A stretch of 23,072 nucleotides of DNA from an uncultured virus (IMG/VR IMGVR_UViG_3300023179_000063) (lineage: Duplodnaviria; Heunggongvirae; Uroviricota; Caudoviricetes; Crassvirales): the IMG/VR virus record IMGVR_UViG_3300023179_000063; one strand, given 5' to 3'. The notes beneath the pieces were generated by a model. The model searched no databases. It worked only from the letters and a program-made list of their open reading frames with translations, and was not told the origin of the DNA. The position numbers and the translations under genes are program-made. How positions within the stretch are numbered: the stretch's first letter is position 1; each line of letters begins with the position of its first letter. Shown here piece after piece: positions 1 through 23,072 of the stretch.

Positions 1-150
1 ATGTGTTGATAAATAATCAAGTAAATATTTAGCATAAGTTACTAAATATTCTTGATTATTAAATGTAAATTGTGTTTCTTGTTTAATGATAGCTTCTTCG
101 TATGCTTGTTGAAACTGTTCAAATTTGTCTTGATTAAATAATTGTGTCAT
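1..150 (-). CDS. Small hypothetical phage protein, runs off the window edge (MTQLFNQDKFEQFQQAYEEAIIKQETQFTFNNQEYLVTYAKYLLDYLSTH...)
   Basis: Hand-translated open frame from ATG at 150, 7 nt after the polA stop, same strand as neighbours. Confidence 0.7.
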   Translation of the reverse strand, partial: MTQLFNQDKFEQFQQAYEEAIIKQETQFTFNNQEYLVTYAKYLLDYLSTH

Positions 151-157
151 ATTAATT

Positions 158-2017
158 TTATTTTTGCCAGTACGAATTTACGGAACAATCAACAATAACT
201 GGAACTTCTTTTAAAACTTTTTTAGCTGCATTTACCATTAATTCGTCTAATTTAATTTTCCATTCAAATGCTTGATTTTCATGACATTCAGTCTGTATTT
301 CATCATATACGGCTAATATAATTTTACAATTCCAATTATTTTTAAATATTTCTTCTTGTACATCTATTAAGGCTTGTTTTATAATATCTCCGTTTGTACC
401 TTGTATAGGACTGTTTTTAGAAGCTCTTTCAATAGACCCTAATAATTTAAAATCATCAGTATCTACTGCAAATTCCCATTCTGGAAACCATCTTATCCTA
501 CCATAAGGTAAAGCTGTTTTTATAAATCCTCTTTTCTTACCTAAATTACCTAATCCATTTAAGAATTTTTCTACTTTAGGTACTGCTGCAAAAAACTTAT
601 TAATAATTTCTTTAGCTTGTTTTACAGAAATATCCATAGTGTCAGCTAATTTGTATTCTGACATACCATAAGCTAAACCAAAATTAATAGTTTTTTGTAC
701 ATCTCTGTAAGTTACACCTTTTTTAAATGGAGTTTCTTTTTTTACATCTTCAATAGGTATATCAAATGTCATTGAACATAGAACAGAATGTAAATCTTGA
801 CCTTCTTTAAAAGCATTTAACCAAACTTCATCTTTACTAAATTCAGCTATAATACGAAGCTCCATACCACTAAAATCACCACCTACTATTTTATAACCTG
901 TTTCAGGAATAAAACAACTTCTAATAACTTTAGCTAAATCTCCTTTAGAAGGAATTTGATTTAAATTAGGTTCAGATACTGATATTCTACCAGTACTAAG
1001 AATTTGCCAGATATTAGCTCTAATTCTAGAATCTTCATCTACAAACTTTAAAAAGCCTTCACCAAATGAAGTTTTAAGTTTAGTAAATTTAGTGTAGGAT
1101 AATAAAGTTTTAATTAATGAATGTTTATTTTTAATTCTTTGAAGTTCTCTATCTCCAACTGATTCTAAAGTTGGTTCAATAGCTTTACATATATCTAACT
1201 TTTGTTGATTAGAAGACCAATTAATTTTAGATTCTTCTTCAAAATCAAACATTTTTAATTGAGTGTATTTAGGTCTAAATGAAATAAATTTATCATCAGT
1301 TTTAATAATGTTATCTAATTCATCTTCTAATTTAGTTGCTTCTAAATTAACTGTTTTAATAACTTCTTTCCATTTTAAAGTGTCTAATTTAACACCATTA
1401 AATTCCATTAAAGTAAATACTTTTACAACTTCATTTTCAAGATTTAAAACATTTATTAAATCTAATTCTAATAACTTAGTAATTTGAGCCATCATTATAT
1501 TTTCTAAATAAACAACATCATCTGCTGCATATTTAATAACTCTAGAATTTAAACCTACTTTATGAATTTCTCCTCTAACTGTTTTATCTAATTTAACATT
1601 ACAGTATTTTAAAGTTAATTCATCTAATCCTAAATTTCTAACATCTATACCAGTTGTTAAAATACATTCAGCTAAAAACGTATCATATATTTGCATTGAC
1701 CAAATATTAATACCATGTTTTAATAAGAATCTACCATCAAATTTAAAATTTTGTAAAAGAAACAATTTATTTGGGTTTTCAAAGTAAGTTGAAAATAACT
1801 TAATAGGAAATGAATCAGCTTCTATTACATATTGATTATTTTTATCTCCAAATTGGTAACAAAGAAGATCTCCTTTAATAGCACTAAAACCAGTAGTTTC
1901 TGTGTCAAATCCTATTATGTTATTTTCATCTAACCATTGATAAACTTCTGAAATATCTGTATCTTTTATATTTGGATTAGTAAAAAGTTGTTTATTTTTA
2001 CTTACAAAGTTTATCAT
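158..2017 (-). CDS. polA: Family A DNA polymerase with 3'-5' exonuclease domain and no 5'-3' exonuclease
   Basis: ExoI GFDTET, ExoII NFKFD, ExoIII YAADD; TGRIS..PNLNQIP; motif A DFSGMELRI; motif B KTINFGLAYG; motif C VYDE. Confidence 0.96.
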   Translation of the reverse strand: MINFVSKNKQLFTNPNIKDTDISEVYQWLDENNIIGFDTETTGFSAIKGDLLCYQFGDKNNQYVIEADSFPIKLFSTYFENPNKLFLLQNFKFDGRFLLKHGINIWSMQIYDTFLAECILTTGIDVRNLGLDELTLKYCNVKLDKTVRGEIHKVGLNSRVIKYAADDVVYLENIMMAQITKLLELDLINVLNLENEVVKVFTLMEFNGVKLDTLKWKEVIKTVNLEATKLEDELDNIIKTDDKFISFRPKYTQLKMFDFEEESKINWSSNQQKLDICKAIEPTLESVGDRELQRIKNKHSLIKTLLSYTKFTKLKTSFGEGFLKFVDEDSRIRANIWQILSTGRISVSEPNLNQIPSKGDLAKVIRSCFIPETGYKIVGGDFSGMELRIIAEFSKDEVWLNAFKEGQDLHSVLCSMTFDIPIEDVKKETPFKKGVTYRDVQKTINFGLAYGMSEYKLADTMDISVKQAKEIINKFFAAVPKVEKFLNGLGNLGKKRGFIKTALPYGRIRWFPEWEFAVDTDDFKLLGSIERASKNSPIQGTNGDIIKQALIDVQEEIFKNNWNCKIILAVYDEIQTECHENQAFEWKIKLDELMVNAAKKVLKEVPVIVDCSVNSYWQK

Positions 2018-2334
2018 ATTTTATTTTTAACTAATTTTTTGTTATATCGTTTTATAGCTAATTTATAAATACTTGAAGTGTAATCATAATGATTATAACC
2101 AATACTATTAAATACTTTTTGTTTCATGTGCCTTAATGCCCATTCATTATGAGAACATTTTACTTTAGCTTCTACATCTTCTAAAGAATATTTATTATAA
2201 TTCATACAAAACTCTAAATCATAAACAGTTACTTTTTTATAATAATGATCAATTAATACAGGAAAACCATTAACATTAAAATACCAATTAAATCGTTTTC
2301 TTATTTTTTTAAGTAGTTTTGTTTTCATAATCAT
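2014..2334 (-). CDS. Hypothetical protein
   Basis: 106-aa ORF, ATGA overlap with polA. Confidence 0.65.
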   Translation of the reverse strand: MIMKTKLLKKIRKRFNWYFNVNGFPVLIDHYYKKVTVYDLEFCMNYNKYSLEDVEAKVKCSHNEWALRHMKQKVFNSIGYNHYDYTSSIYKLAIKRYNKKLVKNKI

Positions 2335-2593
2335 CTATTATTGTTCTATACATTTTACTTCTTGTGTACCAACCATTCATTCCTGTCATAGCTTTATACT
2401 TTTCCATTGCTTCTATTTCTTTGTCTTTAATTTGTTCAATAGTTAAATCTTCATTTAATATTTCTTGACAAACTTCAGCTTCTATACCACAATTAAAATA
2501 AACATATCCAGGATTTTCTTTACATAAAAATTGATATTGTTTAGCTTTACTATCTCTGTATTGCTCTACTATTTCTTTTAATTTATTTTCCAT
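2309..2593 (-). CDS. Hypothetical protein
   Basis: 94-aa ORF overlapping both neighbours. Confidence 0.65.
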   Translation of the reverse strand: MENKLKEIVEQYRDSKAKQYQFLCKENPGYVYFNCGIEAEVCQEILNEDLTIEQIKDKEIEAMEKYKAMTGMNGWYTRSKMYRTIIDDYENKTT

Positions 2594-3107
2594 TTATTAA
2601 TTGTTTTAATCTGTTAACATAATTGGCATCAGTACAATAAACTTTAGATAATAAATTAAAATACTCTTCTTCAGTTGTAATGTAAAAAGCTTGTTGTATT
2701 TGCCAAGATTTTAAATCTAAAATACAATCTTCTATTGTTTCATATTTAGCAAAAGCTCCGTAATCATGACTATTAGTAGCAAAAGTAAACCTTTGTGCTG
2801 CAACTCTCATTCCAAGAATATTTTTATTAGTTTTAACTAAATTAGATTTAAGATTATTAGATTCAAGTTTAATTTGAGCTAATACAATTCTACTAAATTT
2901 AATACGATGTTTTTCTAAATGATTTTGAATACAGTTGTAATCTAAACTATCGTATAAACAATATTCTATATCTATTTTTTTACCTAAATCATTAATTTCA
3001 TTACTTTTTATTTTTATATAAATTAATGAAGCTAATAAAGCACCAATAACACAACCTATAATAAATATAGTTAGTATTATTTTTACATCTTTTATAAAAT
3101 CTTTCAT
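2583..3107 (-). CDS. Glucosaminidase (GH73/FlgJ-like) peptidoglycan hydrolase with N-terminal membrane anchor
   Basis: IVLAQIKLES, NILGMR, FAKYET, YCTDANY motifs; hydrophobic IILTIFIIGCVIGALLASLIYI. Confidence 0.8.
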   Translation of the reverse strand: MKDFIKDVKIILTIFIIGCVIGALLASLIYIKIKSNEINDLGKKIDIEYCLYDSLDYNCIQNHLEKHRIKFSRIVLAQIKLESNNLKSNLVKTNKNILGMRVAAQRFTFATNSHDYGAFAKYETIEDCILDLKSWQIQQAFYITTEEEYFNLLSKVYCTDANYVNRLKQLINGK

Positions 3108-3322
3108 ATTTTTATTTTTTCTTTTAAATTTAATTTTTTAGTATTATCTTTAAAATTATCTATTAACCAATTTAAATCAGCATCTATTCTTTTAAATAAT
3201 ACTTTTTCTTCTATAGTCAACAAATTCATATTAATATTTTTTCTTTTCATACCTGAAAATATATATTTAATATAATTTCTTTCTGTTGCTATTTCTTGTA
3301 ATGGAGTTCTAGGTTTTTTCAT
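3104..3322 (-). CDS. Hypothetical protein
   Basis: 72-aa ORF, ATGA overlap. Confidence 0.6.
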   Translation of the reverse strand: MKKPRTPLQEIATERNYIKYIFSGMKRKNINMNLLTIEEKVLFKRIDADLNWLIDNFKDNTKKLNLKEKIKI

Positions 3323-3323
3323 A

Positions 3324-3512
3324 CTAATTAATAACTTTTTGACCTAATTTAAATTGATTATAAGCTATTTCTGTAGCAATAATGTATTTTTCTAAATCTT
3401 CTTTTAATTTTTCAGGAATAGGATGAGTACAAATACCTTTTAACATTCCTATATGTTCACCTAGTAAAACTTCATATTGAATTTTAAGATGTTCTAATTC
3501 ACTAAACCCCAT
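3324..3512 (-). CDS. Hypothetical protein
   Basis: 62-aa ORF in tight packing. Confidence 0.6.
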   Translation of the reverse strand: MGFSELEHLKIQYEVLLGEHIGMLKGICTHPIPEKLKEDLEKYIIATEIAYNQFKLGQKVIN

Positions 3513-3810
3513 AAGCTGCTTTAATTAATTTTTCTCTGTTGACCCAAAGAAAAGTATTTTTTTTCAATATTTCTTCAATTTGCCAATTATTTTTAACATT
3601 TGTTGGTAAGTATAAACTAATAAAAGAGTTAATAGAATGTTTAATAATAATTTCATTTTCAATTTCTTTAGGAACATAAAAATACATAAACCAATCTACC
3701 CCATCTATTTCCATTTTAGGACCGTATTCTTCATATATTTCTTCAATAGTAATTTGATATGGAGCTAATAATTGATTTACTATTTTATTAAATTTGTGTT
3801 TTTTATTCAT
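3502..3810 (-). CDS. Hypothetical protein
   Basis: 102-aa ORF directly after a terminator. Confidence 0.6.
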   Translation of the reverse strand: MNKKHKFNKIVNQLLAPYQITIEEIYEEYGPKMEIDGVDWFMYFYVPKEIENEIIIKHSINSFISLYLPTNVKNNWQIEEILKKNTFLWVNREKLIKAAYGV

Positions 3811-3814
3811 AAGT

Positions 3815-3846
3815 ATAAAAAACTAAGTGGATTTCTCCACTTAGTT
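3815..3846 (-). terminator. Intrinsic terminator
   Basis: Minus strand AACTAAGTGGA-GAAA-TCCACTTAGTT (11-bp perfect stem, GAAA loop) followed by TTTT; intergenic. Confidence 0.85.
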
Positions 3847-3852
3847 ATAAAT

Positions 3853-4194
3853 TTAAAAAGGTAAAGGTTTAGTATTAATTCTGTCTTGAACTGAAGCATA
3901 CAGTAATGCTATGTATGTTCCTAAATCAGAACATTTTTCATCCCAAACAGATTGAGTAGGAATATTATTATTATCTTCATTTATTTTATCAATAATATCT
4001 AATACTGATACTAAATGTTTTAAAGCAAATCCAAATAATACTTTTTCTCTACATTCTCCTGCTATTTCAGCTCCTCTATTAAAGTTATGAAGTCTATCTC
4101 CTTCTATTGCATATTCTTTAGCTTTAACTACAAGATTATCATTAATAGTATGTAAATGAGTATCAATAGCTTGATTAAATTTTCCTGTGTCCAT
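3853..4194 (-). CDS. Conserved phage alpha-helical protein, possibly nucleotide-modification/pyrophosphatase associated
   Basis: KAKEYA..DRLHNF and EKCSDLGTYIALL pattern; function is a guess. Confidence 0.5.
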   Translation of the reverse strand: MDTGKFNQAIDTHLHTINDNLVVKAKEYAIEGDRLHNFNRGAEIAGECREKVLFGFALKHLVSVLDIIDKINEDNNNIPTQSVWDEKCSDLGTYIALLYASVQDRINTKPLPF

Positions 4195-4835
4195 TATATT
4201 AATTTTAATTGTTTTATTTCTGCTCTTAAATCTTGGTAAAAAGTAAAAATAATTTTTCTGTTTTCAAACGTATCTACTGGTGTATAAATAGGAAATCCTC
4301 CAGAAACATATCTTACTTCATCATCAACTATATATCCATTATTAGTTAAAGTATCCTCAAAAGTTTTCATGTAAACTGAAGCCATATTAGTTACATCCAT
4401 AGTTTTATGATTATAAGGAGCAAACCATTCTAATTGAATAACAATAGGATAATCAGTTTTAACAAAAGGTTTAAATTTTACTTCTTCTAATATTTCTTTA
4501 AAATAATCATGTAGTATTGTTACTATTTTAGCTCTAGTAAATTTACCTGAAGATGAATAAAATACTTGACCGTTAATAGGTACATATTTAGCTGTTCCTG
4601 CTGCAATAGGATTAGCTATTATTTTTTGACCTTTATCATCTAAAGCATATCCTAATAAATCATAACTTGTAGCTTTGTATTTTTTAGGTATATCTTTTAA
4701 TTCTTTCTTTACTTTACCTCTACCTGAATTTTGATGAAAATATTTTACATTTCTAGATTTAGAAATTTGTACTTGATAAATATATTCAGGTATTTCTAGT
4801 GTTGTTAATTTTTTAAATTGTTTTTCATCTAACAT
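4194..4835 (-). CDS. rusA: RusA-like Holliday junction resolvase with N-terminal extension
   Basis: C-terminal DVTN..KTFEDTL...GYIVDD matches the RusA DxDN..K...D.L....DD signature. Confidence 0.72.
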   Translation of the reverse strand: MLDEKQFKKLTTLEIPEYIYQVQISKSRNVKYFHQNSGRGKVKKELKDIPKKYKATSYDLLGYALDDKGQKIIANPIAAGTAKYVPINGQVFYSSSGKFTRAKIVTILHDYFKEILEEVKFKPFVKTDYPIVIQLEWFAPYNHKTMDVTNMASVYMKTFEDTLTNNGYIVDDEVRYVSGGFPIYTPVDTFENRKIIFTFYQDLRAEIKQLKLI

Positions 4836-4860
4836 TTATTTATGTTTTTTTCATTGCCCA

Positions 4861-5571
4861 TTATATTGCTAATTCTGCTGTAATAAAATTATGTACGTTA
4901 ATATGGTCTTTTAAATAATTATTTACAGTGCTTATTTTTAAACTTTCTGTAACATTATTATAAAAATCCCAAGCAGAATCTCCTTTAAAATTTACTGAAT
5001 TATACATACCATCTTTAATTATATCTAATTGAGCAGAAGTTATCATCTGTTCTTCTACATACATTCTACCTAATAATTCAGAACAAGTTTTCTTTGTTAT
5101 TTCTATATCTCTCATAGTATTTCTATCTTTAATAATAGATTCAAAAGACTTTTCAAATTTATCAATAGAAGATACAATAGTATTATTGATAATTTTATTG
5201 GCAATTCCTGTATGTTTTCTAATTAAAGAAACATCTCCAGCTATCATTCCGTTTTCACAAATCCATACTTGACCACCAATAGCTAATCCAGCAGACATTG
5301 TTTTATCGTAACTATTTCTAAATGCCATCATTAAACCTAATTCACTATCAGTATGTTCGATACCATAGTAACCTATTAATTTAGTTCCAGCATTATTAGC
5401 TTTATAATTACTTGTTTTAATTTTAAATCCTTTTATATCAAGTTGTTCTTTAATAGTTTCTATAATTTCTTTATGTGAAATTGGAGTGTAACTACTTGTA
5501 CTTAATGGTATAGGAATTTCTAACAATTCATTTTCTAATAAATTGTTTATTTTTAATCTTTCTTTACTCAT
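4861..5571 (-). CDS. DUF932/DUF945-like phage protein
   Basis: YTPISH, FRNSYDKT, VWICENGM, RKHTG, WDFYNNVT motifs. Confidence 0.75.
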   Translation of the reverse strand: MSKERLKINNLLENELLEIPIPLSTSSYTPISHKEIIETIKEQLDIKGFKIKTSNYKANNAGTKLIGYYGIEHTDSELGLMMAFRNSYDKTMSAGLAIGGQVWICENGMIAGDVSLIRKHTGIANKIINNTIVSSIDKFEKSFESIIKDRNTMRDIEITKKTCSELLGRMYVEEQMITSAQLDIIKDGMYNSVNFKGDSAWDFYNNVTESLKISTVNNYLKDHINVHNFITAELAI

Positions 5572-5840
5572 ATTGTATTAAATTTATCAAACAAAGAAAT
5601 AAGATAAGAATAATCTACATTTTCTTCATTTGAAATGTTGTTTTGGTTATTGTATTCGTATTCTGTAGAAGGTTCAAAATGTTTATAATTAACTCCACTC
5701 CAGCCATTTGGGCATCCTTTATCATCTATAAAATTACCTATATCTTCTAAATTTTTAGGATTTTCAATTTTATAAATTTTATTTAAAGTAAAAAAATCCC
5801 CGTCTTTTCCAATATCAATACATTTATAATATTCTGTCAT
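5568..5840 (-). CDS. Hypothetical protein with C-terminal DYSYLI motif
   Basis: 90-aa ORF; shares NGWS and DYSYLIS with the next gene. Confidence 0.7.
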   Translation of the reverse strand: MTEYYKCIDIGKDGDFFTLNKIYKIENPKNLEDIGNFIDDKGCPNGWSGVNYKHFEPSTEYEYNNQNNISNEENVDYSYLISLFDKFNTI

Positions 5841-6187
5841 GTTTCTAATTGTTTAATAAATGAGATTAAATAAGAATAATCTTGATTTAAATCTTTTTCT
5901 AATTCTTTTATTTCAAATGGTTTATCATATCTTTTATACTCACGTTCTTCTTCATAAGTAGCTTTTCTTACTTCTAAATTATTTAATTCTTTAGGAATGG
6001 GACTATCACTGGACCAACCATTACCAGAATTATTATTCATATCTTTTTTAACAAAAAAATAACCTTTATGACAATCTTTAAATAATTGATAACAATGATT
6101 TATAGGAATAGATGGAGCCCAACAATTTGGAGCTGTTTCACTACAAGCTGATAATAAAACTACATAATCTCCTTCTTTAAAATTCAT
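5837..6187 (-). CDS. Hypothetical protein with C-terminal DYSYLI motif
   Basis: 116-aa ORF, ATGA overlaps on both sides. Confidence 0.7.
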   Translation of the reverse strand: MNFKEGDYVVLLSACSETAPNCWAPSIPINHCYQLFKDCHKGYFFVKKDMNNNSGNGWSSDSPIPKELNNLEVRKATYEEEREYKRYDKPFEIKELEKDLNQDYSYLISFIKQLET

Positions 6188-6642
6188 ATATTATTTACTC
6201 CCATAAATAAACTTTCTAACCATTGATTTAATTCTTTAGATGTAGGTTTAATTAAATGTTTACATTCTCTTATGTCTATATTGTGGTGATATTTAACATA
6301 ACCTCCTGCATTACCTTTTTTAGCTCCAATTCGGAGGTCTAACCCGTATTTTGTACTTGTATTAAGTAATATTTTATCTCCTGTATATAATAACCAATAA
6401 TGAGCACCTCCAGATTTAGTATTATAATGAAATGTGTAATTCATTTCTTTTAATTCTTCTTCAGGAATATTATCAAAACCGTTTTTACCGTTTTTAACAT
6501 CTACATCTAATATTATATACTTATCTGAAGGACATACAGCTAGTGCATATCCTTCAGGTACTTCTCCTTCAAAATAGGTTTCATCAGGTATCATTCCCCA
6601 TTTAACAATAGGTGTATTATTTTTAAGGAGGAAACTTTTCAT
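6184..6642 (-). CDS. Prim-Pol (archaeo-eukaryotic primase superfamily) catalytic domain
   Basis: IILDVDVK (DxD), TKSGGAHYW (TxSGGxH), GLDLR..GGYV. Confidence 0.85.
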   Translation of the reverse strand: MKSFLLKNNTPIVKWGMIPDETYFEGEVPEGYALAVCPSDKYIILDVDVKNGKNGFDNIPEEELKEMNYTFHYNTKSGGAHYWLLYTGDKILLNTSTKYGLDLRIGAKKGNAGGYVKYHHNIDIRECKHLIKPTSKELNQWLESLFMGVNNI

Positions 6643-6644
6643 AA

Positions 6645-6905
6645 TTAAAACTTATATTTATTCTTTGCTTCAGGTGTTGACCAATAATTTTTATAATTTC
6701 TATTAGCACAATATTGCCACAACCTATCTAATTCTTCTTGAATAAAATAATCATCATCTATTTCTTTTTCCAACTCTGTTTCTACATCTTCTAAATCTAA
6801 ACCTAAATGTTGACTAAATCCGATGATTATTGTTACTGTTGAGTTACGGTTACCATAATCAAATGATAGTTCATTTTCATCAATAAATTTTCTTAATCTG
6901 TTCAT
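6645..6905 (-). CDS. Small protein, possibly a primase C-terminal (PriCT-like) helical domain
   Basis: GNRNS motif, helical; adjacent to the Prim-Pol gene. Confidence 0.45.
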   Translation of the reverse strand: MNRLRKFIDENELSFDYGNRNSTVTIIIGFSQHLGLDLEDVETELEKEIDDDYFIQEELDRLWQYCANRNYKNYWSTPEAKNKYKF

Positions 6906-7765
6906 ATTTTATATTTCCATTTATATTCTCCTGTTTTTTTTCGTTTTCCAGTGCAAACAGAAGAAATGTTTTTATTATTTAATTTTAATTGCCTTGAAGC
7001 TTCCATTACACTACACCATTCCTTTATAAAATTACCATCTAAATCATATTGTAAAACAATTTTAGAATTAACTTTAATAAGTTTTTGTTTATTAGATTCT
7101 GACATTTTTAATCTATTACTATTTTTACTCATTTTCAATTTTGTTTCTTCAGATAATTTTTTACCTTTATTTGCTATAGATAATTTTAATCTAGTTTCTG
7201 AAGAAACTTTATGTCCTAAAAATCTTTTAGATAAATTTTCACAAAATTCTTTATTTCGTTTTTTACCTTTATTTTTTAAAGAAATTTGAAATTTAAGTTC
7301 TTCAGATCTGTTTTTAACTGCTTCTCCTATTTTTCTTTTTGTAATATCAGACATTGGTGGTCTTTTTTTATTAGAAATACTCATTTTTTGTTTAGATTCA
7401 TTAGACATCTTTCTTCCAATTTGCCAAGAAGACATTTTTTTTCTAGTTTCATCACTAACAAAATTATATTTATCTCCTAATTTAGGTAATTTACAATTTA
7501 AATTTTCAGGTTCTAATACATTAAATCCAAAACCTATTAAAGTTTCATATTTTAACATTTCTTCAATAGGACCTTCCCATATTATTTCAAATTTATGATT
7601 ATTGAAACCATGTTTATTAAAAGAATTATACAATTTAATTTGAGATTTTCCTAAAGTAGATTTATAATGTGTAATTCTTCTTTTAAAATTTATTGTAGAA
7701 CCAATGTAAATTTTATTACTAGGACTGGTGATCATGTAAATTATTCCATTTTTAATATTTGTCAT
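6902..7765 (-). CDS. Free-standing GIY-YIG homing endonuclease with NUMOD3-type repeats and C-terminal NUMOD1-type HTH
   Basis: GIIYMITSPSNKIYIGST..R..E; about six repeats like SDETRKKMS/SEETKLKMS; VLQYDLDGNFIKEW..EASRQL..ISSVC..YKWKY. Confidence 0.92.
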   Translation of the reverse strand: MTNIKNGIIYMITSPSNKIYIGSTINFKRRITHYKSTLGKSQIKLYNSFNKHGFNNHKFEIIWEGPIEEMLKYETLIGFGFNVLEPENLNCKLPKLGDKYNFVSDETRKKMSSWQIGRKMSNESKQKMSISNKKRPPMSDITKRKIGEAVKNRSEELKFQISLKNKGKKRNKEFCENLSKRFLGHKVSSETRLKLSIANKGKKLSEETKLKMSKNSNRLKMSESNKQKLIKVNSKIVLQYDLDGNFIKEWCSVMEASRQLKLNNKNISSVCTGKRKKTGEYKWKYKI

Positions 7766-7780
7766 ATTTTATATTTTTGA

Positions 7781-7812
7781 CAAATATAAAACATTAATTG
7801 CACAATGACAAA
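7781..7812 (-). promoter_or_regulatory. Bacteroidota housekeeping-sigma promoter for the GIY-YIG gene
   Basis: -33 TTTG (7812-7809), 20-nt spacer, -7 TATATTTG (7788-7781), 15 nt before the ATG. Confidence 0.7.
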
Positions 7813-7994
7813 TAAGGATTCTCACTAATCCACTGTTTAACTTCTTCTTCTGTCATACCTAAATTATCCCAATCTTTATGTGCTATTTTAGACCAAGTAT
7901 CTGAATTATTAGGTACAGATTTTTGTAATTGCTTTATATTTTGCAATTCTCTCATTAATTTTTCTAGTTCACTCATTATTTTAATTATTTTCAA
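7794..7994 (-). CDS. Hypothetical protein
   Basis: 66-aa ORF; true start may be the second Met (MSELEK). Confidence 0.6.
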   Translation of the reverse strand: MKIIKIMSELEKLMRELQNIKQLQKSVPNNSDTWSKIAHKDWDNLGMTEEEVKQWISENPYLSLCN

Positions 7995-8175
7995 TATTAG
8001 TTAATGTAAATACTTCTTGCCAATCATTTAAACAGCCTCTACATTCTACTTTTCTATAAATTTCTTTAGCAGAAGAATACTCAAATTCTTCTGCTGTTAA
8101 ATCCAAACTATTACATATAGGACAACAATCTGGATCTTCAAAATATTTATTTTTTATAATTTGTGTTATATCCAT
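7981..8175 (-). CDS. Small zinc-ribbon protein
   Basis: CPIC and CRGC..W pairs. Confidence 0.7.
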   Translation of the reverse strand: MDITQIIKNKYFEDPDCCPICNSLDLTAEEFEYSSAKEIYRKVECRGCLNDWQEVFTLTNIENN

Positions 8176-8915
8176 TATATAATTGTCTTTAATATAAACA
8201 TTTCTTCAGGACTCATTTTTAATGTTTTCTTCCATTCTAATAATATTTTTAATACAATTTCAAATTGTTGTATTGTATCATTATAATATTTAGTACCCTT
8301 TTCTGTTTTATAATAATTTTCAATTTTAATTGTTTCTTCTATTATTGATATATATTTATCAGTTACAGAAGTTAAATCAAAACCTCTATCAGTATATTTA
8401 ACTACTCTTTCAAATTGTCTTAGTAATCTTTTAACTGACCAGAAATCATCTTTTTTATAAAATACAGGATTGTGTTTATTCCAAGTACCGTCCATTCCTG
8501 TAGACTGTCTTAAAGAAATTGTTTGTTTTGTTTTAATATCATAAGCTGTTGTTATAATATCTAAATCAAAATTACTAATTACATCAAATATTGTTCTATT
8601 AAACTTTTTAAAAATAACATTAACATCTACTAATAAATTGTATTTAAATTTAATAGTAATTAAACCAATAGAATCTAAAGATGATTTATCATTTTTAATG
8701 TAATCATTAAACTTATGTTGTTCTAATGGGTCTAATATTTGAAACATTGGATTGTATTTCATAAAAAAGAGCAGCTCCGTAAAGCTGCTCTTAGTGTAAG
8801 TAAATACATCAATATCTTGTCCTTCAAAGTAATCAAGTAAACAAGAACCAGTTATACACCCGTCTATATCTTGCTCTTTAATTAAATTGATAGCATTATC
8901 AATGTGTTGCTTCAT
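8175..8915 (-). CDS. Pol-beta superfamily nucleotidyltransferase (CCA/poly(A) polymerase-like head)
   Basis: CITGSCLL...DIDVF (GS plus DxD), FDLDIITTAYD, R..KYTDRGF. Confidence 0.72.
   Translation of the reverse strand: MKQHIDNAINLIKEQDIDGCITGSCLLDYFEGQDIDVFTYTKSSFTELLFFMKYNPMFQILDPLEQHKFNDYIKNDKSSLDSIGLITIKFKYNLLVDVNVIFKKFNRTIFDVISNFDLDIITTAYDIKTKQTISLRQSTGMDGTWNKHNPVFYKKDDFWSVKRLLRQFERVVKYTDRGFDLTSVTDKYISIIEETIKIENYYKTEKGTKYYNDTIQQFEIVLKILLEWKKTLKMSPEEMFILKTII
8761..8792 (-). terminator. Terminator-like hairpin inside the nucleotidyltransferase gene
   Basis: AAGAGCAGCT-TTACGG-AGCTGCTCTT (10-bp perfect stem) followed by TTTT on the coding strand. Confidence 0.55.
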
Positions 8916-8916
8916 A

Positions 8917-9408
8917 TTAAGCTAATTTTTCAACTTGAATTTTAACTGCTGCTAAAATTTCTTCAATTGTGTAAATTTTGTTTAGTTTAACTAAACCTTC
9001 AGAAAAATAATCTCCTACTTGTTCAACATCATTAATCTTGTTAAACTGGTTCATAAACTCATTAATTTTAGTAACAGATATTTTAGTATCGTGATAAGAA
9101 TCAAAATCAGTTGCATACTTAACTAATTCATCAAGTAAAGCACTTGTAGGTTCTGCTGGAGCTGTTGCATATTGAACAACAGTTGCTTCTTTAATACTTC
9201 TTAATACTTCAGCTTTAATAGCTGCTAAATTATCAACTTTACTTGCTGTAAAAGTTTTGTCTTTAATAGCTTCAGCTAATTTTACTAAATACTCTGCTGC
9301 TTGTTGTTGTTTAACAAATTCTAAATGAGCAACTGGTTTTTTTGATGATGAGCTAATTAAATAGTTAGCTGCATTTAATGATAGGTCTTTGCTTGTTAAA
9401 AATTCCAT
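8917..9408 (-). CDS. Hypothetical alpha-helical protein, probably highly expressed
   Basis: 163-aa ORF, Ala-rich, A-rich leader upstream. Confidence 0.75.
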   Translation of the reverse strand: MEFLTSKDLSLNAANYLISSSSKKPVAHLEFVKQQQAAEYLVKLAEAIKDKTFTASKVDNLAAIKAEVLRSIKEATVVQYATAPAEPTSALLDELVKYATDFDSYHDTKISVTKINEFMNQFNKINDVEQVGDYFSEGLVKLNKIYTIEEILAAVKIQVEKLA

Positions 9409-9457
9409 GATTTTTGTTTTTTTGTTTTTATTGTTTATTGATTTATTTAATTAATTT

Positions 9458-10405
9458 TTATGCAATAGTGTTAACCCAATCGTCTACACGAATTGTTGTT
9501 TTAGGTTCAAACACTCTACAATAACCTGCTAGGTTAGTTGTGTTTTTACATCTAGTATGTAAAGAATATAATGTATTAACTTTAAAATTATTTACAAGAC
9601 TTTCTGTTGAACCTCTCATAAATCCTTTAGGGCTATCATCATCACCAAAACATATTACTGTATTGTATTCTTTAGATTCTTTAATGATTTTAGCATACAT
9701 TTCACCTTCATTACCTGAACCTGATTTTCTTGCTATATCTATAATATCAGATTCTGGTACTTGGTCATAATCTATTAATTGAGTTTTACCACTTGTTATC
9801 ATAATGTCAGCATAAAATCTTTTTGACATTAATTTAGCTAAACTTGTAATAGTTTTTACAATAGCTTCTGGAATAGAACCTGAAACATCTAATATGATTA
9901 AATTTCTCATATTATGCTTTATAGCTGATGCTCCAGTATTTAATCCTAATTGTTTATTAAAAGCCATTGGATTAAATGTTACCTCATCAATAATATTAGT
10001 TTGAACTGAAGCTTTTAAATCTTCTAGCCAAACAGGTAATATTTTTAACTCTGATAATCTATCAAAATCAACTAGATATTGAGATGTAATAATAGAATCT
10101 GGTTCTATAACTCTTTCTCCTTCTGATATAGAAAAATATTCTCCTCCAGACTGTAATGTAAAAGTTCTAATATTGTTTTTATAACCTATTCTTTTTAAAC
10201 AGTCTAACCATTTAATAGGAATATTAGTTTTTAAACAAGATTTGTACAGAACTTGAAATTCTAGATAAATAGTTATAAAAGATAATTCTTCTTTTTTACC
10301 TATAATATAAGGTAAACCTCTAGGCAGCTCTTTAAAATCATCTTCGTTTTCAACGAGATAAATTGGAGGCAGCTCCAGCCTCTTACTTGTTATTTTTTGT
10401 ATCAT
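9458..10405 (-). CDS. von Willebrand factor A (vWA) domain protein
   Basis: MIDAS-like IILDVSGSI and ICFGD; follows an AAA+ ATPase. Confidence 0.75.
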   Translation of the reverse strand: MIQKITSKRLELPPIYLVENEDDFKELPRGLPYIIGKKEELSFITIYLEFQVLYKSCLKTNIPIKWLDCLKRIGYKNNIRTFTLQSGGEYFSISEGERVIEPDSIITSQYLVDFDRLSELKILPVWLEDLKASVQTNIIDEVTFNPMAFNKQLGLNTGASAIKHNMRNLIILDVSGSIPEAIVKTITSLAKLMSKRFYADIMITSGKTQLIDYDQVPESDIIDIARKSGSGNEGEMYAKIIKESKEYNTVICFGDDDSPKGFMRGSTESLVNNFKVNTLYSLHTRCKNTTNLAGYCRVFEPKTTIRVDDWVNTIA

Positions 10406-10407
10406 TT

Positions 10408-11457
10408 TTAGAAATTATTTTTTAACTTTGTAAGGTGTTGCAATATAGTAAGAAATTCTATATTTTCTCCTTCTTTTACATTAAATTGAGGCCAATCACA
10501 AGGAGCTTGAATTGGTTGTTTTAAAATAGGTAAAATTAAATTTTCATATTCACCATCTAAATTTAATCCATGTCCTATTTGATTAATAGCTTTTTCTACA
10601 CTTCTTGGAGTTATAAAATCCCAATTATCAGATTCAAACTTTTCTTTTTCTATTAGTAAACATAAATGTTTAGAAATGTTTTCAGGCATACCAAATTGAT
10701 TTTTCAATAAAATTTGATATTCTTCTCTATTAAATTTAAGTTCATATCTAATAAATCTTTGTTTAATTTGAGGAGTTAAATGTATTAAACCTTGAGGATT
10801 AGATGCAGCTACAATCATTATATCTTCTATGTGTTTTCCTGAAGGAGTAACTCTATCTTCAGTAAAATTTAAAACAGCATCTAATGTTTGTTTTAAAGTA
10901 CCGTTAAATACCTCATCAAAAAACAAAATATCTCCTGGCTTTAGCATTGATATTTCTAAACTATCAAAAACTTCTAATTTACCTGTCTTTGAATTAGGCA
11001 TCATCATTGATATTACCTCATTAGGCATCCTTTGTGATAAAGTTATTTTTACTAAATTTGCTCCTTTATCTTTAGCAAATTCTTTTATTATTGTTGTTTT
11101 ACCTATACCAGGATTGGACATAAACAATGGAACTGTTGTACGTCTTAATACTGGATTATCATAAGTTTTATTTAAAATATCAAGCATTTTAGCTTCCATA
11201 TATTCTGTTTTATTATTTTCTGTTATAAATTTATTTAAAATACACCATTGATTAAAAGTATAAAAGTCAGGACGTGGAGTAAACCAATCACTAATTCTAT
11301 TACCATAACTATAAAAACTATTATCTTTAATTTCTATAATAGTTTCTTTTGTATAAGTATCCCATTCCTTTCCAGTAAACTTAATTTTATTATGTGGTTG
11401 TTTTGCAAATAAATAATCAAATTCTTTTTGTGTTGTTATTGAAACTAATCCATTCAT
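10408..11457 (-). CDS. MoxR/dynein-related AAA+ ATPase with about 86-aa N-terminal extension
   Basis: Walker A SNPGIGKT, Walker B ILFFDE, sensor-1 AASN, Arg finger QRF, sensor-2 TPRS. Confidence 0.88.
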   Translation of the reverse strand: MNGLVSITTQKEFDYLFAKQPHNKIKFTGKEWDTYTKETIIEIKDNSFYSYGNRISDWFTPRPDFYTFNQWCILNKFITENNKTEYMEAKMLDILNKTYDNPVLRRTTVPLFMSNPGIGKTTIIKEFAKDKGANLVKITLSQRMPNEVISMMMPNSKTGKLEVFDSLEISMLKPGDILFFDEVFNGTLKQTLDAVLNFTEDRVTPSGKHIEDIMIVAASNPQGLIHLTPQIKQRFIRYELKFNREEYQILLKNQFGMPENISKHLCLLIEKEKFESDNWDFITPRSVEKAINQIGHGLNLDGEYENLILPILKQPIQAPCDWPQFNVKEGENIEFLTILQHLTKLKNNF

Positions 11458-11750
11458 TATTTTATTTCTTTTAACATATCTATTAAATAAGTATAGTCTT
11501 GATTAGCAGGCTCTTTTATTATTTCATATCCTAATACATATTTTTTAAATTCATCAAATGTAATTTTTTTATCCCTTCCCTCGCCTCCGAGCCCGGCCGC
11601 CGACCCTTTGTCATTTATATATTTAATAGGAAGATTATAAGAATCTATAGATTTATTATAAAATTGATTAATTTTCCAAGCATTTAAAACTTCTTTATTT
11701 TCATCTGTAATTTCAATATACCATTTATTAGGAAATACATATTCTTCCAT
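11457..11750 (-). CDS. Hypothetical protein with C-terminal DYTYLI motif and internal GC-rich patch
   Basis: 97-aa ORF; ends ANQDYTYLIDMLKEIK. Confidence 0.7.
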   Translation of the reverse strand: MEEYVFPNKWYIEITDENKEVLNAWKINQFYNKSIDSYNLPIKYINDKGSAAGLGGEGRDKKITFDEFKKYVLGYEIIKEPANQDYTYLIDMLKEIK

Positions 11751-12693
11751 TTATCATTTCATTTATTATTTCTAATGTTTTTTCTTCTTTTAATTCTTTA
11801 AAGGTATCACTTAAATCTTTAATTTCAAAATAAAATTCTTCTAAATTAAATTCTTTTAATACTTCTTTAGAAGCTTTAATACCTGCATTGTCATTATCAA
11901 AATTTAATATAACTCTGTCAAATCTAGATTGAAGTATTTTAATTTTATCTTTCCAAGATGATAAACCTTCTGAATGAGGAGCTACTGCATTATAACCAAA
12001 TCTTCTCCAACACATAACATCTTTCATTGATTTAGTTATAATACATATATTTCCTACCCAATCTAATTGATTATAACCTTGAAGATTATCATGACCTATA
12101 TTACATAAAAATCTAAATTCTTTGTTTTTATAGAAATAAAGTTTCCATTTCTTTTCATCAGGAAAATAATAACCAATACAAGGATTATTGTTGGAATAAG
12201 AATACATTAACTCTCCATTTAACCAATAATGTTGAATAGAATAAACATTATACATTTTACATAATTTAGATGTAATACCATATTGTTTAAGATATTCTAT
12301 ATCTGTTTTAGTAAAAGGTTGTATTTTACATTTAATATCTTTTTCTCGTTTAATATGGGTAATTATTTGTTTATTAATAATAAAGCTATTTCCTTTCCTA
12401 CCTATAAACTGTTCATATATATCATCTAATGCTTCATAATAATTTAAATTTCTTATTTCCATTACTATTGTAACACAACTATAAGTTTTGTTAATAGCAA
12501 AATCTCTAAAAAATAAAGTATTATTATACCAAAAGAACTTACAATCTGGTTTTTTATCTGTTCTTAAAGGATTAATAAATTTTTTATTAAGTTCACAAAA
12601 ACCCAAGTAAAAAAGATAGACTTCTTCTTGAGAAATTCTACTGAATATCCAACTAAAATCTATCTTTTCTGGTTTACTGGGTAATTGATACAT
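11728..12693 (-). CDS. dnaG: DnaG-type (TOPRIM) phage primase
   Basis: NPLRTDKKPDC..FRDF N-terminal domain, IITKSMKDV, FDNDNAG, KDLSD. Confidence 0.82.
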   Translation of the reverse strand: MYQLPSKPEKIDFSWIFSRISQEEVYLFYLGFCELNKKFINPLRTDKKPDCKFFWYNNTLFFRDFAINKTYSCVTIVMEIRNLNYYEALDDIYEQFIGRKGNSFIINKQIITHIKREKDIKCKIQPFTKTDIEYLKQYGITSKLCKMYNVYSIQHYWLNGELMYSYSNNNPCIGYYFPDEKKWKLYFYKNKEFRFLCNIGHDNLQGYNQLDWVGNICIITKSMKDVMCWRRFGYNAVAPHSEGLSSWKDKIKILQSRFDRVILNFDNDNAGIKASKEVLKEFNLEEFYFEIKDLSDTFKELKEEKTLEIINEMINGRICIS

Positions 12694-12704
12694 ATTAAAT
12701 TAAA

Positions 12705-13253
12705 TTAGAATGGAATATCGTCAGATGCAGCACCCATTAATTCATCATCATTAGATGGAGCAATAGGAGTTTTAGTTATTCTTTCTTTATCTCCGATTCT
12801 TAAATCTTTAGCATCTAAAGCAATAAATCCAACATATTTAGTAAATATTAAATTGTCTTTATCATTGTAAACTAATTTAATAGCTACTTTTTTACCTTTG
12901 TTATTATCACCAATTAAATTGATAACTCCTTGAGCAAATTCAGCATAGCTATTACCAGCTAATACAGCTTGTTCTTCTGGAATAAATTTAGTAATAATAT
13001 GCTTTACTCTCTTAGCTAAAGATTGTTGAGATTTTTCTACATCTGCTGCTTGTTCTCCAACAGCCCATTCAATGTGTCTAAAAGTTTCTCCGTTAGCACC
13101 TTTAAAGTTAAACATTAAAGAAGGATCTCCTGAACCATCTTTTTTAGGAGATTTAAATTCAACTGATTCTAATTCAACTCCTGAATGAATACCAGGATTA
13201 AATTGTTTGTTTGTTGATTCTGATTTTGTTTCTGTGTTAAATCCGTATGACAT
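12705..13253 (-). CDS. Putative single-stranded DNA-binding protein
   Basis: Acidic tail ending DDIPF; located between annealing protein and primase. Confidence 0.72.
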   Translation of the reverse strand: MSYGFNTETKSESTNKQFNPGIHSGVELESVEFKSPKKDGSGDPSLMFNFKGANGETFRHIEWAVGEQAADVEKSQQSLAKRVKHIITKFIPEEQAVLAGNSYAEFAQGVINLIGDNNKGKKVAIKLVYNDKDNLIFTKYVGFIALDAKDLRIGDKERITKTPIAPSNDDELMGAASDDIPF

Positions 13254-13260
13254 ATATTTA

Positions 13261-13503
13261 TTAATTAATTTCTTCTAAATTATCTAAAATTACAGTACCT
13301 TCACTAGTAGATTCAAATGATTCATCTATTAGTACATATTTAGGAGTTGTTGTCCTTTTAATAGTGATTTTCAATTCTAATTCTTTAGCCCAAGCTGTAA
13401 TAATTCCTGCTGGAATATTAAAATGTGCTGATAATTCTTTCTTAGTCATTCCTTGACTTACTGCTGCTCTAAAAGCTGATCTTGTTACTTGTGTTTGTGA
13501 CAT
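13261..13503 (-). CDS. Small HTH protein
   Basis: GMTKKELSAHFNIPAGIITAW. Confidence 0.55.
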   Translation of the reverse strand: MSQTQVTRSAFRAAVSQGMTKKELSAHFNIPAGIITAWAKELELKITIKRTTTPKYVLIDESFESTSEGTVILDNLEEIN

Positions 13504-13511
13504 ATTTGTTT

Positions 13512-14108
13512 TTATTTATTGTTTTCTAAAATTACTACTTCTCCTTCTTCAGTTATTTTTGCATTTGCATCTGGAGCAAAATCCATAACTTCTTCTACTG
13601 TGTACATACCTTGAATTTTATCTGGAGCTATACGATTAGCACCTAATGATAAACATCTAGCCCACATCATTTGTTTAGGCATTTTAACCCAATTATCTTT
13701 TGTAGTCCAGCCTGCTTTTACAGCTTCTGACCAATAAAAAGAAGCTACATCAGTAATACTACCACGATAAAATTCAATAGTAGTTACTCTATCTTTAATT
13801 TCTTTACCGTCTTTATCTGTACCTCTAACTACTAATTCATAATCTTTAAGTGTTTTATAACCAACACCATTAGCCCATAATAAACCACCTAAAGCTTTAG
13901 CTGATAAAGCTAATCTACCTTGAATAGAATAAATTTGATGAAATGCTTGCATAGGTTTCAAACCTAAATCTTTACCAAATTGAGCAATAGTAAATGCTTG
14001 TTCGATGGTTTTAATGTTTGCTGGTAAACTCTTACTGTCAATAAGAATTTGTAATTGTTCCATTTCCGTTTTAGGAACTTCTCTTGTTACTGTTACTTCT
14101 GTCGTCAT
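13512..14108 (-). CDS. RecT/Bet-like single-strand annealing protein
   Basis: GKDLGLKPMQA..IYSIQGR, NWVKMPKQMMWARC, GMYTVEE. Confidence 0.72.
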   Translation of the reverse strand: MTTEVTVTREVPKTEMEQLQILIDSKSLPANIKTIEQAFTIAQFGKDLGLKPMQAFHQIYSIQGRLALSAKALGGLLWANGVGYKTLKDYELVVRGTDKDGKEIKDRVTTIEFYRGSITDVASFYWSEAVKAGWTTKDNWVKMPKQMMWARCLSLGANRIAPDKIQGMYTVEEVMDFAPDANAKITEEGEVVILENNK

Positions 14109-15184
14109 ATATTTAAATTTTTGTAAGTTTCTTCTGTAATTGCTGTTGCTTCTGGTAATTCTTCATAATAGGTAGTTGCACCATTAAAATATAATGGAAT
14201 ATAAGCATTTGCTAAACCGTAATGTCTGTCTTTTAATATTTTCATTGATACATACTTATCTCTAAATCTTTTAATATCATAACCTCTATGTCTTGTTATA
14301 TTATATCTAATAGGACTAAATAAACCCATAATAAAATGATAATCTCTAGCTGTTTCTTTACAATTAGCTAGACCTGGAATGGAAGGTTCCAGTTTTTCAT
14401 CTATTGATTGGCCTTGATAAAATTCTTGTTTATCATTAGTCATATCTTGTTGTTGAACAGCTATAGTTACACAATTTAGTTTTTTAACAAAATGCTTTAA
14501 GCAATAATGTTTGCTAAAATGACCTATTGTTTCATATTGAGTCTGTCCTTTTTCTGAAGTTAAAAGACTTAAATGATCAATGATAACAAATACCCATAAA
14601 TTAGAATTATTAGGAATGTATTTTTTAGATACTTTTTCAGAAACTTGTTCTTCAAATTCTTCTACACCAATAGTTAAATGAAAATCATGAATAACTTTGT
14701 AAATACCATAAGGATTATAAACATGGTCAACAATTTCTATTTTACTAGACATATCATCAACCCATTCTTTACATTGTTTTATTTGTTCTAAAGTTTCATT
14801 ACTTAATGTATAATTACCTAATGATTTTAATTGTGCAAGTGATAAAGATACGGAATATATTTCATATAACAAAGAAGAAATCATTGATAACCAAAATTCT
14901 TCTTTACTTTCTTCAAGAGCAAAATACATTATTTTATAATCTATTTCAGGATGTTCTTTAACAAATTTATATACTGAAATGACTGATAAAAATTTAGTTA
15001 ATTTTGTTTTACCTACTGAAGTTGCAGCTGTTATACAATAATAATGCCCTCTTTCCCAACCTGGAAATAAATTTGATAGACGTTTAAATGGAAATAATAC
15101 TGAAGTTACTTTTCCTTCTTCTTTAGCTCTTTTATTAGCTTCAATATTTTCAATCAATTTATTAAATATCTGTTCCTGTTCCAT
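14105..15184 (-). CDS. dnaB: DnaB-like (SF4) replicative helicase
   Basis: Walker A AATSVGKT, YFALEE, IIDHLSLL, VQQ, KDRHYG. Confidence 0.85.
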   Translation of the reverse strand: MEQEQIFNKLIENIEANKRAKEEGKVTSVLFPFKRLSNLFPGWERGHYYCITAATSVGKTKLTKFLSVISVYKFVKEHPEIDYKIMYFALEESKEEFWLSMISSLLYEIYSVSLSLAQLKSLGNYTLSNETLEQIKQCKEWVDDMSSKIEIVDHVYNPYGIYKVIHDFHLTIGVEEFEEQVSEKVSKKYIPNNSNLWVFVIIDHLSLLTSEKGQTQYETIGHFSKHYCLKHFVKKLNCVTIAVQQQDMTNDKQEFYQGQSIDEKLEPSIPGLANCKETARDYHFIMGLFSPIRYNITRHRGYDIKRFRDKYVSMKILKDRHYGLANAYIPLYFNGATTYYEELPEATAITEETYKNLNI

Positions 15185-15788
15185 AAGATTCCTCCATTAA
15201 TTTTCTAACACTATTTATAATTGCTTCGTTTAAGAAATTATCTAATTTGTATTTACAAAGACCTTTATCTACACCAAATTGAATAATAGCTTTTATTTCT
15301 TCATGTTTAATAATACTATTTTTAATTAATTTGACATATTTTTCTCTAAGTTTATCTAAATCACCACTTTTAGTAAACACTGTTTGTCCTTGTATATCCA
15401 TTGTATCTGGATAAATTTCTAAAATTTCATCAAATGCAAAACTAGCATTAATAAACATAATATCAGAGAACTTTTGTGTAAGTATCAATTGATCAATAGA
15501 ATAAGTTAATACATCTTTTCCATCTATTTTTTGAACTGATTTCATACCCCACAAATATTCTTTATCTATTAAATCTTGAATTTCTGTTTCTGACCAACCT
15601 GCACCTTTAAGAGTCTTAGCAGCTGCTGACCATTTATAGATATTACCGATAGTTTTGAATCTAAGTTTATCATTACTCTTAAACATAGATTCAGAATTTA
15701 ATAAATGAAGCAACAGAAATTGATTTGTACTTAATTTGTGTTTAATTAAAAATGCTACATAATCGTCACTATTTTGTAAAATATTCAT
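15162..15788 (-). CDS. Hypothetical replication protein (possible initiator or helicase loader)
   Basis: 208 aa, overlaps the helicase start; wHTH-like N-half and FDEILEIYP; role inferred from position. Confidence 0.45.
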   Translation of the reverse strand: MNILQNSDDYVAFLIKHKLSTNQFLLLHLLNSESMFKSNDKLRFKTIGNIYKWSAAAKTLKGAGWSETEIQDLIDKEYLWGMKSVQKIDGKDVLTYSIDQLILTQKFSDIMFINASFAFDEILEIYPDTMDIQGQTVFTKSGDLDKLREKYVKLIKNSIIKHEEIKAIIQFGVDKGLCKYKLDNFLNEAIINSVRKLMEESYGTGTDI

Positions 15789-15791
15789 ACT

Positions 15792-15838
15792 TATATAATT
15801 AGTAATCTATCAATGATAGTTACTTGGAGGATTATATA
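15792..15838. promoter_or_regulatory. Imperfect intergenic inverted repeat upstream of the replication cluster
   Basis: TATATAAT/ATTATATA, AGTAA/TTACT, CTATC-AAT-GATAG nested arms. Confidence 0.45.
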
Positions 15839-15848
15839 GTATTTTTAA

Positions 15849-16184
15849 TTAAAATAACCAATTAATTATTCTTCTGAAAAAACTTACTTTAACTTTCTTT
15901 TTTGCTCTTTGTTTTTGTCTAGCTGTTGTATTAGATTTTGTAACTTTAAGTCCAATAGTTTCAGCTAATTTATTAGTAATAGGTATTTTATCATTCCAAA
16001 CAAAATGATTAATTTCTGTATTAAATTTAATAATATTATCTGTTTCTAAATGATATACTAATCTATTATCAATATGAAGATTTTGAGCTATTTCACTTTT
16101 ACTTTTAGGTTTATAATTATCTACATAATTTTTAATATGTCCTAATCTAATAAAATATCTTTTTGTTATGTCTTGTTTGTTCAT
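15849..16184 (-). CDS. Putative winged-HTH DNA-binding protein
   Basis: KSKSEIAQNLHIDNRLVYHLETDNII; basic tail. Confidence 0.5.
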   Translation of the reverse strand: MNKQDITKRYFIRLGHIKNYVDNYKPKSKSEIAQNLHIDNRLVYHLETDNIIKFNTEINHFVWNDKIPITNKLAETIGLKVTKSNTTARQKQRAKKKVKVSFFRRIINWLF

Positions 16185-16456
16185 AATAGTTCAATTTCTT
16201 TTTTTACCTGTTCATAAAATCTTAAATCTTGTTCCATATTTTGAAGTTCAAATGAAAAATAATCAGGAAAATCTTCTTTTAAATAATTTTCAGTTCTTTC
16301 ATCATATTCTTTTAAACCTTCAAGTATTCCTTCAACTGCTATCAAAGCACATTCTTTGGCATCTTCCCAAGCTTCCTTATCATCCATTAAATTAGCCTTT
16401 AAATAATTGTAGTATTTTTTAAATAATTCTTCTGCTTTTTCTTGTGGATTACTCAT
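16181..16456 (-). CDS. Hypothetical phage protein
   Basis: PQEKAEEL..AKECALIAV..QVKKEIELL. Confidence 0.7.
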   Translation of the reverse strand: MSNPQEKAEELFKKYYNYLKANLMDDKEAWEDAKECALIAVEGILEGLKEYDERTENYLKEDFPDYFSFELQNMEQDLRFYEQVKKEIELL

Positions 16457-16459
16457 AAT

Positions 16460-16738
16460 TTAATTTTCTCTAGTTTCATTATATTTTACTTTTTCAATCA
16501 TTACTTTTTGCCAATCAATACCAAAGTGTTTAGCCATACTAAAACATACAAACATAATGTCTATTAATTCTTTGTCATCAATATCTTCATAATAACCATC
16601 GTTTGTATAGCTATTTTTAAATTCTTTGACCTCTTCATCTATCTTGTGAATAAAAGCACTTAAAGGTTGTTTCATTGTTATCTGCCCTCTTTTAACTTGA
16701 GCAGCATAATTACGGTCTATTATTTCTTCTATTGTCAT
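16460..16738 (-). CDS. MazG-like nucleotide pyrophosphohydrolase
   Basis: KIDEEVKEF..ELIDI..HFGID..KVKYNETR. Confidence 0.75.
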   Translation of the reverse strand: MTIEEIIDRNYAAQVKRGQITMKQPLSAFIHKIDEEVKEFKNSYTNDGYYEDIDDKELIDIMFVCFSMAKHFGIDWQKVMIEKVKYNETREN

Positions 16739-16941
16739 TTGTTATCTCCGTATGTTTCGTTGTAAAATTCTTCAGGTGATATACCTTCATCCATATACCC
16801 TGAACCATACCCATTATTATGAGCATCAATTATCTGCTCTTTCTCCATTTCTTTGGCTTGTAATAATTTTTTATCAAATTTAGAAATTGTTTCATAATCT
16901 AATTCATTTATTAACCATTCTATTGCTGTTTTTTTACTCAT
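16735..16941 (-). CDS. Hypothetical phage protein
   Basis: TAIEWL..QAKEMEKEQIIDA..FYNETY. Confidence 0.7.
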   Translation of the reverse strand: MSKKTAIEWLINELDYETISKFDKKLLQAKEMEKEQIIDAHNNGYGSGYMDEGISPEEFYNETYGDNK

Positions 16942-16942
16942 A

Positions 16943-17140
16943 TTATTTTCTATCTAAAGATATATTTTTACAAAATCTTATTTCATGATTGTTAAGAGTC
17001 CATATCTGCCCATCATCCATAGCACAAGTAAACAGAAGATTATGCTCTTGACTGTAATCAATTACAAGAAAAGCATAACCTTCCATTTTATCTGACACTC
17101 TAAATATAGGTATCATTGGGTTGAGTTGAATCATTGCCAT
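16943..17140 (-). CDS. Hypothetical protein (start moved to ATG 17140, MAMIQLNPMIP)
   Basis: ATG lies 2 nt after the lyase stop; the longer track ORF overlaps the lyase gene. Confidence 0.65.
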   Translation of the reverse strand: MAMIQLNPMIPIFRVSDKMEGYAFLVIDYSQEHNLLFTCAMDDGQIWTLNNHEIRFCKNISLDRK

Positions 17141-17142
17141 AA

Positions 17143-17774
17143 TTATAATATTATAAGTAAAGGTAATAATAAAGTAAAACAATACCTAATTGTATTCCAA
17201 TTAATTATTTTATCATGTAATTCTACAAAAGATTTTATAAAATCACTTTTTAAATTATGTTTATATCTAATATTTTTACCACCATATTGTGATATTTTAT
17301 CTTCTTGTATAGTAGGAACCCATAAATATTCTTCTTCACCAGTAATATTATTAGCTAAATTATATTTATGTTTATTTTCATTATGAGTAAGAAATATAAC
17401 TTCAGCTTTAACTACATCTTTATAATCAACATAATCATTAATCATTTTAAATAAATCTTCATATTCTTCTAGCCAATTACCTGCAACTATTACAGGACTA
17501 AAATTAATATGTACATCATAACCAGCATCTATAAAAGCATCAATAGCTTTAATCCTATCAATAATTTTAGATGTATTAGGTTCTAATTTATCAGACATAA
17601 TTTGAGGCATTAAACTAAATCTAATTCTAATTTTACCTTCAGGATTATAATCTAATAAATTTACATTAACATATTTAGTAGCAAAAGAACCCATAGCTAT
17701 AGGATGTTGTTTAAAGAAATCAAATATCTTTTTCCATTGATGATATTTTAAATGTAAAGCAAAATCTTCGTTAC
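17143..17774 (-). CDS. splB: Spore photoproduct lyase-like radical SAM protein, exon 2
   Basis: Frame continues upstream of the track ORF as NEDFALHLKYHQW; FATKYVN, RIRFSL, EPNTS..RIKAI, GYDVHINFSPVI, YGGKNIRY. Confidence 0.88.
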
Positions 17775-17942
17775 CATTTTGTTACCTTATAGGTTCTTTA
17801 TCCTATAAATCTACACTTTTTATTAAGTTATATGTGTAGTTCAGACTATATCATCATGTAAATTAATACATGCCCTGCACTCGTGTCACTTTACTATCTT
17901 CAGCTTTATCTGTTAAGATTCCATGTGTTAGTCGTTGAACCT

Positions 17943-18713
17943 TCAGTGTATTTCTACAAAGCTTGGCTGCTGATTGTCTGCTTCCAGAGTTTCCAGCAAT
18001 TCACAGGGTTTAACATCTTTAATAGATGTGGCCATAATTTCTATTACTTTATTTTTATTAATACAATTATTAAAAGCTTCTGTATATCCTCCAAATTTAG
18101 GTCCTATATATTTATTATTTTTAAACATATTAATAATATATTGTTCTAAATAATAAGCTTTATATAGTGGTAAATTTAAAACATTTAAAACTTCTACTGC
18201 TAAAGAACCAAATCTTGATTTTATATATCTTCCTTTATAAAGACCTATTTTATAAGCATTTACTGTTGGTAAATAAACAAAATATAATTTATAAGGTGTA
18301 TGTGGTGTTCTTAAAACTGTTGTTTTATTTATACCCTTATTATCTTTATAAAAGTTGTTACATATACCGCATTTGTAAATATCATGCAATCTTCTATTGT
18401 ATAATGTATTACAATTATTACATTTATATTTGATACATGTTAAATAGTTTACATATAGAGATAATGCTGTAAAATTATATTTTAAACATAATTTTTTAAG
18501 TCTAAATTCATGATAAGATGTTGTATTTCTAGTAGGAATTTTATTTCTTTGTCTAAGTCCACTCCAAGTTGCTTTTGTTAAAAAACCTGAAGTTTTGTGT
18601 TTAAACAAAAGATAAGTTTTTGCATCTTTATATTCATTTATCCATTCAAAATCTTGATTATCAGCAATTTGCTTAATTGTATTAATAATTTCTTCTTTAG
18701 TAAAATTTTTCAT
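17943..18713 (-). CDS. Intron-encoded putative homing endonuclease: N-terminal repeats/zinc ribbon, C-terminal GIY-YIG-like (T5orf172-type) domain
   Basis: CNNC/CGIC; LYFV..YKIG..R..LEQ..GYTEAF; ATG at 18713 preferred over TTG at 18719, which lies inside the promoter box. Confidence 0.75.
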   Translation of the reverse strand: MKNFTKEEIINTIKQIADNQDFEWINEYKDAKTYLLFKHKTSGFLTKATWSGLRQRNKIPTRNTTSYHEFRLKKLCLKYNFTALSLYVNYLTCIKYKCNNCNTLYNRRLHDIYKCGICNNFYKDNKGINKTTVLRTPHTPYKLYFVYLPTVNAYKIGLYKGRYIKSRFGSLAVEVLNVLNLPLYKAYYLEQYIINMFKNNKYIGPKFGGYTEAFNNCINKNKVIEIMATSIKDVKPCELLETLEADNQQPSFVEIH

Positions 18714-18716
18714 ATA

Positions 18717-18747
18717 CAAATATAATAAATTTTTACATAAAGGTCAA
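18717..18747 (-). promoter_or_regulatory. Intron-internal Bacteroidota-type promoter
   Basis: TTG (18747-18745), 20-nt spacer, TATATTTG (18724-18717), 3 nt before ATG. Confidence 0.68.
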
Positions 18748-18768
18748 GTGTAATAGTGACATTTATTT

Positions 18769-19024
18769 AGCCAATATCATAAGTTATAAACTTTTCATGT
18801 GTTTGATTAGGTTTATCTACATTTGTAAAATAAGAATGGTTATTAATAGCTGTAAGAATATCTTCTGTATTAGTAGCTATTGATAACCCTTCATATTTAT
18901 TTCTTTTCATATAACAATAAGAACAATTAAACATACAACCATGTCCAAAACTAGGACTAATAAAATCTGTACTTCTACCTGATGGTCTAATAAGCATAGA
19001 TTTTCTTATAACTTTTTCAATCAT
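18769..19024 (-). CDS. splB: Spore photoproduct lyase-like radical SAM protein, exon 1
   Basis: GCMFNCSYCY radical SAM CxxxCxxC; ends YDIG plus first base of the Cys codon. Confidence 0.88.
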
Positions 19025-19427
19025 ATTTTATTTCTTTTTTGTTTTGTTCAAACCATTGAGTAAAAATATCTTTAGTTGATTTAGAAGTTTGCATACTTGA
19101 ATTAAATTCTTCTTGAAAATAAAAATGTGCAAAACTAATTAAATCTTCCTCACTATACATTCTTTCTTGTTGCCATTTAGCACCAGCTATAAAAAAGGCT
19201 CTTTGTGAAAATGTAGATAAATCATCTCCTTTAATATAATCTCTTGCAGCTTCTTCAAGTGTTTCTTGTTTAGGTTCTAATGCACCTTTCAAAGACATAT
19301 AGTTTTTAGCTCTTTGTTTAGCTTCTTCTGACACTTCTAATGGTCCACAATCACAATATGTTGTGTGACCACAATAACATTTTATTTGTTTAGGTTCTTC
19401 TTTTGGTAATATATGTATGTTTTTCAT
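19017..19427 (-). CDS. Hypothetical modular phage protein (start moved to MKNIHILP)
   Basis: EPKQ repeats, KQETLEEAA, GAKWQQERMYSEE; ATG follows the upstream stop at 19429. Confidence 0.65.
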   Translation of the reverse strand: MKNIHILPKEEPKQIKCYCGHTTYCDCGPLEVSEEAKQRAKNYMSLKGALEPKQETLEEAARDYIKGDDLSTFSQRAFFIAGAKWQQERMYSEEDLISFAHFYFQEEFNSSMQTSKSTKDIFTQWFEQNKKEIKYD

Positions 19428-19428
19428 A

Positions 19429-19590
19429 TTAAATATCTCCATATTCATTATTATTATTCATTACAGTTTCAATCATATTTTGATGTTCTTCTGATTGTCT
19501 TTCATCTTCTAATTCTTCAATAGCTTTTAATTCACATTCATTGTGTGGTTTACACCACCAAGGAGTTTTACAATCTTTGCATAATTTCAT
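19429..19590 (-). CDS. 53-aa Cys-rich protein missing from the track (MKLCKDCKTPWWCKPHNECELK...)
   Basis: Hand-translated; fills the gap with tight junctions. Confidence 0.6.
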   Translation of the reverse strand: MKLCKDCKTPWWCKPHNECELKAIEELEDERQSEEHQNMIETVMNNNNEYGDI

Positions 19591-19744
19591 CTTCTTCTAT
19601 TTCAATTGTTTCTTTATTATCGTGTTCAATAAAAAGCATAGCATCAGAAACCATTTCTATTCCATATTTATTAATTAAATCATCAATAGGTAATGATTTC
19701 TTTAATGCTATGCTTAATTCTAAAATAACTTCATTTATTCCCAT
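19568..19744 (-). CDS. 58-aa hypothetical protein missing from the track (MGINEVILELSIALKK...)
   Basis: Hand-translated; overlaps both neighbours. Confidence 0.6.
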   Translation of the reverse strand: MGINEVILELSIALKKSLPIDDLINKYGIEMVSDAMLFIEHDNKETIEIEEDEIMQRL

Positions 19745-20145
19745 ATTATTTCATGTTCGTCTAAAAATTTACAAAGTTCAGTATAAGTTTCTAATTCTTT
19801 ACCCCAAAATTCTTTTTTTCTATGATGAATTGCTACAGAATGATGTCTTTCTTGATTATATAATTTTCTATAAATATTAGATACAGTAAAACCTTTTATT
19901 CCATTATCTAATACCCATTTTACTAAATTACCTTTAACATGAACAATAAGATTAGATTTTCTTTCTCTAGATTTTAAAGGTTTTATAAAATCATAATAAT
20001 TAACATTATATATATAAGCAACATTTTGAAACAATTCTTCTTTTGTAATTACTTTAAAATTTTCTTTGTATAAAATATAATCAGGTAATAAATCTATTTT
20101 TTTACTTACTAATATATAATTTATAAATTTTTCTACATCGTTCAT
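19735..20145 (-). CDS. DNA-binding protein with DnaA C-terminal-like HTH
   Basis: KSRERK..FTVSNI..RHHSVAIH resembles DnaA domain IV RDHTTVLH. Confidence 0.55.
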   Translation of the reverse strand: MNDVEKFINYILVSKKIDLLPDYILYKENFKVITKEELFQNVAYIYNVNYYDFIKPLKSRERKSNLIVHVKGNLVKWVLDNGIKGFTVSNIYRKLYNQERHHSVAIHHRKKEFWGKELETYTELCKFLDEHEIIWE

Positions 20146-21389
20146 ATTAATTTTTGTTTATCCATTTCTATAATTTGATATATTTGTTCTATTGAATTAA
20201 GTTTTAATACATTTTTTTGTCCTTTAAGAGAGTTGTCTAACCATCTAGCATCTTGTGTATCAGGAACATATAATTCAATAAAATAAGCTATTTTGCCTTC
20301 ATATTTTCTTAAACAACGACCTAAAGTTTGAGTAGCTCTGAGTGCTTTTGAAGTTCTAGACCAAGTTACACCTAATTGAAGATTAGGTAAATCAAAACCT
20401 GCTTCTAAACCTTTAGCTGAAGATATATATTTAACTTTAGTTCTACCGTCTTTAAGTTTTTTAAGGTTTTCTTTAAGTTGTTTAGCACTAAGTTTAGAAT
20501 GATATTCAACACATTCTTCTCCTAATTCATTAGATATTTTATCAGCACCTGCAATAGATTGACCAAATAAAATACTTTGCATACCTAAAGTTTTAGTTAT
20601 TTCAATAGCAGCATTTATTTTAGATTCAATATGATATAAAAATTCTTTACGAAGCCTCATATTTCTATTCCAAGACATAGTAGCTACAGTTACTCTTTCT
20701 ACTTGCCAATTAAGTTTATTAGCTAAATCTTGTCTTGCTGTTTTATCTACAACACATTTCATTGCTAAATCAAAATCAAAATTAAACATAGCAAAATGCT
20801 TATTAAATTCTTTGTGCATTTTGTCATATCTTTCTCTATCAATTTCTGATAATTCTATTGGTACACATAATATTTTATATGGACTTAACCATCCATTATT
20901 TACAGCTTCATCAGCTGTTAATTTACTGATACAATTGATATTACGTTTATGTAGAAATTCTTTATGTTCTTTTTCTAATGTAGCTGAAAGACATAATATC
21001 CAATTAAACTTAGTTTTATCAATAACAGTATTAAAATATTTACTTTTAGCACCAGTAGCTGTATGTACTTCATCTATTACTAATAAAGCACAATCATGTA
21101 CAGATTTAACATAAGTATTTATAACATAAACATTTACGTTTTTAAGATTATGAATTTTAATATGGCCTTTCTTTTCATCAGTCCAAGCTTCAGCTAAAAC
21201 ATTTGTAGGAACAACAACATTAATTTGTTTATCTGAATGTCTTTCATTACATAATTTAATTGCTAAACAAGCAAGATAAGATTTACCTGTACCTGTTGCC
21301 CATTCAAAATATCCTTTAGCTCCAGATTTAACCCATTTTTCTATATCAGAAGTTTGTTTTAATGTTCTATCACTTGTTTTATTTATCAT
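20142..21389 (-). CDS. Superfamily 2 DExH helicase
   Basis: ATGTGKS, IDEVH, LSAT, GFDLP, QTLGRCLR. Confidence 0.92.
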   Translation of the reverse strand: MINKTSDRTLKQTSDIEKWVKSGAKGYFEWATGTGKSYLACLAIKLCNERHSDKQINVVVPTNVLAEAWTDEKKGHIKIHNLKNVNVYVINTYVKSVHDCALLVIDEVHTATGAKSKYFNTVIDKTKFNWILCLSATLEKEHKEFLHKRNINCISKLTADEAVNNGWLSPYKILCVPIELSEIDRERYDKMHKEFNKHFAMFNFDFDLAMKCVVDKTARQDLANKLNWQVERVTVATMSWNRNMRLRKEFLYHIESKINAAIEITKTLGMQSILFGQSIAGADKISNELGEECVEYHSKLSAKQLKENLKKLKDGRTKVKYISSAKGLEAGFDLPNLQLGVTWSRTSKALRATQTLGRCLRKYEGKIAYFIELYVPDTQDARWLDNSLKGQKNVLKLNSIEQIYQIIEMDKQKLI

Positions 21390-21399
21390 AATTTTTATA

Positions 21400-21597
21400 T
21401 TATTCAGGTTTAGTAGGTAAAAACCAATGAGTTACATTTGTAAGCATTGTAGAACGAAATTCATCTTCTTGAAGAAGAAACCATTCATTATTTTCTAAAT
21501 AGGCTTCTTGCCAATTTTGACCATATTTAGCATTATTCCAAACAACTACTATTTCACCTTCTTTAGGTAATTTATCTTTTACATTTATCCAATTCAT
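21400..21597 (-). CDS. DUF551-like phage protein
   Basis: MNWINVKDKLP...VTHWFLP..P. Confidence 0.8.
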   Translation of the reverse strand: MNWINVKDKLPKEGEIVVVWNNAKYGQNWQEAYLENNEWFLLQEDEFRSTMLTNVTHWFLPTKPE

Positions 21598-21602
21598 AAT
21601 TT

Positions 21603-21689
21603 TTATTCTCCTAATATTTTATGAAACATTTTTATTAAATATGGTTTTATTATTTCCCATATTATTATTGTTAAAATTATTATTATCAT
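21603..21689 (-). CDS. Possible 28-aa membrane peptide (MIIIILTIIIWEIIKPYLIKMFHKILGE)
   Basis: Fills the gap between terminator and DUF551 gene; low-complexity AT-rich DNA. Confidence 0.35.
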   Translation of the reverse strand: MIIIILTIIIWEIIKPYLIKMFHKILGE

Positions 21690-21701
21690 ATATTTATAAA
21701 T

Positions 21702-21730
21702 AAAAAAAAGGAAGCTGCATCTTCCTTTTT
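21702..21730 (-). terminator. Intrinsic terminator downstream of the tmRNA, possibly bidirectional
   Basis: AAAAAGGAAG-ATGCAG-CTTCCTTTTTTTT on the minus strand. Confidence 0.75.
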
Positions 21731-21787
21731 AACCCTTAATTTAAACAATTTATTATGAAATTTCCTATTATGCAGAATAGGTTTTTG

Positions 21788-22143
21788 TGGAGCATAGGGG
21801 AGTCGAACCCCTGTCCAGTTAGCTGCTGAATAACAACTTAACTACGAATAATAGATTATTTATTTCTTCTATAAAAGAAAGGGCTGACCGATAAAAGTCA
21901 ACTATCACCAATTAGTTTTAAGTTCTAATAAACTTAGCTTATTACTAAGCTGCAATCAACATTTCTTCTTCTTGTCTAATTAAGTTGAAGATTTTTGCTT
22001 CTACTGCATCAGCAAAATTCCTAGAATTTTCTGATATTGTATTTGTTTTGTCGTTTATTTTTTGATATACATTTACAAGTATAATATCATCCTTGTCGTA
22101 ATTGTTATTTGGCTGAACACTCCTGTCAATACCTAGATGCCCC
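21788..22143 (-). ncRNA. ssrA: tmRNA (transfer-messenger RNA), CCA end not encoded
   Basis: Acceptor GGGGCAT/ATGCTCC with G3-U wobble and discriminator A; GGTATTGAC D-loop analogue; T arm AGGGG-TTCGACT-CCCCT after GGAC; helix 2 AATAACAA/TTGTTATT; pseudoknot 1; tag frame ending LIAA TAG TAA TAA; 356 nt. Confidence 0.95.
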
Positions 22144-22244
22144 AATTTTATTAATTAAATAATGTTTGTTTCAAAAAGTTTTGTATTTAACAAATTAGTA
22201 ATTTTTTTAAATGATTAATAATTGTAATTAACTTGTTATAAGAT

Positions 22245-22400
22245 CTCCTTACACACCATGAACATTATTTATGGATTTATAAACCATAGAATCCTAACTA
22301 TGCTGACTACGATTCAGTTAATAAAGTGTGCAATTACATTCTAAATCTTATGTTTATGTAATTTAAGCATATTAAGCTTTCGATTCATACGTCTATGACT
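22245..22400 (-). ncRNA. Candidate structured non-coding RNA
   Basis: No credible ORF; five or six adjacent or nested stems. Confidence 0.35.
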
Positions 22401-22402
22401 AA

Positions 22403-22654
22403 TTATTCTGCATTTAATACTTGAAGTTGTTTTACTGCTTCTTCAGCTAATGCTAATCTATCAACTACTTCATCGTCTAATTGATTTAACATTTCACTAA
22501 AAAACTCATAATTTCTATAATAAACATCAACTTTAGTTTTTGCAATATTACGAAATAATTTTAATTCTTCATTGCTTAACTCATTGAAAGACTTTAAAGT
22601 ACCATCTTTAAGTTTCCATTTTAATTCTTTGTGTTCGTTTACTGGCAGATTCAT
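22403..22654 (-). CDS. Hypothetical protein
   Basis: 83-aa ORF. Confidence 0.65.
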   Translation of the reverse strand: MNLPVNEHKELKWKLKDGTLKSFNELSNEELKLFRNIAKTKVDVYYRNYEFFSEMLNQLDDEVVDRLALAEEAVKQLQVLNAE

Positions 22655-22658
22655 AATA

Positions 22659-22916
22659 TTAATTTAAATATTGATTGTGAATGATTGTAATAACTTTACC
22701 TTTTTTATGATTATAAACTTGTTGAACAAAAGGTCTATAAACTAAATGACTACCAGGAGCACAATGTTGATGTAATGAAACACCATGTAAAGGATTGTTT
22801 TCTGATTTTTGAAGTAATTTTCTTCTTTGTTGACGATTAGGAAATGTAGATATTGCATCTCCTGTTTGAGTTTTTGTACCATTTTCATCAAAATGGTTTT
22901 TAATTGGTTGATTCAT
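22659..22916 (-). CDS. Hypothetical protein
   Basis: 85-aa ORF with NRQQRR motif. Confidence 0.65.
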   Translation of the reverse strand: MNQPIKNHFDENGTKTQTGDAISTFPNRQQRRKLLQKSENNPLHGVSLHQHCAPGSHLVYRPFVQQVYNHKKGKVITIIHNQYLN

Positions 22917-22939
22917 AATATTTTATATTTTTAAGGGTT

Positions 22940-22969
22940 AAAAATAATAGGGAGATTTCTCTCCCTATT
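22940..22969 (-). terminator. Intrinsic terminator
   Basis: AATAGGGAGA-GAAA-TCTCCCTATT followed by ATTTTT, 5 nt after a stop codon. Confidence 0.82.
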
Positions 22970-22974
22970 TAAAA

Positions 22975-23072
22975 TTAAAATGCTTCAACAGCAGCAATTG
23001 TTTGTGCAGCAACTAATAAAATTTTACCACTTGCTTTAAATACTGCTTCTGGTGTTTCACCATCTAATACTA
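22975..23072 (-). CDS. 3' end of an upstream gene (...VLDGETPEAVFKASGKILLVAAQTIAAVEAF*)
   Basis: Open frame from the window edge to TAA at 22975, followed by a terminator. Confidence 0.65.
   Translation of the reverse strand, partial: VLDGETPEAVFKASGKILLVAAQTIAAVEAF

Follow-up and report, generated by a model that had tools for sequence, protein, structure and literature searches.

Group I introns of subgroup IA are defined by the extra helices P7.1 and P7.2, which lie between P7 and P3′, and the classic phage examples are those of T4 (td, nrdB and nrdD), SPO1 and Staphylococcus phages. These phage introns interrupt a conserved coding stretch of a DNA-metabolism gene and carry a homing endonuclease gene, features that they have in common with the intron described here. 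In T4, the intron ORFs are located in P6a or P9. Homing endonuclease genes of the T5orf172/CapR type are free-standing in the systems presented by Barth et al. 2023 (PMC10448857), where the ICP1 gene of this type lies beside, and not inside, the terminase intron. At the protein level, inteins in SplB (COG1533) of Actinobacteria are on record in the survey data of Novikova et al. 2016 (PMC4760082).

The window analysed here is a stretch of 23,072 nucleotides from an uncultured freshwater phage of low G+C content (25%), for which no close relative was found among GenBank phages. Its replication module includes a gene similar to those of spore photoproduct (SP) lyases (SPL-like). Our results indicate that this radical SAM gene is very probably interrupted, at the codon of a conserved Cys, by a mobile group I intron with an endonuclease ORF in its P1 loop. 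Among selfish elements it is a new and well-supported case of a familiar type, if a rather ordinary one.

Insertion site and joined gene

On the minus strand, exon 1 ends with ...TAT GAT ATT GGC T, the final T being position 18769, and the insert opens with AA (18768-18767). Because these two bases complete a TAA stop with the exon-1 T, the unspliced frame stops at once, as the sequence-only reading had stated, and the program ORF list gives exon 1 as an 85-aa ORF at 18767..19024. The insert ends with ...AAAATG, its last G at 17775, and exon 2 opens with GT AAC GAA GAT at 17774 and remains open until the stop codon at 17145-17143. A scripted join of 19024-18769 to 17774-17143 yielded 888 nt, that is 295 aa plus stop, and restored TGT within ...TYDIG-C-NEDFALH..., with the Cys at residue 86. 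Both the joined product and the coordinates 17775-18768 proposed from the sequence were thereby reproduced exactly, and the insertion point lies between bases 1 and 2 of the conserved fourth-cysteine codon. The features are collected in Table 1.

A homologue search returned 4460 proteins at E≤0.001, and the junction was tallied in the best 120 of them, all uninterrupted and 196-298 aa long (mostly 275-298). Exon 1 aligned to residues 1-85 of intron-less homologues, and exon 2 shared 96% identity with P0001, an intron-less homologue. Because the joined protein aligned gap-free over the junction with the 120 uninterrupted homologues, the boundaries of the insert are beyond chance. The alignment with intron-less homologues that had been suggested as a check of CNEDF gave Cys in the junction column of 119/120 proteins and a gap in the remaining one. 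Among 63 more distant full-length representatives, the same column held Cys in only 35.

Table 1. Features of the interrupted gene and its intron, in window positions
Feature	Position	Strand	Basis or remark
Exon 1, SPL-like radical SAM gene	18769..19024	-	85 codons + T of Cys codon; CMFNCSYCY (CxxxCxxC cluster motif, two Tyr)
Group I intron, 994 nt	17775..18768	-	first base A18768, last base G17775 (omega-G)
Intron ORF, 256 aa + stop, putative homing endonuclease	17943..18713	-	PHROG, BFVD, AlphaFold model
Internal guide sequence 5′-UUAU-GGCCA-3′	18029..18037	-	read from sequence
Ribozyme core	17787..18028	-	pair counts + RNAalifold
P2	18028-18014	-	hand-built structure
P3	18008-18003 with 17878-17873	-	hand-built structure
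P4	17998-94 with 17972-68	-	hand-built structure
P5	17988-77	-	hand-built structure
P6/P6a	17966-17940	-	hand-built structure
P7	17933-29 with 17848-44	-	hand-built structure
P7.2	17928-25 with 17889-86	-	hand-built structure
P7.1	17919-17896	-	hand-built structure
P8	17872-55	-	hand-built structure
P9	17839-11	-	hand-built structure
P9.1	17808-17787	-	hand-built structure
Exon 2	17143..17774	-	GT of Cys codon, then 209 codons + stop

Ribozyme core and guide sequence

The Rfam group I model RF00028 matched positions 18069-17833 of the minus strand with 61.0 bits (cut-off 50, E 1e-14, model 1-253 of 253), a match obtained only with a 1.3-kb search and permissive filters. Two Rfam scans of the whole window missed the intron and returned a tmRNA-like match only. 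We then scored a hand-built structure on seven related sequences, five full-length and two partial. Results showed that 95.8% of 450 cells pair and that 15 of the 74 pairs carry compensatory changes on both sides. None of 500 shuffles matched this structure, and slid controls gave 0-2 compensated pairs, a comparison that favours the hand-built structure since it was drawn by eye from the same sequences. RNAalifold, applied to seven sequences that included two crAss-like introns and an intron from a Staphylococcus phage, recovered P2-P6, P7.1, P7.2, P8, P9 and P9.1, with 34/60 pairs compensated in at least one sequence. P7 is missing from this fold because it forms a pseudoknot; being invariant, it is uninformative on covariation either way. 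P7.1 and P7.2 have two compensated pairs each in the hand-built structure, and the intron resembles subgroup IA because these helices sit between P7 and P3′. The intron was the only one detected: the two core motifs had no further copy in the whole window, and Rfam, run on 6400-8400 around the GIY-YIG gene (6905-7765), returned no further intron.

The guide sequence pairs with both exon ends. In P1, GGCCA (18033-18029) pairs with exon-1 UUGGCU, G18033 forming a wobble with U18769, and in P10, UUAU (18037-18034) pairs with exon-2 GUAA (17774-17771). The U18769.G18033 pair is kept in 5/5 full copies, and the intron ends with G in 7/7 aligned copies. At P1 position -3, the G-C pair of the window is replaced by C-G in the 4/4 other full-length copies, a change that tracks the exon codon (Gly GGC in the window, Ser TCC in the other four). 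P1 is short, with five pairs in the window; the four other full copies have U-U at position -4, and only 2/4 have a pair at position -5. P10 is weaker in one copy (L088), where 3/4 pairs form. Taken together with the intron-less alleles joined at T|GT that are described below, the RF00028 score, the covarying pairs, and the U.G pair and omega-G bear out the group I identity that had been assigned from the letters of the window.

A short 5′ P1 hairpin was also considered but was discarded, and the distant guide at 18033 was preferred, because no 5′-GG[CU][CU] occurs in the first ~60 nt of the intron. From the 5′ splice site to the guide sequence downstream the distance is ~735 nt. A P1 loop of this size is long and may or may not fold unaided.

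We infer that the intron is spliced at the RNA level. After transcription the intron would fold so that the entire endonuclease ORF forms the P1 loop, as the distance between the guide and the 5′ splice site implies. Exogenous guanosine would attack after U18769, omega-G17775 would then direct exon ligation, and ligation would create UGU and the 295-aa enzyme with YDIG-C-NEDF.

The insert might instead be a decaying or non-splicing remnant, leaving a pseudogene or two polypeptides, namely the 85-aa exon-1 ORF and a 183-aa ORF starting at ATG 17694. Splicing is deduced from DNA, ORF callers do give two separate pieces, and exon-1-like fragments occur as called proteins in public collections; the short P1 and the failure of Rfam with default filters would also fit such a remnant. 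In contrast, all core helices are intact, and base changes that compensate each other maintain their pairing between copies that share only 51-79% exon identity. The guide sequence follows the exon codon change, and 5/5 full copies keep an open frame in each exon and in the intron ORF. Moreover, a two-piece product would be without the catalytic Cys and ~26 conserved residues. We regard a remnant as highly improbable and continue with a splicing intron as the preferred reading.

Intron ORF and distribution of the intron

The start ATG of the intron ORF lies 56 nt past the 5′ splice site and is kept in all five full-length copies. From the P1 loop the ORF runs on across the guide sequence and helices P2 to P5, and it covers most of P6, in which its stop codon falls. 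Profile searches matched it to PHROG 681 'endonuclease' (E 5.2e-14) and PHROG 559 'HNH endonuclease' (E 2.3e-6). An AlphaFold model (pLDDT 86.6) gave 191 BFVD matches at E≤0.001 (best E 5.7e-14), the top ones being T5orf172, CapR and Hef-like homing endonucleases, and the ESM Atlas neighbours were DUF723/T5orf172 clusters at 0.95. Homologues of the ORF fell into 37 clusters. Residues Y144, K155, G157, R167 and E190, in part within the motif Y144...Y154-K-I-G157, are invariant over 29 homologues with identity down to 35%, and we presume catalytic roles for them after the GIY-YIG enzymes.

Sequence models did not place the ORF in a nuclease family. A Pfam search of five endonuclease ORFs at E≤10 found T5orf172/GIY-YIG models (PF10544, PF13455, PF01541) in 0/5, the DUF723 model of Pfam gave no score for the intron ORF, and NCBIfam assigned it no nuclease family. 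Foldseek of the endonuclease model against the PDB returned no match at E≤0.001, and direct fold comparison was weak (Slx1 Z 4.2, HIGLE Z 4.0, residues 131-233). In the model, Zn-finger repeats are followed by a GIY-YIG-like nuclease domain. The predicted structure thus resembles that of a T5orf172/GIY-YIG member, and the protein would work like one, rather than belonging to the family by sequence. Two CapR/DUF723-like zinc-finger modules and, after them, a nuclease domain of the T5orf172 type (GIY-YIG superfamily) would make up the 256-aa product of the ORF. This protein may cut intron-less alleles at the conserved stretch coding for T-Y-D-I-S/G-C-N-E-D-F, and repair of the cut allele would copy the intron in.

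To examine the distribution of the intron, we searched with G+GTAAYGARGAYTTYGCNYTNCAY and obtained 3 IMG/VR loci and 10 metagenome loci (L083 and L086 being one contig). At 8/13 of these loci, the pattern was SPL exon 2 preceded by the intron. Four of these loci, which are diverged alleles, contain the intron at full length (984-989 nt) together with its ORF, and a search for the pattern without the intron found no fewer than 120 IMG/VR loci. Intron-less alleles on metagenome contigs are joined exactly at T|GT. In two contigs of run X4, 17774 is connected with 18774, 5 letters being replaced so that the joint reads Ile-Ser-Cys; in two of run X5, it is connected with 18797, and 28 letters are replaced. 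Run X4 holds intron-bearing and intron-less alleles together, and the same site in related genomes thus occurs in both states. The contigs examined are DNA, and none of the 23 runs listed as containing the sequence is on record as RNA.

Allele relationships were judged by nearest-neighbour BLASTP. Exon-2 identity to intron-less relatives was 96% for the window, 98% for L092 and 89% for L085, and the intron-bearing alleles were mutually only 51-79% identical (amino acids, exons). The copies differ from each other about as much in the ORF (60-64% aa) and in intron plus exons (71-76% nt) as in the exons, and no recent transfer is therefore visible. Such a pattern could arise if the intron were purely vertical, its ORF no longer an active homing endonuclease, and the patchiness due to repeated precise loss alone. 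We consider this improbable, since the ORF is intact in every full copy, its putative catalytic residues are invariant across the 29 homologues, and the two allele states coexist in run X4. A mobile intron remains our preferred interpretation.

The ribozyme itself is not confined to this gene. Its core motifs, AAGGTTCAACGACTA...GATGATATAGTC, occur at at least 122 IMG/VR places. In the first 80 of these loci, 78 downstream ORFs were sampled; these included capsid, AAA_24, DNA polymerase, gp32, DnaB, ThyX, PhoH and tail genes, and SPL (PF20903) was the host in 0/78. Over positions 18013-17780, the intron shares 76% identity with the annotated dUTPase intron of crAssphage, and it also matches that of Staphylococcus phage PT1-1. 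The sequence-only reading had called a radical SAM repair gene an unusual host. This holds insofar as we found no group I intron reported in a spore photoproduct lyase gene in the literature that we searched; it does not hold more widely, as the same type of ribozyme sits in many kinds of phage gene and SplB inteins are listed in PMC4760082.

The interrupted gene and comparison with known systems

The Pfam SPL family (PF20903) matched exon 2 alone with 65.3 bits (cut-off 27, E 5.8e-18, profile 149-336) and exon 1 alone below the cut-off (18.9 bits, E 0.00078, profile 64-131), and it appears in the precomputed annotation of 120/120 best homologues. Exon 2 also matched the SP lyase structure 4fhc (E 8.4e-8). 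The protein has the cluster residues C30, C34 and C37 and the tyrosines Y36 and Y38. Profile alignment to the Geobacillus thermodenitrificans SP lyase placed the junction Cys, with high posterior, on the Cys of FEAACTSDIV at chain residue 167. The cluster motif CMGHCHYC starts at native residue 90 according to the numbering in PMC8989533 and at chain residue 117 in the solved enzyme, an offset of 27, so chain residue 167 is native Cys140. Benjdia et al. 2012 (PMC3467042) equate this residue with B. subtilis Cys141 and present it as H-atom donor. The proposal that Cys86 is the equivalent of SplB Cys141 is thus upheld by the alignment. Equivalents of Lys174 and Ser195 and the CSYCY tyrosines (Tyr96/Tyr98), identified by the same source, are also present. 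An AlphaFold model of the SPL-like protein built with 21 close homologues had a mean pLDDT of 53 (below 50 in the N-terminal half) and was set aside.

Orthology to SplB is a separate matter. The intron-less P0001, used as the test protein because of its 96% identity over exon 2, scored below both NCBIfam equivalog cut-offs, reaching 289.9 of 437.55 for TIGR03886 'SPL family protein' and 76.9 of 400 for TIGR04070 'spore photoproduct lyase'. We therefore file the protein as SPL-like, its orthology to SplB being unproven. Although it would serve a phage of non-spore-formers, it most likely acts like an SP lyase. In that case a [4Fe-4S] cluster and SAM would generate a 5′-dA radical that acts on a DNA lesion derived from thymine, and the hydrogen atom would be given back by Cys86 with the support of Tyr38.

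It is less likely that the spliced gene encodes an enzyme for some other DNA substrate derived from thymine, such as one in a hypermodification step like that of Pseudomonas phage M6 gp53, with a different or only analogous role for the Cys. The SPL-like isomerase M6 gp53 modifies DNA as a radical SAM enzyme and can be modelled on SP lyase 4fhe (PMC8989533). The score of P0001 is far higher for TIGR03886 than for TIGR04070, the nearest cellular homologues (44-46% identity) come from Bacteroidota that do not form spores, and the junction column varies among the distant representatives, all of which would suit another substrate. However, none of the partners of thymidine hypermodification (kinase, aminoacyl-transfer enzyme, PLP decarboxylase) was found among the 37 window ORFs scanned. 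In addition, the motif of M6 gp53 is CTVGCAFC, whereas the protein studied here has CSYCY, with both SP-lyase tyrosines, and the Cys140, Lys174 and Ser195 equivalents. An SP-lyase-like activity is the reading that we retain.

With this locus, the known hosts of phage group I introns come to include the gene of a radical SAM DNA lyase. The locus is also a clear natural instance of a catalytic-residue codon split by an intron, the guide of which covaries with the exon at a Gly/Ser codon change. As gene callers split the SPL-like gene into two seemingly truncated ORFs and Rfam scans on long contigs miss the intron, such genes may be under-called in viromes. The family is widespread in phages (4460 protein clusters, at least 446 IMG/VR loci), and the locus draws attention to it as abundant and unstudied in aquatic phages; among GenBank phages, only one distant tblastn match was found. 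The intron further points to a T5orf172-like endonuclease acting from within an intron and to one ribozyme chassis with different endonuclease genes.

Only tentatively do we suggest a wider picture. An intron-borne T5orf172/CapR homing endonuclease, of a class so far described as free-standing in the sources consulted, would occupy the P1 loop of a ribozyme that, in crAssphage, has an unrelated HNH gene in this position, and the interrupted gene would come from a widespread family of light-independent radical SAM lyases repairing spore-photoproduct-type damage in the densely packed capsid DNA of aquatic phages. Were this true, endonuclease cassettes would have been swapped within one ribozyme.

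Compared with the T4-type introns, whose ORFs lie in P6a or P9, the intron described here has its ORF in the P1 loop, and both the ORF type and the host family differ. SplB of B. subtilis and G. thermodenitrificans (4FHC-4FHG) shares with the SPL-like protein the Pfam SPL family, the CxxxCxYCY motif, the fourth Cys (Cys140/Cys141) and the Lys174/Ser195 equivalents. SplB has ~340 aa, whereas the SPL-like protein has ~295, lacks the N-terminal ~60 profile residues, does not reach the TIGR04070 cut-off and is phage-encoded. The SplB inteins listed under COG1533 in PMC4760082 are likewise homing-type selfish elements in an 'SplB' radical SAM DNA-repair gene; they splice as protein, whereas the element studied here would act at the RNA level, and COG1533 is possibly another family than PF20903. 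The T5orf172/CapR homing endonucleases presented in PMC10448857 have, like the model of the intron ORF, repeated Zn-finger modules followed by a GIY-YIG-like nuclease domain, but their genes are free-standing there, in contrast to the ORF within the intron here. Among the closest known systems are the dUTPase intron of crAssphage (Carjivirus communis, BK010471) and its cr50_1 equivalent, whose cores are 76-78% identical over ~234 nt. The crAssphage intron has the same layout, with an endonuclease ORF upstream of the core and reading into it, and its gp35 and the ORF of the window have a common core-encoded tail, ELLET..DNQQPS. The bodies of the two proteins are unrelated: BLASTP aligns the C-terminal region only, of which the core-encoded tail alone is clearly shared, and gp35 is annotated as an 'intron-encoded HNH endonuclease', whereas the ORF here is T5orf172-like. 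The hosts (dUTPase versus an SPL-like gene), the phage lineages and the habitats differ as well, crAssphage being a human gut member of Crassvirales and the intron studied here coming from lake and freshwater metagenomes.

An SPL-like gene interrupted within a cysteine codon

Reading of the sequence and joining of the exons (see table) showed that the intron coordinates and the description of the spore photoproduct lyase (SPL)-like gene in the sequence-only reading were exact. The T that closes exon 1 forms a TAA with the next two bases (18769-18767), so that the unspliced frame ends immediately, and the exons joined by coordinates give 888 nt and 295 aa, with the cysteine of TYDIG-C-NEDFALH as residue 86. 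A search with exon 2 alone gave 4460 protein matches at E≤0.001; the 120 best of these were uninterrupted, 77-96% identical and 196-298 aa long (most 275-298). The joined protein aligned with these 120 gap-free over the junction, and the junction column, which lies in a near-invariant block T-Y-D-I-[SG]-C-N-[ES]-D-[FM]-A-L-H, held Cys in 119 and a gap in the remaining one. The gene was also uninterrupted in all 80 IMG/VR loci examined, drawn from 446 confirmed relatives.

Features of the SPL-like gene, its intron and the surrounding module
Feature	Position	Strand	Detail
Exon 1, SPL-like gene	ATG at 19024 to T18769	-	ends ...TAT GAT ATT GGC T
Intron ORF, putative endonuclease	ATG 18713, stop 17945-17943	-	ATG kept in 5/5 full copies
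Internal guide sequence	18037-18029	-	5'-UUAU-GGCCA-3', immediately 5' of P2
Intron 3' end	G17775	-	reads ...AAAATG
Exon 2, SPL-like gene	17774, stop 17145-17143	-	starts GT AAC GAA GAT, open throughout
Free-standing GIY-YIG/NUMOD3/I-HmuI-like homing endonuclease gene	6905-7765	-	
Replication module genes			DNA polymerase A, primase, DnaB-like helicase, RecT, SNF2/DEAD helicase, AAA ATPase, muramidase-like protein

The intron-bearing form was sought as exon 2 preceded by G rather than T. Three IMG/VR and ten metagenome loci were recovered, eight of which carry SPL exon 2 after the SPL intron (L083 and L086 being one contig); the other five were chance matches unrelated to it. Four loci span both the whole element (984-989 nt) and exon 1; over exons and intron their nucleotide identity to the window is 71-76%. 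The T-preceded, intron-less form of the same pattern occurs at no fewer than 120 IMG/VR loci, against three with G, so intron-bearing alleles amount to at most a few percent in IMG/VR. Logan contigs from four DNA runs were then compared with the SPL region. In two contigs of run X4, 17774 abuts 18774, five letters are replaced, and the joint reads ATA TCT T/GT or ATA TCA T/GT (Ile-Ser-Cys; the slash marks the joint); two contigs of run X5 joined 17774 to 18797, with 28 replaced letters. The intron was present in other contigs of X3 and X4. The predicted splice sites are therefore exactly where natural intron-less alleles break off and resume. The intron in the SPL-like gene is real and its earlier interpretation holds; its splicing and homing, and the activity of the host enzyme, we infer.

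The nearest intron-less relatives by exon-2 identity stand at 96% for the window, 98% for L092 and 89% for L085 (two other intron-bearing loci), and intron-bearing alleles are mutually just 51-79% identical. Their patchy distribution, as seen in these sequences, would be compatible with homing, repeated loss or both; intron and exons have diverged similarly, so that a recent transfer is not visible. In one metagenome contig (L087:1980-2141, minus strand) the intron core and exon 2 are present, but 5' of P2 lies sequence of higher G+C with no relation to the endonuclease ORF. The start of this contig looks like what we take to be a random-amplification primer, and it may be a chimera or a variant with different P1-loop content.

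Two further observations concern the SPL homologues. Three of the 120 (P0014, P0037 and P0076) carry a precomputed Pfam label for intein splicing (PF14890) despite their normal length of 288-289 aa. Four called proteins (P0261, P0243, P0286 and P0242) match SPL residues 1 to ~80-85 and diverge thereafter, P0243 after ...KFI and P0286 after ...TYDF, with P0261 running on into NUMOD3-like repeats. Further insertions, perhaps of different introns or of endonuclease genes, may target the same few SPL codons.

The host protein and its phage

Pfam SPL (PF20903) matched exon 2 at 65.3 bits (cut-off 27) and exon 1 weakly, the two exons covering adjoining parts of the profile. The close intron-less homologue P0001 fell short of both NCBIfam cut-offs, scoring 289.9 against 437.55 for TIGR03886 'SPL family protein' and 76.9 against 400 for TIGR04070 'spore photoproduct lyase'; the protein is therefore classed as SPL-like rather than as a certified SplB. 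A profile of 21 homologues matched the solved Geobacillus thermodenitrificans SP lyase (4fhc) with E 2.1e-13, and the junction cysteine aligned, with high posterior probability, to that of FEAACTSDIV at chain residue 167. Because CMGHCHYC starts at native residue 90 (PMC8989533) and at chain residue 117, the offset is 27 and residue 167 is Cys140. This alignment supports the proposal that Cys86 would be the equivalent of Cys141, the H-atom donor of SplB. Benjdia et al. (PMC3467042) describe Tyr98 as a likely relay and assign SAM contacts to Tyr96, Lys174 and Ser195; Clostridium, they note, has Ala at the Cys140 position. Like SP lyase, the window protein retains both tyrosines (CSYCY), with no variation at the equivalents of Lys174 and Ser195. 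A comparison with 63 more distant full-length SPL representatives, chosen among the best 150 of 638 clusters, showed Cys at the junction column in 35 of them, Glu in 11, Asn in five and Tyr in four; the cluster cysteines were kept in 60-63.

The protein might alternatively be a DNA-modifying enzyme, like the SPL-like isomerase gp53 of phage M6 (PMC8989533); against this, the 37 window ORFs scanned include no hypermodification partner genes.

The window is a phage replication module with a G+C content of 25%, and the genes listed in the table are all on the minus strand. No GenBank phage is a close relative of it, and near-identical DNA was found in 20 lake and freshwater metagenome runs from 12 studies, two of which may be the source of the window. 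Among cellular SPL-like genes the nearest come from Bacteroidota (Cytophagales, Pontibacter, Sphingobacteriaceae; 44-46%), and identity reaches 72% with a 5-kb contig from the bin of a Bacteroidetes MAG. These matches and the crAss-like ribozyme hint weakly at a Bacteroidota host. Beside the free-standing homing endonuclease gene lie ~410 nt (7766-8177) with no ORF of at least 70 aa; as for an intron near this gene, Rfam was empty over 6400-8400 and the SPL intron core motifs were absent. A tmRNA-like gene at 21785-22143 (minus strand) matched the full Rfam RF00023 model (56.7 bits, gathering score 47, E 5.2e-20), and ARAGORN returned no tmRNA or tRNA in the whole window.

Ribozyme, guide sequence and intron-encoded endonuclease

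Rfam RF00028 matched 18069-17833 (minus strand) over the entire model (61.0 bits, gathering score 50, E 1e-14); the match emerged only with a 1.3-kb search stretch, filters having removed it in both whole-window scans. The structure drawn by hand comprises P1, P10, P2-P9.1, the P3/P7 pseudoknot and, between P7 and P3', P7.1/P7.2, which we take as the mark of subgroup IA. Counted on an alignment of seven copies (five full-length, two cut by contig ends), it gave standard pairs in 95.8% of 450 cells and both-sided changes in 15 of 74 pairs. None of 500 shuffles attained its pairing and compensation values, and sliding partners by 1-3 columns reduced compensated pairs to 0-2 and pairing to 29-46%. 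Since this structure came from its own test sequences, RNAalifold was run on a second alignment of four SPL introns, two crAss-like dUTPase introns and one Staphylococcus phage intron. Its prediction matched the hand-drawn helices apart from P7, which the program is unable to draw, and 34 of 60 pairs were compensated in at least one sequence. The score above gathering, the covarying helices and the intron-less joints at the predicted splice sites all uphold the assignment to group I.

The first ~60 nt of the intron contain no candidate guide (5'-GG plus two pyrimidines). The guide lies ~735 nt downstream of the 5' splice site, so that the intron ORF fills the P1 loop. Its GGCCA pairs with exon-1 UUGGCU, and the U18769.G18033 wobble in this helix defines the 5' splice site; its UUAU pairs with the GUAA opening exon 2 (P10). 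Where the window exon ends GGC T (Gly-Cys), its four full-length counterparts have TCC T (Ser-Cys) with guide GGGUG; position -3 of P1 is thus G-C in the window and C-G in the others, a compensatory change that ties the intron to its exon. All five copies retain the U.G pair and position -2; position -4 is paired in the window only.

The last ~35 codons of the intron ORF coincide with the guide, P2, P3, P4, P5 and most of P6, the stop codon falling within P6. PHROGs gave phrog_681 'endonuclease' (E 5.2e-14) and phrog_559 'HNH endonuclease' (E 2.3e-6); Pfam and NCBIfam gave no nuclease family, and the 37 homologue clusters had no Pfam domain. The AlphaFold model, built from 29 homologues (mean pLDDT 86.6), shows two repeated helix/beta-sheet modules followed by a beta-beta-alpha-beta-alpha domain, with conserved Cys pairs in the second module and in the linker after it. 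Searched against predicted viral structures, it had 191 matches at E≤0.001 (best E 5.7e-14), topped by T5orf172, CapR-homology, treble-clef and Hef-like homing endonucleases, and its ESM Atlas neighbours were DUF723/T5orf172 clusters at 0.95. Among solved structures, the C-terminal domain weakly matched the GIY-YIG nucleases Slx1 (Z 4.2) and HIGLE (Z 4.0), and Foldseek of the model against PDB gave no match. Y144, Y154-K-I-G157, R167 and E190, invariant or nearly so in the 29 homologues, follow the GIY...YIG, Arg and Glu pattern of the GIY-YIG superfamily.

Comparison with known introns and endonucleases

The sequence-only reading had called the SPL-like gene an unusual intron host. Our search of the literature on spore photoproduct lyase, as far as it reached, turned up no account of an intron-bearing SPL gene, which to that extent is new as a host; inteins in SplB/COG1533 are on record (PMC4760082), so that selfish elements in such genes are not unprecedented. 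Also apparently new are the placement inside the putative catalytic Cys codon, with exon-guide covariation, and the T5orf172-like endonuclease predicted within the P1 loop. As far as Barth et al. 2023 (PMC10448857) could be consulted, T5orf172 endonuclease genes are free-standing there, and that of ICP1 adjoins the terminase intron, outside of it, whereas the window's ORF sits inside the intron.

The two most conserved core motifs co-occur at at least 122 IMG/VR places. The first 80 of these loci yielded 78 distinct downstream ORFs, among them capsid, AAA_24 ATPases, DNA polymerases A and B, gp32, DnaB, ThyX, PhoH, tail proteins and an unrelated radical SAM protein of the twitch type; none of the 78 was SPL. 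At L286:1682-2716 (plus strand) the core motifs lie just 5' of a different radical SAM ORF, for which Pfam gave Radical_SAM at E 1.2e-7 and NCBIfam a twitch-domain rSAM match at E 1.2e-6, under cut-off; it has no similarity to the SPL-like protein. An IS605 OrfB/TnpB-like ORF, atypical for a phage gene, follows another core match (L288:1702-3009, plus strand; HTH_OrfB_IS605, OrfB_IS605, Cas12f1-like TNB), and one 7-kb IMG/VR viral contig (L233/L234) has two core signatures ~1 kb apart.

The window core (18013-17780) is 76-78% identical to that of the annotated crAssphage dUTPase intron and 70% to that of the cr50_1 dUTPase intron. In both, as in the window, an endonuclease ORF lies upstream of the core and reads into it. 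The endonucleases of the window and crAssphage are unrelated except for the core-encoded tail ELLET..DNQQPS (...ELLETLEADNQQPSF in the window, 17946-18050, minus strand; ...ELLETHNDNDNQQPSI in crAssphage gp35, L094:2560-2676); these tails are alike because the conserved ribozyme core encodes both in the same frame. A single ribozyme chassis thus appears with different endonuclease genes at the same place.

Follow-up and report, generated by a model that had tools for sequence, protein, structure and literature searches.

A one-piece tmRNA gene with a probable 35-residue tag in the replication arm of a low-GC lake phage

The canonical one-piece tmRNA, as known from E. coli and modelled in Rfam family RF00023, carries a G3:U70 pair, a first pseudoknot (PK1), a resume codon placed ~ 10 nt after PK1 in the context U-A-x-x-C|G, stop codons in helix 5 and a tag ending in Ala-Ala, all within an RNA of ~ 360 nt. 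The gene examined here lies on a 23,072-nucleotide stretch of DNA from an uncultured virus (the window, by which we mean that whole stretch) and resembles the canonical tmRNA in each of these respects. It differs in that its tag most likely has 35 encoded residues instead of ~ 10, in that its PK2-PK4 region is confined to short hairpins within ~ 82 nt, in that CCA is not encoded and the probable resume codon specifies Asp, and in being borne by a phage.

Phage tmRNAs have been described before, among them those of mycobacteriophage Bxz1 and its relatives and of Bacillus phage G, as given in the available part of PMC4131195. Phage tmRNA genes have also been surveyed with ARAGORN in two studies (PMC9004378, PMC7162821). 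In the available text of the first, a tmRNA is counted in 402 of 18,146 phage genomes, that of Melnitz with its two-piece form among them, while that of the second describes huge phages with both tmRNA and SmpB. Tag length does not figure in the available text of these studies. The roles proposed for phage tmRNAs in the accessible portions of these three sources (PMC4131195, PMC9004378, PMC7162821) are the sustaining of the hijacked translation machinery or the recycling of amino acids. Like the published examples, the gene under study is a complete ssrA carried by a phage of the lytic type, without an integrase close by; it is made in one piece, whereas the Melnitz-type tmRNA is made in two. 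In the openly accessible literature, no publication was found that deals with phage tmRNAs of long tag or with a linkage of clpP and ssrA in phages; Table S1 of PMC9004378 may list tags. Phage tmRNAs are thus already known, and the window gene is an unusual long-tag variant of them, not a new kind of system.

Tags far above 10 residues are also found in Mycoplasma, and they offer a model for a degron of 35 residues. Work by Gur and Sauer in 2008 and by Ge and Karzai in 2009 is said to have shown that the long Mycoplasma tag, of 27 residues, is degraded by Lon and that its extra length matters for recognition. Mycoplasma tags end in FA or FAY. The window tag ends in IAA and is not known to resemble the Mycoplasma tags in sequence. 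For tmRNA tags in general, a range of '8 to 35 aa' is given in the available part of PMC11431127, and the 35 residues of the window tag are within that range.

Identity and fold of the tmRNA gene

A preliminary description of this DNA, made from its letters and open reading frames, had proposed a phage tmRNA at this place. This proposal is borne out by the Rfam model RF00023, which matches the window at 21785-22143 on the minus strand with 56.7 bits (cut-off 47, E 5e-20) and is covered over its full length (model positions 1-374 of 374). The gene and the parts of its tRNA-like domain are:

21788 to 22143, minus strand: one-piece tmRNA (ssrA) gene, from Rfam RF00023 and direct reading
22137 to 22143, minus strand: 5' strand of the acceptor stem, GGGGCAU, pairing with AUGCUCC at 21789-21795 and including G3:U70
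21788 to 21812, minus strand: T-arm AGGGG-UUCGACU-CCCCU (21812-21796), 3' strand of the acceptor stem (21795-21789) and discriminator A (21788)

The mature tmRNA measures 356 nt up to the discriminator A, CCA excluded, and the total length is therefore normal despite the long tag, as the preliminary description had stated. CCA is considered absent from the gene because the sequence continues as ...CUCCA-CAA. The tRNA-like domain displays a 7-bp acceptor stem with the G3:U70 pair, by which alanine tRNAs are recognised, and its T-arm conforms to GGUUCGAnUCC.

Relatives of the gene were sought with a pattern combining the 5' strand of the acceptor stem, the D-loop GGUAUUGAC and the T-loop. A single contig in a set of 185,579 species genomes shows the pattern, and this contig belongs to the bacterial genome bin G001. 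The pattern was also found on six metagenome contigs, two of which (L102 and L104) are of the window lineage. This lineage is taken as four distinct DNA copies, namely the window, G001, L102 and L104. The remaining pattern hits, together with wider scans of viral contigs, make up a sister family of 22 distinct tmRNAs. Across these 26 related tmRNAs (22 of the sister family and 4 of the window lineage) the acceptor stem exists in 9 variants, every one of them fully paired, the T-stem in 6 variants, again all paired, and G3:U70 is invariant (26/26). The acceptor and T stems thus covary. Pairs were counted by script from the sequence ends, the MAFFT alignment being offset by one column for the window lineage in its 5' part. 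The window gene hence bears all the sequence and structure hallmarks of a tmRNA.

ARAGORN and the Rfam tmRNA model had been suggested together as a check of the gene, and the two do not agree: Rfam is positive, as given above, but ARAGORN makes no call on the window at its default setting and, at a relaxed threshold, only a spurious permuted one. A limit on tag length within ARAGORN is suspected. In a local run the program also misses 3 of 5 sister-family loci with 25-residue tags, so that its silence on the window gene carries little weight. Given the fact that the window gene and several of its relatives escape ARAGORN, published counts of phage tmRNAs may under-represent long-tag forms. A 66-codon open reading frame at 21945-22145 was considered as a protein gene and rejected; a Pfam search gave no match for it, and in the sister family stop codons interrupt its upstream portion.

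The 3' half of the RNA folds as follows:

21854 to 21935, minus strand: shortened PK2-PK4 region of 82 nt (RNA 209-290), folded into three short hairpins in the minimum-free-energy fold
21830 to 21848, minus strand: 3' strand of the long helix 2, pairing with 22096-22109 (AAUAACAAUUACGA) in the minimum-free-energy fold; Rfam closes the same helix

For the first of these regions three mini-pseudoknots in ~ 85 nt had been proposed. The compactness stands, with three short hairpins in 82 nt, but only the first hairpin allows a clean H-type pseudoknot, in which AAGUU/AACUU and AUUAG/CUAAU could form stems of 5 + 5 bp with loops of 1, 0 and 4 nt. The loop pairings proposed for hairpins 2 and 3 would be of 4 bp and sterically tight; in the second hairpin a natural variant, A>U at 21903, disrupts the proposed pairing, and in the third the second stem is not convincing. 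The hairpin at 21902-21883 was found also in a scan for terminator-type hairpins, and the variant G>A at 21889 keeps it, as U-G becomes U-A. According to the available part of PMC11431127, PK2-PK4 are dispensable and not conserved.

Resume codon and tag frame

Upstream of the region just described, and on the same strand, the window contains:

22063 to 22096, minus strand: pseudoknot 1, with stem 1 ACAAG (22096-22092)/CUUGU (22079-22075) and stem 2 UGAUAU (22089-22084)/AUAUCA (22068-22063)
between PK1 and the resume codon, minus strand: A-rich spacer of 10 nt, AAAAAUAAAC
22050 to 22052, minus strand: probable resume codon GAC (Asp) in the context UAAAC|GAC, aligned by Rfam to the consensus resume codon
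21948 to 22052, minus strand: probable tag frame of 35 codons, DKTNTISENSRNFADAVEAKIFNLIRQEEEMLIAA
21936 to 21951, minus strand: stop hairpin (helix 5) AGCUUA-GUAA-UAAGCU, which holds TAG TAA TAA at 21947-21939

Both stems of PK1 had been described previously and were confirmed by direct reading, and Rfam aligns stem 2 to the PK1 stem of its model. The sister family has a PK1 of like architecture and other sequence (AGUGCU/AGCACU and AGAUU/AAUCU). The spacing and context of GAC at 22052 had already suggested a resume codon, and the 10-nt spacer and the Rfam alignment both agree with it. Furthermore, the homologous resume position is called by ARAGORN in L090 and L091, while in L141 the context before the resume codon is nearly identical (AUCAAAAAACAAAC|GAC). 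The frame read from GAC ends in TAG TAA TAA within the hairpin at 21951-21936, just as the preliminary description had it.

When the 105 coding bases were shuffled as mononucleotides, 690 of 20,000 shuffled sequences (3.5%) had a stop-free frame of 35 codons, and the remaining two frames of the tag region contain 3 stops each. The predicted tag is acidic, with a net charge of -3, and its C-terminus is IAA instead of LAA. The minimum-free-energy fold places a 10-bp hairpin within the tag frame (RNA 110-135, codons 6-15); a hairpin in the 5' part of the tag frame is unusual for a tmRNA.

The sister family, which belongs to jumbo phages, carries tags of 25-26 residues of the form DNDFIVSENFL.E.....GE.AVA, and ARAGORN reads them from the position homologous to the GAC of the window. 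Members of this family resemble the window gene in the D-loop, in the resume context, in not encoding CCA, in having a long tag and in a tag start of the type D-x-x-x-x-[IV]-S-E-N-x-x-N/D-x-A. Indeed, codons 1-14 align, with D1, [IV]6-S-E-N9, N12 and A14 shared between the window and the sister family, and at the nucleotide level the two have xUA UCA GAA AAU in common. The window differs from its jumbo-phage relatives by a tag that is 9-10 residues longer and by a smaller PK2-PK4 region.

Codon analysis was carried out on 18 distinct sister tags of 25 codons, 3 tags of 26 codons and 4 window-lineage rows being excluded. At codon positions 1, 2 and 3, respectively, 12, 11 and 20 of 25 sites are variable and the entropies are 0.37, 0.32 and 0.67. 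Stops interrupt the two alternative frames in 18/18 and 17/18 of these tags. This third-position signature indicates that the sister-family tag is a translated peptide under selection, and by homology it supports the resume codon and the frame of the window over the first 14 codons. On the maximum-likelihood tree the window lineage stands outside the sister clade (97/99 support) on a branch of 1.36 changes per column, so that the kinship is distant. The window tmRNA has a 35-residue tag, lacks a clpP nearby and is like the sister family in outline over the first 14 codons only; on this sequence comparison we regard it as a distant relative of that family and not as a member.

Within the window lineage the 35-codon frame is intact in all four distinct DNA copies and in contigs of four RNA libraries. 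The variants N23S and I25V are the sole changes of the tag in the three other DNA copies and in those RNA-library contigs. Retention of the long frame in relatives had been put forward as a test of the tag, and the outcome is divided: the frame is kept in near-identical copies, but divergent relatives stop after 25-26 codons. As the window-type copies are all nearly identical, the last 21 codons (15-35) are without comparative support.

This last point also bears on a different interpretation, according to which the frame has been misread: translation would resume further downstream, at the GCA of AKIFNL, giving a 17-residue tag in the same frame, or the frame would be decaying and the tRNA-like domain would serve to titrate SmpB. 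The GCA in question is codon 19 and is preceded by UAGAA. The latter may resemble the upstream resume context of the E. coli tmRNA. The hairpin over codons 6-15 could be read in the same sense, and the available part of PMC4131195 offers a parallel in the tmRNA of mycobacteriophage DS6A, which is reduced to little beyond the tRNA-like domain. However, GAC is the codon at the usual distance from PK1 and the one designated by Rfam, and codons 1-14 are homologous to a family that is read from the same position. Moreover, all 35 codons are open and lead to a triple stop in the usual hairpin, and PK1 and helix 2 are intact although a mere SmpB decoy would need neither. We therefore hold a misread frame to be very unlikely. 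Given the canonical context, the stops in the hairpin and the homology of codons 1-14 to tags of 25-26 residues read by ARAGORN, GAC is most likely the resume codon and 35 residues the most likely length of the tag, which is what had been proposed at the outset.

Genomic setting and expression

The window has ~ 25% GC throughout, and its genes are tightly packed on one strand. Scans with PHROG and Pfam identified a family-A DNA polymerase, a primase, a DnaB-like helicase, a RecT-like protein, homing endonucleases and a glucosaminidase, while in the same scans of the 23-kb window no SmpB, protease, adaptor or integrase was found. An SNF2-type helicase gene adjoins the tmRNA, which has replication genes on one side and small open reading frames on the other.

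Given that tmRNA genes are well-known phage attachment sites (PMC9004378, available part) and that a near-identical copy is present in the bacterial genome bin G001, the gene might have been a bacterial ssrA, either host DNA at the edge of a prophage or the product of a chimeric assembly. The G001 copy is 97% identical to the window tmRNA and lies on a contig of 26,211 bases (G001:C10) that carries large terminase and portal genes, the only two identified by PHROG scans of 21 of its open reading frames. The GC content of this contig is 26-27% in the early arm with the tmRNA and 33% overall, against 55-63% in five other contigs of the bin, a difference of ~ 30 points. G001:C10 is thus a phage contig wrongly binned in a bacterial genome bin, and consequently the relatives of G001 are uninformative on the host. 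No further RF00023 match over the cut-off was obtained in G001 or in 30 of its relatives, and the only contig with the acceptor, D-loop and T-arm pattern among the species genomes is again this one. In addition, two viral contigs with a helicase 80% identical to that of the window share the sequence upstream and have tRNA genes at the position of the tmRNA. Both flanks, of ~ 25% GC, are hence phage DNA, and the site appears as a variable slot for RNA genes. With no integrase found nearby either, a bacterial origin of the gene is extremely improbable, and the tmRNA can be said to be phage-borne, as had been claimed, on the grounds of the flanking replication genes, the terminase and portal on the 97%-identical contig and the tRNAs at the site in relatives.

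One of the helicase relatives is a 63.6-kb record rated 72% complete, which suggests a genome size of ~ 90 kb; neither ClpP nor SmpB was found in that record. The polymerase of the window has its best matches in crAss-like phages, at 27-30% identity only, and a megablast search of the whole window against phage records returned only a 234-base endonuclease piece, in crAss-type phages. In a sensitive search of the tmRNA region against a collection of 50,697 phage records, no isolate matched over more than 31 bases, which lie in the tRNA-like domain. As a clue to the host, the Bacteroidota -7 motif TANNTTTG gave no signal, with 41 occurrences in the face of 46 expected. Taken together, the tmRNA sits in the early/replication arm of a low-GC lake phage whose genome is estimated at ~ 90 kb.

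RNA libraries of lake or freshwater origin, from 14 studies, account for 18 of the 20 listed public runs in which part of the stretch occurs. Contigs cover the tmRNA in each of the four runs examined, which come from four studies. One RNA-library contig of 398 nt (21789-22186) lacks only the last base of the mature 3' end and reaches 43 nt 5' of the mature start, and another extends upstream past 22300, while 21650-21788 is not covered by any contig of the four RNA-library runs. Such cover fits a stable RNA with a leader, cut at its 3' end; it is to be taken as a hint only, and as a weak one for the 3' end, since DNA may be present in the libraries and the true ends of an RNA are not visible from contigs. 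Two signals flank the gene:

21705 to 21730, minus strand: hairpin and T-run resembling an intrinsic terminator, with a stem of 10 pairs ahead of TTTATTTATA, 58 nt past the tmRNA 3' end
22145 to 22174, minus strand: sigma-70-like promoter match TTGAAA-18-TAAAAT (10/12), abutting the mature 5' end

Two terminator-like sites were found where 0.2 were expected from shuffles. The promoter match is too close to G1, and the contig has a leader of 43 nt; the real start is therefore probably further upstream.

Jumbo-phage relatives and proposed function

The records of the sister family are jumbo-phage fragments; a record of 368,549 bases has been rated complete, and scaling of the rest gives a similar genome size (~ 360 kb). 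They are taken to be phages from their IMG/VR and CheckV labels and from the T4-type dNMP kinase, phage metallopeptidase and homing endonuclease near the tmRNA, Terminase_6C not being found in five of the records. In all ten records considered (10/10) the tmRNA directly follows a clpP gene of its own strand, with a homing endonuclease intervening in one of them. Near the sister tmRNA there are also dnaJ, tRNAs and a release-factor-like gene, and smpB occurs in 3 of 5 records and a Clp/Hsp100-type ATPase, an open frame of ~ 850 residues, in 2 of 3. The sister jumbo phages thus carry a near-complete kit for rescue and degradation, whereas the window phage, in the DNA seen, has the RNA only, with no partner gene of the clpP, smpB or Clp ATPase type. 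The window phage is taken to be unrelated to these jumbo phages. Its polymerase was not found in any of five sister records, which are fragments 15-23% complete, so that this absence shows nothing. Elsewhere among viral contigs, tmRNAs have tags of 21-28 residues as read by ARAGORN, and in one case a frame of 43 by manual reading; some crAss-sized contigs have ordinary tags of 8-9 residues or a permuted gene.

The reading we favour, with a probability of roughly 0.68, is that the gene encodes a functional one-piece phage tmRNA whose long tag would still act as a degradation signal for a host AAA+ protease. The primary transcript would include a leader and lose its extra bases at either end, CCA would be added by the host, and the host AlaRS would charge it with alanine through G3:U70. 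Its partner is probably the host SmpB, as no smpB is seen in the available phage DNA. The charged tmRNA would then enter ribosomes stalled on broken or stop-less mRNAs, which are expected to be plentiful during infection. Translation would resume at GAC, the nascent chain would gain Ala and 35 residues ending in -MLIAA, and the ribosome would be released at the triple stop. The tag would be a degron for a host AAA+ protease, its C-terminal Ala-Ala being an end of the ClpXP type, and further contacts may come from the long part upstream of this end, in the manner of the Mycoplasma tags that Lon degrades. The benefit to the phage would be the recycling of ribosomes and amino acids.

The tmRNA could also be a rescue RNA whose tag is not a plain degron and instead leads to another protease or adaptor, to sequestration or to a flooding of the host proteases, in which case the phage would decide the fate of unfinished proteins. 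The preliminary description had suggested that an extra helix in the tag could redirect rescued proteins to another adaptor or protease, or that the RNA could replace a host tmRNA cut by defence nucleases; the window offers nothing for or against these two suggestions. The tag is about 3-4 times the usual length, is acidic and ends in IAA rather than LAA, and long tags (21-43 residues) recur among the tmRNAs of viral contigs. That the sister-family tag is conserved as a peptide, and that clpP (10/10), smpB (3/5) and the Clp/Hsp100-type ATPase (2/3) accompany it, suggests tags tuned to machinery of the phage's choosing. On the other hand, the scans show no protease, adaptor or smpB in the 23-kb window, only terminase and portal among 21 open reading frames of G001:C10, and no ClpP or SmpB in the 63.6-kb relative, and tags classically end in Ala-Ala, as this one does. 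A fate chosen by the phage is plausible for the jumbo-phage family by virtue of the pairing with clpP, and nothing in the window phage favours it; for the window tag we consider it unlikely.

A broader proposal may be offered tentatively, although we think it rather doubtful. Long tags might be a phage adaptation, in which phage-restricted tmRNA lineages carry tags of 21-43 residues selected as peptides. Jumbo phages would pair theirs with a ClpP, Clp ATPase, SmpB and DnaJ of their own, while the 90-kb-class phage of the window would keep the RNA alone. Its tag, lengthened to 35 residues, would then steer truncated host or phage proteins to a phage-chosen fate, be it a specific host protease or adaptor or a saturated proteolysis, and quality control would not be the main purpose.

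Trans-translation is usually viewed as host housekeeping that employs a short, host-specific degradation tag, and here it is a phage that brings a tmRNA, with a tag that is long. The window tag, together with the clpP, smpB and Clp ATPase genes of the sister phages, suggests that during infection phages tune both the rescue of ribosomes and what becomes of unfinished proteins. Furthermore, the window tag is a ready object for testing which protease or adaptor reads it and whether its extra residues matter.

A hairpin in the tag frame and the tmRNAs of other viral contigs

Within the tag frame of the window tmRNA, codons 6–15 contain a hairpin:

22009–22034 (-), RNA positions 110–135: hairpin of 10 bp containing a single bulge, CAGAAAAUUC-UAG-GAAUUUUGCUG

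At the same site, the sister family of jumbo-phage tmRNAs could form a weaker hairpin at most. Among other viral contigs, a permuted (two-piece) tmRNA is common to ten of 35–123 kb (L040, L042, L043, L046, L047, L049, L051, L052, L053 and L055), and its tag, as called by ARAGORN on L040, the only one run, is GNTSYVTDYTRLVA. Besides its permuted tmRNA, L053 shows a RAGATH-9 RNA match. Four further contigs (L041, L044, L045 and L050) carry tmRNAs with ordinary tags, such as GNTSYRVAA, adjoining tRNA-Arg genes. The tmRNA of L115, a viral contig of 46.6 kb, obtained no ARAGORN call, and manual reading gives a possible 43-codon tag frame, DDNLGTKADIYGKSAIWDLIALSQNYQVIEDGVAHTELVFATN.

clpP beside the jumbo-phage tmRNA

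The tmRNA with the 25-residue tag is immediately preceded by clpP in all ten jumbo-phage records considered (G032–G036 and G040–G044), from genomes of about 360 kb. Two of these clpP-tmRNA loci are:

L195, G035:C1:218000–228000
L196, G033:C1:57000–67000

Close to the pair are found dnaJ, tRNAs and a release-factor-like ORF. Three of five jumbo-phage records contain smpB, and two of three encode a Clp/Hsp100-type ATPase about 850 residues long. Terminase_6C gave zero matches across five records out of five.

Endonuclease ORFs of the window and the phage contig of the bacterial bin

The window carries a spore-photoproduct-lyase-like radical-SAM gene (17143–19024) divided by an insertion that bears an endonuclease ORF, and a homing endonuclease inside the replication module:

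18767–19024 and 17143–17694 (-): radical-SAM gene, two pieces
17943–18719 (-): endonuclease ORF in the insertion
6902–7765 (-): GIY-YIG/NUMOD homing endonuclease

Positions 17780–18013 are 77% identical to a region of crAss-type phages for an intron-encoded HNH endonuclease, and no group I intron passed the Rfam thresholds. A shorter segment takes the place of this stretch in G001:C10 (L106, L107), a 26-kb phage contig placed within a bacterial genome bin. Its GC content is 25–31% in the early arm and 36–42% in the late arm; that of five other contigs of the bin is 55–63%. The phage tmRNA gene on this contig is the sole match above cut-off to the Rfam tmRNA model RF00023 in the bin.

The tmRNA site as an RNA-gene slot

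The interval from the tmRNA terminator to the helicase gene includes an ORF:

21400–21597 (-): DUF551 ORF

Two related phages, with helicases 80% identical to that of the window, have one or two tRNA genes at the position of the window's tmRNA (L096, 2535–2607; L097, 1283–1457), one of which is a tRNA-Gln. The window tmRNA occupies a variable RNA-gene slot.
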